Shown: one piece after another, positions 1 through 64,000 of the stretch
Layout: each line of letters starts with the position of its first letter
Position numbering within the stretch: the stretch's first letter is position 1
Source: an uncultured Corynebacterium sp.
Lineage (GTDB): Bacteria > Actinomycetota > Actinomycetes > Mycobacteriales > Mycobacteriaceae
Length of the DNA stretch: 64,000 bases
NCBI RefSeq assembly: GCF_946222835.1
Contig: NZ_CAMIHD010000002.1
Span: forward strand, 45,114 to 109,113
Direction of reading: 5' to 3'
The notes under the pieces: model-generated
What the model was told of the DNA's origin: nothing
Seen by the model: only the letters and a program-made list of their open reading frames with translations
Databases searched by the model: none
Program-made: the position numbers and the translations under genes

Positions 1-1253
1 ATGCCAAGGATCTGGCGAAAAAATTGGAGGATGCAGACGGCTCCTTTTCCGTCACCATGTTTACGGAGGATCAAGCTAAGGCCGTGCGCCCCAGGGTGGA
101 AGGCATGGACGGCGTGCGACTCAATGAAGAACCAGCTCTGGTCACCCGCGACCGTGGCCTGGCACCCGATCTGATGTCGCGCGTGCGCTCCGCGGTCCAA
201 GATGAGGTTGATGGCCAAACCGGCTGGTCCATTTCTGTGGTCAATGAGAATGGCGCAGCACTCTCTGATGTGGAAAAGCACGACCCTGATGCGGCACCGT
301 CGATCAAGGTAGGTCTGGACTACGATGTGCAGCGTGCCGCGCAGGAGGCGGTCAATGAGCGTGCCGATTCCCAGGCCATGCTCGTAGCCATCCGGCCCTC
401 CAATGGCGATATCCTAGCCGTCGCCCAAACCGAGAAGGCCGATGAAGACGGCGACGTAGCCCTCCAAGGTCAGTACCCTCCGGGCTCGGTGTTCAAGATT
501 CTCACCGCCGCGGCCGGCGTAGAAAAACAGGGGCTTAATACCGATACCATCGTTCCGTGCCCGGGCACCATGGATATCTTTGGCCGCGTGGTGACCAACT
601 ACAACGCTTTCGCCCTAGGCAGCGTTCCGCTCAGCCAAGCCTTTGCACAATCCTGCAACACTACTTTCGCGGATATCTCCACCAAGCTTAAGCCTGGTGA
701 GTTGAAAGACATGGGAAAGAAGTTTGGCTTCGGCGTGGAATACGATATCCCAGGCCTTACTACCATTACCGGTTCCATTCCGGAGGGCAAAGAACCACTG
801 GAGCGCACTGAAGCTGGCTATGGACAGGGTTACGACTTGGCTAGCCCTTTCGGCATGGCGCTGGTCTCTGCCACGGTAGCCAACGGCAAAACGCCAACAC
901 CTCAGCTGATTGAAGGCCATGAGACCAAAGCCTCCGATAAGCCGCAGCAGATTTCTAAGCCCGTGTTGGACAATGTCCGCAGCATGATGCGCCAAGTGGT
1001 CACCAGCGGTACTGCCCGCAGCATGGCTGCTGGCGGCACCATCTACGGCAAGACCGGTGAGGCCGAGATTAACGAGGGCTCGCACGCCTGGTTTACCGGC
1101 TACCGCGAAGAAGACGATATCGCCTTTGCCACCCTCGTGGTTTTGGGCGGCGGCTCCGATGTATCGGTAAATATCACGAGCAACTTCTTGCAGAAGGTCG
1201 ATGATTACCGTTCAGGCCCACACGAAGGGGCAGCGCCCCCAGCCGAAGGCTAG
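1..1253 (+). CDS. penicillin-binding protein, transpeptidase domain; 5' end lies upstream of the window
   Basis: The reading frame is open from nt 3 with no stop before the first Met at 24. It shows the SxxK active-site motif (SVFK) and a KTG motif (GKTGEAE) typical of PBP/beta-lactamase-fold transpeptidases. The position upstream of map matches the Mtb Rv2864c arrangement. Confidence 0.8.
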   Translation, partial: AKDLAKKLEDADGSFSVTMFTEDQAKAVRPRVEGMDGVRLNEEPALVTRDRGLAPDLMSRVRSAVQDEVDGQTGWSISVVNENGAALSDVEKHDPDAAPSIKVGLDYDVQRAAQEAVNERADSQAMLVAIRPSNGDILAVAQTEKADEDGDVALQGQYPPGSVFKILTAAAGVEKQGLNTDTIVPCPGTMDIFGRVVTNYNAFALGSVPLSQAFAQSCNTTFADISTKLKPGELKDMGKKFGFGVEYDIPGLTTITGSIPEGKEPLERTEAGYGQGYDLASPFGMALVSATVANGKTPTPQLIEGHETKASDKPQQISKPVLDNVRSMMRQVVTSGTARSMAAGGTIYGKTGEAEINEGSHAWFTGYREEDDIAFATLVVLGGGSDVSVNITSNFLQKVDDYRSGPHEGAAPPAEG

Positions 1254-1319
1254 AACCCCCGCCTGCCCTCGTGACCCCGGCTGCTGCATTATGGGCGTGG
1301 AGGACTACCATGGGAAACC

Positions 1320-2189
1320 ATGAGTAATCGAGGAAAGCTAAAGCCAGGCAAGCCCACCCCCATCCTCACCGTGCCGGAGAGCATTGAGCGCCCCGAGTAC
1401 GTGTGGAAGGACGAAGTGCAGGAGGGCATTGGCGAGCCCTACGTCCAGTCTCCTGAAGTCATTGAGAAGATGCGTGAGGCCTGCAAGATTGCAGCCAACG
1501 CACTCAAGGAGGCCGGCAAGGCCGTGCAGCCGGGCGTAACTACTGATTATGTGGACCGCGTGGCGCACGAGTACATGTGCGACCACGGCGCTTACCCGTC
1601 CACGCTGGGCTACCGCGGCTTCCCCAAGTCCAGCTGCGTTTCCCTCAATGAGATTGTTTGCCACGGCATCCCGGATACCACCGTGATTGAGGATGGCGAC
1701 ATCGTTAATATCGATATCACTGCTTATAAGAACGGCGTCCACGGTGATAATAACGCCACCTTCCTCGCCGGCGACGTCTCCGAGGAACACCGCCTGCTGG
1801 TAGAGCGCACCAAGGAGGCCACCATGCGCGGTATCAAGGCCGCAAAGCCCGGCCGTGAGATTAACGTCATTGGCCGCGTTATTGAGTCTTATGCCAAGCG
1901 CTTCGGCTACAACGTCGTGCGCGATTTCACCGGCCACGGTGTTGGCCCGACTTTCCATAACGGCCTGGTTGTCCTGCACCATGACTCGACCGTCTACCGC
2001 GATATCCTCGAACCGGGTATGACGCTTACCGTTGAGCCGATGATTAACCTCGGCTCCTTGGATTATGAGATCTGGGACGATGACTGGACCGTTCAAAACA
2101 CTGACGGCAAGTTCACCGCCCAGTTTGAGCACACCCTTGTCATCACCGAGGACGGCAACGAAATCCTTACCATCCCAGACGAGGACTAG
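1320..2189 (+). CDS. map: methionine aminopeptidase type I with actinobacterial N-terminal extension
   Basis: 289-aa ORF with the MetAP fold signature (metal-binding D, D, H, E, E residues; HGIP motif) and the ~40-aa N-terminal extension of MapB-type enzymes. Confidence 0.9.
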
Positions 2190-2201
2190 AAACTATAAAC
2201 T

Positions 2202-2248
2202 AAGGCCGCCTCCATGGCCCAGTAGGCGAGTGGAGGCGGCCTTTTGCA
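2202..2248 (+). terminator. Rho-independent terminator downstream of map
   Basis: GC stem AGGCCGCCTCCA (2203-2214) pairs with TGGAGGCGGCCT (2231-2242) and is followed by TTTT. Confidence 0.6.
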
Positions 2249-2320
2249 TGCTTGCCGACGCCCGACGGTAGACGCCAGACGCCGTGCGCAACGGGTTCAC
2301 ACTTAGCAACCAGCTGCGCA

Positions 2321-2354
2321 TAGCAAAAGGGCCTCGTTCGAAGAACGAGGCCCC
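2321..2354 (-). terminator. Rho-independent terminator for the minus-strand gene 2396..2797
   Basis: Hairpin GGGCCTCGTTC-GAA-GAACGAGGCCC (2329-2353) followed on the minus strand by a U-tract (plus-strand CAAAA 2324-2328). Confidence 0.6.
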
Positions 2355-2395
2355 GTGCAAGCCCTAGCCATCTAGAGCCAATCTGCAGCTAATAA

Positions 2396-2797
2396 TTAGC
2401 GGCGGAAGATTGGGTCCAGGATGTGCTGCGGGATGATGCCGTTGTGAACAGCGTAGTTGTAAGCGCCGATGATTGCGCCGATGACGGAGGTGATGCCCAG
2501 TGCGGTAGCACCCTTCTTCCAATCGGAAGCCCACTCCGGGATGTTTTCGGAGATTTCGGTGCCCCACATGTCCTCGCCGGTAACCTGGTTTTCAGGCTTA
2601 ACGACAGGCTTGCCGTCCTCACCTTCGGACCATGCACCCTTCTTCTTGCCCAGCTGGGTGAAGGAGCTGGAGGAAGAAGAGGAGGTGGTGTTCTCGTTGG
2701 TGGAGGAAGACTCTGCAGCAGAAGCAACGGCGGTGCCGCCGAAGGCTACGGTGACAGCGGTAGCAGCAGCAACGGCTGCGGTGCGGAAGTTACGCAT
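2396..2797 (-). CDS. small exported protein, paralog 1: signal peptide, Ser-rich acidic linker and C-terminal hydrophobic helix
   Basis: 133-aa ORF with a GAAAGG SD 12 nt upstream. It has an N-terminal signal peptide (MRNFRTAAVAAATAVTVAFGGTAVASA), a low-complexity hydrophilic region and a C-terminal hydrophobic segment GITSVIGAIIGAYNYAVHNG. It is paralogous to the adjacent gene 2846..3232. Confidence 0.65.
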   Translation of the reverse strand: MRNFRTAAVAAATAVTVAFGGTAVASAAESSSTNENTTSSSSSSSFTQLGKKKGAWSEGEDGKPVVKPENQVTGEDMWGTEISENIPEWASDWKKGATALGITSVIGAIIGAYNYAVHNGIIPQHILDPIFRR

Positions 2798-2845
2798 TAT
2801 GAAAATTACCTTTCGGAAGTTTTGATGAAGCCGAGTGGCTGTTGC

Positions 2846-3232
2846 TTAGAAGGAAGGGCCGTGTACGAAGAAGTTGTATACAGGGCCGATGATGCCGCCG
2901 AGCAGGGCGCCGATGCCTGCTACAACGGTTGCACCGTAGAAGACCTTTGCCCATGCTGGCTGGTCGGAGAAGTCCTTGGAAGAACCGAAGATGCCAACGC
3001 CGTTAGCTGCCTGGTCGCCCTCGAGCTTGTGGCCAAGCTCGGAGGACAGAGAGCCGCCGGACTTGCCGTTGTCATCGTCGCCGCCCTTTGCGGTGTTGGA
3101 CGGGTTCTGCGGCTGTACCTCGATCTCGGTGCCGTTCTGGTTGACGGTCTCGTCAGCGGAAGCAACGGTGGTGCCGCCGAAGGCAACGGCGAGAGCGGTT
3201 GCGCCAGCGATAGCTGCATTGCGGATACGCAT
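2846..3232 (-). CDS. small exported protein, paralog 2
   Basis: I moved the start to the internal Met at 3232 (MRIRNAAIAGATALAVAFGGTTVASA signal peptide) because an AAGGA SD sits 9 nt upstream. The long 183-aa ORF 2846..3397 has no SD and only adds a non-conserved extension. The C-terminus (VVAGIGALLGGIIGPVYNFFVHG) aligns with paralog 1. Confidence 0.6.
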   Translation of the reverse strand: MRIRNAAIAGATALAVAFGGTTVASADETVNQNGTEIEVQPQNPSNTAKGGDDDNGKSGGSLSSELGHKLEGDQAANGVGIFGSSKDFSDQPAWAKVFYGATVVAGIGALLGGIIGPVYNFFVHGPSF

Positions 3233-3554
3233 ATCAAAATTCCTTAAAAGTCGTACTTGCAAGGCTTCCACATTGGGAAACCAAAGTGTTATTGAATGTA
3301 CAGGGAACATCCAGAAACACGCGGTAGCCGTGTTCGTATCGGCTCTAGCCGGTGTCTCAACACAATTTAGTAAAACTGTTGTCCTTTTGCACGTCATGGG
3401 CCGAAATTCCGGCCATTAAATTTATTTGGGCCCCTTAAAGGAGTTGAATTCCCTGAAAATGCAAAGTAGGAATCCTTAGTCTGAAGTGGGAAGATATCTT
3501 ATAGGCTGGGAAGATACTGGGCATGTGTGAGAAAGATCACGTAACAATTTACTT

Positions 3555-4952
3555 TTACCACTCCAGTCCCAAAAGGGCATTTTCCACTACTTCTGGCAGC
3601 GCAGGGTGGATCCAATATTGGTTGCGAGTGAACTCCCGCATGTCCAATTTGTAGGCCATCGCGGTAATCAATTGCTGGATGAGGGTGGAGGCCTGCGGGC
3701 CCATGAGGTGCGCGCCGAGAAGCTGCCCTGTCGCGCGATCGGCAACTAGCTTGCAGATACCGGTGCTATCTTCCATAGCCCAGCCGTAGGCAACGTCGCC
3801 AAAGTTCTGGACCTTGACGGTGACGTCGAAGCCCTTCTGTCGTGCTTGCTTCTCAGTTAGGCCCACTGTGGCGATTTGTGGGTGGGTAAAGATGGCGGCG
3901 GGGACATTGTCGTGGGGCAGTGGGCGGAGATCTTCTGGGTGGAGCAGGTTGTGCTGCACGGCACGGGTCTCCGCATTGGCTACGTGCTTGAGCATATATG
4001 GAGAAGAGACATCGCCAAGCGCCCAAACGCCCTCGGCGGTGGTTCGGCCGAACTCGTCGGTGCTCACGCGGGCGTCGGCAAGCAGCTTAATGCCTGCCTT
4101 GTCCAGATCCATCTGATCGCCGTTTGGGGTGCGCCCGGTAGCAACGAGAATCGCTTCTGCTTCCACGGACTCACCATTGTCGAGCTCCAACCGCACTCCA
4201 TTGTCGGTCTTTTCGAGCTTGGTGCCATTGGCTATGCGCACGTCGAAGCGATCACGGGCAATCTGGTTGAAGCGCCTGGAAATGTCATCATCGAGGTGGC
4301 GCAGCAAGGTCTCGGACCGGTTGACCACGGTCACCTTGGTGCCGAGGCCGTCGAAGACGTGGGCAAACTCCATCGCGATATAGCCGCCGCCCACCACGAT
4401 TAAGCTCTCCGGCTGGTGGTCCATGCGCATAATGTCTTCGTTGGTGTAGTACTTGACGCCGGACGTAGCGTAAACCTCCGGAATGACCGGTCGGGAACCG
4501 GCAGCAATGACGATCTGATCGCCACTGATGACATGGTTGCCGGTTTGTATGGTCTTGGGGCCAATAAAGCGAGCGTGTTCGTCGTAGACGGTGATATTAG
4601 GGGTTTCCTCACCGCGGCGGTACTGCTCGCCGCCTTGGGCAATCTGGTCGATGCGGTTGTTAAAGACGCGGTCCACAATGGAGCTCCAGTCCACGCTGTT
4701 GACCTGAGCATCTAGGCCTAGCCGGCCGGCTTCGCGTGCAGCCAAGGCGATGTCGGCGGCATAGACATACATCTTGGTGGGAATGCAGCCTACGTTGAGG
4801 CAGGTGCCGCCGAAGGTGCCCTTTTCAATGATGGCGATTTTCTGGTCATCAAAATCCGGGCTAGGGATAGAGTTTCCGGAGCCGGTGCCAATGATAATGA
4901 GGTCGAAATGTTCTTCGGCAGCGGGCGTGTGGGACTGGTGTGAAGTAGTCAC
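3555..4952 (-). CDS. mtr: pyridine nucleotide-disulfide oxidoreductase, probably mycothione (mycothiol disulfide) reductase
   Basis: 465-aa ORF with an N-terminal FAD-binding GxGxxG (IIIGTGSGN) and the redox-active disulfide GGTCLNVGCIPTK. The location near map parallels Mtb mtr (Rv2855). Dihydrolipoamide dehydrogenase cannot be excluded. Confidence 0.7.
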   Translation of the reverse strand: MTTSHQSHTPAAEEHFDLIIIGTGSGNSIPSPDFDDQKIAIIEKGTFGGTCLNVGCIPTKMYVYAADIALAAREAGRLGLDAQVNSVDWSSIVDRVFNNRIDQIAQGGEQYRRGEETPNITVYDEHARFIGPKTIQTGNHVISGDQIVIAAGSRPVIPEVYATSGVKYYTNEDIMRMDHQPESLIVVGGGYIAMEFAHVFDGLGTKVTVVNRSETLLRHLDDDISRRFNQIARDRFDVRIANGTKLEKTDNGVRLELDNGESVEAEAILVATGRTPNGDQMDLDKAGIKLLADARVSTDEFGRTTAEGVWALGDVSSPYMLKHVANAETRAVQHNLLHPEDLRPLPHDNVPAAIFTHPQIATVGLTEKQARQKGFDVTVKVQNFGDVAYGWAMEDSTGICKLVADRATGQLLGAHLMGPQASTLIQQLITAMAYKLDMREFTRNQYWIHPALPEVVENALLGLEW

Positions 4953-4979
4953 GTTTATTCCTTTTATATAGGGGCTAAA

Positions 4980-6011
4980 TTACTGAGTGGATTGTGGAGT
5001 ATCGAGGACGGTGGGCAGCCACTTGTCACAGGTGTCAAAAGCTTCTTGGAGCGGGTCCGGAAGCGATAGGAACACATCGTGCCTAGCACCCTTGATGGGA
5101 TGCAAGGTGTAGTGGGCACTGAGTTCCTTTGCCCAGCGGCGCGTTTGGGCAACGTCGATGATGACATCCGCGTGGTTCACGCTGTCGGAATAGGGCTGGC
5201 CCAGTTGAGTGCGAGTGGACTGCAGCGTCAGAATAGGCACGCCGGCGTCAACACGCCCGCTATGGATAGCGTCAAAGCCCCGAAATACTGCGGCTATCCA
5301 GCCGACATATTTCTTATGGCCAGACAGCGGCTTAAAGCGGAGGTCAAAATCCCACTCGCCGTAGAAATCTTGATGTACGGACTCGCCGTAGGCGGTGAAG
5401 TTGCCACCGGGAAGCGGAGTCATGGGGGCGATGCGCCCCAGCGCGTATAAGAGCGGTTTTAGTGGGGTAAGAACCTGGCCGGGCACGCCCATCATGTCGA
5501 GCCAGGGGCTGTTGAGGACTAGGCCCTTCAACCGCTGGTGGCGTTGCTGGTCAGTTTGACGCAAGTGATCCATCCATAGCGGGGCGATTAAGCCACCCGT
5601 GGAGTGAGCGATGAAGATAATCTCATCGTTAGGGATGGCATCGAGTGAAGCGGTGAGATCAGCAAAGTAGAACGCCAAATCCGATACATAGTGCCATGAC
5701 TGGCCGGAGCGGTGCGAGCGACCGCACTTGCGTAGGTCAACGGCATAGAAATCGTACCCTTGGGCGGCAAAGTGCTCGGCTACGTGGGTATGGAAAAAAT
5801 AATCGGTCATGCCGTGGAGCCACACCAGTGCCGGGCGCGACGAGGCAGCGGATGGCTCTCGTGCTGCATCGCCCGTCTGCTGGGGCGCGTAGTGCACCAG
5901 CGTGGTGACCACGTTGCCCTCGCCGTCGGGGTCTGCGCCCAAACCAATGGTGGCAGCTTCATAGTCGGGGCCGAGTTTGTCTGGGCCCCATACTGGGGAG
6001 TGTGTAACCAT
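4980..6011 (-). CDS. alpha/beta-hydrolase fold esterase/lipase
   Basis: 343-aa ORF with the GxSxG nucleophile elbow (IAHSTGG) in an alpha/beta-hydrolase context. Confidence 0.7.
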   Translation of the reverse strand: MVTHSPVWGPDKLGPDYEAATIGLGADPDGEGNVVTTLVHYAPQQTGDAAREPSAASSRPALVWLHGMTDYFFHTHVAEHFAAQGYDFYAVDLRKCGRSHRSGQSWHYVSDLAFYFADLTASLDAIPNDEIIFIAHSTGGLIAPLWMDHLRQTDQQRHQRLKGLVLNSPWLDMMGVPGQVLTPLKPLLYALGRIAPMTPLPGGNFTAYGESVHQDFYGEWDFDLRFKPLSGHKKYVGWIAAVFRGFDAIHSGRVDAGVPILTLQSTRTQLGQPYSDSVNHADVIIDVAQTRRWAKELSAHYTLHPIKGARHDVFLSLPDPLQEAFDTCDKWLPTVLDTPQSTQ

Positions 6012-6275
6012 GCCTAGATTCTAGGTGTAATGAAGGACTTATGGTGTTGGTGCTGGGGTGTAAATAGTGGGGGCGGAAACTCTCACATTTTTGTCACTGG
6101 TCTGGGGGAGAAATCCCAAATTGAATAAGAAAAGCGTAGAGTAAGGCCTTAATGCGTGACGCACTGCCAGGTTGTCATAGTGCAACTAAGGCAGCGCGGG
6201 GCGCTAAGCGCTATAAATCAAGGCGTAGACCACGCCGATGGATATCTATTTTCAATTCGAAGAGGTAATAACACA

Positions 6276-7772
6276 GTGTCCTCCGCTAAGAAGACAGCAC
6301 AGGTTGTAGACGAGGTCGATGTAGCACTCATTGGTGCCGGCATCATGAGCGCCACCCTGGGTGCTATGCTCCGCGAGTTGGAGCCCAGCTGGACTCAGAT
6401 GATCTTTGAGCGCCTAGATGGCCCCGCATTGGAGTCTTCCTCCCCGTGGAATAATGCTGGTACTGGACACTCTGCACTGTGCGAGCTGAACTACACCCCG
6501 GAGAAGAATGGTCGCATCGATATCTCCAAGGCTCTGGGCATTAATGAAAAGTTCCAGAAGTCTCGCCAGTTCTGGTCCCACCAGCTCAACAACGGTATTC
6601 TGACCGACCCGAGCGAATTCATTAACCCAGTTCCTCACGTATCCTTTGCTCAAGGTGAAATCCAGGTGGACTACCTTAAGCGCCGCTATGACGTGTTGAG
6701 CGAGAAGCACATGTTCCCGGGCATGCAGTTCTCCGCTGATGATTCGGTCTTTGCGGAGAAGCTGCCGTTGATGGCACAGGGCCGCGATTTCTCCAATAAG
6801 GTAGCCATCTCCTGGACCGATGCTGGCACTGACGTTAACTTTGGTGCGCTGACCAAGCAGTTCCTGACCGCGGCTAAGGCCTCCGGTACCGAGATCCGCT
6901 ACGGCCACGAGGTCATCGATATCAGGCGCGATGGCTCTGCGTGGAAGGTGTACTCGAAGAACAAGCACACCGACGACATCACTGTGGTCAAGGCCAAATT
7001 CGTTTTCGTTGGTGCCGGCGGTTATGCTCTCGATCTACTGCGCAAGGCCAAGGTGAAGGAAGTAGCCGGTTTTGCTGGCTTCCCGGTTTCCGGTTTGTGG
7101 CTGCGCTCCAAGAACTCGGAGCTGGTTGAGCAGCACCAGGCCAAGGTTTACGGCAAGGCTGCTGTGGGCGCCCCGCCAATGTCCGTGCCGCACCTGGACA
7201 CCCGTGTCATCGATGGCGAGAAGGGGCTGCTCTTCGGTCCGTACGGCGGCTGGAGCCCGAAGTTCCTGAAGAAGGGAAGCTACCTGGACCTGTTCAAGTC
7301 CATTCGCCCAGATAACATCACCTCCTACCTTGGTGTGGCGGTTCAGGAGTTCGGACTGACTAAGTATCTAGTGGATGAAGTACGCAAGGACTTCTCCGAC
7401 CGCGTGGAAGCCCTGCGGGAGTACGTACCGGAGGCAAAGGAAAGCGACTGGGAGACCGTCGTTGCTGGCCAGCGTGTTCAGGTGATCAAGCCTGCAGGTG
7501 CTCCGCAGTTCGGTTCTCTTGAGTTTGGTACCACCCTGGTTAATAACCAAGAGGGCAATATCGCCGGTCTGCTCGGCGCTTCCCCGGGCGCCTCTATCAC
7601 CCCAGCCGTCATGTTGGAGTTGCTGGAGCGTTGCTTCGGTGAGCACATGATCGATTGGGCAGATAAGATCCGCGAGATGGTTCCGTCTTATGGCATTAAA
7701 CTGCGCAATGACAAGAAGCTGTATGACGAAATGTGGGAGTACACCCAGAAGACCCTGAAGCTGGATCGCTAA
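6276..7772 (+). CDS. mqo: malate:quinone oxidoreductase
   Basis: The N-terminus VDVALIGAGIMSATLGAMLREL (FAD-binding) and the ~500-aa length are typical of Mqo. I moved the start to the GTG at 6276, which has an AGAGG SD 10 nt upstream. The long ORF from 6156 adds an implausible leader. Confidence 0.85.
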   Translation: MSSAKKTAQVVDEVDVALIGAGIMSATLGAMLRELEPSWTQMIFERLDGPALESSSPWNNAGTGHSALCELNYTPEKNGRIDISKALGINEKFQKSRQFWSHQLNNGILTDPSEFINPVPHVSFAQGEIQVDYLKRRYDVLSEKHMFPGMQFSADDSVFAEKLPLMAQGRDFSNKVAISWTDAGTDVNFGALTKQFLTAAKASGTEIRYGHEVIDIRRDGSAWKVYSKNKHTDDITVVKAKFVFVGAGGYALDLLRKAKVKEVAGFAGFPVSGLWLRSKNSELVEQHQAKVYGKAAVGAPPMSVPHLDTRVIDGEKGLLFGPYGGWSPKFLKKGSYLDLFKSIRPDNITSYLGVAVQEFGLTKYLVDEVRKDFSDRVEALREYVPEAKESDWETVVAGQRVQVIKPAGAPQFGSLEFGTTLVNNQEGNIAGLLGASPGASITPAVMLELLERCFGEHMIDWADKIREMVPSYGIKLRNDKKLYDEMWEYTQKTLKLDR

Positions 7773-7855
7773 AGCCAGCTTCTGCCTCGTTTGCCCCTGC
7801 ACCGCCGCCGTTGTGGTGTAGGGGCTTCGTGAGCCTTGGGCAAGGTGGGGACAGG

Positions 7856-9211
7856 TTAAGTACCGCAGTAGGTGAGATAGCCTTTGAGCCCAAGAGGATC
7901 CGGCGCTTCGAATGAAGGGTGCGGATACCAAGGATGGGTGACTGCATGGAGGATCTCACGGAAGGGGCCCATCTCGCCACGCTCGGCAGAGCTCAATGCG
8001 GCTTCTACCGCAAGGTTGCGGGGGATAACTCGCGGCATGGCGCTATCAACACGGGAAGGATCGGGAGAGGACGTTAGGTACTCATCCACGAAGTCGCCCT
8101 CGGGAAGGAGCTCGCGGGCGGGGGTGGGGTGGCCCGCGGCGGCGTCGGCAAGAGCGCGATGGGCCAGCGTGATATCTGGACCATTGAGCCGCATAGCAGC
8201 GGAATAGGAAGAAGCGATCTCCAGAGAGGTGTCCAAAGCCCTCGCTAAATCTTTATTGCGGTGGTGCTCAAAGCGATCTGTATAGCCGTTGATGGTTTCT
8301 TGGGCGAAGTCCATGGCCTTATTCATGTCCATGTCAAAGAGCGGCAGGAGGGATTCAGCCAAGCGGGCCAGATTCCATCCCAGGATGGAGGGTTGATTGC
8401 CAAAAGCATAACGGCCTTGCCTATCGATGCTGGAAAAGACCGTGTCAGGGGAGTATGCCTCCATAAAGGCACAAGGACCATAGTCTATGGTTTCGCCGGA
8501 GATGGTGGTGTTATCCGTATTCATCACGCCGTGGATAAAGCCCAAGCGCATCCATTGGGACACGGTGCGGATCTGCGTATCCATCACTTGGGTGAAAAAT
8601 TCCTGGTAGTCCGAGCCAGGGTAGTGGCGAGCTATGGCATAATCGGCCAGCTGGCGGGTGTAATCCGTCTGGGCGGCTAGATGAAAGGTGCCCACGCGAA
8701 TATGGCTAGCGGCAACGCGCACCACGATGCCGGCCGGTTGCACATGCCCGCGTTGGATGGGCCGGCCGGTGGAGATGACCGCCAGTGCTCGGGTGGTGGG
8801 CACACCTAAAGCATGCATGGCCTCAGAGATTAGGTACTCGCGCAGCATGGAAGACAGCGTTCCGCGGCCATCGGACCCGAGGCGGGAATATGGAGTCAGT
8901 CCGGTTCCCTTGGCATGCAAGTCCCAGAGCTGGCCGTCCTTTTCCACTTCGCCTAAGAGCATAGCCCGGCCGTCTCCCATCTGCGGATTAAACGCACCGA
9001 ATTGGAAGCCGGAATAGGCCATGGCGTGGCCGCCCGCGCGGCCGGTGAGGAACTCGAGGCCTTCGGATGAGCGCAGCCAGTCAGGGTCGAATCCCAATTC
9101 CATGGCGAGTTCCTCGTTGAGGATGACCAACTCTGGGTGTGGCTGCTCTTCGCCCTCGGTGGAGCGGACTAGGTGGGGAAGCTTCTGCGCAAAATCGTGG
9201 TGTAGCTGCAT
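7856..9211 (-). CDS. selO: protein adenylyltransferase SelO (YdiU/UPF0061 family)
   Basis: 451-aa ORF with a SelO-like pseudokinase core; conserved motifs are recognisable throughout. Confidence 0.75.
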   Translation of the reverse strand: MQLHHDFAQKLPHLVRSTEGEEQPHPELVILNEELAMELGFDPDWLRSSEGLEFLTGRAGGHAMAYSGFQFGAFNPQMGDGRAMLLGEVEKDGQLWDLHAKGTGLTPYSRLGSDGRGTLSSMLREYLISEAMHALGVPTTRALAVISTGRPIQRGHVQPAGIVVRVAASHIRVGTFHLAAQTDYTRQLADYAIARHYPGSDYQEFFTQVMDTQIRTVSQWMRLGFIHGVMNTDNTTISGETIDYGPCAFMEAYSPDTVFSSIDRQGRYAFGNQPSILGWNLARLAESLLPLFDMDMNKAMDFAQETINGYTDRFEHHRNKDLARALDTSLEIASSYSAAMRLNGPDITLAHRALADAAAGHPTPARELLPEGDFVDEYLTSSPDPSRVDSAMPRVIPRNLAVEAALSSAERGEMGPFREILHAVTHPWYPHPSFEAPDPLGLKGYLTYCGT

Positions 9212-10033
9212 TTAGACCTCCAGTGTTCCGCGCACGCGAATCTGGGCGCGACCACCCACCCAGATATCCGTGCCATCATCGTTGATAAAGATCTCGCCCG
9301 CTCGGCCTATCTGGCTGCCTTGTGTTGCGGTATAACGCGTTGGCACCAGGTTACGCGAGCGCATAAACTGCGCGGCGCCGCCATTGAAAGAACCGGTGAC
9401 TGGGTCTTCAAATTGCGTGGTAAAGGCCCGAACCTCATAGGCCGGCTCGCCGTCTGCGGCGTTGGGATTAAGGCCCACAACGCCGACCTTGGGGCGCTCG
9501 CCCTGGGGCTTAACCGCACGCACCGCCTCGGCATCGCGTAATTGGAGCAGGCGCCAGCCCGGGCCATTGTCCACCCAGCCATGGTCGACAATATCCGCGC
9601 TATCTAGCCCCAGCCCACCGCAGGCCTCCTTCAGATCCGCCGGGCTTAGCGGTTCTTCGTGGCGCAGCGGCGGGGTAGCAAAGGACAAGACTTCGCCCTC
9701 TTCGCGGACAGTTACCAAGCCCACGCCGCATTCTTGGACGATAGTTCCCTTTGTGCACGGGCTATTGCCCAGCGCCCTCCACGCGGCAGCACTGCCCAAG
9801 GTGGGGTGGCCGGCAAAATCAAACTCTTCGTACGGGGTGAAAATGCGCACGCGGTAGTCGGCGCGGGCGTCGTGAGGTTTGAGCAAAAAAGTAGTCTCAG
9901 AAAAGTTGGTCCAGTTCGCGATTGCTTGCATCTGCTCGGTACTTAGGCCATCGGCGCCCGCAATCACCGCCAAGGCATTGCCATTAAAGGCACCCGTGGC
10001 AAAAACATCAACCTCAAAGAACTCGTACTGCAT
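9212..10033 (-). CDS. PhzF-family isomerase-like protein
   Basis: 273-aa ORF with the PhzF/DapF fold signature. Its stop abuts the selO start, suggesting an operon. Confidence 0.7.
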   Translation of the reverse strand: MQYEFFEVDVFATGAFNGNALAVIAGADGLSTEQMQAIANWTNFSETTFLLKPHDARADYRVRIFTPYEEFDFAGHPTLGSAAAWRALGNSPCTKGTIVQECGVGLVTVREEGEVLSFATPPLRHEEPLSPADLKEACGGLGLDSADIVDHGWVDNGPGWRLLQLRDAEAVRAVKPQGERPKVGVVGLNPNAADGEPAYEVRAFTTQFEDPVTGSFNGGAAQFMRSRNLVPTRYTATQGSQIGRAGEIFINDDGTDIWVGGRAQIRVRGTLEV

Positions 10034-10100
10034 GCACGCCAGTCTAGTCAGCCCTAGGGATGAGGACGATTGCGCAGAGCCTGCGCTAACCTAGAAAGCC

Positions 10101-11285
10101 ATGAAGAAATTATGGCCGGATACCATTCGCGCGTGGGTGGGCCCGCCGTGGAGAATTATCATTCCGTTATTCTCCTGGATGTCTGCTGATCCTTATGCTT
10201 CCGATGTGATGGACAGGCATTCCCTTTTTCAAAAAATCGTCCTTGTTCTTTATGGCACGGTTGTCCCACTGGCGTTGTGGCTGCACCCTAAGTTAAAGGA
10301 GAAGGCAATAGGCGCGCTCGCCATAGTTTTTACCTTGTGCCTTTTCACCCCGCTAGCCGCGTTAAGTAACGTCCATACTTTTCCCTTGGCCTATTGCGTT
10401 TTCCTCATCGGGGCGCATTCCCCGAAGCGCCTGCACCGGGTGTGGATTGCCTGGATAGGGGTAGGCACCCTTTTTGCTGCTTGGGCGCAGCACTTTGGCA
10501 ACTCAGTTTTTAGCGGTATTGATTTTGGGCTCGAAGGGGAACAGATTGACCCCCTAGCTTCTTTCGCCTCAGTCGTTATTGTCGCATGGCCGGTTATGGG
10601 CTTTTTCTTCCTCCTTGGCACCAATGACCGGAAAAAACGCGAAGACCAGCAGCTGCTTATTGAGCGCGCGGAGATGGCCGGCGCAGTAGAGCGCAACCGC
10701 ATTGCTCGCGAAATGCATGACATCGTGGCACACAACCTCGCTGGGGTCATTGCGCTTGCCGACGGCGCCCGGTTCGCCGCCGCAAAGAATCCCGCCGCAG
10801 CCACAGAAGCTTTGGAGACCATCGCCTCTACCTCCCGCGATTCCCTCAAACAGATGCGCGGTTTGCTCTCCGTATTGCGTGATGGCGATTCCCGCGCCGA
10901 TACCAAGGCGCCTGGTGCAAGCGATATTGCAGGACTTATTTCGGAAGCGCGCCGGACCGGTTTCGATATCATTGTGCACGGGCTGGAGGATCTGCCGACC
11001 GAAAGCGACGAGCTATACCAGTTCACCGTCTACCGCGTGGTGCAAGAACTTTTGACCAATATGATCAAGCATTCGCGTGATAAAAGGGGAGTACTGCGCT
11101 TTCGCTCTACCGGAAATGGCTTAGTACTTAACGCCGATAACCCGGCCGCTCGTACGCCGAATAGTCACAATCCTGGCTACGGCCTCATCGGAATGAGCGA
11201 GCGCGTTAAGGCCTATGGTGGCAGCGTTGAGACCCGCACTGCGGACGGATATTTCTTTACTACCGTGGAGGTACCCAATGACTAA
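10101..11285 (+). CDS. two-component sensor histidine kinase (HisKA_3 / NarL-partner type)
   Basis: N-terminal multi-TM region, an H-box EMHDIVAHNLAGVIALADG typical of HisKA_3, and a C-terminal HATPase_c (GYGLIGMSERV). Confidence 0.85.
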   Translation: MKKLWPDTIRAWVGPPWRIIIPLFSWMSADPYASDVMDRHSLFQKIVLVLYGTVVPLALWLHPKLKEKAIGALAIVFTLCLFTPLAALSNVHTFPLAYCVFLIGAHSPKRLHRVWIAWIGVGTLFAAWAQHFGNSVFSGIDFGLEGEQIDPLASFASVVIVAWPVMGFFFLLGTNDRKKREDQQLLIERAEMAGAVERNRIAREMHDIVAHNLAGVIALADGARFAAAKNPAAATEALETIASTSRDSLKQMRGLLSVLRDGDSRADTKAPGASDIAGLISEARRTGFDIIVHGLEDLPTESDELYQFTVYRVVQELLTNMIKHSRDKRGVLRFRSTGNGLVLNADNPAARTPNSHNPGYGLIGMSERVKAYGGSVETRTADGYFFTTVEVPND

Positions 11286-12021
11286 CCCTGCGCAGCCAGC
11301 ATGCTCGCATACTGGCCCCATCCGCATTGGCTTGGTAGATGATCAGCCCCTCGTGCGCGCCGGGTTCGCTATGCTACTCGGCTCCCAAGAGGATTTAGAA
11401 GTTTCCTGGCAGGCATCCGATGGCGATGAAGTGCTTGATCTCGCCCGCGCGCAGCCCGCCGATATTGTGCTCATGGATGTCCAGATGGCCCGCGTCAACG
11501 GTATCGCCGCCACCGAAAGGCTGCTGCCAGAGTTTCCGGAGACCCAGGTCATTATGCTTACCACCTTCGATGATCAGGACTTTGTCCACGGCGCCATTTC
11601 CGCCGGGGCTTCTGGGTTCTTGCTGAAAGATGTAGAACCTGAAGAACTCCTCGCTGCTATTCGTACCGTGCATTCCGGCGAGGCGGTGCTTTCGCCGCGC
11701 ATTACCGCCCAGGTGCTGCAGCAACTACGCAGCGAACAGGCTGCTTCTAAGTCGCCCACCAACCAGGTGGAGCCCGTGGCGGCACCGACCGTCCCTCCGT
11801 CAGCAGACCTCACCCCACGCGAGCTTGACGTACTTAAGTTGATGGCGCTGGGGTATTCGAATACCGAAATCGCGGAGTGCGAGTTCGTATCCATGGCCAC
11901 GGTTAAGACCCACGTACGCCATATTCTTACTAAGACTAGCTCGCGCGACCGTGTGCATGCCGTGCTGTATGCCCTAACTCATGGCGTGGTCTCGGTGGAG
12001 GAGCTGCTGTCTCATCCCTAG
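11278..12021 (+). CDS. LuxR/NarL-family response regulator
   Basis: Receiver domain (IRIGLVDDQPLVRAG...DIVLMDVQM) plus a C-terminal LuxR HTH (LTPRELDVLKLMALGYSNTEIA). I moved the start to the ATG at 11278, which overlaps the kinase stop by 8 nt. Confidence 0.85.
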   Translation: MTNPAQPACSHTGPIRIGLVDDQPLVRAGFAMLLGSQEDLEVSWQASDGDEVLDLARAQPADIVLMDVQMARVNGIAATERLLPEFPETQVIMLTTFDDQDFVHGAISAGASGFLLKDVEPEELLAAIRTVHSGEAVLSPRITAQVLQQLRSEQAASKSPTNQVEPVAAPTVPPSADLTPRELDVLKLMALGYSNTEIAECEFVSMATVKTHVRHILTKTSSRDRVHAVLYALTHGVVSVEELLSHP

Positions 12022-12078
12022 GTATGACCTGCTAAATCACTCCCAAGGATGGTTACTTCGTGCTGGTCAGGCGGCACG

Positions 12079-12987
12079 ATGGAAACCATGCTCAAAGTTT
12101 CACACCTTTCCAAGAACTTCCGTTCCTTTAAAGCAGTAGATGACCTCTCCTTTGAGGTCCCAGACGGCCAAGTCACCGGCTTCCTCGGACCGAATGGTTC
12201 TGGCAAGTCCACCACCATGCGCATGTGCGTGGGCCTAGAGAATCCGACTTCCGGCACCGCGACCTTTGATGGCACGCCTTTCCGTGAACTGTCCAATCCT
12301 GCCACAACGGTGGGCACGTTGCTGGATGCCAACTGGTTCCACCCGGGCCGCAGCGCCCGTGCCCACCTGGGCTATATGGCTGCGTTGCAGGGCGCGGCCA
12401 TGGACCACGTGGATGACACCTTGGACCGCGTCGGCCTTACCCAGGTAGCCACCAAGCGTGTGGGCGGATACTCGCTGGGTATGAAGCAGCGCCTGGGCCT
12501 TGCCTGTGCGCTTATCGGCGAGCCGAAGCACTTGCTTCTCGATGAACCCGTCAACGGCCTCGATCCCGAAGGCGTGCACTGGATGCGTGCCCGCATCCGT
12601 GAGTTCGCCGAGGCCGGCTGCTCCGTGCTTGTCTCTTCCCACCTGCTTTCGGAAATGCAGCTAACCGCAGACCGCCTTGTGGTCATTGGCAAAGGCAAGC
12701 TGCTGGGTGAAGGCACCATGGATGAATTCATCAACGGAACTGGAGGCGCAAGCCTTGAAGTCATCGTTGACCAGCCCGATGAGCTCCTGCGCCTGTTGCA
12801 CGGCACCGATGCGGAGACCACCTTTGACGGTGAAGTCCTGCGCGTGCGCGGCCTAGAAGGCTCTGACATCGGCCGCATCTGCCTGGATAACCGCATTCTT
12901 ATCTCCAGCTTGGAACGCAAGCAGCCCTCCCTGGAAGAGGCCTACCTCGGCGCGACCGCCGACCACGTGGCCTACCGCTCCGCCTAA
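12079..12987 (+). CDS. ABC transporter ATP-binding protein
   Basis: Walker A GPNGSGKST, ABC signature YSLGMKQRL and Walker B LLLDEP. Confidence 0.85.
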   Translation: METMLKVSHLSKNFRSFKAVDDLSFEVPDGQVTGFLGPNGSGKSTTMRMCVGLENPTSGTATFDGTPFRELSNPATTVGTLLDANWFHPGRSARAHLGYMAALQGAAMDHVDDTLDRVGLTQVATKRVGGYSLGMKQRLGLACALIGEPKHLLLDEPVNGLDPEGVHWMRARIREFAEAGCSVLVSSHLLSEMQLTADRLVVIGKGKLLGEGTMDEFINGTGGASLEVIVDQPDELLRLLHGTDAETTFDGEVLRVRGLEGSDIGRICLDNRILISSLERKQPSLEEAYLGATADHVAYRSA

Positions 12988-13019
12988 ACGCACAACTCAA
13001 CCTTTAAGGACAGATTTCT

Positions 13020-13772
13020 ATGAATACTGTGGTTTCTGAATCCCGCAAGCTCCTTTCCCTGCGCTCTACCTGGGTCTACCTCGCCATCGTGGCACTCGGA
13101 ATGGCCGCCGGCGGCGTGCTTATGGCCTGGGGCTATGACTTCAACGGCACCGCGGACGGCAAGTTTCAATCCAGTGATGTCTTAGCTGCTAGTGACCTCG
13201 CCATGGTGGTGATGATCTTTGCCTCTGCGATGATGGTCGGCGGTGACTTAGGAAAAGGAACCGTTGCATGGTCTTATCTTTCATCCAACCGCCGCGTTGG
13301 CATAGTGCTCAGCCAATTCATAGTCATCTTGATATCACTCTTGCTCGCAGCCACGCTGGGCATGGCTGTGGGAACCCTGTTGATTGCGGCACTCGGTGGC
13401 GATATTGACTTCACAAGCTTTTATGAGTGGCCGGACTGCAACCGAGTAGTCTTTGCTTACCTGGAATGGACCGGCTTTAGCCTGCTGGCTATGGGGCTGG
13501 CTTATCTCCTGCGTAGCGGAACATTTGCCGCAATGATCCTCGTGGTGGAATTCTTTGTCCTAGAAACTGCGCTTATGGCCTTTGATACCTCCTGGGCAAA
13601 AGCGTTATTGAGCTGCCTGCCCTTCGCCAATATGCAGACCTTGGTCCTGGGTAGCGATTCCGGCCCTCTAGACCATTCCCGTGGCGTATCGGCTTTGATT
13701 CTGGGCGTAATGCTCGCAGTCTGCGTCGGGGGTGCATGCGTGGTATCCCGCCGCCGTTCTGTCGCCAAATAG
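13020..13772 (+). CDS. ABC-2 type transporter permease
   Basis: 250-aa ORF with six predicted hydrophobic helices, immediately downstream of the ATPase. Confidence 0.75.
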   Translation: MNTVVSESRKLLSLRSTWVYLAIVALGMAAGGVLMAWGYDFNGTADGKFQSSDVLAASDLAMVVMIFASAMMVGGDLGKGTVAWSYLSSNRRVGIVLSQFIVILISLLLAATLGMAVGTLLIAALGGDIDFTSFYEWPDCNRVVFAYLEWTGFSLLAMGLAYLLRSGTFAAMILVVEFFVLETALMAFDTSWAKALLSCLPFANMQTLVLGSDSGPLDHSRGVSALILGVMLAVCVGGACVVSRRRSVAK

Positions 13773-13799
13773 TACCCAGAAATAACTACGCTGGTGGGC

Positions 13800-15113
13800 A
13801 TGAGTGATGCACTTTTTGCCCGCCTAGAACCCATCCAGATCATGCGGGATGGTACGGTCAAACAGGTCAACCCGTTCTCCGGGACCGAGGTATGGACCGT
13901 GCCAGGCCGCGGCAACCGCCCTCTGTCCACGCCAGTGGTTAACCCGCAGCCCTTGCACGAAGAAGACTTCACCCACCGCTGCACGTTTTGCTCTGGGCGC
14001 ATGACTGATACCCCGCCGGAAAAGGCTCGTATTCTGCCTTCCGGCGGGATTGTCCGTGGATTGCCCTTGAGCGAATACGGCCACACTGTGCCGGCCTTTC
14101 GCCGCATCCCCAATCTGTTTGAAATCGTCTCCTATGACTATTGGCGCGCTAACTACGGCTTCGAAATGGATGTCGAGACCCGCCAGCGCATGGAAAACTA
14201 CCTTGCCGATCCTGTCGGCCGAGAGCACGTGCTCAAGATCGTGCGCACGAAGCGGAAGGCGGCGCACCTACCTGAAGCCAGTGAGGGAGATCTTGAAGAG
14301 CAGGCGGCAGGCTTCTTCGCGGGCGGTCACGACGTCATCGTGGCTGGCCGCCATTTTGAGCGCGGCGCACAGGATGATTCGCATTTGGCATCTTCGGGCA
14401 CCCTAAGCGTCGAAGAACACCTGCTCTTTATGCAGCTGACTATCGATGCCATGCGGGACCTCTACAATCGCAACCGCTACGCCCCGTACGTGGTGGCCTT
14501 CCAAAACTGGCTGCAGCCAGCCGGCGCCTCCTTTGAGCACCTGCACAAGCAGCTCGTTGCCATCGATGATCGCGGGATGGCCTCCCACCGAGAGGTACAG
14601 ATGCTGCGCAGCAATATGAACATGTACAACGAGTGGGCGGTGGACTATGCCGCTAGCCGTAACCTTGTCATTGCGGAAAACGATCACGCCGTCCTCTTCG
14701 CCGGCTTTGGCCACCGCTTTCCCACAGTGGAGATCTACTCCAAGTCCGCGACCTGTGAGCCGTGGCGGCAGTCGGAAGAAGAAATTCGCGCCATGAGCGA
14801 CCTAGTCCACGCCGCCCACGCTGCAGTGGGCCGCGAGGTGCCCTGTAATGAGGAGTGGCACCACAAGCCTGCCGATGTAGACGTTGCTCAACCATGGCGC
14901 ATCCTCATTAAGCTACGCATTTCTACCCTTGCCGGGTTCGAAGGAGGCACCAAAATTTACCTCAACACGATCTCGCCATGGGATCTGCGCGATAGGTTAG
15001 TAGGCCAGCTTTATCCCTTGCGCGAATCCGGGCACGTTGCCAGCTCAATTCGCGTAGCGACAGAGTGCTCATTGCAACGCAATAGCCTTCTTTATAACCC
15101 GCAGCTGCGCTAA
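13800..15113 (+). CDS. GalT-like / HIT-superfamily nucleotidyltransferase-like protein (uncharacterised)
   Basis: N-terminal CxxC (CTFCSG) resembles the GalT zinc site. The C-terminal half has FEHLHKQLV (HxHxQ), resembling the GalT/HIT catalytic motif. The two-lobed architecture is consistent with a GalT-type duplicated HIT fold. Confidence 0.5.
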   Translation: MSDALFARLEPIQIMRDGTVKQVNPFSGTEVWTVPGRGNRPLSTPVVNPQPLHEEDFTHRCTFCSGRMTDTPPEKARILPSGGIVRGLPLSEYGHTVPAFRRIPNLFEIVSYDYWRANYGFEMDVETRQRMENYLADPVGREHVLKIVRTKRKAAHLPEASEGDLEEQAAGFFAGGHDVIVAGRHFERGAQDDSHLASSGTLSVEEHLLFMQLTIDAMRDLYNRNRYAPYVVAFQNWLQPAGASFEHLHKQLVAIDDRGMASHREVQMLRSNMNMYNEWAVDYAASRNLVIAENDHAVLFAGFGHRFPTVEIYSKSATCEPWRQSEEEIRAMSDLVHAAHAAVGREVPCNEEWHHKPADVDVAQPWRILIKLRISTLAGFEGGTKIYLNTISPWDLRDRLVGQLYPLRESGHVASSIRVATECSLQRNSLLYNPQLR

Positions 15114-15143
15114 GCAGACCGAGCTGAGCAGATCGCGATTGGC

Positions 15144-15866
15144 TTAGCGCTTGACGACGAGCGTGAGTTCACTCGACCCAGGACCCGGTTCTTCAATGGT
15201 CATACCCGCGGCGCGCGCGATGGCGGCAACGTCGGCGGCGCTATAGGCGTCAGCAGGCGAGAGCGCTAACTTGCGGGCTAAAAGGCCCTTGTAGTGCTTA
15301 TTGAAGTGGCTGACCACCTTGCGTGATCCATCTTCTTGCACGCTTTCCACCCGTACCGTTACCGCATCCTTTACCCGGCCCAATTGCTGGTATGTACCCG
15401 AGCGAAGATCGACAATAAGCTCGTCTACCTTCTCCAAGGCTTGTGTAATTTGTTTTTTCCAGCGCGACTTCAGGGTCCGTCCACCCAGTTTTGTGCCACC
15501 CGAGAGCCGGTAATGGGGGATAGGGTCGCTGGCGCGGAGGACGCCAAAGAGGGCGTCGCCAATAGAAAGGCGATCCCACGTGGGAAGGCTAGGAGCATCC
15601 AAGGCATCAAATAGCACTCCGGTATATCGCAACACGGCCGGCATGGTGGGGGTGGTAAAGAGCCCCTGATTAGACTCAGCCTCACCGCGCAGCTTTTCCG
15701 AAAGCTTTAGCACCTCCATTGCTTCATCTACCGGAAGAGACTGCAGCTCAGCTGCAATTTCGCGCCGGGCATCGTTCAATACCGGAAAGGACAGCTGGCT
15801 AAAGTCAAGGGGTTGTCCCGTACCGCCGTGAGCCTTAGTTTCTGAAGGAGGGAGGATAATGAGCAT
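15144..15866 (-). CDS. yaaA: YaaA / DUF328 peroxide-stress family protein
   Basis: Starts MLIILPPSETKA, like YaaA (MLILISPAKTL). The start choice 15866 versus 15899 is uncertain. It lies divergent from proS. Confidence 0.7.
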   Translation of the reverse strand: MLIILPPSETKAHGGTGQPLDFSQLSFPVLNDARREIAAELQSLPVDEAMEVLKLSEKLRGEAESNQGLFTTPTMPAVLRYTGVLFDALDAPSLPTWDRLSIGDALFGVLRASDPIPHYRLSGGTKLGGRTLKSRWKKQITQALEKVDELIVDLRSGTYQQLGRVKDAVTVRVESVQEDGSRKVVSHFNKHYKGLLARKLALSPADAYSAADVAAIARAAGMTIEEPGPGSSELTLVVKR

Positions 15867-15897
15867 ATATACAGGGTAGCGGGGTATATTTTTGTGC

Positions 15898-17667
15898 ATG
15901 ATTACCCGCCTTTCTGAACTATTTCTCCGTACCCTTCGTGAGGACCCCGCCGATGCCGAGGTCCCTAGCCACAAGCTGCTGGTGCGCGCCGGATATGTAC
16001 GCCGTGTCGCGCCGGGCGTTTATACCTGGCTGCCGTTGGGCCTGCGTACCCTGCGCAAGATTGAAGACGTAGTCCGTCAGGAAATGGATGCCATTGGCGG
16101 CCAAGAAATGCTGTTTCCCGCCTTGCTGCCGCGCGAGCCTTATGAGAAAACCAACCGTTGGGTTGAATACGGCGATAACCTCTTCCGCCTGAACGACCGC
16201 AAGAACGCAGATATGCTGCTTGGCCCTACCCACGAGGAAATGTTCGCCAACGCGGTCAAGGATATGTACTCCTCTTATAAGGATTTCCCGGTTACGCTGT
16301 ACCAGATTCAGACCAAGTACCGCGACGAGGAGCGCCCCCGCGCTGGTGTGCTGCGCGGCCGTGAGTTCACCATGAAGGATTCCTATTCCTTCGACATGAC
16401 CGATGAGGGCTTGGACGAGTCCTATGGCCGCCACCGCAAGGCGTATCAAAATATCTTCAAACGCCTAGAGATCGATTACGCCATCTGTAAGGCCACCTCT
16501 GGTGCCATGGGAGGCTCCGCCTCCGAGGAATTCCTCGCCGTATCTGAGGTGGGCGAGGATACTTTTGTACGCTGCACCGAGGGCGACTATGCGGCCAATG
16601 TCGAGGCCGTGGTTACCCCAGCACCGGCGGAGAAGGACATCGAGGGCCAGCCAGAGGCACAGGAGCATGACACCCCGGGAGCAGAGACCATTGAGAAGCT
16701 GGTCGAATGGGCTCAGGGTGCGGGTATTACTGTCGACGGCCGCGAGGCCACGGCCGCAAATACCCTCAAGTGCATGATGGTCAAGCTCTACCACCCGGCC
16801 GTGGAGAGCGAAGAGCGCGAGTCCGAGTTGGCTGCCGTTCTCATCCCTGGCGATCGCGAGTTGGATGAAAAGCGTCTCGAGGCCGCACTCGAGCCGGTGG
16901 AGTTTGAGTTGGCAGGGGATAAGGACTTTGCTGACAATGACTTCTTGGTCAAGGGCTATGTTGGCCCGCGCGCTTTGAACGCCAATGGCATCAAGATCCT
17001 GGCCGATCCGCGCGTGGTCAAGGGCACGGCGTGGATTACCGGTGCCGATGCGAGCGAGCGCCACGTGGTTGGCTGCGTGGCCGGCCGCGATTTCACCGTG
17101 GATGAGTTCATTGAGGCCGCAGAGGTTAAAGAAGGCGACCTGGCTCCTGAAAACCACGGCACCTTGACCTTGGAGCGCGGCATTGAGCTCGGTCATATCT
17201 TCCAGCTGGGCCGCAAGTACACCGAGGCCTTTGATGTCCAGATTTTGGACGAAAACGGCAAGCGCGCCGTTCCTACCATGGGGTCCTATGGCATTGGCAT
17301 TACCCGCATGCTGGCCGTCCTGGCCGAGCAGCGCCACGATGACAAGGGCCTCAATTGGCCAGTAGCTGTTGCGCCGTACCAGGTACACGTAGCCGTGGCT
17401 AATAAGGACGCCGCCGCTATGGAGGCTGGCGACAAACTGGTAGAAGAGCTCTCCGCCAAGGGGCTCGAGGTGCTCTTCGATGACCGTCCGAAGGTTTCCC
17501 CAGGTGTGAAATTCAAGGATGCAGAGCTACTTGGCATGCCATTCGTGGCAATCTTGGGCCGCGCCTTCAAGGACGGCAAGATCGAGTTGCGTATCCGCGG
17601 CGGAGAGACCCTGGAGGTCCCGGCGGAGGAAATCGTGGACAAGATTTTTGAGCTGGTTCGCGGTTAG
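15898..17667 (+). CDS. proS: prolyl-tRNA synthetase (class II, bacterial type with editing domain)
   Basis: About 590 aa with class II motifs and the characteristic ProRS N-terminus [22 protein letters not shown]. Confidence 0.95.
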
Positions 17668-17707
17668 ACAGGCACACAATTATCCGCACCGGGGTACCGT
17701 GGAAAGC

Positions 17708-18070
17708 ATGAACTTCCAAAAGAATGGGCTTTCCACGGTGCTTTCCGCCATGGGTGTACTTCACTTTGTGAAGCCGAAAACATTCGAATCCATCGTCCCA
17801 CCGCAACTGCCCGGCCCTGCACGGTTTTATAATTTTGCTTCTGGTCTCTGGGAGATAGCCACCGGCGCGTTGCTGCGGCGCCGCGCTACCCGTGGGTTCG
17901 GTGGTGCTTCTGCGTTTGCGCTCTTTGCTGCTGTGTGGCCAGCCAATATGTACCACGCGTGGATCGAGCGCAAGGCAGGATGGCCGAAGAAGATTTACCA
18001 CATCATTCGCCAGCCGCTGCAGGTGCTGCTGATGATGTATGCCTGGAATATCGCCAAGCATGAGGCCTAA
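17708..18070 (+). CDS. small integral membrane protein
   Basis: 120-aa ORF with three hydrophobic segments. I moved the start to the ATG at 17708, which has a GGAAAG SD. The upstream part of the long ORF overlaps the proS 3' end. Confidence 0.55.
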   Translation: MNFQKNGLSTVLSAMGVLHFVKPKTFESIVPPQLPGPARFYNFASGLWEIATGALLRRRATRGFGGASAFALFAAVWPANMYHAWIERKAGWPKKIYHIIRQPLQVLLMMYAWNIAKHEA

Positions 18071-18122
18071 AGCCATAAACACTACGTCCTAGCCTGATAG
18101 CAGTGAGATTGGGACGCAGCGC

Positions 18123-18186
18123 AAAAGCCGGCCTCCTCCCAGCCCCACGAGAATTACGCGGGGTGAGGGAGGAGGCCGGCTTTTCA
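18123..18186. terminator. bidirectional Rho-independent terminator between the membrane protein gene (+) and rpf (-)
   Basis: 18-bp GC-rich stem AAAAGCCGGCCTCCTCCC ... GGGAGGAGGCCGGCTTTT, flanked by A-tract 5' and T-tract 3'. Confidence 0.7.
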
Positions 18187-18206
18187 ATTCCTGCCGGAGC
18201 TAGAGA

Positions 18207-18566
<360 letters not shown>

Positions 18567-18715
18567 CTAGCTTGCGGAATCTCCTGCAAGCTCATGGTCG
18601 CCCAACTTACGCACGTTTGAAGAGTCGATGCAATGCATGCGGCCGTAAAGGTTGCTGTTTTTCTACTGTCGCGCGTTCAGTGGATGTACAGGTGGGCTGG
18701 CAGGGTAGTGGTGTC

Positions 18716-19567
18716 TTAGTGCATCCCGTGGGATTCGGCGGCTATGCCAACCAGCCAGGTGACCCACTCTTGGTCCGGAGACGCTTCCTGTGCTGCATTC
18801 GTGGCAGCGGCTGACCATTTGCGTCCGTCGCGATCGGCAAGGCCATTGATAAAATCCAGTGCAGAGGCGGAATCGTGGGGTAGTTCTTGTTCCCCCGAGG
18901 TATAGGCCGGTTCTGGCTGCGGAATAGTGCCATAGCGGGCAAGCGCATCTTGGAGGGCGTCGATGCGGCGGTGGTGGACTGCTAGGCGATGATCCACATC
19001 GTCTTCATGCTCCGGACCCACGTAAGCGCGGGCGAAATCTAGGCCGTATACCTGCTCGTATTCCCAGGCAAGGAGATCGGCAGCGCCTTTTTGCTCCGGT
19101 TGGGAAAGCTCGGGGATATCGGGGGCATCGCCTGGCAACCAAGCATTGAGGGCAATGGCTTGTTCAGTAACGAGCGTGCGTGATTCAACGGTGACTTCAT
19201 CGGCCGCCTCTGTTGTTGCGGAGGCGGCATTTTCCATAATTTCGCCAGAGTCTGCCGCGTGATTGGCCTCGGTAGGACGCTCTACCTCGCAGGAGCGTGG
19301 GGGATTGCCAGCATCATCCGTGCCGCATAACCGCGTAATTTCGGCATAAAGGGCGTCCGCCTGGGAGCTGCGCAGCCCTGCGGCATGGTCATCGACGCCG
19401 CTGAGGGACAAGGCGTCGGTGGCGGCGGCGTCGGCAAGCGCCAGTAGCCTGCTTTCTGGCCGCGGGCCAAAATAGTCGACGACGGAATCAACCGCTTGGC
19501 ACCCAGTCAAGGCGGGCAGGGTGGCGGTTGTGGCTACGAGGGTTAAAGCTATACGTCGGCGGTTCAC
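18716..19567 (-). CDS. lipoprotein (hypothetical)
   Basis: Signal peptide with the lipobox LTGC (RRRIALTLVATTATLPALTGC). I moved the start to the GTG at 19567 so the gene does not overlap the divergent rimP. Confidence 0.6.
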   Translation of the reverse strand: MNRRRIALTLVATTATLPALTGCQAVDSVVDYFGPRPESRLLALADAAATDALSLSGVDDHAAGLRSSQADALYAEITRLCGTDDAGNPPRSCEVERPTEANHAADSGEIMENAASATTEAADEVTVESRTLVTEQAIALNAWLPGDAPDIPELSQPEQKGAADLLAWEYEQVYGLDFARAYVGPEHEDDVDHRLAVHHRRIDALQDALARYGTIPQPEPAYTSGEQELPHDSASALDFINGLADRDGRKWSAAATNAAQEASPDQEWVTWLVGIAAESHGMH

Positions 19568-19605
19568 GCAAAAGACTGTACCCCGTAGCACGTAGGCTAG
19601 TGGGC

Positions 19606-20145
19606 ATGGCTTTCCCAGATGCACAACAATTGACCGATCTTCTGCAGCCGAAGCTCGCTGAGCGGGGACTGGATGTAGAAGACATTAAAACCACCAAAGC
19701 GGGGAAGAAATCCCAGGTGATTATCCGTATTGATGGCGATAAGCGCCCTAGCTCCGACGTGCTGGAGGAAGTATCAAACGATATTTCTGCCTTCTTTGAT
19801 GACAAGGAAGCGCAAGGGGAGTTGAATTTTGGTGCCGGCTATACCTTGGAGGTTTCCACCCCCGGCGTTGATCTGCCGCTGACTGCCCCACGCCACTGGC
19901 GCCGCAATCGGGGGCGCAAAGTCTCTTTCGACCTTGGCGATGGCAAGACACAGACGGCGCGCATTGGTGCGCTTAACGACGCCGCCGATGCCGTAATCCT
20001 CATCACGGCAAGCAAAAAGGACGTGCAAGTGCGTGCCGAGCGATTGGAAAACATTGCCCGGGCAGTGGTAGAAATTGAGTTTGCACAGCCGTCCGAACAG
20101 GAGCTAGCGGCAGTGCAAAAGACGTTTGAAGAAGCCGAGAATTAA
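19606..20145 (+). CDS. rimP: ribosome maturation factor RimP
   Basis: 179-aa ORF immediately upstream of nusA with conserved RimP N- and C-terminal domains. Confidence 0.85.
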   Translation: MAFPDAQQLTDLLQPKLAERGLDVEDIKTTKAGKKSQVIIRIDGDKRPSSDVLEEVSNDISAFFDDKEAQGELNFGAGYTLEVSTPGVDLPLTAPRHWRRNRGRKVSFDLGDGKTQTARIGALNDAADAVILITASKKDVQVRAERLENIARAVVEIEFAQPSEQELAAVQKTFEEAEN

Positions 20146-20168
20146 CCGGCAACCGAGAGGAATGACAA

Positions 20169-21185
20169 GTGAATATTGATCTGCAGGCACTTCGCACCAT
20201 CGAATCCGAGCGCAACGTCCCCGTAAAGGACCTGCTGGAAGCGATTGCGGGTGCCTTGTTGTATTCCTACCTGGATTACCGCGAGTCTAATGCTGGCGGC
20301 AAGGTAGAAGGCGCCAAGTCCCGCGTCGATATCGACGCCACCACCGGTGCGGTCAGCGTCATCGTCTCGGAGCGCGACCCAGAAACTGGGGAAGTAACCA
20401 CCGAATATGATGACACCCCGGAAAACTTTGGACGTGTGGGCGCGCAGGCCGTGCGCGAGGCCATCCTGCGCAAGCTGCGCGAGGCCGAGGCAGAGCGCAC
20501 CTACGATTCCTACTCGGAGCTGACCGGCCGCGTTGTCAGCGGCATCGTCCAGCGCGATGCGCGCGCTAACGCCCGCGGAATCGTCGTGGTCCAGCTGGGC
20601 TCTGAGCTGGAGTCCCAAGACGGCATCTTGCTGCCGGCCGAGCAGATTCCGGGTGAAAAGCTCGAGCATGGTGACCGCATTAAGGCCTATGTCGTAGGCG
20701 TTAACCGCAACGGCGCCCAGGTACAGATCAATCTCTCCCGCACCCACCCGGAGCTGGTGCGTGGCCTTTTCGAGCTCGAAGTTCCAGAAGTTGCTGATGG
20801 CACCGTAGAAATGATTGCCATCGCCCGCGAGGCAGGACACCGTTCCAAGGCGGCTGTTGTGGGTCATGCCAAGGGCCTGAACGCTAAGGGTGCCTGCATT
20901 GGCCCGCGCGGTCAGCGCGTCAATAACATCATGCGCCAGCTTGGCGGTGAAAAGATTGACATTATCGACTTCAGCGAGGATCCAACGGTCTACGTAGGCA
21001 ACGCATTGGCTCCCTCGAAGGTGGTCAAGGTCACCGTTGTAGACAACGAGGCGCAAATCGCGCGCGTGGTGGTGCCGGATTACCAGCTGTCCCTGGCTAT
21101 TGGTAAAGAGGGGCAGAATGCCCGTCTTGCTGCCCGTTTGACCGGTTGGAAGATCGATATTCACTCGGACGCTGACGCTAATTAA
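20169..21185 (+). CDS. nusA: transcription termination/antitermination factor NusA
   Basis: 338-aa ORF with S1 and KH domains and a GPRG motif, in the classic rimP-nusA-infB context. Confidence 0.95.
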   Translation: MNIDLQALRTIESERNVPVKDLLEAIAGALLYSYLDYRESNAGGKVEGAKSRVDIDATTGAVSVIVSERDPETGEVTTEYDDTPENFGRVGAQAVREAILRKLREAEAERTYDSYSELTGRVVSGIVQRDARANARGIVVVQLGSELESQDGILLPAEQIPGEKLEHGDRIKAYVVGVNRNGAQVQINLSRTHPELVRGLFELEVPEVADGTVEMIAIAREAGHRSKAAVVGHAKGLNAKGACIGPRGQRVNNIMRQLGGEKIDIIDFSEDPTVYVGNALAPSKVVKVTVVDNEAQIARVVVPDYQLSLAIGKEGQNARLAARLTGWKIDIHSDADAN

Positions 21186-21269
21186 GGATCTGCGCTTTTG
21201 TAGCGTAGGCTAGTAAACGGCCCAGTTGCAGATTGGGGCATATTGGCGACGCGAAAAGTAAGGAGTTGA

Positions 21270-21617
21270 ATGTCTGAGAGAGTAAGACTCCGGACCTGCA
21301 TCGCTACTCGCCGCCGCCTGCCAGATACGGACTTGCTACGGGTGGTCATCGACCACGATGATCCGCACGGCCGCCGTCTGGTAGCAGATCCACACCGCCG
21401 GCTTCCCGGCCGCGGGGCGTGGATTAGCCCCACATTATCTGCACTCGAGCTGGCGGAGCGCAAACGCGCCTTCAAGCGCGCGCTTCGCACGTCCGCACCC
21501 GTGGACACAGGTCAGGTACGGCAGTACTTGGAAGCGCAAAGCGGACAAGTACCTAGCGCGGAAGATGCCGCGTTAGATTCGTACGAACCAGAGTTACAAA
21601 GGAAGACCGAACACTGA
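21270..21617 (+). CDS. ylxR: YlxR/DUF448 RNA-binding protein
   Basis: 115-aa ORF with the CIATRRRLPDTDLLRVV motif between nusA and infB. Confidence 0.85.
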   Translation: MSERVRLRTCIATRRRLPDTDLLRVVIDHDDPHGRRLVADPHRRLPGRGAWISPTLSALELAERKRAFKRALRTSAPVDTGQVRQYLEAQSGQVPSAEDAALDSYEPELQRKTEH

Positions 21618-21723
21618 TGAGCGCACAACGATGAAGCATCAGCGATGAAAGTCCTACACACCTAACTAGGGGTCAGGCCAGTTTCCGCGGCCTTGGCTCC
21701 TAGTCGATACCAAGAGGAGACAA

Positions 21724-24558
21724 GTGCCCGGAAAGCTACGTGTTCACGAGCTCGCAAAGCAGCTCGGAGTAACCAGCAAGGAACTGCTCGCCACCCTGAA
21801 AGAACAGGGTGAGTTTGTAAAGACTGCTTCTTCCACCATCGAACCGCCGGTGGTTAAGAAGATGCGAGCTCATTATGAAGCACAGTCCGGCGGCGATGAT
21901 GCCGCCGAGAAGAAGCAAGACAATAAGCCTGCCAAGGGTGCCGCTAAGAGCACCGCAAAGGCGAGCGCCCCTAAGCCGGGTGCGAAGTCTGCCGCCCCTA
22001 AGCCGGGCGCAGAGGCGCCAAAGCCAGGCGCGAAGGCCGCTGCACCGAAGCCTGGCCAGGGCGCACCGAAGCCGGGACAGGGTGCTGCTGCTAAGCCCGG
22101 TGCAAAGCCAGCTGCCCCGAAGCCGGGCGCACAGGCCCCGAAGCCTGGTGCTAAGCCTGCTGCACCGAAGCCTGGCCAGGGCGCACCGAAGCCAGGACAG
22201 GCTGGCGGCAAGAAGTCGGGCGAGCGCCCGACCCCAGGCAATTCCATGCCTCGTCCAATGCCGAAGCCAGGCGGTTCCCGTCGCGTAGCCAATAACCCGT
22301 TCTCCACGGGTGGCGGCGACAACCGTCCGGGCCCCCGCCCAGGCGGCTCCAAGGGGCAGCGTGGCGGCAATAAGCCAGGCGATAACCGCGGTAAGCGCGG
22401 TGGCCAGAACGAGGGCGGAAATAACCGCCAGGGTGGCAATAACCAGGGTGGCGGCGGTCGTCGTCCATCCCCGGCCATGATGCCGTCCCACCCGAACCCT
22501 GCGTCGATGCCGTCTAAGGCACCGAGCGGCGGTGGACGTGGTGGTCGCGGTCGAGGCGGTCGCGGTGGTCCGAGTCACGGTGGCCCAGGTGGTGGCCGTC
22601 CAGGCGGTTTCCGCGGAGGCGGACGCGGCGGACGTCGCGGCGGCACCGCGGGTGCATTCGGCCGCCCAGGTGGCGCTCCACGTAAGGGCAAGAAGTCCAA
22701 GCGTCAGAAGCGCCATGAGTACGAGGAGCAGCAAAAGCATGTCGTAGGCGGCGTGCGCTTGCCAGACGGCAAGGGCCAGACCGTCCGCCTGCGTCGTGGC
22801 GCATCCCTATCTGACTTCGCCGAGAAGATCGGCGCGGATCCAGCAGCACTGGTGCAGGCACTGTTCAACCTCGGTGAAATGGTGACGGCAACCGCTTCCG
22901 TATCGGAAGATACGCTGCAGCTGCTTGGCTCCGAGATCAACTACAACGTCGAGGTCGTCTCCCCTGAGGACGAGGACCGCGAGCTGCTCGAGTCCTTCGA
23001 CCTGAAGTTCGGCGAGGACGAAGGCGACGAGGAAGCACTGGAGAATCGTCCTCCAGTCGTCTCCGTTATGGGTCACGTTGACCACGGTAAGACCCGCCTG
23101 TTGGACGCCATCCGTAAGACCAACGAGGGCGCCCGCGAGGAAGGCGGTATCACCCAGGGCATTGGTGCCTACCAAACCACGGTGGACGTGGACGGCGAGC
23201 GCACCATCACCTTCCTGGATACCCCGGGCCACGAGGCCTTTACCGCCATGCGTGCCCGTGGTGCTAAGTCCACCGACTTGGCCATCCTCGTGGTTGCCGC
23301 CGATGACGGCGTCATGCCACAGACCGTGGAGGCCATCAACCACGCCAAGGCTGCCGATATTCCGGTCGTCGTGGCTGTGAACAAGGTGGATAAGCCGGAA
23401 GCTCAGCCGGATAAGATCCGTGGCCAGCTCACCGAGTACGGCCTGGTTCCGGAAGAGTACGGCGGTGACACCATGTTCGTGGATATCTCCGCGAAGCAGG
23501 GCAAGAACATTGACCAGTTGCTTGAGTCGGTCATCCTGACCGCGGATGCCGCCTTGGAGCTGACCGCTAACCCGGACATGGACGCACAGGGCGTGGCCAT
23601 TGAGTCGCACCTGGATCGCGGCCGTGGTCCGGTGGCAACGGTCATCATTCAGCGCGGTACCTTGCACGTGGGTGACTCAATCGTCGTCGGTGATGCGCAC
23701 GGTCGTGTCCGCCGCATGCTCGATGAGTTCGGCGAAGACGTCAAAGAGGCTGGCCCATCCCGTCCGGTGCAGGTCCAGGGCCTGTCCGGTGTGCCGGGTG
23801 CAGGCGATAACCTGCTCGTGGTGGAAGATGACCGCGTCGCCCGCCAGATTGCTAACCAGCGTGATGCGCGCAAGCGCTCTGCCCTGCAGGCCAAGCAGCG
23901 AAAGCGCGTCTCCCTGGAGGATCTGGACAAGGTATTGCAGGAGACTTCGACCCTCAACCTCATCCTCAAGGGCGACAACGCCGGTTCCGTCGAGGCACTG
24001 GAAGATGCCCTGCTGGATATCAAGACCGAGGACGAAGTCGAGCTCAACATCATCGACCGTGGTGTCGGTGCTGTGACCGAGACCAACGTATCTCTCGCAG
24101 CGGCTTCCGACGCCGTCATTATTGCCTTCAACACTCGTGCGGAAGGCAAGGCAACGGAGATGGCTACCCAAGAGGGCGTGGATATTCGTTACTACACGAT
24201 CATCTACAAGGCCATCGAAGAGGTCGAGGCTGCGCTCAAGGGCATGCTCAAGCCGATTTACGAGGAACGCGACACCGGTGCTGCCGAAATCCGCGCCCTG
24301 TTCAAGTCCTCCGCGGTGGGTACCATCGCCGGCTGCATGGTTACCGAGGGCAAGGTTGTCCGCAACGGCAAGGTTCGCCTGCTGCGCGATAACAACGTCA
24401 TCACTGCCGACGCCAAGATTGAATCCTTGCGCCATGAAAAAGATGACGCAACCGAAATCAAGGCCGGCTACGAGTGCGGTATGGTGCTCTCTTACCCGGA
24501 TATTCAGGTAGGCGACATCATCCAGGCCTACGAAGAGGTCGAGGTTCCGCGTACCTAG
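21724..24558 (+). CDS. infB: translation initiation factor IF-2
   Basis: GTG start. The N-terminus has a Pro/Ala/Lys repeat region, and the G-domain carries GHVDHGKT and DTPGH motifs. 944 aa. Confidence 0.95.
22039..22200 (+). repeat. in-frame tandem repeat (about 120-bp period) inside infB N-terminal domain
   Basis: GCTGCACCGAAGCCTGGCCAGGGCGCACCGAAGCC(G/A)GGACAGG occurs at 22039-22080 and again at 22159-22200. It encodes repeated [13 protein letters not shown] units. Confidence 0.7.
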
Positions 24559-24573
24559 TCCGCAAGCGGCGTA

Positions 24574-24626
24574 AATAAAATCGCCAGGTGTTTCCCCGAT
24601 TGGGGAAGCCCTGGCGATTTTATTTG
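24574..24626. terminator. bidirectional Rho-independent terminator after infB
   Basis: AATAAAATCGCCAGG ... CCTGGCGATTTTATTT with an inner TTCCCCGATTGGGGAA hairpin, flanked by A-tract and T-tract. Confidence 0.75.
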
Positions 24627-24687
24627 CAGCTTCTGCTGAACTTTAGTATTTAAACTATCTAGACAGGTTTACGACAAGTTGGGTTTG

Positions 24688-25128
24688 CTAATGCGTGCCT
24701 TGTTTAGCAGAGAAGTTGAGGAATGCAAGAAATTTTTCGGCCTTGATTTGGGGCTCACCAAGCAGGTCGAATACCCAGTCCTCAAGTGGGAGCATTTCCT
24801 TGTTGCCATCGTTGAACCGAAGGCCGATACTATTTTCCGTAGCCTCGCCGTGGGCCAAGTCCGACCACGTTCCAGTGCGTTTCGAAAGTAGCCATTGGCC
24901 CAAAACGTAGGTGATTCCTATTCTTCCTTCTTCGGCTTTTGTGCTGGAAGTGAGCAACCTGTGCAGTACCACTTCACTAATCTGTTCTTGATCGTTTAGC
25001 CACTCTTGCGTGAGTTTAGCCCTTTCGAGGCAGCTTGCTGCTTTGTTCGGAGCATCGGCGTGAAACTCATTTAAAGGCTGGGGCGTGACGCTCGCTGTTT
25101 CTGGCTTAGATTGGTTTTGGTCTTGCAA
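24688..25128 (-). CDS. hypothetical acidic cytoplasmic protein (island gene 3), TTG start
   Basis: 146-aa ORF starting at TTG, 6 nt after the stop of the upstream gene. An AAGGA SD lies 9 nt upstream, embedded in the 3' end of that gene. No signal peptide. It sits in the low-GC region. Confidence 0.5.
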   Translation of the reverse strand: MQDQNQSKPETASVTPQPLNEFHADAPNKAASCLERAKLTQEWLNDQEQISEVVLHRLLTSSTKAEEGRIGITYVLGQWLLSKRTGTWSDLAHGEATENSIGLRFNDGNKEMLPLEDWVFDLLGEPQIKAEKFLAFLNFSAKQGTH

Positions 25129-25131
25129 ATC

Positions 25132-25410
25132 CTAGGTCCTTAGATGCCATACTCCGTTTCCCCAGTTGCTTTCGTAATTGCAACTTGCTCTTCTCGCCCA
25201 ATTAGCTGTCGCTGGGTCTTTACGTAACTCCTTCAGCGATCTTTCACACTGATCTTTTGTGTCATAAAGGAAGTTTCCGATGTCGGCGGTGGCAATATTT
25301 GAGGAAAGAAGGAGGGAAAATGCTGATACAATCGCGATGATTAGGGTCCTCATTCTGCTGCGTGTATCTAGCATTCTTGAATACCGTCCATTCGCTTTGT
25401 CGGAGACCAT
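25132..25410 (-). CDS. small secreted protein (island gene 2), signal peptide, two Cys in a mature ~55-aa peptide
   Basis: ATG with an AGGA SD 8 nt upstream. Signal peptide MRTLIIAIVSAFSLLLSSNIATA. The mature part contains C...C (DQCERSL ... RASCNYESNW). Confidence 0.5.
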   Translation of the reverse strand: MVSDKANGRYSRMLDTRSRMRTLIIAIVSAFSLLLSSNIATADIGNFLYDTKDQCERSLKELRKDPATANWARRASCNYESNWGNGVWHLRT

Positions 25411-25536
25411 TCAAAGTTCCTCCGCGAATGTGCTTTTACCAACAGGCATTGTGTGTCGAAATCAAATGCAACGATTACTTTGACGTTCATATCAAAATCG
25501 CAATCGTTATAGACTTGAATTGCGCCCTTTTCCTTC

Positions 25537-25797
25537 TCAGAATGAATGCAAGCAGGAACAGGATCTCCCGGGCTTCTTTCCCCCTGTGGAATATGGTTGC
25601 AGGCTTGGGGCGCCGTCAGAATCTACATTGAGAATGACGAATTGAGGGGGATCGTTAAGCGTTTCATTTGTGGCAGAGGCTGGAGGGACTGCAAAGCCGC
25701 CGAGGATACAAGCGGCGGTAGTGATCGATGCGGCTATTTTATAAGGTTTCACGTTTCTCCATTCAAGCTCGTGGTGGGGTGAAACACTTTTGACCAT
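25537..25797 (-). CDS. possible small secreted protein (island gene 1)
   Basis: 86-aa ORF with hydrophobic signal-like segment KIAASITTAACILGGFAVPPASA and a C-terminal CSC. It has no clear SD, so this is a weaker call. Confidence 0.3.
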   Translation of the reverse strand: MVKSVSPHHELEWRNVKPYKIAASITTAACILGGFAVPPASATNETLNDPPQFVILNVDSDGAPSLQPYSTGGKKPGRSCSCLHSF

Positions 25798-25991
25798 AGT
25801 TTCGGAAACGTTTTAATTCAAGGGGTCCATAAGATATATATATGGTTTTATTGCATGTTCGAGATCCTCAGAATTGCCTTCATGTGCAGTTAATTTTCTG
25901 CCACAGGACATGCATGCGGAGTAATGTAAGATGGACACAATTTTATAGATCTTGGTAGAGATCGATAGTTCGACGGAGAGGGAGTTGCACC

Positions 25992-26435
25992 ATGGTTGAC
26001 CACGCGCGTGCTGCACGAATGGCCAAGCGTATTAAGGAAATCGTGGCGAGTGCCATAGAACGCGAGATCAAGGATCGCCGCCTCGAGTTGGTGACCATCA
26101 CAGATACTCGAGTGACAGGCGACCTGCACGATGCCACCGTTTTTTATACCGTGCGCGGAAAAGACATTGACTCCGAGCCAGACTTCGCACAAGCAGAAGA
26201 AGCCCTCAAGCGCGCTAAAGGTCAGCTGCGCAAGATTGTGGGCGATCAACTCTCGGTGCGGTTTACCCCGACGCTAACCTTCGAGGTCGATACTGTTCCC
26301 GAGGCTTCTGCTCATATGGAAGAGCTTTTGGCCCGTGCTCGCGCCCGCGATGAAGAACTAGCAAAGCTGAAGGAAATCGCCCAGCCGGCAGGGGATGCGA
26401 ACCCGTATAAGACCTCCGATGAAGACGAGGCTTAA
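25992..26435 (+). CDS. rbfA: ribosome-binding factor A
   Basis: 147-aa ORF with conserved RbfA KH-like core ([20 protein letters not shown]) and a GGAGAGGGAG SD. Confidence 0.9.
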
Positions 26436-27398
26436 GTGACTAAGAAGCAATACCAGCCGGCAGTTGCCGCCTTGCATGATGCTCATAGCATCTGCATTGT
26501 GACGCACCTGCGGCCGGATGCCGATGCCATCGGCTCTGCTGCGGCGTTGCTGCTCGCGCTGCGCCAACGGGGCAAAGATGTGTGTGCCGTTGTGGGCCAG
26601 GAGCGGGAAATTTCCCGTAACCTTTACACCATTCCTGCCGCCGACGACGTCACCACTAGTCGTGAGCTGCCGGAAGGCTATGACCTCTACGTCACCGTTG
26701 ATTGTGGTTCTTTAGACCGGACGGGCTTTTTTGCAGATCGGATTGAGCAGCTAGCCCAGCAGGGCCGGGTTCTGTGCATTGACCATCATTCTTCTAATCC
26801 AGGGTTTGGTGCCATCAATGTGGTAGACACTGAATGTGAATCCACCACCGTGGTGTTGCTGAGCATCTTGGATTCATTGGAGATTCAAATTGACTGTCAT
26901 ATTGCACACTGCTTATATGCCGGTTTGATGACCGATACTGGCAGCTTCCGCTGGGGTAGGCCGGCTATGCACGATATTGCCACCCGCCTCATGCACTACG
27001 ATCTCGATACCAAGCAGATCGCAGCTGACCTTTTAGATTCCACCACACCGGACGATCTTCAGATGATCGGTAGGGTACTGGCCGGTTTGGGCCTCGAAGA
27101 AGCAGGGGAGCACACCCTAGGCATTCTCGTCGCGCGTCTGGAAGATATCCAGGGACACTCCGATTCGGCTGTCGAATCACTAGTGGAGTTCGTTCGCGCG
27201 CTAGAAGGAACCACCGTCGGCGTGGTGTTTAAGGAACAAGCTCCGGAGGTGTGGGCAGTTTCCTTGCGTTCTTCTCGCATCGATTGTTCTTCGGTGGCGC
27301 TAACCTTCGGCGGTGGCGGACATGTACCGGCCGCGGGCTATACCGCTCACGGGGCTCCGGAAAAAATTATTAAGGAATTGGTGGCCGCTATCCAATGA
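26436..27398 (+). CDS. nrnA: DHH-DHHA1 phosphoesterase (NrnA/CnpB-like nanoRNase / pAp / c-di-AMP phosphodiesterase)
   Basis: Motifs VTHLRPDADAIGS and DHHSSN, plus a C-terminal GGGH (DHHA1). Its position after rbfA matches Mtb Rv2837c. Confidence 0.8.
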   Translation: MTKKQYQPAVAALHDAHSICIVTHLRPDADAIGSAAALLLALRQRGKDVCAVVGQEREISRNLYTIPAADDVTTSRELPEGYDLYVTVDCGSLDRTGFFADRIEQLAQQGRVLCIDHHSSNPGFGAINVVDTECESTTVVLLSILDSLEIQIDCHIAHCLYAGLMTDTGSFRWGRPAMHDIATRLMHYDLDTKQIAADLLDSTTPDDLQMIGRVLAGLGLEEAGEHTLGILVARLEDIQGHSDSAVESLVEFVRALEGTTVGVVFKEQAPEVWAVSLRSSRIDCSSVALTFGGGGHVPAAGYTAHGAPEKIIKELVAAIQ

Positions 27399-28735
27399 GA
27401 AATAGGCAGACGGATGGAATGAACGCTCAGGATCGCTCCACCGCTGGCACGGTAACCGCACGCGAGGTCTTTGGCCTCGCGTTTCCCGCGCTTGGCGTAC
27501 TTGCGGCCATGCCGCTCTACCTTTTGCTAGATACCGCGGTTGTTGGTCGTCTAGGTGCCCAAGAGCTCGCCTCACTTGCTGCAGCCACCACAATTCACTC
27601 CGTGGTGACGACGCAGTTGACTTTCTTGTCCTACGGCACGACCGCTCGTTCTGCTCGGCTCTTTGGCTCCGGCAAGCGCGAAGCGGCGGTTGCAGAAGGC
27701 GTGCAGGCCACCTATGTGGCTCTAGGAGTAGGCGGGTTGCTCGCGGTAATCATGTGGATTTTCGGCGGAGTATTTGCCCGCGCCTTAACCGGTGATCCCA
27801 CCACGGCCGCCGGGACGGCCTTGTGGCTGCGCATCGCAGCTCTGGCTATTCCCGTTACTTTGGTGGAGATGGCCGGAAATGGCTGGATGCGCGGTGTCCA
27901 AGATACGAAGAAGCCACTGTACTTTACTTTGTCTGGCATGATTCCCGGCGCTATTGCGGTGCCCATTTTCGTCCATTTCTGGGGGCTGGCAGGCTCGGCT
28001 ATTGCCACGGTATTAGGCATGAGCATTATTGCTGCGCTATTCGTCCGCGAATTGCATAAGGAACATACCGGCTCCTGGCAATTTCAGTGGCATGTGGTAC
28101 GCGAACAGCTCATCTTAGGCCGCGATCTCATCCTGCGTTCGGCTAGTTTCCAGGTGGCCTTTCTTACCGCCACGGCTGTGGTTTCCCGCGTTGGTACCGC
28201 TTCTTTGGCCGGTCACCAGATCATGATGCAGCTGTGGAACTTCATGTCCCTCATCTTGGATTCGTTGGCCATTGCCGCGCAATCATTGACTGGTGCGGCC
28301 CTTGGTGCTGGCTCTGCGCGGCACGCACGCAGTGTGGGCAGCAAGGTGGCGTTGTACTCTACGATTTTCTCTGGCCTCTTGGCTGTCGTATTTGCTGCTG
28401 GTGCAGGGATTATTCCGCGTATCTTCACCTCCTCTCCGGAAGTGCTCGATGCCATCTCCCAGCCGTGGTGGATCCTGGTAGCCATGGTTATCGGCGGTGG
28501 CGTGGTCTTCGCCTTCGATGGTGTCTTGCTGGGCGCGGGCGATGCTGCCTTCTTGCGCACGCTGACTATTTCTTCGGTCCTGGTGGGATTTTTGCCGGGC
28601 GTTATCTTGGCCCACTTTATGGGCACAGGCTTAACCGGCGTGTGGTGTGGACTTGCCGCCTTCATTGCTTTCCGCATGGTGGGTGTCGTCTACCGGTTCC
28701 GATCGATGAAATGGGCCGTAGTGCAGGAGCGTTAG
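27395..28735 (+). CDS. dinF: MATE family efflux transporter (DinF-like)
   Basis: 446-aa ORF with 12 predicted TM helices. Synteny matches Mtb Rv2836c. Confidence 0.8.
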   Translation: MRNRQTDGMNAQDRSTAGTVTAREVFGLAFPALGVLAAMPLYLLLDTAVVGRLGAQELASLAAATTIHSVVTTQLTFLSYGTTARSARLFGSGKREAAVAEGVQATYVALGVGGLLAVIMWIFGGVFARALTGDPTTAAGTALWLRIAALAIPVTLVEMAGNGWMRGVQDTKKPLYFTLSGMIPGAIAVPIFVHFWGLAGSAIATVLGMSIIAALFVRELHKEHTGSWQFQWHVVREQLILGRDLILRSASFQVAFLTATAVVSRVGTASLAGHQIMMQLWNFMSLILDSLAIAAQSLTGAALGAGSARHARSVGSKVALYSTIFSGLLAVVFAAGAGIIPRIFTSSPEVLDAISQPWWILVAMVIGGGVVFAFDGVLLGAGDAAFLRTLTISSVLVGFLPGVILAHFMGTGLTGVWCGLAAFIAFRMVGVVYRFRSMKWAVVQER

Positions 28736-28821
28736 CTGCGCTAAAGTGGGCGTGTTGATACTCTCGCGCGGTGTGCGTCTCCGTGCAGCGCGCAGCTTCT
28801 AGAAAGGCAGGTGAGAAACCT

Positions 28822-29634
28822 ATGCCAACAGTGTGGGCGGTTTCTGACCTGCATGGAGCGGTCAGTGCCAATAGTAAACGCATTGATCGGCTTACTCCGC
28901 CCGATCCCGCGGATTGGCTCATTGTGGCCGGGGACGTTGCAGAGCGCACCGATCTCATCGTTCGCATTTTGCGCCAGCTCAATGATCGCTATGCCAGGGT
29001 CATCTGGGTGCCGGGCAACCATGAGTTATTCTCTCGCTCCCAGGATCGGTATCAAGGTCGAGATAAGTATGCGCACCTGGTGGAAAGGTGCAGGGAAATT
29101 GGAGTTATTACTCCAGAAGACCCGTATCCGGTATTTCACGGGACTACCATCGTTCCGCTATTTACTTTGTATGATTACAGTTTCCGTCCGCATGGCCTTA
29201 GCGTGGACGAAGCCATTGACGCGGCGCGCGCAAAACAACTGATGATGACCGATGAGTTCGCCATCGCCCCCTTCGTAGACGTGCGGGCGTGGTGTTGGGA
29301 CAGGTTGGCCTATTCCATCAAGCGCCTTTCCCGAGTACATGGTCCTACCGTGCTGGTTAACCATTGGCCGTTGGTCCAAGAACCAACCATGCTGTTGCGC
29401 TTTCCGGAAATTGCCTTGTGGTGCGGAACCAGGCATACGCGGTCGTGGCCGCGGCGCTATAACGCGGAGTCGGTCATCTATGGGCACCTGCATATGCCGT
29501 CTCGCATGAATGTGGATGGCGTTGACCACATCGAGACGTCATTGGGGTATCCACGCGAATGGCAGGGGCGCGACAGCGCCCAGGCGTGGCCGTATCCGGT
29601 ACTGCGTTCTTTTGAAGGGGAGGAGGCACGATGA
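28822..29634 (+). CDS. calcineurin-like metallophosphoesterase
   Basis: Motifs SDLHG, VAGDVAE and VPGNHE. I chose the start at the ATG with a purine-rich SD-like stretch (AAAGGCAGGTGAGAAACC). Its stop overlaps the pptT start (ATGATGA). Confidence 0.8.
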   Translation: MPTVWAVSDLHGAVSANSKRIDRLTPPDPADWLIVAGDVAERTDLIVRILRQLNDRYARVIWVPGNHELFSRSQDRYQGRDKYAHLVERCREIGVITPEDPYPVFHGTTIVPLFTLYDYSFRPHGLSVDEAIDAARAKQLMMTDEFAIAPFVDVRAWCWDRLAYSIKRLSRVHGPTVLVNHWPLVQEPTMLLRFPEIALWCGTRHTRSWPRRYNAESVIYGHLHMPSRMNVDGVDHIETSLGYPREWQGRDSAQAWPYPVLRSFEGEEAR

Positions 29635-30305
29635 TGTATCCAGAGCTATTTCCTGAAAGTGCGCGCTATTGCTATGTACGCACGGATTCGGGTTACGCGG
29701 ATTTGGCTAATTTTGAAGGCCTCGCGGCCGAAGAAAAGTCTTTGGTTTCCCAGGCCGTTGATGTACGCAAGGCCGAGTTCGGAGATGCTCGGTGGTGTGC
29801 GCACCGAGCCTTGCAGGAATTGGGGGCCAGCCCGGCGACGCCGATTCTGCGCGGCGAGCGCGGCATGCCGCTGTGGCCCGAGGGTTTTGTAGGCTCGATG
29901 ACGCATACCGAGGGCATGCGGGCTGCGGTGGTTGCCCCTACCTCAGCCTTAAAATCCGTAGGCCTGGATGCAGAACCCGCCGAACCGCTGCCGGATCATG
30001 TGCTCACCATGATTGCCCGAGCGGGGGAGATGCCGCAGCTTTTGCGGCTTCGTGAGGCGGGGATTACCTGCCCGGACCGATTGCTTTTTTGTGCCAAGGA
30101 GGCCACATATAAGTCGTGGTTTCCCATGACCTTTCGCTGGCTGGACTTTGACCAAGCAGAAATTGACCTGCGCGAGGATGGCACGCTTATTTCCTATATT
30201 TTAGCTAGGCCCACACCGGTGCCTTTTATCACTGGGCGCTGGGTAATTCGAGATGGCTACGTTATCGTCTCCACCTCGGTTCCGGCTTTAGACTTTAGCC
30301 ACTAA
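29631..30305 (+). CDS. pptT: 4'-phosphopantetheinyl transferase, Sfp/PptT type
   Basis: 224-aa ORF with PPTase motifs (FCAKEATYKSW; GxD...). The conserved synteny with Mtb Rv2794c next to truB and the metallophosphoesterase supports the call. Confidence 0.8.
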   Translation: MMYPELFPESARYCYVRTDSGYADLANFEGLAAEEKSLVSQAVDVRKAEFGDARWCAHRALQELGASPATPILRGERGMPLWPEGFVGSMTHTEGMRAAVVAPTSALKSVGLDAEPAEPLPDHVLTMIARAGEMPQLLRLREAGITCPDRLLFCAKEATYKSWFPMTFRWLDFDQAEIDLREDGTLISYILARPTPVPFITGRWVIRDGYVIVSTSVPALDFSH

Positions 30306-31195
30306 AGGGTAGAGGGCCGTGCCACAAATACGGTGGCTAGGCGCTTGCCTTTTTCTTTAATGAGCGCCACGGCTTGGCCATTAGGGGCCACAGCAGCGTG
30401 GACGCCCTTGAGTCCGCGGGGCTCAAGCCACTTGCCCATGGCGAGGGCGGCTGCCTCCTCCTCCGTGACGGAAAGGACGGGGAAGCAGCGAGCCAAGGCC
30501 TCATCCAAGCTGAGGGAAAGGCGAGGGGAATCGGCAAGGGCGTCGAGCGAGAGGGCGTCGGCAAGCGCAAAAGGGCCCACCTTAGTGCGACGCAAGGCGG
30601 TCAGGTGCCCGCCCACCTGCAGGGCCTCGCCCAGATCGCGGGCCAGGGAGCGAATATAGGTGCCGGAAGAGCAATCCACCGTGACGTCAAGATCGATGTA
30701 GTCGCCCTCGTGGCGCTCTGCCAGAACGTCAAACTTATCTACCGTTACTGGGCGGGCGGGAATGTCTACCTCCTGGCCCTCGCGTACTAGCTCATGGGCG
30801 CGGCGGCCGTTAATTTTAATAGCGGATACGGCCGCGGGCTTTTGCATAATATCGCCGGTGAGTTTGGCAATCTCTGCCTCGATTGCGGTGCGGTCAATGG
30901 CCGCAGCGCTAGCGCCCCAGCAGTGTTCTCCTTCGGCGTCATCGGTTGTGGTGGCGGCGCCGAGGCGAATGGTGGCGTCGTAGGACTTAGTGGAGGCAAC
31001 CATGTGGGCCAAGAACTTGGTGCCACGCTCCAAGCCAAGGACAAGCACGCCGGTGGCCATGGGGTCAAGAGTGCCGGCGTGGCCTACCTTCTTGGTGTGA
31101 AAGTACCTGCGTAGGCGGCCGACAACATCGTGGGAGGTCATGCCGGCGGGTTTGTCTACGATGACGAGTCCGGAGTTTGCGAGCGCATCAGTCAT
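30302..31195 (-). CDS. truB: tRNA pseudouridine(55) synthase
   Basis: N-terminus LVIVDKPAGMTSHDVVGRLRR...GHAGTLDP carries the catalytic Asp motif. Encoded on the minus strand, opposite to the flanking pptT and ribF. Confidence 0.9.
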   Translation of the reverse strand: MTDALANSGLVIVDKPAGMTSHDVVGRLRRYFHTKKVGHAGTLDPMATGVLVLGLERGTKFLAHMVASTKSYDATIRLGAATTTDDAEGEHCWGASAAAIDRTAIEAEIAKLTGDIMQKPAAVSAIKINGRRAHELVREGQEVDIPARPVTVDKFDVLAERHEGDYIDLDVTVDCSSGTYIRSLARDLGEALQVGGHLTALRRTKVGPFALADALSLDALADSPRLSLSLDEALARCFPVLSVTEEEAAALAMGKWLEPRGLKGVHAAVAPNGQAVALIKEKGKRLATVFVARPSTL

Positions 31196-31197
31196 AG

Positions 31198-32241
<1,044 letters not shown>

Positions 32242-33174
32242 ATGAAGGCGATTCTCGATCTTGATACCGGCATTGATGATGCCCTAGCGCTGGCGTACGC
32301 CATCGCCCATCCAGACCTGGACCTAATCGGCGTGACCTGCACGTACGGCAACGTGACCGTGCCCTTAGCCGTGCGCAATACACTGGCCCTTCTAGAGCTG
32401 CTGGGCCAAGACGATATTCCAGTCTTTGCCGGGCCTAGCCCGGATGGTTTTCGGCCAAGCGAGATTTCTTCTTTTATCCACGGTCACAACGGCGTGGGGG
32501 AGGTCCTTCTTCCGCCGGCAACCACCCAGGCGCAGCCACAACCCGCGACCGAGTTCCTTATCCAAGCCGTGCATGAGCACGGCGATGACTTGGTTATAAT
32601 TCCGACCGGCCCGTCCACCACGATTGCTGCCGCTATGCAGCAGGACCCTTCCTTTGCCGCGGCCGCACACCTGGTGATGATGGGTGGGGCTCTTACCGTT
32701 CCTGGCAACGTCACGCCGTGGTCTGAGGCCAATATCTCCCAGGATCCGGAAGCTACCGATTACCTCTTCCGCCACACTAGCGATACCATCATGGTTGGTT
32801 TGGATGTTACCTTGCGCACGCTTTTGACCACGGCGGAGTCCGCTCGTTGGCGAGCTACCGGTACCCGCGCCGGCCGCATCTTTGCGGATATGGTGGACTA
32901 TTATATCCGCGCCTACGCCACCACATCGCCCCACTTGGGCGGGTGCGGCCTGCACGATCCATTGGCCGTTGCGGTGGCGGCAGATGCCTCGCTCGTCGAC
33001 GTCCTTTCGATAAACCTCAAGACTGACACCGCCGGCCCTACCCGTGGACGGACAATCGCGGATGAAACGCGATTGGATGCGCCGCCCACCGCCCGGGTGG
33101 CTGTGGGTGTGGATAGTGAGCGCTTTGTGCGAGAGTTTGTCGAACGCCTTGAGAAGCTCTTCAGCGAGCTCTAA
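32242..33174 (+). CDS. nucleoside hydrolase (inosine-uridine preferring family)
   Basis: N-terminal DLDTGIDDALAL aspartate cluster, diagnostic of the IU-NH family. Confidence 0.85.
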   Translation: MKAILDLDTGIDDALALAYAIAHPDLDLIGVTCTYGNVTVPLAVRNTLALLELLGQDDIPVFAGPSPDGFRPSEISSFIHGHNGVGEVLLPPATTQAQPQPATEFLIQAVHEHGDDLVIIPTGPSTTIAAAMQQDPSFAAAAHLVMMGGALTVPGNVTPWSEANISQDPEATDYLFRHTSDTIMVGLDVTLRTLLTTAESARWRATGTRAGRIFADMVDYYIRAYATTSPHLGGCGLHDPLAVAVAADASLVDVLSINLKTDTAGPTRGRTIADETRLDAPPTARVAVGVDSERFVREFVERLEKLFSEL

Positions 33175-33343
33175 AAGCACAGCCTAGAAGCCATGTGGTT
33201 TTGATTTTTTCTGCCTGGGCGCTGTAAGGTGTTTGTTTGGCTTAGCGACTGCGGTTCACAGCAGTTGCGGCACGCACAAGTCACGCGCGCAGCGCAGGCT
33301 TATGCGTCACGATAATGTGGACTGAAATAAAGGAGAAATACTC

Positions 33344-33613
33344 ATGGCATTGACCACTGAGAAGAAGGCCGAAATCCTCAAGGAGTACGGCCTGCACGAA
33401 ACCGATACCGGTTCCCCTGAGGCACAGGTTGCCCTGCTGACCTCCCGCATCAATACTTTGACCGAGCACCTGAAGTTCCACAAGCACGATCACCACTCCC
33501 GTCGTGGTCTGCTGCTGATGGTTGGTCGCCGTCGTGGCCTGCTGAAGTACCTGGCTGAGAACAACGTCGATCGCTACCGTGATCTGATCTCTCGCCTGGG
33601 TCTGCGCCGTTAA
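33344..33613 (+). CDS. rpsO: 30S ribosomal protein S15
   Basis: 89-aa [19 protein letters not shown]...[12 protein letters not shown]... Confidence 0.95.
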
Positions 33614-33635
33614 TTTCGGCCCAGCTTCGGCCACC

Positions 33636-33676
33636 TCGCCCCGCCCTTTGGCGGGGCTTTTGTGGTTTTTCTGTTA
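33636..33676 (+). terminator. Rho-independent terminator after rpsO
   Basis: GCCCCGCC-CTTTG-GGCGGGGC followed by TTTTGTGGTTTTTCTGTT. Confidence 0.8.
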
Positions 33677-33756
33677 GAATTTGACACCGTTGTCATAGAC
33701 AAAATCGACCAGGCGGCATCGACGATCGCCTAAACCACTCAAGGAGACATTTTTTA

Positions 33757-36003
33757 ATGAGCGTTCAGAACTCCGTCGAGTTCAATATTGACGAGGACTT
33801 TGGCATTACCGAGGCCATTGCCACGCTAGACAATGGTGACTTTGGCACCCGCACCCTGCGCTTTGAAACCGGCCAGCTGGCCCGGCAGGCAGACGGCTCC
33901 GTGACCACCTACTTGGACGATGACACCATGTTGCTGGCCACGACTACTGCGTCCAACCAGCCGCGCGAGGGATTCGACTTCTTCCCGCTGACTGTGGACG
34001 TAGAAGAGCGCATGTACGCGGCCGGCAAGATTCCGGGCTCCTTCTTCCGCCGTGAGGGTCGTCCTTCTTCTGAGGCCATCCTGGCATGCCGCCTCATCGA
34101 CCGCCCGCTGCGCCCAACCTTTGTCAAGGGCCTGCGCAACGAGGTCCAAGTCGTTGTCACCGTGATGTCCCAGGATCCGGAAGAGTACTACGACGTCGTT
34201 GCCATCAACGGCGCTTCCGCCGCCACCCAGCTGTCCGGCCTGCCCGTCTCCGGTGCAGTCGGTGGTGTCCGCATGGCACTGATTGCTGACGATAAGCACC
34301 CAGAAGGCCAGTGGGTAGCGTTCCCGAATCACGAGCAGCACGAGCGCGCTCTCTTTGAGATGGTCGTTGCCGGTCGCATTGTTAAAAAGGGCCGCAAGGA
34401 CGACGTAGCCATCATGATGGTTGAGGCCGGTGCCGGCACCAACGTTGCTGAGCGCATTGCTGACGGCGCTCCTGCACCGCAGGAAGCAGCCGTCGCTGAA
34501 GGCTTGGAGGCAGCAAAGCCATTCATTAAGACCTTGTGCGAGGCCCAGAACGGTCTGGCGGAGCGTGCCGCCAAGGAAACCCAGGAGTTCCCGCTCTTCC
34601 CGGCATACGGCGATGATGTCTTCGCGGCAGTGGAAAAGGCCGCTGCAAAGAAGCTAGAGAAGCTGCTGACCATTCCGGGCAAGCAGGAGCGCGACGATGC
34701 CACCAATGAATACATGGAGCAGGTCGAAGAAAAGCTCTTGGACCAGTTCGAGGACTTGGAGGAGGCCGATGCCTCCAAGCAGATCCGCGGCGCTTATAAC
34801 GCCTTGATGAAGCAGATCGTGCGGCAGAAGATCCTCTCCGAGGGCTTCCGTATCGATGGTCGCGGCGTTACCGATATCCGTGACCTCTCCGTTGAGGTGG
34901 ACCTGGTTCCGCGTGCTCACGGTTCCTCCCTGTTCGAGCGCGGTGAGACCCAGATTCTGGGTGTTACCACCCTGGACATGCTCAAGATGGAGCAGCAGAT
35001 TGATTCCCTGACCCCAGTGGAGTCCAAGCGCTACATGCACCACTACAACTTCCCGCCATTCTCCACTGGCGAGACCGGCCGCGTGGGCTCCCCGAAGCGC
35101 CGCGAGATCGGCCACGGTGCTTTGGCCGAGCGTGCTCTGCTTCCGGTCATCCCATCCCGTGAGGACTTCCCATACGCCATCCGCCAGGTCTCTGAGGCCT
35201 TGGGCTCCAATGGCTCTACCTCCATGGGTTCTGTGTGTGCTTCCACCTTGTCCCTGTACAATGCCGGTGTTCCGCTGAAGGCTCCGGTAGCTGGCATCGC
35301 TATGGGCCTGGTTTCTGGAGAGGTAAACGGCAAGGAGAAGTTTGTCGCCCTGACGGATATCCTCGGTGCCGAGGATGCTTTTGGCGATATGGACTTCAAG
35401 GTTGCCGGTACCTCTGAGTACATCACCGCCCTGCAGCTGGACACCAAGTTGGATGGCATCCCGTCTAAGGTCCTAGCCCAGGCCCTGGAGCAGGCTCGCG
35501 ATGCCCGCTCTACCATCCTGGAAACCATGGCTGAGGTCATCGATACTCCGGATGAGATGTCCGGCCTTGCTCCGAAGATCACCTCCGTCAAGATCCCGGT
35601 TAATAAGATCGGCGAGCTTATCGGACCAAAGGGCAAGACCATTAACCAGATCACCGAGGAAACTGGCGCCGATGTCTCCATCGAGGATGACGGAACCGTC
35701 TACGTGTCCGCTGCTACCGGTGAGGCTGCGGATGCTGCCATCGATAAGGTCAACTCCATTGCTAACCCACAGCTGCCGAAGGTAGGAGAGCGCTTCCTGG
35801 GTACCGTGGTAAAGACCGTGCCGTTCGGCGCATTCGTTTCCTTGACCCCGGGTCGCGATGGCTTGATCCACATTTCTAACCTGGGTGGCGACGAGCGCAT
35901 CGAGAAGGTAGAAGACGTCATCAACGTTGGCGATAAGGTTCAGGTAGAAATCGCGGATATCGATAACCGCGGCAAGATTTCCCTGGTTCCGGTTGAGGAC
36001 TAA
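33757..36003 (+). CDS. pnp: polyribonucleotide nucleotidyltransferase (PNPase)
   Basis: 748-aa ORF with two RNase PH domains plus KH and S1 domains. Confidence 0.95.
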
Positions 36004-36016
36004 TCCCTAAACCCAA

Positions 36017-36068
36017 AGAAAAGGCTCTGCCTTCCAGTTCACTCGCTGGAAGGCAGAGCCTTTTCTTC
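36017..36068. terminator. bidirectional Rho-independent terminator between pnp (+) and a convergent lipoprotein gene (-)
   Basis: 15-bp stem GGCTCTGCCTTCCAG ... CTGGAAGGCAGAGCC flanked by AAAGAAAA and TTTTCTTCG. Confidence 0.8.
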
Positions 36069-36102
36069 GTAGGTGTGCACCATTTAGAGGCGCCGCTAAA
36101 CC

Positions 36103-36810
36103 TTAGTTCTGGAAGTCAATGACCACGCGCGACGGGTCCTTCAGATACGTCACGGAGTAGGCAGTCTTCTTCTCTAGACCGATAATGAGCTGGGTTTGCG
36201 CCTCAAAGGTGGTGGTGTAGTTGACTGCGCTAACCACCCCGGCACCAGGGGTAGTGCCTGGCTGCATGTACTTTGCTTTCAGCTCCGGGGTAGAAGGCCA
36301 CGGCGTCCCCTCAATGCCGAGGTTGAGGAAAGTATTTCCTTTGACCTTAACCGGCTTGCCGGATGCCTGTTGGGCAGGGCTATCGGTATAGGACGTAAAC
36401 CAGCCCGGTTCACCTTCGCCCTCCAGGTCGATGACGACGCGGGTGAACCCATCGTGCGCTCCCACTCGCACACCTGTGGGAATGAGGTTTCCGAGCCCCT
36501 CCGGCATGTGCTGTTGGTCCTCGAGCGAGGCCGTGCCCCTACCGGCGAATGCCAGTGGGGCTGAGTCCTGGGGGAGCTTCTGCTTTTCTGCATCCGCTGC
36601 AGAGGTACTGCGCGGGGCAGAAGAAGTAGCAGGGGTAGCGGAGGAGGTCTGAACTTCAGCGGTGTCGGTAGCTGACTGAACTTCACTGAAAGCCGGTGCG
36701 CCTGCCTTCGTAGTGTCTTTATCGGAACAAGCTGCAAGTGCTAACGCGCATCCTGCGCTGATTGCCACGGCGATAGTGCGAGAGAAAATTGAGGGAGACA
36801 TATTCATCAC
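36103..36810 (-). CDS. lipoprotein (hypothetical)
   Basis: Signal peptide with the lipobox LAAC (AVAISAGCALALAAC); 235 aa, Ser/Thr/Ala-rich after the lipobox. Confidence 0.6.
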   Translation of the reverse strand: MMNMSPSIFSRTIAVAISAGCALALAACSDKDTTKAGAPAFSEVQSATDTAEVQTSSATPATSSAPRSTSAADAEKQKLPQDSAPLAFAGRGTASLEDQQHMPEGLGNLIPTGVRVGAHDGFTRVVIDLEGEGEPGWFTSYTDSPAQQASGKPVKVKGNTFLNLGIEGTPWPSTPELKAKYMQPGTTPGAGVVSAVNYTTTFEAQTQLIIGLEKKTAYSVTYLKDPSRVVIDFQN

Positions 36811-36914
36811 TTCCTTGGTGCTTACCGTGTTATTACGCCCATTCTACTGGGGCAGATGGGACGGGCAGTAGGAAGTGATGCAATTGTTAATCCGTGTGAG
36901 AGGGGAGGGTGCGG

Positions 36915-37304
36915 CTACTTCTTCAGTTCCACGAGCTGAATAAGGTTGCCCACGGTGTCATCAAAAACAGCGATGATAGACGGTCCAACATCGGTGGGCT
37001 CCATGGTGAACTTCACGCCCTTGTCACTGAGCTCTTTGTATTCGTTCTCCACATCGGCGGACAGGAACTGCGTGACCGGAATACCGTCAGCCTTGAGTGC
37101 TGCGGCGTAGTCTTTGGCGGCGGGGTGGCCCTTCGGTTCCAGAAGCAGCTCGGTACCTCTCTCACCTTCAGCATTGGTGACGGTGAGCCAACGGAAATCG
37201 CCGTGGGTGACGTCATCCTTGACTCGGAAGCCAAGGGTATTGACGTAAAAATCGTGAGCGCGGGCAACGTCGTCTACAGGAACGGAAGCGATATATATCT
37301 GCAT
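36915..37304 (-). CDS. VOC / glyoxalase-bleomycin resistance family protein
   Basis: Two beta-alpha-beta-beta-beta modules (VDDVARAHDFYVNTLGF...). Start chosen at the Met with an AGGA SD; 37313 is an alternative. Confidence 0.65.
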   Translation of the reverse strand: MQIYIASVPVDDVARAHDFYVNTLGFRVKDDVTHGDFRWLTVTNAEGERGTELLLEPKGHPAAKDYAAALKADGIPVTQFLSADVENEYKELSDKGVKFTMEPTDVGPSIIAVFDDTVGNLIQLVELKK

Positions 37305-37397
37305 GCTTGCCATCCTAGGGAGAATGAGGGGCATCGTCGGAGAGCGCAAGTCCGTTCCAAGGAAGGCGAGGAATTGCGCAACCCCCATGCGCGTTAG

Positions 37398-38192
<795 letters not shown>

Positions 38193-38195
38193 GCC

Positions 38196-38942
38196 ATGGC
38201 TAAAGCAAGTGAGCTAGATATCCAGCTCATTGCCGCAACGCAGTTTCACGCCCCGCAGGGAGTGGGTTGGCACGCGGATAATTCGGCATCCGATGGAGAA
38301 GCGCTCGTCGAGTTCGCTGGCAGGGCGTGCTACGAGTCTTTCGATAAGCCAAATCCACGCACGGCAACCAATGAGGCCTACCTGCACCACATCATGGAGG
38401 TAGGCCATACGGCTTTGCTAGAGCATGCCACGGCCACGATGTACATCACAGGATTGTCGCGTTCGGCCAGCCATGAGCTCGTGCGACACCGGCACTTTTC
38501 CTTCTCCCAGCTCTCTCAACGCTTTGTTCACCCAAATGAAACTGAAGTTGTCCTGCCGAAAATGGTTGCCGAGGACGAGCAGCTCAGTCGGCTGGTTATG
38601 CAAGCGGTCGATGAAACTCGCTTCGTCTACGATGAGTTGCTTAACGCACTAGAGGAGAAGCTGGACGAGCCCAACGCGCTCCTGCGCAAAAAGCAGGCCC
38701 GCCAGGCCGCTCGTGCCGTGCTTCCCAACGCCACAGAAACTCGCATTGTTGTCACCGGCAACTATCGCGCGTGGCGGCACTTTATCGGTGCACGTGCGGC
38801 GGAGCAAGCTGACGAAGAGTTGCGTCACGTTGCAATTGAGTGTCTGAAGTTGTTACAAAGCAAGGCGCCGGTCCTCTTTGATGACTTTAATATCACCACG
38901 TTGGCTGATGGCACGAAGATGGCAGCGAGCCCCTACGCCTAA
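38196..38942 (+). CDS. thyX: FAD-dependent thymidylate synthase
   Basis: The ThyX RHRxxxxxxxS motif is present ([14 protein letters not shown]). Confidence 0.9.
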
Positions 38943-38998
38943 CACGCGCGTAGACCCGATGCGGCTAATTGTTAGTCAAAAGGGTAATCTTGACGGCT

Positions 38999-39907
38999 AT
39001 GAGCACAGGTATGACAGCAAAGACTGGCGTCGACACCTTTGGACGCATCGGCGTCGCCATGGTCACCCCGTTTGATCGTGACGGTGCGCTGGACGTTGCA
39101 GCAGGTCGTCGCCTAGCAGCTCATCTCGTTGACAATGGCGTTGATTCGCTCATCCTCGGTGGAACCACGGGCGAGTCACCGACCACCTCGGTTGAAGAGA
39201 AGCTGGAGCTGCTCAAAGCCGTAAAGGAAGAAGTAGGAGACCGCGCAAAGCTTTGCGCCGGTGCTGGAACGAATGACACCGCAGCCTCCATCAAGTTAGC
39301 TAAGGCCACCGCGGAGGCGGGGGCAGATAGCCTATTGGTGGTTACTCCGTACTACTCCAAGCCTTCCCAAAAGGGCGTTTACGAGCACTTTGCCGCAGTC
39401 GCGCAAGCCACGGATCTACCGATCTGTGTCTATGACATCCCTGGCCGCTCGGGCATCCCAGTGGCGCCGGATACTCTCCGCCGCCTAGCGGAATTGCCGA
39501 CCATCCAAGCCGTGAAGGACGCCAAGGGCGACCTTCCTGCGGCCGCAGAACTCATCCGAGAAACCGGTCTGGCCTGGTATTCCGGTGACGATCCGATTAA
39601 CCTGCCGTGGCTTTCCCTCGGTGCTTCTGGTTTTATCTCCGTCATCGGCCATGTTGCACCGCGTGCCTTGGCAGAACTTTATGAAGCTTTCGACGCGGGC
39701 GATATGGCCCGCGCCCGAGAAATCAATGTAACTACGCTCCTTCCGCTTACCCATGCACAAGCACGGTTGGGCGGAGCGACTTTTGCAAAGGAAGCCCTGC
39801 GCCTGCAGGGCATCGAAGTAGGCGATACCCGTCTTCCCATCACCGCTGCGAGCGAGGAGGAACGCGAGGTACTTCGCCGTGATCTGGAACAATCTGGAGT
39901 CCTCTAA
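38999..39907 (+). CDS. dapA: 4-hydroxy-tetrahydrodipicolinate synthase
   Basis: DapA/NAL-family TIM barrel motifs (GTTGES, active-site Lys context). The start is uncertain between 38969, 38999 and 39011. Confidence 0.85.
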
Positions 39908-39909
39908 GA

Positions 39910-42054
39910 ATGAATGAACCCCGTAACCGTTCCCGCAAGGTGACCCGCAAGGCGGGACCACCGGCGGAAAACGAAACCGCCTCCAACGAGGCGGCTTCGC
40001 CAGTTTTCCAAGCCCCAGCAACTGATGCGGGCAACTCCGCGCAGGATAATTCCGCTAAGGGCGACAAGGAAAACTCTAACAAGAAGAATTCTTCCGATAG
40101 CCACAACGATGGTGGCGGCAATAATCGTCGCTCCCGTTCCCGTGGCAGCCGCGGCCGTGGTCGTGGTGGCAATGGCAATAACCACGGTGGTAATAACAAT
40201 CACGGTGGCAATAACAAGAATGGCAATGGCAAGAACGGAAATGGCAACGGTAAGGGCCGTGGCCGCAATAACCGTGGTCTCCGCAACGTGCCTAAGTCTA
40301 TGCAGGGTGCCGATCTGACCAAGCGCCTGCCGGAGCCGCCGAAGCAGCCGAAGGATGCGCTACGTATTTACGCTTTGGGTGGCATCTCGGAAATCGGCCG
40401 TAATATGACCGTCTTCGAGTATGGTGATGACCTCATCATCATCGACTGCGGTGTGCTCTTCCCGTCCTCCGGTGAGCCAGGAGTGGACCTCATCCTGCCT
40501 GACTTCGGTCCGATTGAGAAGAAAATCCACAAGGTCAAGGCTCTCGTCGTTACTCACGCGCACGAGGACCACATCGGTGCCATCCCGTGGCTGCTTAAGC
40601 TGCGCCCAGATATCCCAATCGTTGCTTCCCGCTTCACTATCGCGCTTATTGCTGCGAAGTGTAAGGAACACCGCCAGAAGCCGAAGTTCGTCGAGGTTAA
40701 TGAGAAGTCCGACGTAACCTACGGCCCGTTCCGCGTACGCTTCTGGGCAGTCAACCACTCCGTGCCAGATGCCCTAGGCATCATGTTGGGAACCCCGGCA
40801 GGCAATATCATCCACACCGGTGACATCAAGCTGGACCAGACTCCACTGGATAATCGTCCAACGGACCTACCAGCCCTGTCCCGCTATGGTGATGAGGGCG
40901 TTGACCTCATGTTGTGTGATTCCACCAACGCCACTGTGCCTGGTGTATCTGCCTCTGAGGGCGATATCCCCGCTAACTTTAAGCGCCTAGTTGCCGGAGC
41001 AAAGCAGCGCGTTATCTTGGCATCCTTTGCTTCCAACGTCTATCGCGTCCAGGCCGCTATCGACGCAGCCGTGGCAAACGGCCGCAAGGTGGCCTTCAAC
41101 GGTCGTTCGATGATGCGCAATATGGAAATCGCGGAAAAGATGGGCTTCTTGAAGGTCCCACGCGGCACTATCATCCCTATCGATGAAGCCGCCAAGATGG
41201 CTCCGCATAAGACCATGCTGATTACCACTGGTACCCAGGGCGAGCCGATGGCTGCCCTGTCCCGAATGGCTCGCCGCGAGCATCGTCAGATCACCGTCCG
41301 CGACGGCGATACCATCATCTTCTCCTCCTCGCTTATTCCGGGCAATGAGGAAGCTGTCTACGGCGTGATCAACATGTTGTCCCAAATTGGTGCCAACGTC
41401 ATTACTAACCAGGACGTCAAGGTGCACGCTTCTGGCCACGGTTATGCCGGCGAGCTTCTTTTCTTGTACAACGCAGCCCGCCCGCGCAACGCTATGCCGG
41501 TCCACGGCGAGTGGCGCCACCTGCGTGCCAATAAAGAACTGGCCATTTCTACTGGCGTAGACCGCGATCGTACGGTTCTTGCTCAAAACGGCGTGGTCGT
41601 GGATCTGCGCAAGGGCCGAGCCGAGGTTGTAGGCCAGATGCAGGTAGGCAACCTCTACGTTGATGGTGTTTCCATGGGCGATGTGGATGCTGATACCTTG
41701 GCGGATCGCACCAACCTGGGCGCCGGCGGTGTGGTATCAATCACCTGCGTGATTGATAACCGCACCTCGCGCTTGCTGGAGCACCCGACGGTATCTACCA
41801 CGGGCTTCTCGGATGATGACCGCGGCATCGTGCCGGAGGTTGCAGAGATGGTGGAAAACACCATGAACGATCTTGCCGCAGAAGGCGAGAACGATACCTA
41901 TCGCATGGTGCAGAAGCTGCGCCGCAAAGTGTCCAAGCTCATGGACTCCAAGTACAAGCGCGAACCCGTTATCTTGCCAACCATCGTGCCGACCAACTCC
42001 GGCCCGTTGGTTACCGATGAGGAGGACGTCGACGCTTCTCGTGAGTCCCTGTAA
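39910..42054 (+). CDS. rnj: ribonuclease J with a long low-complexity N-terminal extension
   Basis: Metallo-beta-lactamase HxHxDH (THAHEDHIG), beta-CASP and C-terminal domains. It is preceded by about 140 aa rich in Arg/Gly/Asn repeats. Confidence 0.9.
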   Translation: MNEPRNRSRKVTRKAGPPAENETASNEAASPVFQAPATDAGNSAQDNSAKGDKENSNKKNSSDSHNDGGGNNRRSRSRGSRGRGRGGNGNNHGGNNNHGGNNKNGNGKNGNGNGKGRGRNNRGLRNVPKSMQGADLTKRLPEPPKQPKDALRIYALGGISEIGRNMTVFEYGDDLIIIDCGVLFPSSGEPGVDLILPDFGPIEKKIHKVKALVVTHAHEDHIGAIPWLLKLRPDIPIVASRFTIALIAAKCKEHRQKPKFVEVNEKSDVTYGPFRVRFWAVNHSVPDALGIMLGTPAGNIIHTGDIKLDQTPLDNRPTDLPALSRYGDEGVDLMLCDSTNATVPGVSASEGDIPANFKRLVAGAKQRVILASFASNVYRVQAAIDAAVANGRKVAFNGRSMMRNMEIAEKMGFLKVPRGTIIPIDEAAKMAPHKTMLITTGTQGEPMAALSRMARREHRQITVRDGDTIIFSSSLIPGNEEAVYGVINMLSQIGANVITNQDVKVHASGHGYAGELLFLYNAARPRNAMPVHGEWRHLRANKELAISTGVDRDRTVLAQNGVVVDLRKGRAEVVGQMQVGNLYVDGVSMGDVDADTLADRTNLGAGGVVSITCVIDNRTSRLLEHPTVSTTGFSDDDRGIVPEVAEMVENTMNDLAAEGENDTYRMVQKLRRKVSKLMDSKYKREPVILPTIVPTNSGPLVTDEEDVDASRESL

Positions 42055-42084
42055 ATAGCACGGGACCGCACCTTAAATAGGACG

Positions 42085-42139
42085 AAGCCCCAGCATGCCA
42101 ACCAGCTCGGTATGCTGGGGCTTATGTCGTTTTCTTCTG
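42085..42139 (+). terminator. possible terminator hairpin after rnj
   Basis: AAGCCCCAGCAT ... ATGCTGGGGCTT followed by a T-rich tract. It overlaps the first candidate ATG (42112) of the next ORF. Confidence 0.35.
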
Positions 42140-42747
42140 CCGAGCGTGCCAAGATGGTCGCGCTATTTCATAAGCTTGGACCCGATGCCCTTACCTTGTG
42201 TGAGGGTTGGACTACTCGCGACTTGGCCGTGCATCTGTGGGTGCGAGAAAATCGCCCCGTCGCAGCCGCCGGAATCTTTATCAACGCACTGTCTGGTCAG
42301 CTGGAGAAGGAATCACGTACGGCGGCTGAGCGTGATTTTGATGAGCTGGTTGATGACTGGGGGAGGGGGCCGGCCACCTATAATCCGGTTCGTTTTGTGG
42401 AGGCTCAGCAAAATTTCGTGGAGCATTTTGTGCACCACGAGGATATGCGTCGGGCTAATGGAATGGGTCCGCGGGATTTCTCCGCCCGGATCAAGCAGCA
42501 AATGCATAGCTACCTGAAACCCTTAGCTAAGGCGGCCCTGCGAAAATCCACCCGCCCAGTCATTATCCAGCCCGAAGGCTTGCCCCGCATTGTCGCAGCG
42601 GATAAGCATCACGTGGCCGACAAGGGCGATGCCGTAGTCAGAGTGACAGGCGAGGTTGGCGAGCTCATCCTGTGGTCCTTTGGGCGGGAGGCTGCCGAAG
42701 TTTCAGTCGAGGGAGATGCCACGGCCATCGTAAAGTCAACTTTCTAA
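42124..42747 (+). CDS. DinB/YfiT-like (mycothiol-dependent maleylpyruvate isomerase N-terminal domain / TIGR03085-like) protein
   Basis: About 205-aa ORF with a His-containing four-helix bundle signature (HLWVRE ... HHEDM). The start is ambiguous between 42112 and 42124. Confidence 0.55.
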   Translation: MSFSSAERAKMVALFHKLGPDALTLCEGWTTRDLAVHLWVRENRPVAAAGIFINALSGQLEKESRTAAERDFDELVDDWGRGPATYNPVRFVEAQQNFVEHFVHHEDMRRANGMGPRDFSARIKQQMHSYLKPLAKAALRKSTRPVIIQPEGLPRIVAADKHHVADKGDAVVRVTGEVGELILWSFGREAAEVSVEGDATAIVKSTF

Positions 42748-42877
42748 TCTTGATCTAGCTATCAATACTGAAGTCCTCGCTGCATGAGGGTGATGTCTCG
42801 TCAGGCTGTGGAGCTAAGCGCTAAAGAAACGCGTGTGGCTAATGTGATTTATGGGGTGGCGCGGTTAGAGTAGATGC

Positions 42878-45800
42878 ATGTCTGTCAAAAATGCCTCTTC
42901 GCGCGGGACGCGCCGAAAGTCGAATCGTTCACGGCCATCCGGCCGCAGCCGGTCCGGTGCTGGCATGCCGGAGACCTTGGCCATGACGTCTTCGCATCAG
43001 CGCGCAGCGGCGACCTCGCAGGAGCGCACGGGGAGTGCGTTCCGGGCCGTTGGCAAGGGCTTGGGCGCGGCATTTGGCGCCACGGCTCGCGGTATGGGAA
43101 ATATGGCGCGAGGCATAAGTCATGGAATGGCTGGGCTCAAGCCCAGCGAAGATGCATATGACACTAAGGAGTACGAGACGACGAGGGAGCCGGAAGAAAT
43201 TTCTGCACGCGGGGAGAAAAAGAAGCAAAGCAAGGTTACTCGTGCGCGCGACGTAGATACGGAAGAAGACTTTTCCGCTATGGAAGTGGGCGAGTCAGAA
43301 GCGCGCGGCATTCAGGTAAAAAATCCCGATGCGGTAGCACTGGTGCTTATCGGTATTGCCATCGTGCTCGCGGCCACGGTCTGGTTCGGTGTCGCCGGCC
43401 AAGTAGGCGCCTGGGTGGGTAACATCGTGCGCTATGTCATTGGTGCGGGCGCATGGGTGCTTCCGGTGGCCCTAGTAGCTTTGGCCATCGCCCTTATGAT
43501 GGATATTTCCGGCCCTGCGGGTCACTTCAAACCGCGCATTGTGGGCGGAGTCAGTATCATCGTCTTGGCCATGCTGAGCCTCATCCATATCTTTGCTGGA
43601 ACCCCTGAGCTTGGCTTTACCCCGGACAGCGCTGGTGGTGCTGGCGGTGTTATCGGCTACGGCATCGGTGGCCTTTTGGAAACTGCCTTCACGTCCTTCG
43701 TTGCCGTGCCATTGCTTTTTCTGGTGATAATTTACGGCGCTTTGCTGGTCACCGGGATTACCATCCGCGAGGCCTACGAGTTGGTGGCCGATGCCATTGG
43801 TGCGGCTTTCTCACGCTTCGGCGGAGCCGAGGATGACTTTTATGACGATGAAGGTGATGACCTTTATAGCCACGTCACCGGCGATATCGATGACATTGCA
43901 GAAGGCCGCGAGCGCAGCGAACGGCCCGCACGACCTGTGACCAAGCGCCGTTCCTCTGAACGTGGTGGAAGCCTACGCGCTTTCCGACGCTCCTCCGAAG
44001 ACCCTGCCCCGCATGGTTCCTCTTGTCCGGTAGATTCCCCCGCTGCGGCAGAGGAGGAACACGCAACCCGCACCTTCAGTGCGCCAAAGCGCGGTGGTTT
44101 CCAGACTGTATCCAACTCGGCCGATAAGCCGGCAGAGCGCGAGATGGGGGATACCGATGAGATCCCAGTGGTAGAAGACACCGCTGTTTCTTCGCCCGCT
44201 CAGCCAGGGTCCGCGGATCCGGAACCAACCCGTGATTTGGGCACCGCACGTCAGCGTCCTGCTTCTAATTCTTCTCGCTCTGCTGCCGCAGCGGGTTCCG
44301 CTGCAGGCTCCGCTGTGGGTTCGGTTACTGGCGCGGCGGCCGGCGCTGCTGGTGCGGCAAGTGGCACAGCCAAGACTGCTGCCGCCGGAGCTGCAGGTGC
44401 CGCTGGTGCGGCAGCAGCCGGTGCTGCTGCAGGTGCTGCCGGCGCCGCAGCGGAAGGAGGTGCGGATGCGGTGTCATCCGCACACGAGAAGGCTCGCCAA
44501 CTCTTCCGTGAGCGTTCCGGGCGCGACGCCACGACCGGCGCGCAAGTGGATAACGCTGAGCCTGCTCCCGAAACCGCAGGAGCGACGAACTCTACAGCTG
44601 CTCCTGCACCTGCTGCGCAGTTTGGTAACGAGAATTACGCGGTTCCCAGTACTGACTTGCTGACTCCGGGGACTCCGGCCAAAGAGCGTACCGAGATTAA
44701 TGACCGTATTATCGAGGCCATCACCGATGTCTTCGAAGAGTTCAAGGTGGATGCCCAAGTAACCGGCTTCAGCCGTGGTCCGACAGTGACCCGCTATGAA
44801 ATCGAGCTGGGGCCAGGCGTCAAGGTATCCAAGATTACGAACCTACAATCCAACTTGGCCTACGCTGTGGCCACGGATAATCTGCGCTTGTTGACGCCTA
44901 TTCCAGGCAAATCCGCAGTTGGTATCGAGGTTCCGAACCCCGACCGCGAAATGGTTCACCTGCGCGAGGTGCTGGATGCGCCAGCCATGACCAGCTCGCC
45001 AGACCCTATGCTCATCGGATTGGGCAAGGACATTGAAGGCGAATACACCTCCTTCTCAGTACAGAAAATGCCGCACTTGTTGGTCGCTGGTGCTACCGGT
45101 TCGGGTAAGTCCGCCTTCGTAAACTCCATGTTGGTCTCGCTGCTTACCCGCGCTACCCCAGAGCAGGTTCGCCTCATCCTGGTGGATCCAAAGATGGTGG
45201 AGCTTACCCCGTACGAGGGTATTCCGCACCTGATTACGCCCATCATCACTCAGCCAAAGAAGGCGGCGGCTGCCTTGCAGTGGCTGGTGGAGGAGATGGA
45301 GCAGCGCTACATGGATATGAAGGCTGCTCGTGTGCGCAAGATCGAGGACTATAACCGCAAGGTTGTCTCCGGTGAATACCAAGCGCCCGCAGGTTCCGAG
45401 CGCGAGGTTCGCCCGTACCCGTACATTGTCTGCGTCGTCGACGAGCTGGCCGACCTCATGATGACCGCGCCGAAGGAGATCGAGGACTCCATCGTCCGCA
45501 TCACCCAGAAAGCGCGTGCCGCCGGTATTCACCTCGTGCTGGCAACCCAGCGCCCGTCCGTGGACGTGGTTACCGGTTTGATCAAGACCAATGTGCCTTC
45601 GCGCTTGGCCTTCGCCACATCTTCGCTGACGGACTCTCGCGTCATCTTGGATCAAGGCGGAGCTGAGAAGCTCATTGGTATGGGCGATGGCCTCTTTATC
45701 CCGCAGGGTAAGCGGCCGGTGCGCATGCAGGGCGCGTTCGTTTCAGATGATGAGGTCATGGCCGTCGTTGATGCCGCGAAGTCTCAGGCTGCGCCGAACT

Positions 45801-46270
45801 ACACCGAGGGCGTGACTGAAGAAAAGCAGTCCGAGGCCAAGCAGGAAATCGACGAGGAAATTGGCAAGGATATGGATGACCTCCTCGAGGCCGTCGAGCT
45901 GGTTGTCACTGCCCAATTGGGATCTACTTCTATGTTGCAGCGTAAGCTGCGCATTGGCTTTGCCAAGGCTGGCCGCCTAATGGATCTCATGGAATCCCGT
46001 GGTGTTGTCGGTCCATCCGAGGGCTCAAAGGCCCGCGAAGTGCTTGTGAAGCCGGAAGAGCTCGATACCATCATTTGGATGATTAAGGGCGCCGATCCGG
46101 CTGAGGCCCCGAAGGAGATTCAGGAAGAGATGCAGCAGCAGGAGCAGAATGAAGCGGCAGCTTCCTCCGATGCCGATGCTCCCGCACCCTCCGATTCCTC
46201 CCCGCAAGGCGATGCTGGTGATACCCGTACCGTCCAGGCAACGTATAACCCTTCGGCAGGCGCCTTTTAA
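42878..46270 (+). CDS. ftsK: DNA translocase FtsK
   Basis: N-terminal TM segments, a long Ala/Gly-rich linker, a C-terminal motor with Walker A GATGSGKS and a gamma domain. 1130 aa. Confidence 0.9.
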
Positions 46271-46284
46271 GATCGTGTAGAGTT

Positions 46285-46430
46285 GGACGAGTCTTGGAGG
46301 GGAGTACCCCATTTTTCGGTATCGATCGTCAGCACGGAAGCGTCAAGCTCCCGGTCGTGCCGGCCCGGCTGCTTTGTAGTCGGGCGGGGGAGACCTCCGG
46401 TCATTTTGTTGTATCTTCGACCGGAGGGAT
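46285..46430 (+). ncRNA. candidate yybP-ykoY (Mn2+) riboswitch in the terC leader
   Basis: The 166-nt leader contains CUUGGAGGGGAGUACC (46293-46308), which resembles the conserved GGGGAGUA segment of the yybP-ykoY motif. It also contains a downstream GGUCAUUUUGUUGUAUC segment and extensive pairing potential. TerC-family genes are the most common downstream genes of this riboswitch. Confidence 0.5.
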
Positions 46431-46436
46431 GTACCA

Positions 46437-47558
46437 ATGCATGTGCCATTGTGGATCTGGGCGATTTCCATCGTCGTTATTTTGGGATTCTTTGTTTTTG
46501 ACTTCTACTCTCACGTGCGCACCCCGCACGAGCCAACGCTGAAGGAATCCGGGTTTTGGACCCTGTTCTATGTAGGTGTTGCTCTTCTCTTTGGTGCTGG
46601 TGTGTGGGTCATTTGGGACCACGAACACGGCATTCAATACCTCACGGGTTACGTGACCGAAAAGGCGCTATCAGTAGACAACCTCTTTGTCTTCGCGCTC
46701 ATCATGGGGGCCTTCAAAATCCCGCGCAAGTACCAGCAGAAGGTATTGCTCATCGGAATCGTCATTGCCTTGGCGTGCCGATTAGTATTTATCCTCTTGG
46801 GTGCTGCGGTCATTGCTGCTTGGTCCGATATTTTCTATCTCTTTGCACTATTTCTCATTTACACGGCGATTAAGCTTATCGTCGATGAGGTTCGCGATGC
46901 CCCTGAGACCGATCCCAATGACATGGGCATCATCAAACTGATCCGCAAGGTAGTCCACGTCACTCCGCGCTACCACGGGGATAAGCTCACGCACCGCGTG
47001 GAGAATTCCGCCGGTAAGCGTAAATTTGCCTTTACCCCGCTTTTTATTGCGCTGGTTTCCATTGGTCTCGTTGACGTGATGTTTGCCTTTGACTCCATTC
47101 CGGCTATCTACGGCATTACTTCAGAGGCGTTTTTGGTCTTTACCACCAACGCATTCTCCCTTATGGGATTGCGCCAGATGTATTTCCTGCTTGATGGCCT
47201 GCTTGATCGCCTGGTGTACCTGCCTTATGGTTTGGGCATCATCTTGGGCTTTATTGGTGTCAAGCTGTTATTCCACGCGCTGCATGAGAATAACTTGCCG
47301 TTTATTAACGGCGGCGAGAACGTGGAGGCCATTCCAGAGTTTTCCACTATCACCTCCCTCATAGTGATCGTAGGTGTACTGGTTATTACGGTGATCGCCT
47401 CGATTATTAAAAATAAGCGAGATGAGAACCAAGGCGGAGTGCCGGTATCGCACAATCACTTTGACTGGGACGAGGAAGGCAATAAGATCGTTCGCAATAA
47501 GAAGGGCGAAATCCTGGGCAAGGCCGAAGACCTGCCCAAAGAGGAATTGCCGCACTAA
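46437..47558 (+). CDS. TerC-family integral membrane protein
   Basis: 373-aa ORF with multiple TM helices, the TerC signature and a C-terminal cytoplasmic tail. Confidence 0.85.
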   Translation: MHVPLWIWAISIVVILGFFVFDFYSHVRTPHEPTLKESGFWTLFYVGVALLFGAGVWVIWDHEHGIQYLTGYVTEKALSVDNLFVFALIMGAFKIPRKYQQKVLLIGIVIALACRLVFILLGAAVIAAWSDIFYLFALFLIYTAIKLIVDEVRDAPETDPNDMGIIKLIRKVVHVTPRYHGDKLTHRVENSAGKRKFAFTPLFIALVSIGLVDVMFAFDSIPAIYGITSEAFLVFTTNAFSLMGLRQMYFLLDGLLDRLVYLPYGLGIILGFIGVKLLFHALHENNLPFINGGENVEAIPEFSTITSLIVIVGVLVITVIASIIKNKRDENQGGVPVSHNHFDWDEEGNKIVRNKKGEILGKAEDLPKEELPH

Positions 47559-47869
47559 AAGCGAGCGTTCACAGGATTCCATTCGCGGAAGCTATGGCCG
47601 GTGATGCAGCCGGCCTGATAAAATGGGTCTTTGTCCATTAGGGCGATGGCATCAGCAACCACGGCGTCGTCGTCAAGTGCCACGATGATAAGCGCGCCTC
47701 CCTTGGAATCTGTCAGGGGGCCGGTGGCAATAATGGTGCCCTCTTCAAAAAGCTGCGCGGTAAATTCGCGGTGCGCTGGGCGGGCCTTGGCGATCTCTGG
47801 ATTAGTGGGGTTGTAGTCGTAGCTAACTGCAAAATACTTCATGCTGTGCATTTTAGTTTGCAGGGGCAT
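47555..47869 (-). CDS. YciI-like small protein
   Basis: About 100-aa ORF, MKYFAVSYDY..., a YciI/DGPF-like fold signature. It converges on terC with a 4-nt overlap. Confidence 0.6.
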   Translation of the reverse strand: MPLQTKMHSMKYFAVSYDYNPTNPEIAKARPAHREFTAQLFEEGTIIATGPLTDSKGGALIIVALDDDAVVADAIALMDKDPFYQAGCITGHSFREWNPVNARF

Positions 47870-47886
47870 CTAAGCGCAGGCCCTTA

Positions 47887-48486
47887 GTGCTAACGGGTAG
47901 TATGTATAACGTGAATCAACCCGGAAAACAGTCAGCGCAATCCTCGGATGTGAATCCGCAGGTGTCCAAATGGAACCTGCCAAATATTCTCACGAGCCTG
48001 CGCATTCTATTCATTCCGGTATTTGCATGGCTGGTCATCGCAGACCATGAATGGTGGGCTTTTGGCCTATTTGCAGCGCTAATGTTGACCGATAAGCTCG
48101 ACGGCGACATTGCCCGCGCCCGCGGCCTTATCACTAACTTCGGCAAAATCGCCGATCCCATCGCGGATAAAGCGCTTATGACCACTGCACTGGTCTGCCT
48201 CAATATTATTGGGGTATTGCCGGTGTGGATTACTGTTGTCATCCTCATCCGTGAATTCGGTATCACCATCTGGCGAATGGTTTTGCTGCGCCGCGGAAAG
48301 GTAGTGCCTGCCTCCAAGGGAGGCAAGTTGAAGACCGTTCTGCAATCTGTGGCTGTCGGGCTGTACCTGTGGCCGCTGCCGGAGTGGATGAACCTACCTA
48401 CCTTCCTAATCATGCTGTTGGCAGCAGCGGTGACTGTGGTTACCGGCGTGCAGTATCTCATCGACGGCAAAAAGCAGAATAGCTAG
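47887..48486 (+). CDS. pgsA: CDP-diacylglycerol--glycerol-3-phosphate 3-phosphatidyltransferase
   Basis: CDP-alcohol phosphatidyltransferase motif DKLDGDIAR...G...D...D with 4 TM helices. Confidence 0.85.
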   Translation: MLTGSMYNVNQPGKQSAQSSDVNPQVSKWNLPNILTSLRILFIPVFAWLVIADHEWWAFGLFAALMLTDKLDGDIARARGLITNFGKIADPIADKALMTTALVCLNIIGVLPVWITVVILIREFGITIWRMVLLRRGKVVPASKGGKLKTVLQSVAVGLYLWPLPEWMNLPTFLIMLLAAAVTVVTGVQYLIDGKKQNS

Positions 48487-48493
48487 GCAGGCC

Positions 48494-48991
48494 ATGAGCA
48501 CTTCGGCGGCCGGTCTGGTATCGGAGCTCACCCAGCGTGGCGAGACCCTGTCCTTCTGTGAGTCACTTACTGCTGGCTTGGCCAGCGCTACGGTAGCGTC
48601 CGTTCCCGGCGCATCGGCTGTGTTATGCGGAGGCCTCATAACATATGCCACCGAAGTGAAATCCCACTTCTTGCGCCAATCTATCGCTGATATCGAGGCC
48701 GTCGGCGTGGTTTCTGGGGAAACCGCTCTGGCTATGGCGCGTGCCGCAGTGGCAGAAACCGATGCAGACTGGGGGATAGGCCTTACCGGAGTCGCGGGCC
48801 CAGACCGCCAAGAGGGCAAGCCAGCGGGCACGGTCTACATTGGAATTTACTCCCCTCATAAAGTTGCTTTCTCTCAGCTGCTTGCTGGAATAGGGAAAGA
48901 ACGAAATGAGATCCGAGAGGCCACGGTGGCAGCGGCGTTGCGGCTCCTAGGTACAGCTTTGGAAGAAAATCCGGTAGGGCGGGAACAATAA
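48494..48991 (+). CDS. cinA: CinA C-terminal domain protein (nicotinamide-nucleotide amidohydrolase PncC-like)
   Basis: 165-aa ORF with CESLTAGL and GIGLTGVAGP motifs; the classic pgsA-cinA pairing. Confidence 0.8.
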   Translation: MSTSAAGLVSELTQRGETLSFCESLTAGLASATVASVPGASAVLCGGLITYATEVKSHFLRQSIADIEAVGVVSGETALAMARAAVAETDADWGIGLTGVAGPDRQEGKPAGTVYIGIYSPHKVAFSQLLAGIGKERNEIREATVAAALRLLGTALEENPVGREQ

Positions 48992-49005
48992 CGAAAAGAG
49001 GGGCG

Positions 49006-49380
49006 TTGACTATAGTGATGAACATTTCTACTGCAGTCCTCGAACACTCGGTAACCGGCGCCGCAACACCGGCGGCGCCCAGCACTGCTCGTACCCCTGA
49101 GCCGCTTTTGCGCGAAGCCCTTGGGTTGACGCTGCGCGCCTTCCGCGCGGACAAGGGAGTGACCTTGCGTGAATTAGCTGGAGTAGCCCGCGTATCGCCA
49201 GGGTATCTCTCAGAGCTGGAACGCGGTCGCAAGGAGGTCTCCTCCGAACTTCTCGCGTCTGTATGCCACGCGCTAGGTTGCTCGGTGTCTGACGTACTGA
49301 TCGAAGCCGCCGGCTACATGGCCCTTCCTTCCATGGATGAGGAGCTTGCCCACACGGCGCCTGCCGCATCAGAACTCTAG
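49006..49380 (+). CDS. clgR: XRE-family HTH transcriptional regulator, ClgR-like
   Basis: HTH LRELAGVARVSPGYLSELERGRKEVS. It sits upstream of pspA, as in Mtb Rv2745c-Rv2744c. The start is uncertain. Confidence 0.65.
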   Translation: MTIVMNISTAVLEHSVTGAATPAAPSTARTPEPLLREALGLTLRAFRADKGVTLRELAGVARVSPGYLSELERGRKEVSSELLASVCHALGCSVSDVLIEAAGYMALPSMDEELAHTAPAASEL

Positions 49381-49568
49381 AACACCGCGGTGATCGCTGC
49401 GCCTGTAGCCGGTCTTGTCCATGGGAGGAGGCCTGCTGAGGTGATTATGGGGGGCGTCGCCAAGCCTCGGCGAAAGTGGGGAGTGCAAGCGGCGGAAACG
49501 GCGCTTCGCTACTATAAATTGCAGAACAAAACGCACGTATATTTAGCCAAGGAAGGTTGAAGCACACC

Positions 49569-50429
49569 ATGGCGAACCCATTTGTTAAGGCTTGGAAGTA
49601 CCTGATGGCCCTCTTCGATAACAAGATCGAGGAAAACGCCGATCCGAAGGTACAAATCGAGCAAGCCATCGAGGAAGCTCAGCGTCAACACCAGGAGCTA
49701 TCTCAGCAGGCGGCTGCCGTGATTGGCAACCAGCGTCAGCTGGAGATGCAGCTCAACCGCCGCCTGTCTGAGGTGGAGAAGCTGCAGGGGAATGCTCGCC
49801 AGGCTCTGGAATTGGCCGACCAGGCCCGTGCCAAGGGTGATGAGAACAAAGCCGTAGAATACGAAAATGCAGCCGAGGCTTTCGCCGCCCAGTTGGTGAC
49901 TGCGGAGGAATCCGTAGAAGATACCAAGAAGTTGCACGATCAAGCGCTGCAGCAGGCCGAAAAGGCCAAGCACGCGGTTCAGCGCAACAACGCCGCGCTG
50001 CGTGAAAAGGTCAATGAACGCTCCAAGCTGCTCTCCCAGCTGGAGCAAGCAAAGATGCAGGAAAAGGTTTCCGAGTCTTTGAACTCCATGAACGAGCTGA
50101 CCGCTAATGGCAACACCCCGTCCCTGGATTCTGTACGCGATAAGATCGAGCGCCGCTATTCCAAGGCATTGGGCCAAGCCGAGCTTGCAGAAAACTCTGT
50201 GGAAAACCGCATGGCGGAGGTGCAGCAGGCCGGCGTGCAGATGGCCGGCCACTCCCGTTTGGAGCAGATTCGTAGCGAAATGAACTCCTCCAAGTCCGTG
50301 GAAGGTAACAAAACCCAGGCTATTGAGGGCAATAAAGCCCCCGGCTCTGCTGCCGATAACGCGGCGCAGCCTGGCACCGCTGCCGACGAGGCGGTGCAGG
50401 CCCGCTTGCGTGAGTTGCGCGGAGAATAA
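49569..50429 (+). CDS. pspA: PspA/IM30 family protein (35-kDa antigen homolog)
   Basis: [17 protein letters not shown]-terminus with a long coiled-coil. The start was moved from TTG 49557 to ATG 49569. Confidence 0.85.
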
Positions 50430-50448
50430 AGCCACAACTTCTTAGAGA

Positions 50449-50499
50449 TTACCGCCTTCCCCGAGAAAATCTCCCGGCCACGGAAGGCGGTATTTTTAG
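50449..50499. terminator. Rho-independent terminator between pspA (+) and bioN (-)
   Basis: ACCGCCTTCC ... GGAAGGCGGT followed by ATTTTTAG. Confidence 0.65.
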
Positions 50500-50502
50500 C
50501 TC

Positions 50503-51123
50503 TTAGTCGCCGACGCCTCGGGCTTGTAGCGCTTCACCCATGGCCCGTGCACGCCGGATAGAGCGAATGATGACCGGGGTGCCAAATGCCAGTGGCGACA
50601 TGCCAGCACCGCGCGCTTTGCGGGCATCAAGAACCTCATAGACGGTTTCAAACATGAGCGGGATGAGCCGAATCGTCAGTGACATGGCTAGGCTGATGTT
50701 TTCTACCGGCACACCTAGTCGCTCAAGCGGCTGCAGCGATTCTTCTAAAGACTCCATGATGGCGTCCACAGTGGACGTAAGCGTCAGCAAGAAAGCGGCC
50801 ATCATGGCAGCGAAGACATTGAGGAACATCACCGCCGCATAATCGAAGTCCTTTGCCCACCATTGAAAGCCTGCCAAGGGAACTAAGAATAGCAGCGGTG
50901 GCCACACTTGGCTCCAAGCAATGCGCAGTGGAATCCGGGCGCAGGCATAGAGAATGACAACAAAGATGACACCGCCAGCTGCCCACGGAATGGACTTGAA
51001 AAAGAGGCTGGTGACCAGAATAAAAACGAGTAGGAATGCGATCTTCCAGCTGGGTTTGAGCCGGTGAACAAAGCTGGTGCCGTCAACATAGACCGAGAGC
51101 GGGAGATTCGTGCGTCGCTGCAT
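50503..51123 (-). CDS. bioN: ECF transporter T component (BioN/CbiQ family)
   Basis: 206-aa membrane protein with a conserved EcfT C-terminal ARG motif region; last gene of the bioYMN-type operon. Confidence 0.75.
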   Translation of the reverse strand: MQRRTNLPLSVYVDGTSFVHRLKPSWKIAFLLVFILVTSLFFKSIPWAAGGVIFVVILYACARIPLRIAWSQVWPPLLFLVPLAGFQWWAKDFDYAAVMFLNVFAAMMAAFLLTLTSTVDAIMESLEESLQPLERLGVPVENISLAMSLTIRLIPLMFETVYEVLDARKARGAGMSPLAFGTPVIIRSIRRARAMGEALQARGVGD

Positions 51124-51134
51124 GGCAATCCTTC

Positions 51135-51827
51135 CTACAGCTGCCGCTGGGCCATGAGGTTTTGGTAGAAGTCTATGACCTCCGCTGGTTGTCCATCAGC
51201 GGCGATGCGATGGTCATCGATGCAGATGACACGATCAAAATCGCGGAGAAAATCCAGATCGTGGGTGACCACAATCAGCTGCTGCTCCAGCCGTGCGAAC
51301 TCCCTTTTGATTCGGTCGCGGTTGCGCAGATCCAGCAGGGTAGTGGGCTCATCAGCGATGATGAGAATGGGATCAATAACCATGACGGCTGCCAGCGCGA
51401 GGAGCTGCTTTTGTCCGCCGGAAAGTGTATGCGGTGAGCGCTCGGCAAGCTCTCCGAGCCCAAAACGCTCAAGAGCAGCATCTACTCGGGCGGTGCGCTC
51501 GTGTTTGGGCAATTTAAAGCGGCGTAGCGAAAATGCCACGTCATCGCGCACATTGGGCATCACAATCTGATTTTCGGCGTCCGAAAAAACAAAGCCTACT
51601 TTTTCGCGCACCTTTTTGCCCTGCTTGGCGACGTCCATCTGGTCCACCGTCACCGTACCCTTACTGGGCTCTCCTAGGCCGTTAATGAGCCTAGTCAGCG
51701 TGGATTTTCCGCCACCATTCTGGCCGATTATGCCTATGCGCTGTTCAGTAAGCGTGAGGTTGATGCCCTCAAGCACGACGGTGCCATCAAAAGCTACCGT
51801 GACCGAGGAAAAATCGATGGTGGGCAC
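51135..51827 (-). CDS. bioM: ECF transporter ATPase component
   Basis: Walker A GQNGGGKST, signature LSGGQKQ and Walker B IIADEP. Confidence 0.85.
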   Translation of the reverse strand: MPTIDFSSVTVAFDGTVVLEGINLTLTEQRIGIIGQNGGGKSTLTRLINGLGEPSKGTVTVDQMDVAKQGKKVREKVGFVFSDAENQIVMPNVRDDVAFSLRRFKLPKHERTARVDAALERFGLGELAERSPHTLSGGQKQLLALAAVMVIDPILIIADEPTTLLDLRNRDRIKREFARLEQQLIVVTHDLDFLRDFDRVICIDDHRIAADGQPAEVIDFYQNLMAQRQL

Positions 51828-52390
51828 TAGGAGGCCTTTCGTCCCATTAGATCGGGGAAAGCTGCATGGACACCGAGGGCGATAATGACGGCTACGACAA
51901 GCTTCGCGGCATCTACAGGAATGAAGGGCAGCTGGGCGGCAAAGGCCGGTCCAATCTCCAAGCCGGAGCGGATCATGAGGCCAAAGGCACCGCAGGTGTA
52001 CTGGACAGCGAGGCCGACAATGGCAGCAACGGCGAGTACGAGGGTCAGGCCGCCCTTGTTCTTAGGGGAGCGGTAGGCGATAGCGCCGGAAATGGCCGGG
52101 GAAAGAACGTAGCCGATGATATAGCCCGCAGTAGGCCCCGCCAGTGCGCGCAGCGTGGTTCCGCCACCGGCCAAAACGGGAAGGGCAAGGCCCAAAAACA
52201 AGAAAAGGGCACCTACGTATCCGCCGCGTTTGCCGCCCAAGATTAAGCCGGCGAGGATAAGCGCTGCATTTTGCAGCACAATGGGCACGCCTGCCGAGCC
52301 GATGGGAATGGAAACGAATGCGAGGACAATGACAAGGGCGGTAAACACCGCAACATAAGCAATGGTGGTGGCCAGAGAGTTCTTTTTCAT
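51827..52390 (-). CDS. bioY: biotin transporter S component BioY
   Basis: 187-aa ORF with 5-6 TM helices and the BioY signature (IPIGSAGVPIVLQNAALILAG). Confidence 0.85.
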   Translation of the reverse strand: MKKNSLATTIAYVAVFTALVIVLAFVSIPIGSAGVPIVLQNAALILAGLILGGKRGGYVGALFLFLGLALPVLAGGGTTLRALAGPTAGYIIGYVLSPAISGAIAYRSPKNKGGLTLVLAVAAIVGLAVQYTCGAFGLMIRSGLEIGPAFAAQLPFIPVDAAKLVVAVIIALGVHAAFPDLMGRKAS

Positions 52391-52437
52391 GATGAAGAGG
52401 TTAGCACTGCATGAAAACTGCAGACAATTATAGGTTT

Positions 52438-52450
52438 TGAACGATGTTCA
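52438..52450. promoter_or_regulatory. palindromic operator TGAACGATGTTCA upstream of bioY (BioQ-type TGAAC-N3-GTTCA)
   Basis: A perfect 5-3-5 inverted repeat lies 48 nt upstream of the bioY start. It matches my recollection of the C. glutamicum BioQ operator consensus. Confidence 0.45.
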
Positions 52451-52544
52451 CCTAGGGGTCTAAGAAGCGTGCCAAAGGAAAGGCGGTGGACTAACAGCTA
52501 GCCTTTACCGAGCTGCTGGCGCGGCCTGCCGCACACTGAGTAGG

Positions 52545-52769
52545 ATGGTCCGCATGCGATTGACCGAGTATCACCAGCTCATTGTGGATGAATTTGGCGA
52601 ATCCAAGGGGAAATGGATAAGCCATTCCCATGTCTTGTCTGACTTAGGTGCAACGCCGGATGAGCTTATCGAACGCGGCGTCGATCCGCGTCGCGTGTGG
52701 CTGAGTCTGTGCGATGACTTTGACGTCCCGAAAGAGCGCAGGTTGGGAGTCGATTATCCGTCTTTGTAG
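52545..52769 (+). CDS. DUF3046 family protein (Rv2738c-like) upstream of recA
   Basis: 74-aa ORF with conserved actinobacterial placement immediately 5' of recA. Confidence 0.7.
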   Translation: MVRMRLTEYHQLIVDEFGESKGKWISHSHVLSDLGATPDELIERGVDPRRVWLSLCDDFDVPKERRLGVDYPSL

Positions 52770-52951
52770 CGCCATTTGGAGCGCCTTAGCGGTGTGTCTG
52801 CTTTCGAAATTCGAACAGATGTATGTAATATGGCGGACGTGTCGACGTAGTCGTCTACAGTGGGATGGCGTTGATGGCGGGAACCGTTTGAGTTTCTCGG
52901 CAGTCTAATTATGCGTTAGTACATCGTTTTAGAAGATAGGGATGAAAATTT

Positions 52952-54088
52952 ATGGCAACCAAAAAGAAGTCTTCTTCTGCCGCGGCTAAGGGAGATGACC
53001 GCCAGAAAGCACTCGATGCCGCCATGGCCATGATTGAAAAGGATTATGGCAAGGGCGCTGTCATGCGCTTGGGCGATGACAATCGCCCGCCGATTAAGGC
53101 CATTTCTTCGGGCAATACCGCCATCGACGTCGCTTTGGGCATTGGTGGTTTCCCGCGTGGCCGCATCGTAGAGATTTATGGCCCTGAGTCTTCTGGTAAG
53201 ACCACCGTCGCGCTGCATGCCATCGCATCTGCGCAAAAAGACGGCGGCATTGCCGCGTTTATTGACGCCGAGCATGCTCTCGACCCACAGTATGCTCGCC
53301 TTCTTGGCGTGGATACCGATAATCTCTTGGTCTCCCAGCCAGATACCGGCGAGCAGGCCTTGGAAATCGCCGATATGCTGGTGCGCTCCGGCGCTATTGA
53401 CATCATCGTGGTTGACTCCGTGGCGGCTTTGACCCCGAAGGCGGAAATCGAAGGCGAGATGGGCGATAGCCATGTCGGCCTCCAGGCCCGATTGATGTCG
53501 CAGGCACTGCGCAAGATGACCGGTGCGCTGTACAACTCTGGCACCACCGCCATCTTCATTAACCAGCTGCGCGAGAAGATTGGCGTAATGTTTGGCTCGC
53601 CTGAGACCACCACTGGTGGTAAGGCGCTTAAGTTCTACTCCTCCGTTCGCTGCGATATTCGCCGCATCCAGACCTTGAAGGATGGCCAGGATGCCATTGG
53701 TAACCGCACCAAACTCAAGGTGGTAAAGAACAAGGTTTCCCCACCATTTAAGATTGCCGAGTTCGACATTATGTATGGCGAAGGCATTTCCCGCGAGTCT
53801 TCCATCATTGATCTTGGCGTAGAAAATGGCTTTATTCGCAAGTCCGGCTCATGGTTTACCTATGAAGGCGATCAGCTGGGCCAAGGTAAAGAGAAGGCAC
53901 GTAACTTCCTGAAGGATAACCCGGATCTAGCCAATGAAATTGAGCAAAAGATTTTCCAGAAGCTCGGAATCGGTGAGGCCGCAGCCGAGGGTGAAGAAGC
54001 TGCTGCGATGGACGTTCCCGGCGCTGATGACCCATTGACCGATGAGTCCGTGGATCTTGTCCCCAATGTCGATTTTGATGATGACTAA
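52952..54088 (+). CDS. recA: recombinase RecA (no intein)
   Basis: Walker [11 protein letters not shown]1/L2 loops and a 378-aa length. Confidence 0.97.
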
Positions 54089-54139
54089 AACCGTCTAGCT
54101 TCGTACCCCACCGTCTGCATCCCCTTCTGAATCTGCATT

Positions 54140-54742
54140 ATGAATCAGCCCGCCCCCGAAAAGCTCGCCCAACTCCGACAGGCCCTCGAGGCCTATGAGA
54201 GTGGTGCGGCTGGGGGCGGGCTTTTTGATAGGGAAGCAGAAGAAGCCAAGGCTAAGGTTCGCTCCCGCGCTCTAGGGCTTTTGGACCAACGATCTAGGTC
54301 CCGCAAAGAACTTTCTGACCGCCTGATTAAGGCGGATTTCGAACCGGACCTCATTGAGGAAGTGTTGGATGATTTGGCCCACGCAGGGCTAGTGAATGAC
54401 GCCGCTTTTGCACGAGAGTGGGTGCGCCAGCGTCATAAGCGTCGCGGGAAGTCTCGCTTGGCGCTTAACAGGGAGTTGCGTGAAAAAGGCGTGAGCGAGG
54501 CCGACCGTGCTGAAGCTCTCGAGCAAATCGACCCTGCCGATGAAGAGGCAATGGCGCATGCTTTGGCAGAAAAGAAGGCCGGTTCCATCAAGTCCGTTCC
54601 GCCAGATCGCAAGGAGCGCGACAAGGCACTACGACGCATCGTGGGTGTACTTGCTCGCCGTGGTTTCAATGAAGGGATGTCGCTGCAGATTGCCATCGCG
54701 GCGCTTGATGCGCGGTGCGCTGAATTGCGCGCAGAAGGCTAA
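54140..54742 (+). CDS. recX: RecA regulator RecX
   Basis: 200-aa ORF downstream of recA with a RecX three-helix repeat pattern. Confidence 0.85.
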   Translation: MNQPAPEKLAQLRQALEAYESGAAGGGLFDREAEEAKAKVRSRALGLLDQRSRSRKELSDRLIKADFEPDLIEEVLDDLAHAGLVNDAAFAREWVRQRHKRRGKSRLALNRELREKGVSEADRAEALEQIDPADEEAMAHALAEKKAGSIKSVPPDRKERDKALRRIVGVLARRGFNEGMSLQIAIAALDARCAELRAEG

Positions 54743-54751
54743 TCGCGCCCT

Positions 54752-56350
54752 GTGGGATCGCGCCGGAGGAGCAAAGCTTCGACAGTTATGAGATGCCTAG
54801 CTTCATGGCTAAACTATGCCGACGTGGAGCAGACAATCGCAGATACCCGTACTTATGAAGTCCGAACCTTCGGCTGCCAGATGAATGTGCACGATTCCGA
54901 GCGCATCTCTGGTCTCTTGGAGGAGGCCGGCTACTCGGCAGCCGGCGAAGGCGTAGAGCCAGATCTCATCGTCTTTAATACCTGCGCCGTGCGCGAGAAT
55001 GCCGATAAGCGGCTCTACGGCACCCTGGGTGCCTTGAAGAAGACGAAAGAAAATCACCCGGGCATGCAGATCGCCGTGGGTGGTTGCTTGGCGCAAAAAG
55101 ACAAGGACACCGTCCTTGATAATGCCCCGTGGGTAGACGCTGTATTCGGCACTCACAACATGGCTGCGTTGCCGACCCTGCTGGAACGCGCCCGCCACAA
55201 CGACGAGGCTCAGGTAGAGATCGTCGATTCCCTTGAGGCTTTTCCATCCGTCTTGCCGGCCAAGCGTGAGTCTGCCTATGCCGGTTGGGTTTCCGTTTCT
55301 GTAGGCTGCAATAACACTTGTACTTTTTGTATTGTCCCGTCTCTGCGTGGCAAGGAAGAGGACCGCCGGCCGGGCGATATTTTGGCTGAGGTCAAAGCGT
55401 TGGTGGACCAGGGCGTATCTGAAGTCACCTTGTTGGGACAAAACGTTAATGCCTATGGCGTTAATTTCGCCGATCCGGAGATGCCGCGCGACCGCTTCGC
55501 CTTTTCTAAACTTCTGCGTGAGGTAGGCAAGATCGAAGGCCTTGAGCGCCTTCGCTTCACATCCCCGCACCCGGCGGAGTTTACTTCCGATGTCATTGAT
55601 GCCATGGCCGAGACCCCCGCCGTGTGCCCGCAGCTGCACATGCCTTTGCAGTCTGGTTCGGACAAGGTCCTCAAGGACATGCGCCGTTCCTATCGCACGA
55701 AGAAGTTCCTGCGGATTTTGGATGAGGTACGCGAAAAGATTCCGCACGCCGCGATTACCACGGATATCATCGTGGGTTTCCCTGGCGAGACGGAAGAAGA
55801 CTTCCAAGACACCATGGAACTGGTGCGCCAGGCGCGCTTTGCCTCTGCCTTTACCTTCCAGTACTCGCCGCGCCCAGGTACCCCGGCTGCGGAGATGGAG
55901 GACCAAATTCCCAAAGAGGTGGTCCAGGATCGCTTCGAGCGACTCGTCGCGCTGCAAGACAGCATCCAGGCTGAGGAGAACAAAAAGCTCATCGGCACGG
56001 ACGTGAAGCTATTGGTTCAGGCAGGCGGTGGCCGCAAGAACGATGAGACTCACCGCATGACCGGCCGCGCACGCGATGGCCGCTTAGTGCACTTCACCCC
56101 AGTTGATTCTGAGGGCGCGGAAATTTCCGCCGCGATTCGCCCAGGCGATGTGGTCCATACCCAGGTCACTGGTGCGGGTTCTTTCTTCTTGCTTGCCGAC
56201 GCCGCCGTTACCTCCCACACCCGCACCAAGGCCGGCGACATGTCTGCTGCCGGCGAGACTCCGACCACCGCGCCCATCGGCGTGGGCTTAGGCCTGCCGT
56301 CGATTGGTAAGCCCGCTGCTGCGGAATCTGGCGATTCTTGCGGTTGCTAG
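54752..56350 (+). CDS. miaB: tRNA-i6A37 methylthiotransferase MiaB
   Basis: UPF0004 N-terminal Cys triad, radical-SAM CxxxCxxC (CNNTCTFC) and a TRAM domain. Confidence 0.9.
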
Positions 56351-56372
56351 TAGGAGAGTAGGCTAGTAAGCC

Positions 56373-56999
56373 ATGACTGAGGAATCTTCGACCACCGCGG
56401 CCCAAAAAGCAGCTACTGCGGAGCGCAGAGCAGCACAAACAATGGAACTCGGTGGGCACAGGGTGACGCTGTGCATTGCAGTGGTGGCCTATCTCCTCTA
56501 CTTGATTTTGCCCTACGCCGGCCCAGCCGACGGTTGGGAGGCATTGACGTTCGGCACCACGTCCAGCGGAGTCAGAATTTCCATCATGGAAACCGTCTCC
56601 GCGTGGCTCGCTCTTATCGGTTTGGGCATCCTCACTCCGGTGACGATTTTGACCCGTCGAGCTACGTCGGGGCTTGTTGCTTGGATGCTGGTGACTGTGT
56701 CCTTCTTTGCCAACCTGTGGGGGTTCTGGTTCCGCGGCTCTACGGCTGATGGCGCATCGCTGGGCATGTGGGTAGGAATGCTGGCAACCTTCCTTGCATT
56801 TTTGGCCTATAGCATGGTGGCGTTGCGCCGCAGCCCTGAACAAAAGGCCGCCGAAGCTCAAGTGCGTGCCACCGCCGGACAGCTCGATGAGGTGGGCGAG
56901 TTCCAATCCAGTCTTGATGACACACCACGGCAGGAGCCGATAGAGGATACTCGCCGCAAGCAGGCCGCTGAGCGCCACCGCGCCCAACGCGGCGAGTAA
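56373..56999 (+). CDS. membrane protein (Rv2732c-like)
   Basis: 208-aa ORF with four hydrophobic helices and conserved placement after miaB. Confidence 0.55.
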   Translation: MTEESSTTAAQKAATAERRAAQTMELGGHRVTLCIAVVAYLLYLILPYAGPADGWEALTFGTTSSGVRISIMETVSAWLALIGLGILTPVTILTRRATSGLVAWMLVTVSFFANLWGFWFRGSTADGASLGMWVGMLATFLAFLAYSMVALRRSPEQKAAEAQVRATAGQLDEVGEFQSSLDDTPRQEPIEDTRRKQAAERHRAQRGE

Positions 57000-57037
57000 A
57001 GCGCGCCGCCGCGTCTTTTTCTGCAACGCCTGCGGCT

Positions 57038-58165
57038 CTAGGGTCGCAGGCGCAACTCCCAGGCAGAAGAGCGGGAGAGTTCTCTGGCGCCAAGGCTGCG
57101 GTAGATGGCATTCATGGCCGCGTCTTTGGCCGCAACAGAACCGTAGCAACGCCGCACCCGGGGCCAATAATGCGCAACCTCATGTAGCGCTGTGAGCTTA
57201 GCTAATTGTGCGAGCCCGCGGCAGCGGTGCGGGCGATCGGTGACGGTCAAAGTCCACTCGCATACCGCAGGATTCGCGTCTTCATGCCTAGCCATTTCCG
57301 CCAAAGCGAGGATGTCACCCTCCTCGGCGGTGAGCGCGATAAGCAGTGTATGACCGCGGCGAGAACGCAGCCGGCTGTGGGCTTCGCGCAACCGAGTGCG
57401 AGTCCACATGATGGGCTCGACCGTCAGGTCTCCGGTTTCCGCGTCTTTAGACGCTAGGGTGAGCAGCCGCATCACTTCGTCGAGGTAGTCTTCCGGGATG
57501 TCGTAATCGGGCCACACCTGTGCTGTGATTCCCGCGGGAAGCAGCGCCGCCACGGGGCTTTCGGGGATATCCATGACAAGCTGGTGTTCCGCATGCCTTT
57601 GGGTAAAGCCAAGCTTGCGGTAGACGCTTGTCATGGCGTCGTAGTCTGGGTCCGCACCCGGTGGGTGCAAAAGACCCACGTGGGCTACCGTGCGGCCGAG
57701 ATTCCGGGCCAGCTCCAGTGCTTTCGATCCCATCCATTCGGCGACTTTGCGCCCATCTTCATCGAGTTGCTCTCCGGGAAGAGGCAAATCGCATAAAACG
57801 CATTCAATCTCTGCGGCCTCACGCTCTTCTAAAAGCGGCAAGCTGATGTGGATGAATCCGAGATAGTCCAGTTCTGGGCTGGGCTCCACCGCAGGTATCA
57901 GTGGCAAGCCGAGCTCGGAGACTTCGCCAAGGGTGGAATCGCCCTCAACTACTGCAAAGAGATAAGTCTGTGACTCGCTCGATCCTTGTAGACGCTGCAC
58001 CACACGGCCTGGCGACGTTGATGCCGCCGCATCGCCGCTTGCTTCCTGGGCTGCAAGGTTGGCCCAGAAGACGAAGCTACGAATGCAATCCGCTGGTTCT
58101 TTAGAACGGGCGTCAGCGGCAGATGCATGCGGCGGCCGCGGCGGCGCAATATGGACGAGGTGCAC
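57038..58165 (-). CDS. hypothetical protein, possibly GNAT-like acetyltransferase
   Basis: 375-aa ORF with an RxxGxA-like motif (HRCRGLAQLA) near the C-terminus; weak call. Confidence 0.35.
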   Translation of the reverse strand: MHLVHIAPPRPPHASAADARSKEPADCIRSFVFWANLAAQEASGDAAASTSPGRVVQRLQGSSESQTYLFAVVEGDSTLGEVSELGLPLIPAVEPSPELDYLGFIHISLPLLEEREAAEIECVLCDLPLPGEQLDEDGRKVAEWMGSKALELARNLGRTVAHVGLLHPPGADPDYDAMTSVYRKLGFTQRHAEHQLVMDIPESPVAALLPAGITAQVWPDYDIPEDYLDEVMRLLTLASKDAETGDLTVEPIMWTRTRLREAHSRLRSRRGHTLLIALTAEEGDILALAEMARHEDANPAVCEWTLTVTDRPHRCRGLAQLAKLTALHEVAHYWPRVRRCYGSVAAKDAAMNAIYRSLGARELSRSSAWELRLRP

Positions 58166-59505
58166 TACTTATCGTTGACGGCATTAGCGGCGGCGTCGGC
58201 AAAAGCCTGCCATTGCTCAGCCTGCGCGCGCAGATCAGCGGCCTTTTTTGCATTGCCCTTGGCCTCAGCTGCCTCGGCCTGGGATTTAAAATCGTCGACC
58301 TTTGCCTGGAACTGTGCCACACGTGCCTGGGCTTCTGGGTCGGTGCGGCGCCATTCGGATTTCTCCGCCTCGGTCACGCGCTGCTCGAGAGCCTCAATCT
58401 TGGATTCGTACTCGCGTACTTGCTTGCGGGGAACGAAGCCGATTTCCTCCCACTTTTCCTGCAACTCGCGCAGCTTGGCCTTAGCGCCCTCGATGCCCTT
58501 GGAAGGATCGATCTGGCCGTCGTACTCTGCAATCAAGGCGTCCTTGGCCTTGGCATTTTCTGCAAACTCGCGGTCACGCTCGTCATTGACGGCGTTGCGA
58601 GCGTCGAAGAATTTGTCTTGGGCGGCGCGGAAGCGGGCCCAAAGTTTATCGTCCACCTCGCGCGGGGCGCGGCCGGCTGCTTTCCACTCGGTCATCAAAT
58701 CGCGGTAAGCCCGAGCGGTAGGACCCCAATCGGTGGATTCCTGGATGGCTTCGGCGCGCTCGACGAGTTCTTCCTTCTTTTTGCGGGCAACTGCTCGGGC
58801 ACGGTCGAGCTCGGCGAAGTGGGAACCGCGGCGGCGGTTGAAGGAATCGCGGGCGCGAGAATAACGCTTCCACAGCGCATCATCAGTCTTGCGGTCGATG
58901 CCCTTGATTTGCTTCCACTCCTCCAAGATGGCGCGGATGCGGTCACCGGCGGCCTTCCATTCGGTGGAGTTTTCCGCAATATCTTCTGCCTCAGCTGCCA
59001 GCTTTTCCTTGGCGGCAATAGCTTCCTCGCGACGGCGTTCCTTATCTGCCTGCGCTTGCTCGCCGGCTTCTACAGAGTGTTCGATTACCGCGTTCAGGCG
59101 CTGGTCTAAGGCTGCAATATCACCAATGACTGCAGCAGTTGGCAGGGTTTCGCGCAACTGGGCTGCGCTCCTTTTAATGCCGGCAGCCTCGCTGGGATTA
59201 GCGCGCAGACGAGCCTCGAGCAGTTCAATTTCGGTGGAGAGATCGTCGTAGCGCGCGCCGTAGTGCTGCAAGCCTTCCTCAGGGGTTCCGGCCTGCCATT
59301 CGCCAATCTTGCGCTCGCCCTCCGGGGCAGAAACGAAGACGGAACCATCCGCGGCAACTCGGCCCCACTTGGCCGGGTCATTCTTGCTCGGTGCCTGTAC
59401 AGGAACGGGCTTTGCGGTGGGGCGAGGTCCCTTCTTGGGCATGGAACCTGGGGTAGGGATGGGAGACATGACAAGCCCTCCTATGCATAGATCGCCGCGC
59501 GTCAC
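58165..59505 (-). CDS. DUF349 repeat protein (Rv2731-like Ala/Arg-rich protein)
   Basis: Repeated about 75-aa units with conserved W...W...R..F motifs (WKRYSRARDSF, WARFRAAQDKF) typical of DUF349. Confidence 0.7.
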   Translation of the reverse strand: MTRGDLCIGGLVMSPIPTPGSMPKKGPRPTAKPVPVQAPSKNDPAKWGRVAADGSVFVSAPEGERKIGEWQAGTPEEGLQHYGARYDDLSTEIELLEARLRANPSEAAGIKRSAAQLRETLPTAAVIGDIAALDQRLNAVIEHSVEAGEQAQADKERRREEAIAAKEKLAAEAEDIAENSTEWKAAGDRIRAILEEWKQIKGIDRKTDDALWKRYSRARDSFNRRRGSHFAELDRARAVARKKKEELVERAEAIQESTDWGPTARAYRDLMTEWKAAGRAPREVDDKLWARFRAAQDKFFDARNAVNDERDREFAENAKAKDALIAEYDGQIDPSKGIEGAKAKLRELQEKWEEIGFVPRKQVREYESKIEALEQRVTEAEKSEWRRTDPEAQARVAQFQAKVDDFKSQAEAAEAKGNAKKAADLRAQAEQWQAFADAAANAVNDK

Positions 59506-59605
59506 GGCTGCCGGATAAAATCATTGGATACATTACCGCGAATATCCCGCGCGTGCCCAGATTCCATTTAATTACCTCCACTTGGGTAGATAGTATGGAG
59601 GAATA

Positions 59606-60205
59606 ATGTTCAATCTCATGGTGATGCCAGCCTCACCGGCGCTGGCCGTGGAGCTTTCTGCAAATGATGCTGCCTCCCGGGCACTGCTTGCCGCTGCCCG
59701 CACCCTTGCGGTGGAGGCTGCGGCGGCCGGACTAACGCAGGTAGATATCGTCGGCAGCCAGGATAAGCGCTGGCACTCCGCCCATACCGGCAGTTTGCAG
59801 GCCTGGGGAGCCGCGACTGACCTGGGCGGTGGCAACTTTCTGCCCGAAATAATGGCTCGCTACGTACTGCACAGTGTGCCGCAGCTCCACGTACGCTCAA
59901 GCCGGGAACACATCGGCCAACCGGATTCGGGGGCATTTACCGTCATCGTGACGGACGGCAGCGCAGGCCTAACCGAGCGCGCCCCCTTGGCGCTCGTTCC
60001 CGGCGCGCAGGAGGCGCACGAGTGGTGCGAGGAGGTGCTGATGGGGGCGTCGGCAAGCGGGGCAGGCGGCTGGCTTTCCCAACGCGGCGTAGAAGAGCCT
60101 GTACTTTGGGAGGAATTGGCAGGGCTACAGCCAAAGAAGGCCCAGTTGCTTGCTACCGACGCAACCCTAGGCGTTGGTCGCTATGTCGCAGGATGGGAGG
60201 TCTAA
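59606..60205 (+). CDS. conserved hypothetical protein (Rv2728c-like)
   Basis: 199-aa Ala/Leu-rich ORF whose stop overlaps the miaA ATG (TAATG). Confidence 0.5.
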
Positions 60206-61101
60206 TGCGCCCGATTGCAGTCTTTGGCCCCACCGCCTCGGGCAAATCCGCGTTAGGGCTGGCGCTTGCACATGAGCTAGACGGCGAGGTGGTCAACGTT
60301 GATTCCATGCAGCTTTACCGCGGCATGGATATTGGCACCGCAAAGCTCACCCCGGCCGAGCGTGAGGGGATCCCGCACCATCAGCTCGATGTGTGGGAGG
60401 TGACCCAGACCGCTTCTGTGGCGCGCTACCAGCGCGATGCCATCGCGGACGTGGAAGGGATCATGGCCCGCGGCAAAACCCCCATCTTGGTTGGCGGGTC
60501 CATGCTCTATGCCCAAGCGCTTGTCGACGACTGGCAGTTCCCACCCACCGACCCCACCGTGCGCGCCAAGTACGAGGCGCGGCGCGTGGAAATTGGCACG
60601 GACGCGTTACACGCAGAGCTGGCGCAGGTGGATCCGGCCGCGGCCGCCATTATTGAAGATAAGGACCCACGCCGTACTGTCCGCGCGCTCGAGGTCATTG
60701 AACTAACCGGCAAGCCCTATAAAGCCAGCCAACCGCCGAAAGACGCCCCGCCACGGTGGGGCACCCGCTTGCTGGGGCTGCGCACCACCGCGGATTGGTT
60801 GAATCCGCGCATCGAGCTGCGCACGCACCAGATGTTCGAGCGCGGGCTCATCGAGGAAGTCGAGCGTCTCCAAGCGCAGGGCTTGGTGGCCGATTCCACC
60901 GCCGGCCGCGCGATCGGCTATGCGCAGGTATTTCAAGCCCAGCGCGGCGACCTCACCTGGGATGAGGCCGTCGAGCGTACGATTACCGGCACCCGGCGGT
61001 ATGTACGCCGGCAACGCTCCTGGTTCAACCGTGATAAACGCATCACATGGCTGGATGCTGCGGGTGATACGACCGCCCAGGCCTTGCGCGCGCTAGGGTA
61101 G
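60205..61101 (+). CDS. miaA: tRNA dimethylallyltransferase
   Basis: P-loop GPTASGKS at the N-terminus. The start was moved to the ATG at 60205, which has a GGATGGGAGG SD. Confidence 0.9.
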
Positions 61102-61106
61102 GGAGC

Positions 61107-61967
61107 ATGAAATTTGCCAAGGGCCATGGAACTGAGAACGACTTCGTCATCGTCGAGGACCCTGCGGCCGCCACGCCGCTTGCACCTGCGCGCGTAGCGG
61201 CCCTGTGCGATCGCCGCGCCGGCATTGGTGGCGATGGCCTGCTGCGTGTCGTGCGTGCCGATGCCTTGCTTGCGGCCGGTGAAATAGCCGAACTGGCCGA
61301 GGGTATTGCGCCCGATGATTGGTTTATGGATTATCGCAACGCCGACGGCTCCGTGGCCGAAATGTGTGGAAATGGCACCCGCGTTTTCGCTCACTGGCTG
61401 CGTTCGCGTGGCCTCGTGGAGGAAGACGAATTCACCATTGGCACCCGCGCCGGTGCGAAACGCGTTAAGGTGCATTCTTTTGATGAGCACGCGGCCGAGG
61501 TCACCGTGGAAATGGGCCCGGCCGAAGTAACTGGCGTATCCACTGCGTCTATGGCCGGTGAGAGTTACGCTGGTCTGGGCGTCGACATGGGAAACCCGCA
61601 CCTCGCGGCCGTGGTGCCCGGGCTGGACTCCGAGGGCCTTGCGGCCAAGACCTTGGAGCAGCCGGTCATCGATGCGGATTTCTTTCCAGCTGGCGTGAAC
61701 GTGGAGCTGGTAACCCCACTGCGCGATGGCCACGTACACATGCGCGTCTTCGAACGCGGGGTGGGAGAGACGCGCTCTTGCGGCACCGGCACTGTGGCGG
61801 CCGCGACTGCCGCGCTTGCCGACGCCGCCGTCGACCACACCACCACCCCTCATGGCACCGTGCACGTACACGTACCCGGCGGTGAGGTGACCGTGGAAAT
61901 CTATGAGGGCGGCTCTCGCCTGACCGGCCCGTCCGCCATTATCGCCACCGGCGAGACCTCGCTGTAG
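61107..61967 (+). CDS. dapF: diaminopimelate epimerase
   Basis: [17 protein letters not shown]-terminus and two catalytic Cys (GNGTR, CGTG). Confidence 0.9.
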
Positions 61968-61992
61968 ATCGCGACCTGCCCCCGGTGAGTGT

Positions 61993-62604
61993 TTAGGCGC
62001 TGTGCCCTTCGCCTTGTTCTTCCTCGAAGGCTTGCTCCTCGAGGGCTTGGCGGCGCAGGGTGCGGTTTTCCACTTCGTTCTTTTCATATTTCGGCCCGAG
62101 CGCAAAGGCAGCGCGGCGGGCCGAAAGCCATGTTTCTTTGAGTTCGCGGGCCCTTTCATCGGTTACCTTGAGCAAAGAGTCCAGCTCGTTCGTGCTGACC
62201 TCTTCCGCGTTCACGCGCAGGTTCAACCGGCGCAGGAAACGCCGGGCGCCCGACAGCTCATAGTGGAAGGCTTCGATGATGGGGTCAGAGCAATCCAAAT
62301 CTAAAAGCGCCGGCCGGTAGAGCGTGCGGTCTGCGATTTTTTCGGCCGCCTCGGAAGATTGGAAGTCTTCGTATTCTGCAATGACGTCTTCGATATCTTC
62401 GGCAGAGAGGCGAATTGAGCCGCGTAGCGCCGCCTGCTCAGAAGCATCCGGGCGGGTATAGAGCATGAGCAGGGCTGCCGCAATCAGCAGCGCTGCGATG
62501 AAAAGACCAGGGATTTTGAGGGTCGCCACAACCGCTACTGATCCCACTAAGATCAGCACTAGAACCAGTACGCGCCGGTTCCGCGCGTTTTCAGGAAATG
62601 GCAT
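61993..62604 (-). CDS. membrane protein (hypothetical), downstream partner of the Cys-Gly-tail protein
   Basis: Start moved to the Met at 62604 with a GGAG SD. It has two N-terminal TM helices followed by an acidic coiled-coil-like C-terminus. Confidence 0.5.
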   Translation of the reverse strand: MPFPENARNRRVLVLVLILVGSVAVVATLKIPGLFIAALLIAAALLMLYTRPDASEQAALRGSIRLSAEDIEDVIAEYEDFQSSEAAEKIADRTLYRPALLDLDCSDPIIEAFHYELSGARRFLRRLNLRVNAEEVSTNELDSLLKVTDERARELKETWLSARRAAFALGPKYEKNEVENRTLRRQALEEQAFEEEQGEGHSA

Positions 62605-62639
62605 CCACACAACTACTCCATTAGGCCTTTGCGTCCGTT

Positions 62640-63437
62640 TTAGTGGCCTCCGCAGCCGCAACCGCCGGAGCCACAACCGCAGCCCGCACCGTCGCCGCAA
62701 CCGCCGCTGGGCAGCTCGATGGAAGCGGTAAGCATGGCGGTGCCGGCCACGATAGAGTCCTTCGCCGGCAGCTCTTGGACCTCTGCGGGAAGACAGAGGT
62801 CGAAAGGGCAGAGTCCATCCATAATGAGGTGGGCGAATTTCTCGCCGGTGAGCTCGTTGGTGCGCCATTCGGATTCCATGACGCGGGCCGCGAAGGTAGC
62901 GGCCGGAGTGGGAACTTCCGCCCCAGAACCGGAAGAAATTACCTTCGCTCCAGCGGACTCAAAGAGCTCTGGGAATTCGCCCTCGGCCTCCTCATAGGCA
63001 GCGGCGGACTCATAGGTGCGTACATCAAGGCCCATCGCAGTAAGGGAAATTTGCTGCCATTGCTGCAAGGGTTCGTCGACAAGCAAAGGCCCCTGCGCCA
63101 GGTTCGCGGTGGCCTGGGCGATGGTGGTACCGAAAGGATCGATGATTTCCAGTAGAGCAAGAACATCGTTGACCATCTCCACGTGGGCGAACCCCTGCGT
63201 GACGGCATTAAAGCCAATGAAGGTGGCAAAAGGCTCTACCGCGAGGATATTGAGCTGCGCACCCGAGGGATCAGTGAACTGAATTAGCTGGCCCCCGCGA
63301 ACCTCACCGGTAACGGCCAAGCGGTCGCTGGCGATGGCGGCTTCGACGGCATCTTGCCAGCGTTCGAAATTGAGGCCAATGGCCTGCATCTCGGTATTCT
63401 GCTTCACCCCAGTGTCCTTAACGTTCATGCTCGCCAT
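62640..63437 (-). CDS. hypothetical protein with C-terminal Cys-Gly repeat tail
   Basis: 265-aa ORF ending in SGGCGDGAGCGCGSGGCGCGGH (9 Cys in 22 residues). It is divergent from hflX and tandem with 61993..62604. Confidence 0.55.
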   Translation of the reverse strand: MASMNVKDTGVKQNTEMQAIGLNFERWQDAVEAAIASDRLAVTGEVRGGQLIQFTDPSGAQLNILAVEPFATFIGFNAVTQGFAHVEMVNDVLALLEIIDPFGTTIAQATANLAQGPLLVDEPLQQWQQISLTAMGLDVRTYESAAAYEEAEGEFPELFESAGAKVISSGSGAEVPTPAATFAARVMESEWRTNELTGEKFAHLIMDGLCPFDLCLPAEVQELPAKDSIVAGTAMLTASIELPSGGCGDGAGCGCGSGGCGCGGH

Positions 63438-63512
63438 TGTATCGCCTTCTGGAGCCAGTCAAGAATCCGCAATTCCCGCTTTCGGCCGCAACGTGTCAAA
63501 ATGGACGGTAGT

Positions 63513-64000
63513 ATGACCGAATTTTCCCAGCACAATAACGACGATCTCCTCGCCCGCGCGTTCCGCGATAACGATGCCCCGGCCGCGCCGGAGGCGACAC
63601 CCACCACTGGTGACCTCGACCTGGCAGAGCGCAACGCTTTTCGCCGCGTAACCCGCGAGACCACCATCCGCGCCGAGGACACCACCGACGGCTACGAGGT
63701 GGAGTACCGAAAGCTGCGCCTTGAGCGCGTCATTTTGGTCGGCGTGTGGACCGAGGGCACCGTGGCCGAGGTTGAAGCCACCATGGACGAGCTAGCTGCG
63801 TTGACCGAGACTGCCGGTGCCGAAGTAGTAGAAATGATCTACCAAAAGCGTGATAAGCCAGATTCTGGCACGTTCATCGGCTCCGGAAAGGTCAAAGAAC
63901 TGCGCGATATTGTCGAGGCGACTGGCGCCGATACCGTGGTCTGCGATGGTGAGCTCAACCCCGGCCAGCTCACCGCACTCGAGCGGGCGCTCAATACCAA
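63513..64000 (+). CDS. hflX: GTPase HflX, N-terminal part (3' end beyond window)
   Basis: The open frame from the ATG at 63513 (or 63501) runs to the window edge. The sequence YRKLRLERVILVGVW...FIGSGKVKELRDIV...LNPGQLTALE is the HflX N-terminal domain. Confidence 0.8.
   Translation, partial: MTEFSQHNNDDLLARAFRDNDAPAAPEATPTTGDLDLAERNAFRRVTRETTIRAEDTTDGYEVEYRKLRLERVILVGVWTEGTVAEVEATMDELAALTETAGAEVVEMIYQKRDKPDSGTFIGSGKVKELRDIVEATGADTVVCDGELNPGQLTALERALNT

What the first reader, a model, noticed from the sequence alone, without database searches (positions are those of the whole stretch)
2396..3232. Tandem paralogous small exported proteins with a conserved C-terminal hydrophobic helix, between map and mtr
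Two adjacent minus-strand genes (133 and 128 aa) each have their own SD. Their signal peptides are near-identical (AxAAATAVTVAFGGTAVASA against AGATALAVAFGGTTVASA). Each has a divergent low-complexity acidic or Ser-rich middle and a conserved C-terminal segment (W-A-x-x-x-x-G-A-T-x-x-G-I-x-x-x-I-G-x-I-I-G-x-x-Y-N-x-x-V-H-G). Paralog 1 is followed by its own terminator. Small, tandemly duplicated, signal-peptide-bearing proteins with one C-terminal helix recall the tandem porB/porC arrangement of corynebacterial cell-envelope channel proteins. That resemblance is speculation; no direct similarity was established.
Basis: partly seen in the sequence, partly recalled or inferred. Interest (0 to 1): 0.55.

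Follow-up and report, generated by a model that had tools for sequence, protein, structure and literature searches.

The report
Abundant paired corynebacterial envelope helix proteins
Two adjacent small genes encode an ancient, always-paired set of exported cell-envelope proteins found only in Corynebacterium; the first gene's C. glutamicum counterpart is the most highly transcribed gene of that cell, the neighbouring second gene's product is a major supernatant protein, and what the pair does is unknown.

Summary
Window 3232..2846(-) (128 aa, "type A") and 2797..2396(-) (133 aa, "type B") are real paralogous genes in one operon with one strong terminator. Each protein has a Sec signal peptide, an acidic Ser/Gly-rich disordered segment, a conserved G-x-D-[IL]-F-G-S-S-K...P-x-W-A-K motif, and one 24-25-residue hydrophobic helix with a small-residue stripe that ends at a near-invariant Asn. 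The family has no Pfam, NCBIfam or PDB relative and appears restricted to Corynebacterium. The A-then-B order holds in about 50 of 51 genome loci, mostly in mqo-hydrolase-mtr-[A-B]-map-PBP synteny. Type A is the orthologue of C. glutamicum NCgl1929/Cgl2004/cg2195, shown by sequence. Type B corresponds by position to NCgl1930/Cgl2005/cg2196. Published omics report NCgl1929 as the top transcript, Cgl2005 as about 20% of the secretome, and both proteins enriched by a mycolate-donor probe alongside PorB. Best reading: an abundant A/B hetero-oligomeric, helix-anchored envelope protein pair, probably O-mycoloylated and associated with the mycomembrane. A porin function remains speculation, and a plain plasma-membrane anchor is not excluded. 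In passing, I found a conserved three-hairpin 5' leader RNA with compensatory changes and no Rfam match.

The parts
2846..3232 (-). Gene A (type A, first gene of the operon), 128 aa. Orthologue of C. glutamicum NCgl1929/Cgl2004/cg2195.
   Evidence: ORF and homologues. BLASTP to C. glutamicum P0411: 36% identity, E=1e-18. hhalign probability 99.6%. The printed 3' end of NCgl1929 translates to the P0411 C-terminus. ENC 28.7.
2396..2797 (-). Gene B (type B, second gene), 133 aa. Positional counterpart of C. glutamicum NCgl1930/Cgl2005/cg2196.
   Evidence: The A-then-B order is conserved. ENC 27.7. Orthology to Cgl2005 rests on position only, because that sequence was not retrieved.
3155..3232 (-). 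Signal peptide of A (residues 1-26, MRIRNAAIAGATALAVAFGGTTVASA, predicted cleavage after A-S-A).
   Evidence: Read from the sequence: positive n-region, Ala-rich h-region, AxA site. This is the most conserved region of the family, at 56.8% mean pairwise identity. It has no lipobox Cys and no twin-arginine motif.
2717..2797 (-). Signal peptide of B (residues 1-27, MRNFRTAAVAAATAVTVAFGGTAVASA).
   Evidence: Same basis as for A. The C. glutamicum protein Q8NP21 is predicted to be a Sec substrate in PMC10896948.
3032..3052 (-). S-L-S-S-E-L-G motif in A (residues 61-67). This is the family 'LSSKIG' motif and a candidate O-acylation site.
   Evidence: The alignment consensus is SLSSKxG. An LSSKIG-like motif occurs in 42 of 125 representatives, and an xSS motif in the linker in 95 of 125. 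The role as a modification site is inferred only.
2945..3001 (-). Conserved juxta-helix motif in A: G-V-G-I-F-G-S-S-K-D-F-S-D-Q-P-A-W-A-K (residues 78-96).
   Evidence: Column frequencies over 143 sequences: G 92%, P 82%, W 91%, A 72%.
2861..2956 (-). C-terminal helix of A (residues 93-124), with a hydrophobic core between W94 and N120.
   Evidence: AlphaFold2 predicts a helix at 93-124 with block-mean pLDDT 71-87. KD hydrophobicity reaches up to 2.0. The W-to-N spacing is fixed at 25 residues, and small residues form a stripe at positions 8, 11, 15, 18 and 22.
2444..2536 (-). C-terminal helix of B (residues 88-118), followed by the conserved tail IIPQHILDPIFRR.
   Evidence: AlphaFold2 predicts a helix at 88-118 with block-mean pLDDT 72-81. 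The W-to-N spacing is 24 residues. Tail conservation is shown.
2328..2354 (-). Intrinsic terminator of the A-B operon.
   Evidence: 12-bp stem with 8 G-C pairs, followed by a T run. Folding energy -22 kcal/mol.
3263..3355 (-). Conserved structured leader upstream of gene A: SL1 3355..3317, SL2 3312..3294, SL3 3282..3263.
   Evidence: The hairpins recur in per-species folds. On 24 sequences, 82.7% of cells are paired against 46% or less when the partner is slid, 12 pairs and 32 cells change on both sides, and 0 of 500 shuffles reach the covariation score. Folding z-score -2.3. No Rfam match.
3364..3392 (-). Promoter-like elements: GTGCAA (3392..3387), a 17-nt spacer, then TAAATT (3369..3364), which sits in a conserved gnTAnAnT block.
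   Evidence: Conserved columns. The simple sigma-70 scan found nothing. The assignment is an inference from the corynebacterial -10 consensus, recalled from my own knowledge.

Best explanation
The two ORFs form one very highly expressed operon. It encodes an ancient, obligatorily paired (A then B) set of small Sec-exported cell-envelope proteins found only in Corynebacterium. Type A is the sequence orthologue of C. glutamicum cg2195 (NCgl1929/Cgl2004); type B is the positional counterpart of cg2196 (NCgl1930/Cgl2005). After signal-peptide cleavage each mature protein is about 10-11 kDa with pI 4.4-5.0. It consists of an acidic, Ser/Gly-rich disordered N-terminal segment carrying short Ser motifs, a conserved juxta-helix motif, and one 24-25-residue hydrophobic helix. 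I propose that A and B pack through the conserved small-residue (Gly-zipper-like) face of these helices into hetero-oligomers embedded in an envelope membrane. I further propose that Ser residues in the flexible motifs are O-mycoloylated by the Cmt1 mycoloyltransferase. The pair would then be a bulk, probably structural or organising, component associated with the mycomembrane and easily shed into the medium. Shown here: gene reality, paralogy, the conserved order and synteny, the anatomy, the codon bias, and orthology of type A to NCgl1929. Shown by others for the C. glutamicum genes: top transcript level, abundance in the supernatant, and enrichment by the mycolate-donor probe. Inferred: hetero-oligomerisation, the acylation sites, which membrane holds the helix, and the physiological role.
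For: Anatomy and paralogy.

The family has 211 representative clusters, and every record whose title fits its DNA is Corynebacterium.

The A-then-B order holds in 38 plain pairs plus 5 A-B-A-B arrays, and in another 7-8 pairs whose A copy lost the Pro but keeps the type-A tail. Only one short contig shows a single copy. The mqo-hydrolase-mtr-[A-B]-map-PBP synteny is found in about 45 of 51 loci. Retention of both types in fixed order across the genus argues that both are needed together.

The helix has a fixed length (25 or 24 residues between the 91% Trp and the 97% Asn). Small residues show a periodicity peaking at 100-103 degrees.

The codon bias is the strongest in the window.

Orthology of A.

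Literature on C. glutamicum:
- NCgl1929 is the highest transcript, TPM 27,617 (PMC7268698).
- The cg2195 upstream fragment 'P180' is used as a strong promoter (PMC6303301).
- Q8NP21/Cgl2005 makes up about 20% of the secretome and is predicted to be a Sec substrate (PMC10896948).
- Cgl2004 and Cgl2005 are both in the curated O-AlkTMM enrichment list (3.9-fold, p=0.034; 4.7-fold, p=0.012), which also contains PorB (PMC11066868 Table S6).
- That study reports sites at Ser among Ser, Gly and Ala in flexible segments. This is the context of NLSSGFAALSSGGAAAVG in the C. glutamicum protein and of GGSLSSELG and IFGSSK here.
Against: - The probe evidence comes from only one of three MS studies. Fold enrichment was modest and there were background counts in the no-probe controls, which very abundant proteins can produce non-specifically.
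- No modification site has been mapped, and the proteins are absent from the site-mapping lists.
- They are not flagged as mycomembrane-associated in the Marchand et al. column of that table.
- The helix is as hydrophobic as genuine plasma-membrane anchors and far more so than PorA or PorH. The C-terminal flank is net positive (+0.66) against -0.24 for the N-flank. This is the pattern expected for a type I plasma-membrane protein.
- Plasma-membrane proteins such as CtaC and QcrC are also labelled by the probe.
- Hetero-oligomerisation was not modelled or tested.
- The sequence of Cgl2005 itself was not retrieved, so B's orthology rests on position.
Confidence: 0.5

Rival explanations
1. The proteins are ordinary type I plasma-membrane proteins. 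The signal peptide is cleaved, the C-terminal helix acts as a stop-transfer anchor in the cytoplasmic membrane (N-terminus out, C-terminus in), and the acidic disordered ectodomain sits in the periplasm-like space. The probe enrichment and the supernatant abundance would then be side effects of extreme expression, through shedding, lysis or vesicles.
For: - A Sec signal peptide is combined with a single 22-25-residue apolar helix flanked by Trp and Tyr/Phe belts.
- Helix hydrophobicity is comparable to the M13 coat anchor.
- The C-flank is net positive, and B ends in ..FRR.
- Known plasma-membrane proteins also appear in the mycoloylome lists.
- The pair is not in the earlier mycomembrane proteome column.
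Against: - About 20% of all supernatant protein is hard to reconcile with a firmly anchored integral protein.
- Both proteins were enriched in the probe experiment that also recovered PorB, and, per the authors' text, PorH.
- 51 of 143 sequences have no K or R after the helix, and type B helices are only marginally hydrophobic (+3.9 in the window).
- The conserved Ser motif lies about 10 residues from the helix, so a mycoloyl group there would sit in the same membrane as the helix.
Confidence: 0.28
2. The pair forms a hetero-oligomeric alpha-helical channel in the mycomembrane. It would be a Sec-dependent functional analogue of PorA/PorH or PorB/PorC. The small-residue helix faces would pack into a ring, as in glycine-zipper channels.
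For: - The tandem co-transcribed A/B pair is conserved across the genus, as porH-porA is in C. glutamicum. The hetero-oligomeric PorA/PorH pore model is described in PMC13643282.
- There is a Gly/Ala/Ser stripe on one helix face.
- The proteins are very abundant and were enriched together with known porins.
Against: - There is no sequence or fold similarity to any porin.
- The helix has no polar face that could line a water-filled pore. Apart from Thr and Ser, the only conserved polar residue is the terminal Asn.
- The disordered segment varies from 24 to 223 residues, which is not typical of a channel.
- No conductance data exist.
Confidence: 0.12
3. The N-terminal hydrophobic segment is not cleaved and acts as a signal anchor. 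Each protein would then be a two-helix hairpin in the plasma membrane with an acidic external loop. This would explain why the N-terminus is the best-conserved region.
For: The N-terminal 27 residues have 56.8% mean pairwise identity, against 30.8% for the C-terminal 50 residues and 19.1% for the linker. Weak sub-threshold similarity to 2-TM families of unknown function (DUF5676) appears in 13 of 137 members.
Against: - The A-x-A cleavage motif is nearly invariant (A24 and A26 at 90% or more).
- The Ala-rich h-region is only weakly hydrophobic (simple Hessa sum about +2.4).
- The C. glutamicum protein is a major soluble supernatant component and is classed as a Sec substrate.
Confidence: 0.06

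Closest known systems
PorA/PorH of Corynebacterium glutamicum (small O-mycoloylated mycomembrane proteins that form a hetero-oligomeric pore)
   Same: Both are two small genes in tandem in one operon, genus-restricted and predicted helical. Both partners are needed in PorA/PorH, and the conserved A-then-B order suggests the same here. The C. glutamicum proteins Cgl2004 and Cgl2005 were enriched by the same mycolate-donor probe experiment.
   Different: PorA and PorH are 45 and 57 aa and have no signal peptide. Their helices are amphipathic rather than hydrophobic (using sequences recalled from memory). The proteins here have Sec signal peptides, a long disordered segment and a transmembrane-like helix. 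There is no detectable sequence similarity.
PorB/PorC of C. glutamicum (tandem paralogous, Sec-exported, O-mycoloylated anion channels)
   Same: Both are tandem paralogues with Sec signal peptides and mature sizes of about 10 kDa. Both are abundant in culture supernatant and were enriched by the probe.
   Different: No PorB-family match was found. PorB is a compact helical bundle with a disulfide (my own knowledge). The proteins here have no Cys, are mostly disordered and carry one hydrophobic helix.
[quoted passage not shown]
   Same: Both are among the most highly expressed envelope proteins of their cell. Both are small, carry (putatively here) a lipid modification, and have a helix with a small-residue stripe suited to oligomerisation.
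   Different: There is no lipobox Cys and no match to the glycine-zipper Pfam families. The lipid would be an O-linked mycolate on Ser rather than an N-terminal acyl-Cys. Any link to the cell wall is unknown.
Single-pass type I membrane proteins that dimerise through small-xxx-small motifs (glycophorin A type)
   Same: Both have a cleaved signal peptide, an unstructured Ser/Thr-rich ectodomain, and one helix with a Gly/Ala/Ser face.
   Different: This is a resemblance of design only and there is no homology. The extreme abundance, the supernatant location and the probe labelling are not expected for such anchors.
The stabilising 5' untranslated region of E. coli ompA mRNA (for the leader noticed in passing)
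   Same: Both are long structured leaders with a hairpin at or near the predicted 5' end, in front of a very abundant envelope-protein gene.
   Different: There is no sequence relation. The transcription start and any effect on mRNA stability are untested here.

Membership tests
PorB/PorC porin family | Sequence membership in the PorB domain family | tested here: not met
   Pfam scans of both proteins at E up to 10, and of 137 family members at E up to 1, gave no PorB hit. The PDB profile search gave no porin.
PorB/PorC porin family | Compact helical core with a conserved disulfide | tested here: not met
   Neither window protein contains Cys. AlphaFold2 gives one long helix and a low-confidence remainder. 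Foldseek against the PDB found no match.
PorA/PorH | Very small (45-57 aa) proteins without a signal peptide | tested here: not met
   The proteins are 128 and 133 aa and have typical Sec signal peptides. PorA and PorH lack signal sequences (PMC13643282).
PorA/PorH | Two different subunits encoded in tandem and needed together | tested here: inconclusive
   The tandem A-then-B order is conserved in about 50 of 51 loci. Mutual dependence was not tested.
PorA/PorH and PorB/PorC | Channel conductance in lipid bilayers | not testable with these tools
   This needs purified protein.
O-mycoloylated proteins (Cmt1 substrates) | Cmt1-dependent ester-linked mycolate on Ser or Thr | not testable with these tools
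   Only indirect evidence exists. Cgl2004 and Cgl2005 were enriched after O-AlkTMM labelling in study 1 of PMC11066868. They are absent from the site-mapping studies.
O-mycoloylated proteins (Cmt1 substrates) | Ser in a flexible segment rich in Ser, Gly and Ala (no strict consensus) | tested here: met
   The window proteins contain GGSLSSELG and IFGSSK. C. glutamicum has NLSSGFAALSSGGAAAVG. An xSS motif occurs in the linker of 95 of 125 representatives. The motif is described.
Sec-type secretory proteins | Positive n-region, hydrophobic h-region, A-x-A cleavage site | tested here: met
   The sequences are MR(N)(F)R..., an Ala-rich core, and VASA before D/A-E. SignalP classed Q8NP21 as Sec (PMC10896948).
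Tat substrates | Twin-arginine motif S/T-R-R-x-F-L-K | tested here: not met
   The two Arg residues are separated (R-x-R or R-x-x-R), so there is no RR.
Bacterial lipoproteins (Lpp-like) | Lipobox with an invariant Cys at +1 | tested here: not met
   There is no Cys in the signal peptide or the mature protein.
Sortase-anchored surface proteins | C-terminal LPXTG motif, then a hydrophobic stretch and a positive tail | tested here: not met
   No LPXTG-like motif precedes the helix. The conserved motif is P-x-W-A-K.
Glycine-zipper membrane families (Pfam Gly-zipper / Rick_17kDa_Anti type) | Profile match to those families | tested here: not met
   None appears among the top 25 of 103 weakly hit families over 137 members. 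A small-residue stripe is nevertheless present.
Type I single-pass plasma-membrane proteins | Cleaved signal peptide, one C-terminal stop-transfer helix, positive cytoplasmic flank | tested here: inconclusive
   The helix hydrophobicity sum has a median of +0.9 and is below 0 in 35 of 137 sequences. The C-flank is net +0.66 against -0.24 for the N-flank, but 51 of 143 sequences have no K or R after the helix.

The most novel reading that the evidence does not exclude
The A/B pair may be the major structural protein of the corynebacterial outer envelope. It would be a new class of Sec-exported, helix-anchored, O-mycoloylated hetero-oligomer that organises or tethers the mycomembrane, functionally comparable to Lpp or OmpA of Gram-negative bacteria, or that forms a new kind of alpha-helical mycomembrane pore. 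Its expression would be supported by a previously undescribed three-hairpin leader RNA.
Probability: 0.17. Interest if true: 0.8.

Novelty: new variant of a known kind. Interest (0 to 1): 0.6.

Why it matters
How proteins reach and organise the mycolic-acid outer membrane of Corynebacterium and its relatives is an open question, and only a handful of mycomembrane proteins are known. This pair is conserved across the genus. The C. glutamicum orthologue of gene A is the single most highly transcribed gene, and the product of the neighbouring second gene makes up about one fifth of the secreted protein. Even so, the family has no name, no Pfam entry and no study of its own. If it is O-mycoloylated and resides in the mycomembrane, it would be the most abundant such protein. 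It would be a natural handle for studying envelope assembly, vesicle shedding and permeability. That relevance extends to skin commensals such as the C. tuberculostearicum complex, from which this window comes. It also has practical value. Its promoter is already used as the strong 'P180' element. The unusually conserved signal peptide and the structured leader are candidate high-yield secretion and expression parts.

Tried and rejected
1. Known-family searches found nothing above noise. These were Pfam and NCBIfam on both proteins, Pfam on 137 members, a profile search of PDB sequences and Foldseek of the AlphaFold2 model against the PDB. The weak hits (DUF4179, DUF5676, DUF4148) lie on the signal peptide or the helix and are compositional.

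2. Literature searches by 'cg2195', 'cg2196' and 'Cgl2005' were mostly swamped by human methylation-probe names and by the C. glutamicum strain CGL2005.

3. I tried to retrieve Cgl2005 itself. The third homologue search, with the C. lubricantis type B protein, returned only 2 hits. Two rounds of cluster look-ups on candidate representatives found no C. glutamicum type B protein. The type A protein was found.

4. RNAalifold on the MAFFT alignment of the leader predicted no structure. I therefore named the structure from per-species folds and counted pairs.

5. The simple Hessa-scale sum was meant to decide whether the helix would stop in the Sec translocon. It does not discriminate, because the M13 coat anchor scores like type A.

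6. A naive ORF survey of the non-syntenic loci was too noisy in this high-G+C DNA to say much.

7. I considered and dropped a resemblance between the motif IFGSSK..WAK and the PorA segment FLGASSKWAG. The PorA sequence was recalled from memory, and the match is short and of low complexity.

8. I rejected the 274-aa plus-strand ORF at 2423..3247. It is an antisense shadow of the two strongly codon-biased genes.

9. A phylogenetic-profile test in mycolate-free Corynebacterium species could not be run.
Full report
**What is there**

On the minus strand lie two small genes. Gene A runs from 3232 to 2846 (128 aa) and gene B from 2797 to 2396 (133 aa). They sit between a mycothione-reductase-like gene (3555..4952) and the convergent map gene (1320..2189).
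- Each gene has its own Shine-Dalgarno sequence.
- The gap between them is 48 nt and contains no terminator.
- A 12-bp G+C-rich hairpin with a T run (2354..2328, -22 kcal/mol) follows gene B.

The genes therefore form one operon.

The mechanical ORF of gene A extends to 3397. All homologues nevertheless begin at the MRIRNAA start, and the extension is not conserved.

The products are paralogues, with BLASTP identity of 35% and E=1e-8 over nearly their whole length.

**Anatomy**

Both proteins have the same four parts.

1. *Signal peptide.* It is a typical Sec signal peptide with two separated Arg residues, an Ala-rich core and a V-A-S-A cleavage motif. It has no lipobox Cys and no twin-arginine motif.
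2. *Disordered segment.* It is acidic and rich in Ser, Gly, Thr, Asn and Asp. AlphaFold2 leaves it at pLDDT below 50. Across the family it is 24 to 223 residues long, with a median of 70.
3. *Conserved short motifs.* One is an L-S-S-K-I-G-like motif. The other, just before the helix, is G-x-D-[IL]-F-G-S-S-K-D ... P-x-W-A-K. In 143 sequences its key columns are Gly 92%, Pro 82% and Trp 91%.
4. *One long predicted helix.* It covers residues 93-124 in A and 88-118 in B, with block-mean pLDDT of 71-87. Its apolar core has a fixed length of 25 residues in type A and 24 in type B, measured between the conserved Trp and an Asn present in 97% of sequences. Small residues (Gly, Ala, Ser, Thr) recur at positions 8, 11, 15, 18 and 22. 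That places them on one helix face, with periodicity peaking at 100-103 degrees.

The mature proteins would be 10.4 and 11.4 kDa, with pI 4.4 and 5.0.

**Distribution and pairing**

No Pfam, NCBIfam or PDB relative exists. An exhaustive profile search of 1.84 billion representative proteins found only 211 clusters.

Every named member is from Corynebacterium. Two records carry other titles, 'Clostridia bacterium' (L030) and 'Staphylococcus chromogenes' (L041). L030 has the full Corynebacterium synteny, and both look like contamination or mis-binning.

The window itself is from the C. tuberculostearicum / C. kefirresidentii complex, with 95-99% identity to those species.

In 51 genome loci the genes always come as a pair in the same order.
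- First comes a type A gene, whose helix usually ends ..G-P-x-Y-N-F-x-V-H-G-P.
- Then comes a type B gene, ending ..A-A-Y-N-Y-A-V-Y-N-G-I-x-P.
- Five loci carry A-B-A-B arrays.
- Only one short contig shows a single copy.

About 45 loci share the synteny mqo-hydrolase-mtr-[A-B]-map-PBP.

The duplication therefore predates the diversification of the genus, and both copies have been kept together ever since. This is the main argument that the two proteins act together.

**Link to C. glutamicum and to experiments**

The synteny matches, from my memory of the gene numbers, cg2192 (mqo) to cg2199 (pbp) of C. glutamicum. In that map cg2195 and cg2196 are 'putative secreted or membrane proteins'. Several homologues carry the truncated UniProt name 'Or membrane protein'.

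Sequence proof was obtained for gene A.
- The supplement of PMC7268698 prints the DNA upstream of NCgl1930, which includes the 3' end of NCgl1929.
- It translates to AKNMYDLTVLGGIASLLG.IVFPAYNYLV..GVIKG.
- This is the C-terminus of P0307/P0411, a 115-aa family member whose 90% cluster consists of C. glutamicum and C. suranareeae proteins. The three discrepant residues look like errors from reading the PDF.
- Window protein A aligns to P0411 over its full length at 36% identity, E=1e-18, with an hhalign probability of 99.6%.

The size matches the 12-kDa Cgl2004. Cgl2005 (13 kDa) is the next gene, but I could not retrieve its sequence. The correspondence of B to Cgl2005 therefore rests on position.

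Published facts about these C. glutamicum genes:
- NCgl1929 was the highest transcript in RNA-seq, at TPM 27,617 (PMC7268698).
- The 180-bp fragment upstream of cg2195 is the strong 'P180' promoter (PMC6303301).
- Q8NP21/Cgl2005 makes up about 20% of the secretome and is predicted to be a Sec substrate (PMC10896948).
- Cgl2004 and Cgl2005 are both in the curated list of proteins enriched after labelling with the trehalose-monomycolate analogue O-AlkTMM (3.9-fold, p=0.034, and 4.7-fold, p=0.012). PorB is in the same list (PMC11066868 Table S6).

In the window the two genes have the strongest codon bias. Their ENC is 28-29 against a median of 45.8 over 45 ORFs, and ACC, ATC, AAG, TTC and TAC are each used 100% of the time. 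High expression therefore probably holds in this organism too.

**Mechanism proposed**

I think the pair is a bulk envelope component. Both proteins would be exported by Sec and their signal peptides cleaved. A and B would assemble through the small-residue faces of their helices into hetero-oligomers embedded in a membrane. The flexible Ser motifs would be O-mycoloylated by Cmt1, which would tie the complex to the mycomembrane, from which it is readily shed.

The sequence context fits what the mycoloylome study reports, namely Ser among Ser, Gly and Ala in flexible segments with no strict consensus.
- The window proteins have GGSLSSELG and IFGSSK.
- C. glutamicum has NLSSGFAALSSGGAAAVG.

The conserved F-G-S-S-K motif lies only about 10 residues before the helix. 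A mycolate attached there would enter the same membrane as the helix.

**What weakens this**

- The probe evidence comes from one of three MS studies. Enrichment was modest and some counts appeared without probe.
- No site has been mapped. The authors do note that small hydrophobic proteins, including the validated porins, escape their site-mapping method.
- The helix is as hydrophobic as true plasma-membrane anchors. The simple Hessa sum is +1.1 for A and has a family median of +0.9. The M13 coat anchor scores +1.0, while PorA and PorH (sequences recalled from memory) score +7 and +9.
- The C-terminal flank is net positive. This is the expected pattern for a classical type I plasma-membrane protein.
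- Plasma-membrane proteins such as CtaC and QcrC also appear in the mycoloylome.

I therefore keep 'plain plasma-membrane anchor' as a serious rival at 0.28.

I give the porin reading 0.12. No similarity to any porin exists, the helix has no polar face, and the variable disordered segment is unlike a channel.

A fourth reading is that the N-terminal segment is retained as an anchor. It is suggested by the odd fact that the signal peptide is the best-conserved region, at 56.8% mean pairwise identity against 30.8% for the C-terminal 50 residues and 19.1% for the linker. The near-invariant A-x-A site and the supernatant location argue against it.

**Comparison with known systems**

The pair resembles PorA/PorH in being a conserved two-gene set of small helical envelope proteins. 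It resembles PorB/PorC in being tandem, Sec-exported, abundant paralogues. It fails the membership tests for both families. It also fails the tests for lipoproteins, Tat substrates, sortase substrates and the glycine-zipper Pfam families.

The family is uncharacterised. I rate it as a new variant of the known kind 'small exported corynebacterial envelope proteins, probably O-mycoloylated'.

**Side finding: a structured leader**

The roughly 130 nt before gene A contain three hairpins:
- SL1 at 3355..3317;
- SL2 at 3312..3294;
- SL3 at 3282..3263.

They recur in per-species folds across the genus with different sequences.

Counted on 24 sequences:
- 82.7% of cells pair, against 46% or less when the 3' partner is slid by 1-3 columns;
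- 12 pairs and 32 cells change on both sides;
- 0 of 500 shuffles reach the covariation score or the count of both-sided changes.

The structure was drawn from the window sequence, which favours the 'cells paired' measure. The compensatory changes do not have that bias; in SL2, five of six pairs show them.

Further observations on the leader:
- The folding z-score is -2.3.
- Rfam has no match.
- A conserved gnTAnAnT block (TAAATT, 3369..3364) and a conserved GTGCAA 17 nt upstream would start transcription right at the foot of SL1. This suggests a 5'-terminal stabilising hairpin for a very abundant mRNA, but the start site is unmapped.
- The 3' half of the outer stem of SL1 can alternatively pair with a conserved AACAC after SL2. 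I did not test this further.

Noticed in passing
window 3263-3355 (minus strand), upstream of the ATG at 3232: Three consecutive hairpins in the leader of gene A are conserved across Corynebacterium with compensatory base changes. On 24 sequences 82.7% of cells pair, 12 pairs change on both sides, and 0 of 500 shuffles reach the covariation score. There is no Rfam match. This may be a stabilising 5' UTR for a top-expressed mRNA. The 3' half of SL1 can alternatively pair with a conserved AACAC after SL2.
   Followed up: partly
window 3526-3541 (minus strand), 14 nt after the mtr stop codon: The palindrome CGTGATCTTTCTCACA resembles the CRP/GlxR consensus TGTGA-N6-TCACA, which I recall from my own knowledge. 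Several of its positions are invariant in the upstream alignment of nine loci.
   Followed up: no
window 3155-3232 and 2717-2797; family alignment A4: The signal peptide is the most conserved part of the family (56.8% mean pairwise identity against 30.8% for the C-terminal 50 residues and 19.1% for the linker). This is the reverse of what is usual for secreted proteins and is unexplained.
   Followed up: partly
L018-L021 and L026 (4001-5550); L041, L042, L044, L046, L047, L051: Some species carry two successive pairs (A-B-A-B) at the syntenic site. Other loci hold a pair away from the mtr-map neighbourhood. In L041 the pair lies between ORFs whose N-termini look, by eye, like dTDP-rhamnose synthesis (rml) genes and a UDP-GlcNAc 2-epimerase gene; no family search was run on them.
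   Followed up: partly
window 2423-3247 (plus strand): A 274-aa ORF lies antisense to both genes. It has the lowest ENC of all long window ORFs (32.7). It is a shadow of the strongly codon-biased genes and is not a gene.
   Followed up: yes
L030 (record titled 'Clostridia bacterium') and L041 (record titled 'Staphylococcus chromogenes'): Both contigs carry the Corynebacterium-type gene pair, and L030 also has the full mqo-hydrolase-mtr synteny at 73-85% identity. The records are probably contaminated or mis-binned assemblies.
   Followed up: no
window 24-1253 (plus strand): The partial PBP/FtsI-like gene next to map appears, by position, to be the counterpart of C. glutamicum Cgl2008. That protein is itself listed as O-mycoloylated at S534 in PMC11066868.
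   Followed up: no

Follow-up and report, generated by a model that had tools for sequence, protein, structure and literature searches.

The DNA that separates infB from rbfA in a lineage of the Corynebacterium tuberculostearicum complex is very probably a small non-autonomous genomic islet gained by interspecies homologous recombination. The stretch considered here, 64,000 nucleotides in length and referred to below as the window, does not appear to have experienced a simple insertion into its resident spacer. Instead, as judged from the alignments, the whole spacer seems to have been replaced by one of the C. striatum type that carries an insert inside it. As a case of horizontal gene transfer, the event is clear, yet of an ordinary kind.

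Base composition and structure of the infB-rbfA spacer

In the window, infB (positions 21724-24558, plus strand; encoding IF-2, TIGR00487 at 734 bits) and rbfA (25992-26435, plus strand; PF02033) are separated by a spacer of 1433 bp (24559-25991) with a GC content of 0.468 (46.8%), as compared with a mean of 0.580 (58.0%) for the window as a whole (SD 0.028 in 1.4-kb windows). When all 64 kb were scanned at the 1.4-kb scale, this spacer proved to be the GC minimum. Within the spacer, GC content ranged from 0.43 to 0.52 in 300-nt windows, while GC3 values were 0.42-0.54 in the three open reading frames found there, as opposed to 0.58-0.70 in neighbouring genes. The low-GC DNA reported between the two genes in the initial annotation is thus real, with sliding-window GC content and GC3 both revealing the spacer to be a compositional outlier. 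The region of second-lowest GC content (~46.1-48.4 kb) comprises ordinary genes, including those encoding TerC and a CDP-alcohol phosphatidyltransferase.

The same genes were next located in a survey of 80 Corynebacterium species-level genomes or loci. Although infB had been described as normally directly adjoining rbfA, the usual gap in these genomes is 105-270 bp, and wherever such spacers were read, a terminator-like hairpin was present in the gap. Comparison with C. striatum ATCC 6940 (L019), in which a precise empty site lies in a spacer of 168 bp, revealed the window spacer to be a composite, made up of C. striatum-type ends with a 1265-bp insert between them. The left end (24559-24638, plus strand) is 95% identical to the ATCC 6940 sequence, and with the exception of that strain was found in none of the other 74 cassette-free loci. 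The right end (25904-25991, plus strand), corresponding to the rbfA upstream region, is 93% identical. The start of the insertion, previously placed at 24627, falls within the spacer, which begins at 24559, with the insert proper spanning 24639-25903. Likewise, the 88 nt next to rbfA, earlier counted as inserted, correspond to donor-type intergenic DNA.

The left end contains a hairpin of 24+24 nt (inverted repeat I1, 24573-24625), with fold energies of -50.3 and -42.6 kcal/mol on the two strands (z = -9.2 and -8.2). A search of Rfam returned nothing but a match of the hairpin to a miRNA model, and this was meaningless. The hairpin would terminate transcription of infB on the plus strand and of the cassette operon on the minus strand alike. 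Of the bidirectional infB terminator earlier proposed as the left boundary, stability on both strands was borne out, while the hairpin itself turned out to belong to the imported C. striatum-type spacer and so to lie outside the low-GC insert. The right end includes the rbfA ribosome-binding site GGAGAGGGAG (25975-25984) and, upstream of it, a 20-bp unit, TTTATAGATCTTGGTAGAGA (25942-25961), present in one copy in the window and in two copies in most relatives. In this manner, the complete native upstream region of rbfA-nrnA, conserved in L006-L018, has been exchanged for that of the donor.

Comparison of the empty site with filled ones served to define the boundaries of the insert (24639-25903, with its genes on the minus strand). 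In C. striatum ATCC 6940, the empty site reads GCAGCTTCTGCTG|CAGGAC and contains an octamer once, whereas in the filled sites of L081-L085 and of the window the octamer is found at both ends. In the window, the left copy, TTCTGCTG (24631-24638), marks the insertion point and the right copy, TTCTGCCA (25896-25903), is counted as part of the insert. This 8-bp direct repeat could be the footprint of a transposition event or else microhomology. An inverted-repeat search and reading of the ends revealed no terminal inverted repeats joining the two ends of the insert, and no mobility genes (integrase, transposase or relaxase) were detected in it using Pfam, NCBIfam and PHROGs. Searches of plasmid and phage collections, by DNA (in 'distant' mode) or by protein, gave no match to the insert. 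It is present in a single copy in the window, and all 28 copies seen occupy the same locus, between infB and rbfA.

Distribution of the cassette and limits of the recombination tract

The cassette, i.e., the insert with its three reading frames, was found in 5 of the 80 loci surveyed, all belonging to C. tuberculostearicum clusters. In six loci (L006-L010 and L012), the flanks are equally similar to those of the window, but the genes are separated by an unrelated native spacer of 260-265 bp and normal GC content; upon alignment, the native ~263-bp spacer showed no residual homology to that of the window. Cassette-free sister lineages differ by 2-4% in the flanks. With close relatives thus lacking the three genes, the notion of a horizontally acquired, lineage-specific cassette at a conserved operon junction was upheld; nowhere did alignment of the junction against relatives reveal a shared spacer holding conserved genes at normal GC content.

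Alignment at informative sites allowed for both ends of the imported tract to be placed. The left crossover zone (24520-24551, plus strand) lies within the last 39 nt of infB, in a stretch where both parental types are identical. Before this zone the window is of the C. tuberculostearicum type and from 24552 onwards of the C. striatum type, such that the last infB codons specify PRT* and not PRD*. On the other side, the start of rbfA (25992-26074, plus strand) is of the C. striatum type, with the first 78 nt being donor-type and the right crossover falling between 26069 and 26075. Because donor-type SNPs reach into both infB and rbfA, it can be concluded that the entire unit arrived by allelic replacement.

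Sequence diversity is far from uniform along the region. Carriers show zero diversity over positions 25992-26072, as compared with 1.7% in the remainder of rbfA, and the window is 99.7-99.8% identical to other carriers over the tract (~0.2-0.3% divergence). Segment by segment, diversity within the tract is 0-0.8%, as opposed to 2-5% in the flanks, while that of the native allele is 2.8%. In trees based on the flanks, carriers of the cassette are intermixed with non-carriers. The low diversity relative to the flanks, together with this interspersion, indicates that the allele spread recently. All 23 C. tuberculostearicum-type copies are located at one and the same junction. Two complete chromosomes, along with three draft genomes and 17 metagenome contigs, show the same structure, and strains bearing the cassette include C. 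tuberculostearicum SK141 and C. pseudogenitalium ATCC 33035.

The cassette was also seen on C. striatum-like contigs, where it is 91-94% identical to that of the window, while the flanks are just 70-80% identical; the flanks of these contigs are 95.7% identical to C. striatum ATCC 6940. None of the genomes of the C. striatum lineage yielded a full-length copy with all three genes, so the donor is an unsampled one, differing by 5-9% from known C. striatum sequences. Elsewhere in the genus, the infB-rbfA junction holds other cargo, namely, an IS481-like transposase (L070), a 242-aa reading frame in L078/L079, both C. amycolatum, a pair of reading frames for membrane or secreted proteins (L043) and a metallophosphoesterase (L031/38/39/41).

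The three open reading frames of the insert

All three reading frames lie on the minus strand, as initially annotated, although one of the three genes, ORF3, is a pseudogene in the window strain. Searches of Pfam, NCBIfam, PHROGs and PADLOC with the three proteins yielded nothing above threshold, with no match at E <= 1 to the PADLOC defence-system models. Word-index protein searches recovered nothing beyond the cassette's own clusters, PDB sequence searches gave nothing significant, and none of Pfam, NCBIfam, PADLOC and the PDB revealed a recognisable toxin or immunity domain.

ORF1 (24688-25128, minus strand; TTG start) encodes an acidic protein of 146 aa (pI 5.1), with neither a signal peptide nor a transmembrane segment. 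It is found on more than 1000 contigs under the name 'hypothetical protein [Corynebacterium]'. An exhaustive HMMER search of 1.84 billion representatives uncovered no credible homologue; besides the cassette family itself, the only matches were to a fragment of 48 aa and to a pair of repeat proteins (fasciclin x6 and Calx-beta x11). The repeat proteins were rejected as spurious relatives, given how their scores are summed over repeats, involve different parts of ORF1 and correspond to two unrelated folds. A single-sequence AlphaFold2 model of ORF1 was unusable (mean pLDDT 44). ORF1 dN/dS values are 0.37-0.65, with 8 synonymous and 11-14 non-synonymous changes offering thin evidence for selection.

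ORF2 (25132-25410, minus strand) encodes 92 aa and is preceded by the Shine-Dalgarno sequence GGAGGA; ORF1 is likewise preceded by a Shine-Dalgarno sequence. The N-terminus of ORF2, with a long basic N-region and a hydrophobic core, resembles a signal peptide, leaving a mature part of ~50 aa with two cysteines. The sequence is 100% conserved in six genomes. ORF2 is in frame with ORF1, with TAG-GAT alone between them. The possibility that the two are a recently split single gene was considered and found to be unsupported, as none of 23 copies is fused and the TAG does not vary in any of them. The PDB sequence search also likened ORF2 to scorpion alpha-toxins, a match dismissed on account of its E value of 1.3 and the missing cysteine framework.

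When intact, ORF3 (25368-25797, minus strand) encodes 142 aa from an ATG at 25797 or 127 aa from a GTG at 25752, as in other strains (P0018/P0021), with a signal-peptide-like N-terminus and four cysteines in the mature form. In the window, alignments revealed a frameshift due to an extra C in the run at 25580-25584, yielding a truncated product of 86 aa (25537-25797, minus strand). Just 6 of 23 copies retain an intact ORF3, while ~70% are broken, with at least four different lesions. Homopolymer frameshifts of this sort might be taken as phase variation, yet decay is the simpler explanation, as the runs comprise just 4-5 nt and lesions of other types are found as well.

Against PF01356, the tendamistat/alpha-amylase inhibitor family, ORF3 scored 17.4-17.6 bits (E = 0.004), below the Pfam GA of 25. 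Like members of this family, ORF3 is small, secreted and actinobacterial. Its cysteines 1-3 align to tendamistat ungapped and with identical spacing (C-15-C-17-C), the fourth being C-terminal, and a 'VKV(V/I)' strand forms part of the match. The Trp-Arg-Tyr inhibitory triplet of tendamistat is, however, replaced by Glu-Lys-Gly, and ORF3 further differs in having an extra N-terminal segment of ~35 aa and in being mostly inactivated as a gene. Profile-profile comparison with tendamistat homologues using hhalign returned a probability of 14%. A single-sequence AlphaFold2 model of ORF3 was unusable (mean pLDDT 34).

Upstream of ORF3, an (AT)n tract is found at ~25833-25843. A candidate promoter for the cassette operon could be read from the sequence at 25793-25821 on the minus strand, consisting of a -35 element, TTGAAT (25821-25816), a 17-nt spacer and a -10 element, TATGGT (25798-25793), the latter conserved in copies from the C. 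striatum lineage. This promoter falls below the threshold of a consensus scan. It is likely that ORF3-ORF2-ORF1 form one minus-strand operon, divergent from rbfA, convergent with infB and ending at the shared hairpin, with ORF2 and ORF3 corresponding to dispensable secreted proteins that are decaying or being deleted. Indeed, two independent deletions on C. striatum-like contigs drop both ORF2 and ORF3 while keeping ORF1 and the ORF3 promoter region, and ORF1 is kept in every version of the cassette. With ORF3 broken in most copies and both deletions sparing ORF1, ORF1 looks like the selected payload.

Origin and spread of the islet

The present state probably arose in three steps. In the first, as comparison of empty and filled sites shows, a 1.26-kb low-GC fragment entered the C. 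striatum lineage 88 nt upstream of rbfA, directly downstream of the infB terminator hairpin, leaving behind the 8-bp direct repeat. In the second, as donor-type SNPs show, a ~1.5-kb segment displaced the native 263-bp spacer by double crossover in part of the C. tuberculostearicum complex, bringing with it the last two infB codons, the insert-bearing C. striatum-type spacer and 78 nt from the start of rbfA. In the third, the pattern of diversity and the incongruence of the trees show recent spread of the allele by recombination across lineages 2-5% apart in their flanks, such that a presence/absence polymorphism is now segregating.

Other explanations were considered. It is conceivable, albeit unlikely, that what was selected is a regulatory architecture, namely, a strong terminator after infB, a donor-type promoter and leader for rbfA, and transcription in a divergent or antisense sense, with the reading frames being passengers or non-coding. 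Whole replacement of the native rbfA upstream region, variable copy number of the 20-bp unit in the new one, the mostly broken state of ORF3 and the lack of homologues for the reading frames are in line with such a proposal. By contrast, C. striatum ATCC 6940 has the regulatory spacer with no insert, meaning that the architecture does not need the 1.26 kb. Moreover, both trimming deletions leave ORF1 open behind the ORF3 promoter, ORF1 and ORF2 have Shine-Dalgarno sequences, ORF2 and ORF3 begin with signal-peptide-like sequences and ORF1 dN/dS is below 1.

Equally, a mobile element, either MITE-like or mobilised by a transposase, could have entered each species on its own, with the infB-rbfA spacer as its target, as the octamer at the junctions and the IS481-like transposase at the identical junction of another species might suggest. 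This, too, is considered improbable. Besides the lack of terminal inverted repeats and of a transposase or integrase, the single copy in the window and the confinement of all 28 copies seen to one locus, independent insertion cannot explain the C. striatum-type spacer DNA and the C. striatum-type SNPs of infB and rbfA in C. tuberculostearicum copies. Such an element may have played a part only at the outset, when the insert first entered the C. striatum lineage. Finally, differential loss of an ancestral region or an assembly artefact would account for the bare presence/absence pattern and nothing more, and is rendered extremely improbable by the foreign GC and GC3, allele diversity ~10-fold below that of the flanks, empty alleles that bear no deletion scar but a spacer of unrelated sequence, and recurrence of the structure in complete chromosomes, drafts and metagenome contigs.

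As to what the genes of the islet do, their layout hints, at low confidence, at two secreted effectors or inhibitors whose cytoplasmic partner is kept as an 'orphan' protective or immunity-like gene. Taken further, ORF3-ORF2-ORF1 might constitute a hitherto unrecognised module for interference competition in skin corynebacteria, an unlikely reading in which two Sec-exported small disulfide proteins, one possibly with a tendamistat-like scaffold devoid of the amylase-binding triplet, could act against competitors, and ORF1 could represent a new protective class, retained by selection as an orphan. If true, this would account for the recent sweep of the allele across lineages. More speculatively still, translation initiation or maturation of the 30S subunit might be the target of ORF1, or infB and rbfA expression might be tuned by transcripts that run antisense from the islet. 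The payload proteins have no homologues in a set of ~1.8 billion cluster representatives, such that a phenotype of any kind would establish a new family; in its absence, the islet is an ordinary small island of hypothetical genes.

Comparison with known systems

The islet offers a well-resolved natural case of a tiny element with no mobility machinery that left a lineage resembling C. striatum and entered the C. tuberculostearicum complex. The transfer, which joined two human skin commensal species, relied purely on recombination in very short conserved stretches of essential genes, followed by spread in a recombining population. At the same time, the swapped rbfA-nrnA upstream region provides a natural allele pair for studying the regulation of ribosome maturation genes.

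A small resident gene between infB and rbfA is known from Bacillus, namely, ylxP (DUF503). Resident genes of the ylxP type are co-oriented, conserved operon members of normal composition. The cassette shares their position but is antisense, low in GC, lineage-specific and unrelated in sequence.

Orphan immunity genes can persist after loss of the cognate secreted toxin, as in the T6SS immunity arrays of V. cholerae (PMC5361080). The likeness of the islet to these is one of pattern only, in that secreted parts decay or are deleted repeatedly while a downstream small cytoplasmic protein is kept, with the retained ORF1 lying behind a candidate upstream promoter. The islet differs from such arrays in having no known toxin or immunity domain and no secretion-system context.

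Integration hotspots and islets flanked by core genes are exchanged via homologous recombination in the flanks (Oliveira, Touchon and Rocha 2017, PMC5635113). As in those hotspots, accessory genes are found here between two core genes and are present or absent in close relatives, the cargo at the junction varies, there are no mobility genes of its own and the tracts end in core genes. The present islet departs from them in being tiny (1.3 kb, with three ORFan genes) and in lying inside the essential nusA-infB-rbfA cluster, as well as in having crossed between species whose flanks are 70-84% identical, via arms of at most 39 nt in infB and ~80 nt in rbfA. Uptake of foreign DNA by means of short conserved-gene anchors is also reminiscent of homology-facilitated illegitimate recombination and short-arm double crossover (PMC3240628). 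Here, however, both ends of the islet are homologous crossovers, so that the event is one of ordinary allelic replacement, and an illegitimate or transpositional join is seen only where the insert had earlier entered the C. striatum lineage, at the 8-bp repeat.

Composition of the infB-rbfA Spacer

The genes infB, encoding IF-2 (21724-24558, + strand; TIGR00487, 734 bits), and rbfA (25992-26435, + strand; PF02033), itself followed by a DHH/DHHA1 phosphoesterase gene (26436-27398), are separated by a 1433-bp spacer (24559-25991). At 46.8% GC, as compared to 58.0% for the window, this represents the lowest-GC 1.4-kb stretch of the whole 64 kb, some 4 SD under the mean. The spacer contains three minus-strand genes, namely, ORF3 (25537-25797; 86 aa as found in the window), ORF2 (25132-25410; 92 aa) and ORF1 (24688-25128; 146 aa), with GC3 values of 0.42-0.54, as opposed to 0.58-0.70 for neighboring genes. 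The proposal of the initial annotation that low-GC DNA bearing three opposite-strand genes parts infB from rbfA was thus borne out by base composition, codon usage and ORF calls. Downstream of infB, a hairpin (24573-24625) folds with energies of -50.3 kcal/mol (z ~-9) on the + strand and -42.6 kcal/mol (z ~-8) on the - strand. No second copy of the cassette was found in the 64-kb window.

The second-lowest GC stretch (46100-48400; ~0.51-0.52), with FtsK upstream and CinA just downstream, holds ordinary genes, including those for TerC and a CDP-alcohol phosphatidyltransferase, and no signs of foreign origin were seen there. The 5' third of infB (21900-22750), encoding the low-complexity, Ala/Pro/Gly/Lys-rich N-terminal region of IF-2, is 69-71% GC, with internal DNA repeats (self-hits at 21971-22204) and a length that varies between species (937-944 aa).

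Distribution of the Cassette in Corynebacterium

C. pseudogenitalium ATCC 33035 and multispecies Corynebacterium entries share the exact RbfA sequence of the window. A survey using RbfA as query and one genome per species yielded 80 Corynebacterium loci. Among these, ORF1-3 are confined to five C. tuberculostearicum species clusters (L001-L005), where they lie in a spacer of 1451-1460 bp. In other close relatives (L006-L014), the spacer is 260-265 bp long, of normal GC and without ORF1, ORF2 or ORF3, such that these genes are not a conserved feature of the junction; in most other species, the spacer measures 105-270 bp. ORF1 is found on more than 1000 contigs, annotated as 'hypothetical protein'. 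Three surveyed loci (L033, L047 and L048) present a Corynebacterium-type rbfA (75-86% identity) on contigs of MAGs labeled 'Clostridia bacterium' and 'uncultured Campylobacter sp.', probably reflecting binning contamination in public records.

Insertion Into a C. striatum-Type Spacer

Alignment of the window with its relatives revealed no residual homology between filled and empty alleles in the spacer, and the last two codons of infB also differ (PRT* in the window, PRD* in relatives). On contigs L081-L084, the infB-rbfA junction holds a homologue of ORF1 (P0062; 91% identical). The flanks of these contigs share 95.7% identity with C. striatum ATCC 6940 and only 70-80% with the window; their cassette parts are 91-94% identical to the window. 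C. striatum ATCC 6940 is itself cassette-free, with a 168-bp spacer that matches the window spacer at either end (95% identity over 24559-24638, hairpin included, and 93% over 25904-25991), a spacer type seen in no other species among the 80 loci. The empty site reads GCAGCTTCTGCTG/CAGGAC, and the octamer TTCTGCTG is found at both ends of filled sites, the right copy in the window being TTCTGCCA (25896-25903). Because empty and filled sites share this octamer, the insert proper could be delimited to 1265 bp (24639-25903). No terminal inverted repeats were found at its ends, nor did Pfam, NCBIfam and PHROG scans detect a mobility gene within it.

Import and Spread of the Cassette Allele

Informative sites in the window are tuberculostearicum-type in infB up to ~24519. 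Between 24552 and 26069, the latter being nucleotide 78 of rbfA, they are striatum-type, with the tuberculostearicum type returning at 26075. Because parental type switches at both ends, a segment of ~1.5 kb must have been brought in by a double homologous crossover in conserved coding sequence, replacing the native spacer and the conserved rbfA upstream region. As such, foreign acquisition, as initially proposed, holds, but simple insertion at the junction does not, since the striatum-type sites and lack of spacer homology show the whole spacer to have been replaced. In the 3' part of infB (24423-24456), six synonymous third-position substitutions in 34 nt, all toward A/T, are private to the window relative to L001, L006, L007, L012, L013 and both C. 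striatum-type sequences; this patch may reflect micro-recombination from an unsampled lineage.

Across six cassette-bearing genomes, nucleotide diversity per tract segment was 0-0.8% (ORF2, 0.0%; ORF1, 0.23%), as compared to 2-5.7% in flanking genes, with the window being 99.7-99.8% identical to other carriers over the tract. Diversity of the native 263-bp allele (2.8%) was close to that of the flanks. In neighbor-joining trees of either flank, carriers were interspersed with non-carriers; in the right flank, the carrier L004 is only 0.5-0.6% from the non-carriers L008 and L009. Given this low diversity and interspersion, the cassette allele is young, has been passed among lineages through recombination and is at present a presence/absence polymorphism.

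Transfer from the striatum lineage to C. tuberculostearicum is supported by the empty site existing only in C. striatum, by the donor-type SNPs of the imported tract in infB and rbfA, and by the greater divergence among striatum-lineage copies (92.4% identity between the L081 and L085 loci; ORF1 dS 0.07). The known striatum sequences are deletion derivatives only, 5-9% off the window tract, and the donor itself is not among the sampled sequences. The insert first entered the infB-rbfA spacer of a C. striatum-like lineage; interspecies allelic replacement, with crossovers within infB and rbfA, followed and, recently, spread of the cassette allele. The original reading of horizontal acquisition at a conserved junction was right, with this as the route.

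Cassette Gene Products

Intact minus-strand ORF3 alleles encode 127 aa from GTG 25752 (GGAGA just before) or 142 aa from ATG 25797, with a signal-peptide-like N-terminus (MKPYKIAASITTAACILGGFAVPPASA/T) and a mature part containing four cysteines (pI 4.6). An extra C in the run at 25580-25584 cuts the window version to 86 aa. Only 6 of 23 copies are intact, with at least four different lesions, the most frequent being a one-G deletion in the run at 25646-25650. ORF3 scored 17.4 bits against the alpha-amylase inhibitor (tendamistat) Pfam family, below the gathering score of 25. Tendamistat, confirmed as a PF01356 protein by search, aligns with ORF3 over 43 ungapped residues, with three cysteines matching at identical spacing; its Trp-Arg-Tyr triplet is, however, E-K-G in ORF3, and the profile-profile probability with tendamistat homologues was only 14%.

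ORF2, preceded by a GGAGGA Shine-Dalgarno sequence, combines a basic N-region and hydrophobic core with a predicted mature peptide of ~50 aa containing two cysteines, and showed no family match. ORF1 is acidic (pI 5.1), contains no hydrophobic segment and starts with TTG, in frame with ORF2 after TAG-GAT (25129-25134); the TAG is invariant in 23/23 copies, none being fused. When 1.84 billion representatives were scanned exhaustively with HMMER, the cassette family supplied the only accepted matches to ORF1, fasciclin-repeat and Calx-beta-repeat matches being rejected as repeat-inflated and mutually inconsistent. No match for the cassette was found in PDB, PADLOC, PHROGs, or plasmid and phage collections, and AlphaFold single-sequence models were too poor for use.

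The two striatum-lineage versions carry different deletions (~25135-25755 in L081-L084; ~25097-25759 in L085), both removing ORF2 and nearly all of ORF3 and placing ORF1 directly behind the region upstream of ORF3. All versions keep the candidate -10 of that region, TATGGT, with a candidate -35 of TTGAAT in the window, TTCAAT in L081-L084 and TTTAAT in L085. Together with the frequent decay of ORF3 in tuberculostearicum copies and an ORF1 dN/dS of 0.37-0.65 (few substitutions), these ORF1-keeping deletions suggest ORF1 to be the retained payload.

Probable Effects on the Host Operon and Comparison With Known Systems

In the window, the end of infB is now marked by the strong donor hairpin, at which transcription of the convergent cassette operon would stop as well, and rbfA-nrnA expression would have to come from the donor-type 88-nt upstream region, where a consensus scan assigned no confident promoter. 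Upstream of rbfA, the 20-bp unit TTTATAGATCTTGGTAGAGA (25942-25961), containing a -10-like TATAGAT, occurs once in the window and some metagenome copies and twice in tandem in most relatives (among L001-L005 and L086-L102); its copy number might change rbfA-nrnA expression. Within the ~110 nt that precede rbfA, native spacers (L006-L018) contain a conserved block (...ACGGGTTTTCATTG...CACTAAACTGGTGGTTTC...TACCG-loop-CGGTAATTT...) with a small hairpin, the stem of which is kept while the loop varies between species groups. This block, wholly absent from the window allele, may serve rbfA as a promoter or leader.

Extra cargo is found repeatedly at this junction in other corynebacteria and includes an IS481-like transposase (L070, 2413-3426), a low-GC ORF of 242 aa in C. 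amycolatum (L078, 2817-3545; L079, 2910-3638), with a truncated form in C. vitaeruminis (L077), a pair of membrane or secreted ORFs (L043, 2307-3589), and a metallophosphoesterase (L031, L038, L039 and L041), the window counterpart of which lies further downstream (28771-29634). Such extra DNA fits integration hotspots between core genes, a known concept (PMC5635113). An orphan immunity-like function for ORF1 is offered with low confidence, because no homology supports such a role; the pattern in the cassette, of seemingly dispensable secreted parts beside a retained cytoplasmic partner, resembles that of orphan immunity genes (compare PMC5361080). The finding is of a known kind, a small islet of ORFan genes gained by horizontal transfer, with its route worked out in unusual detail.
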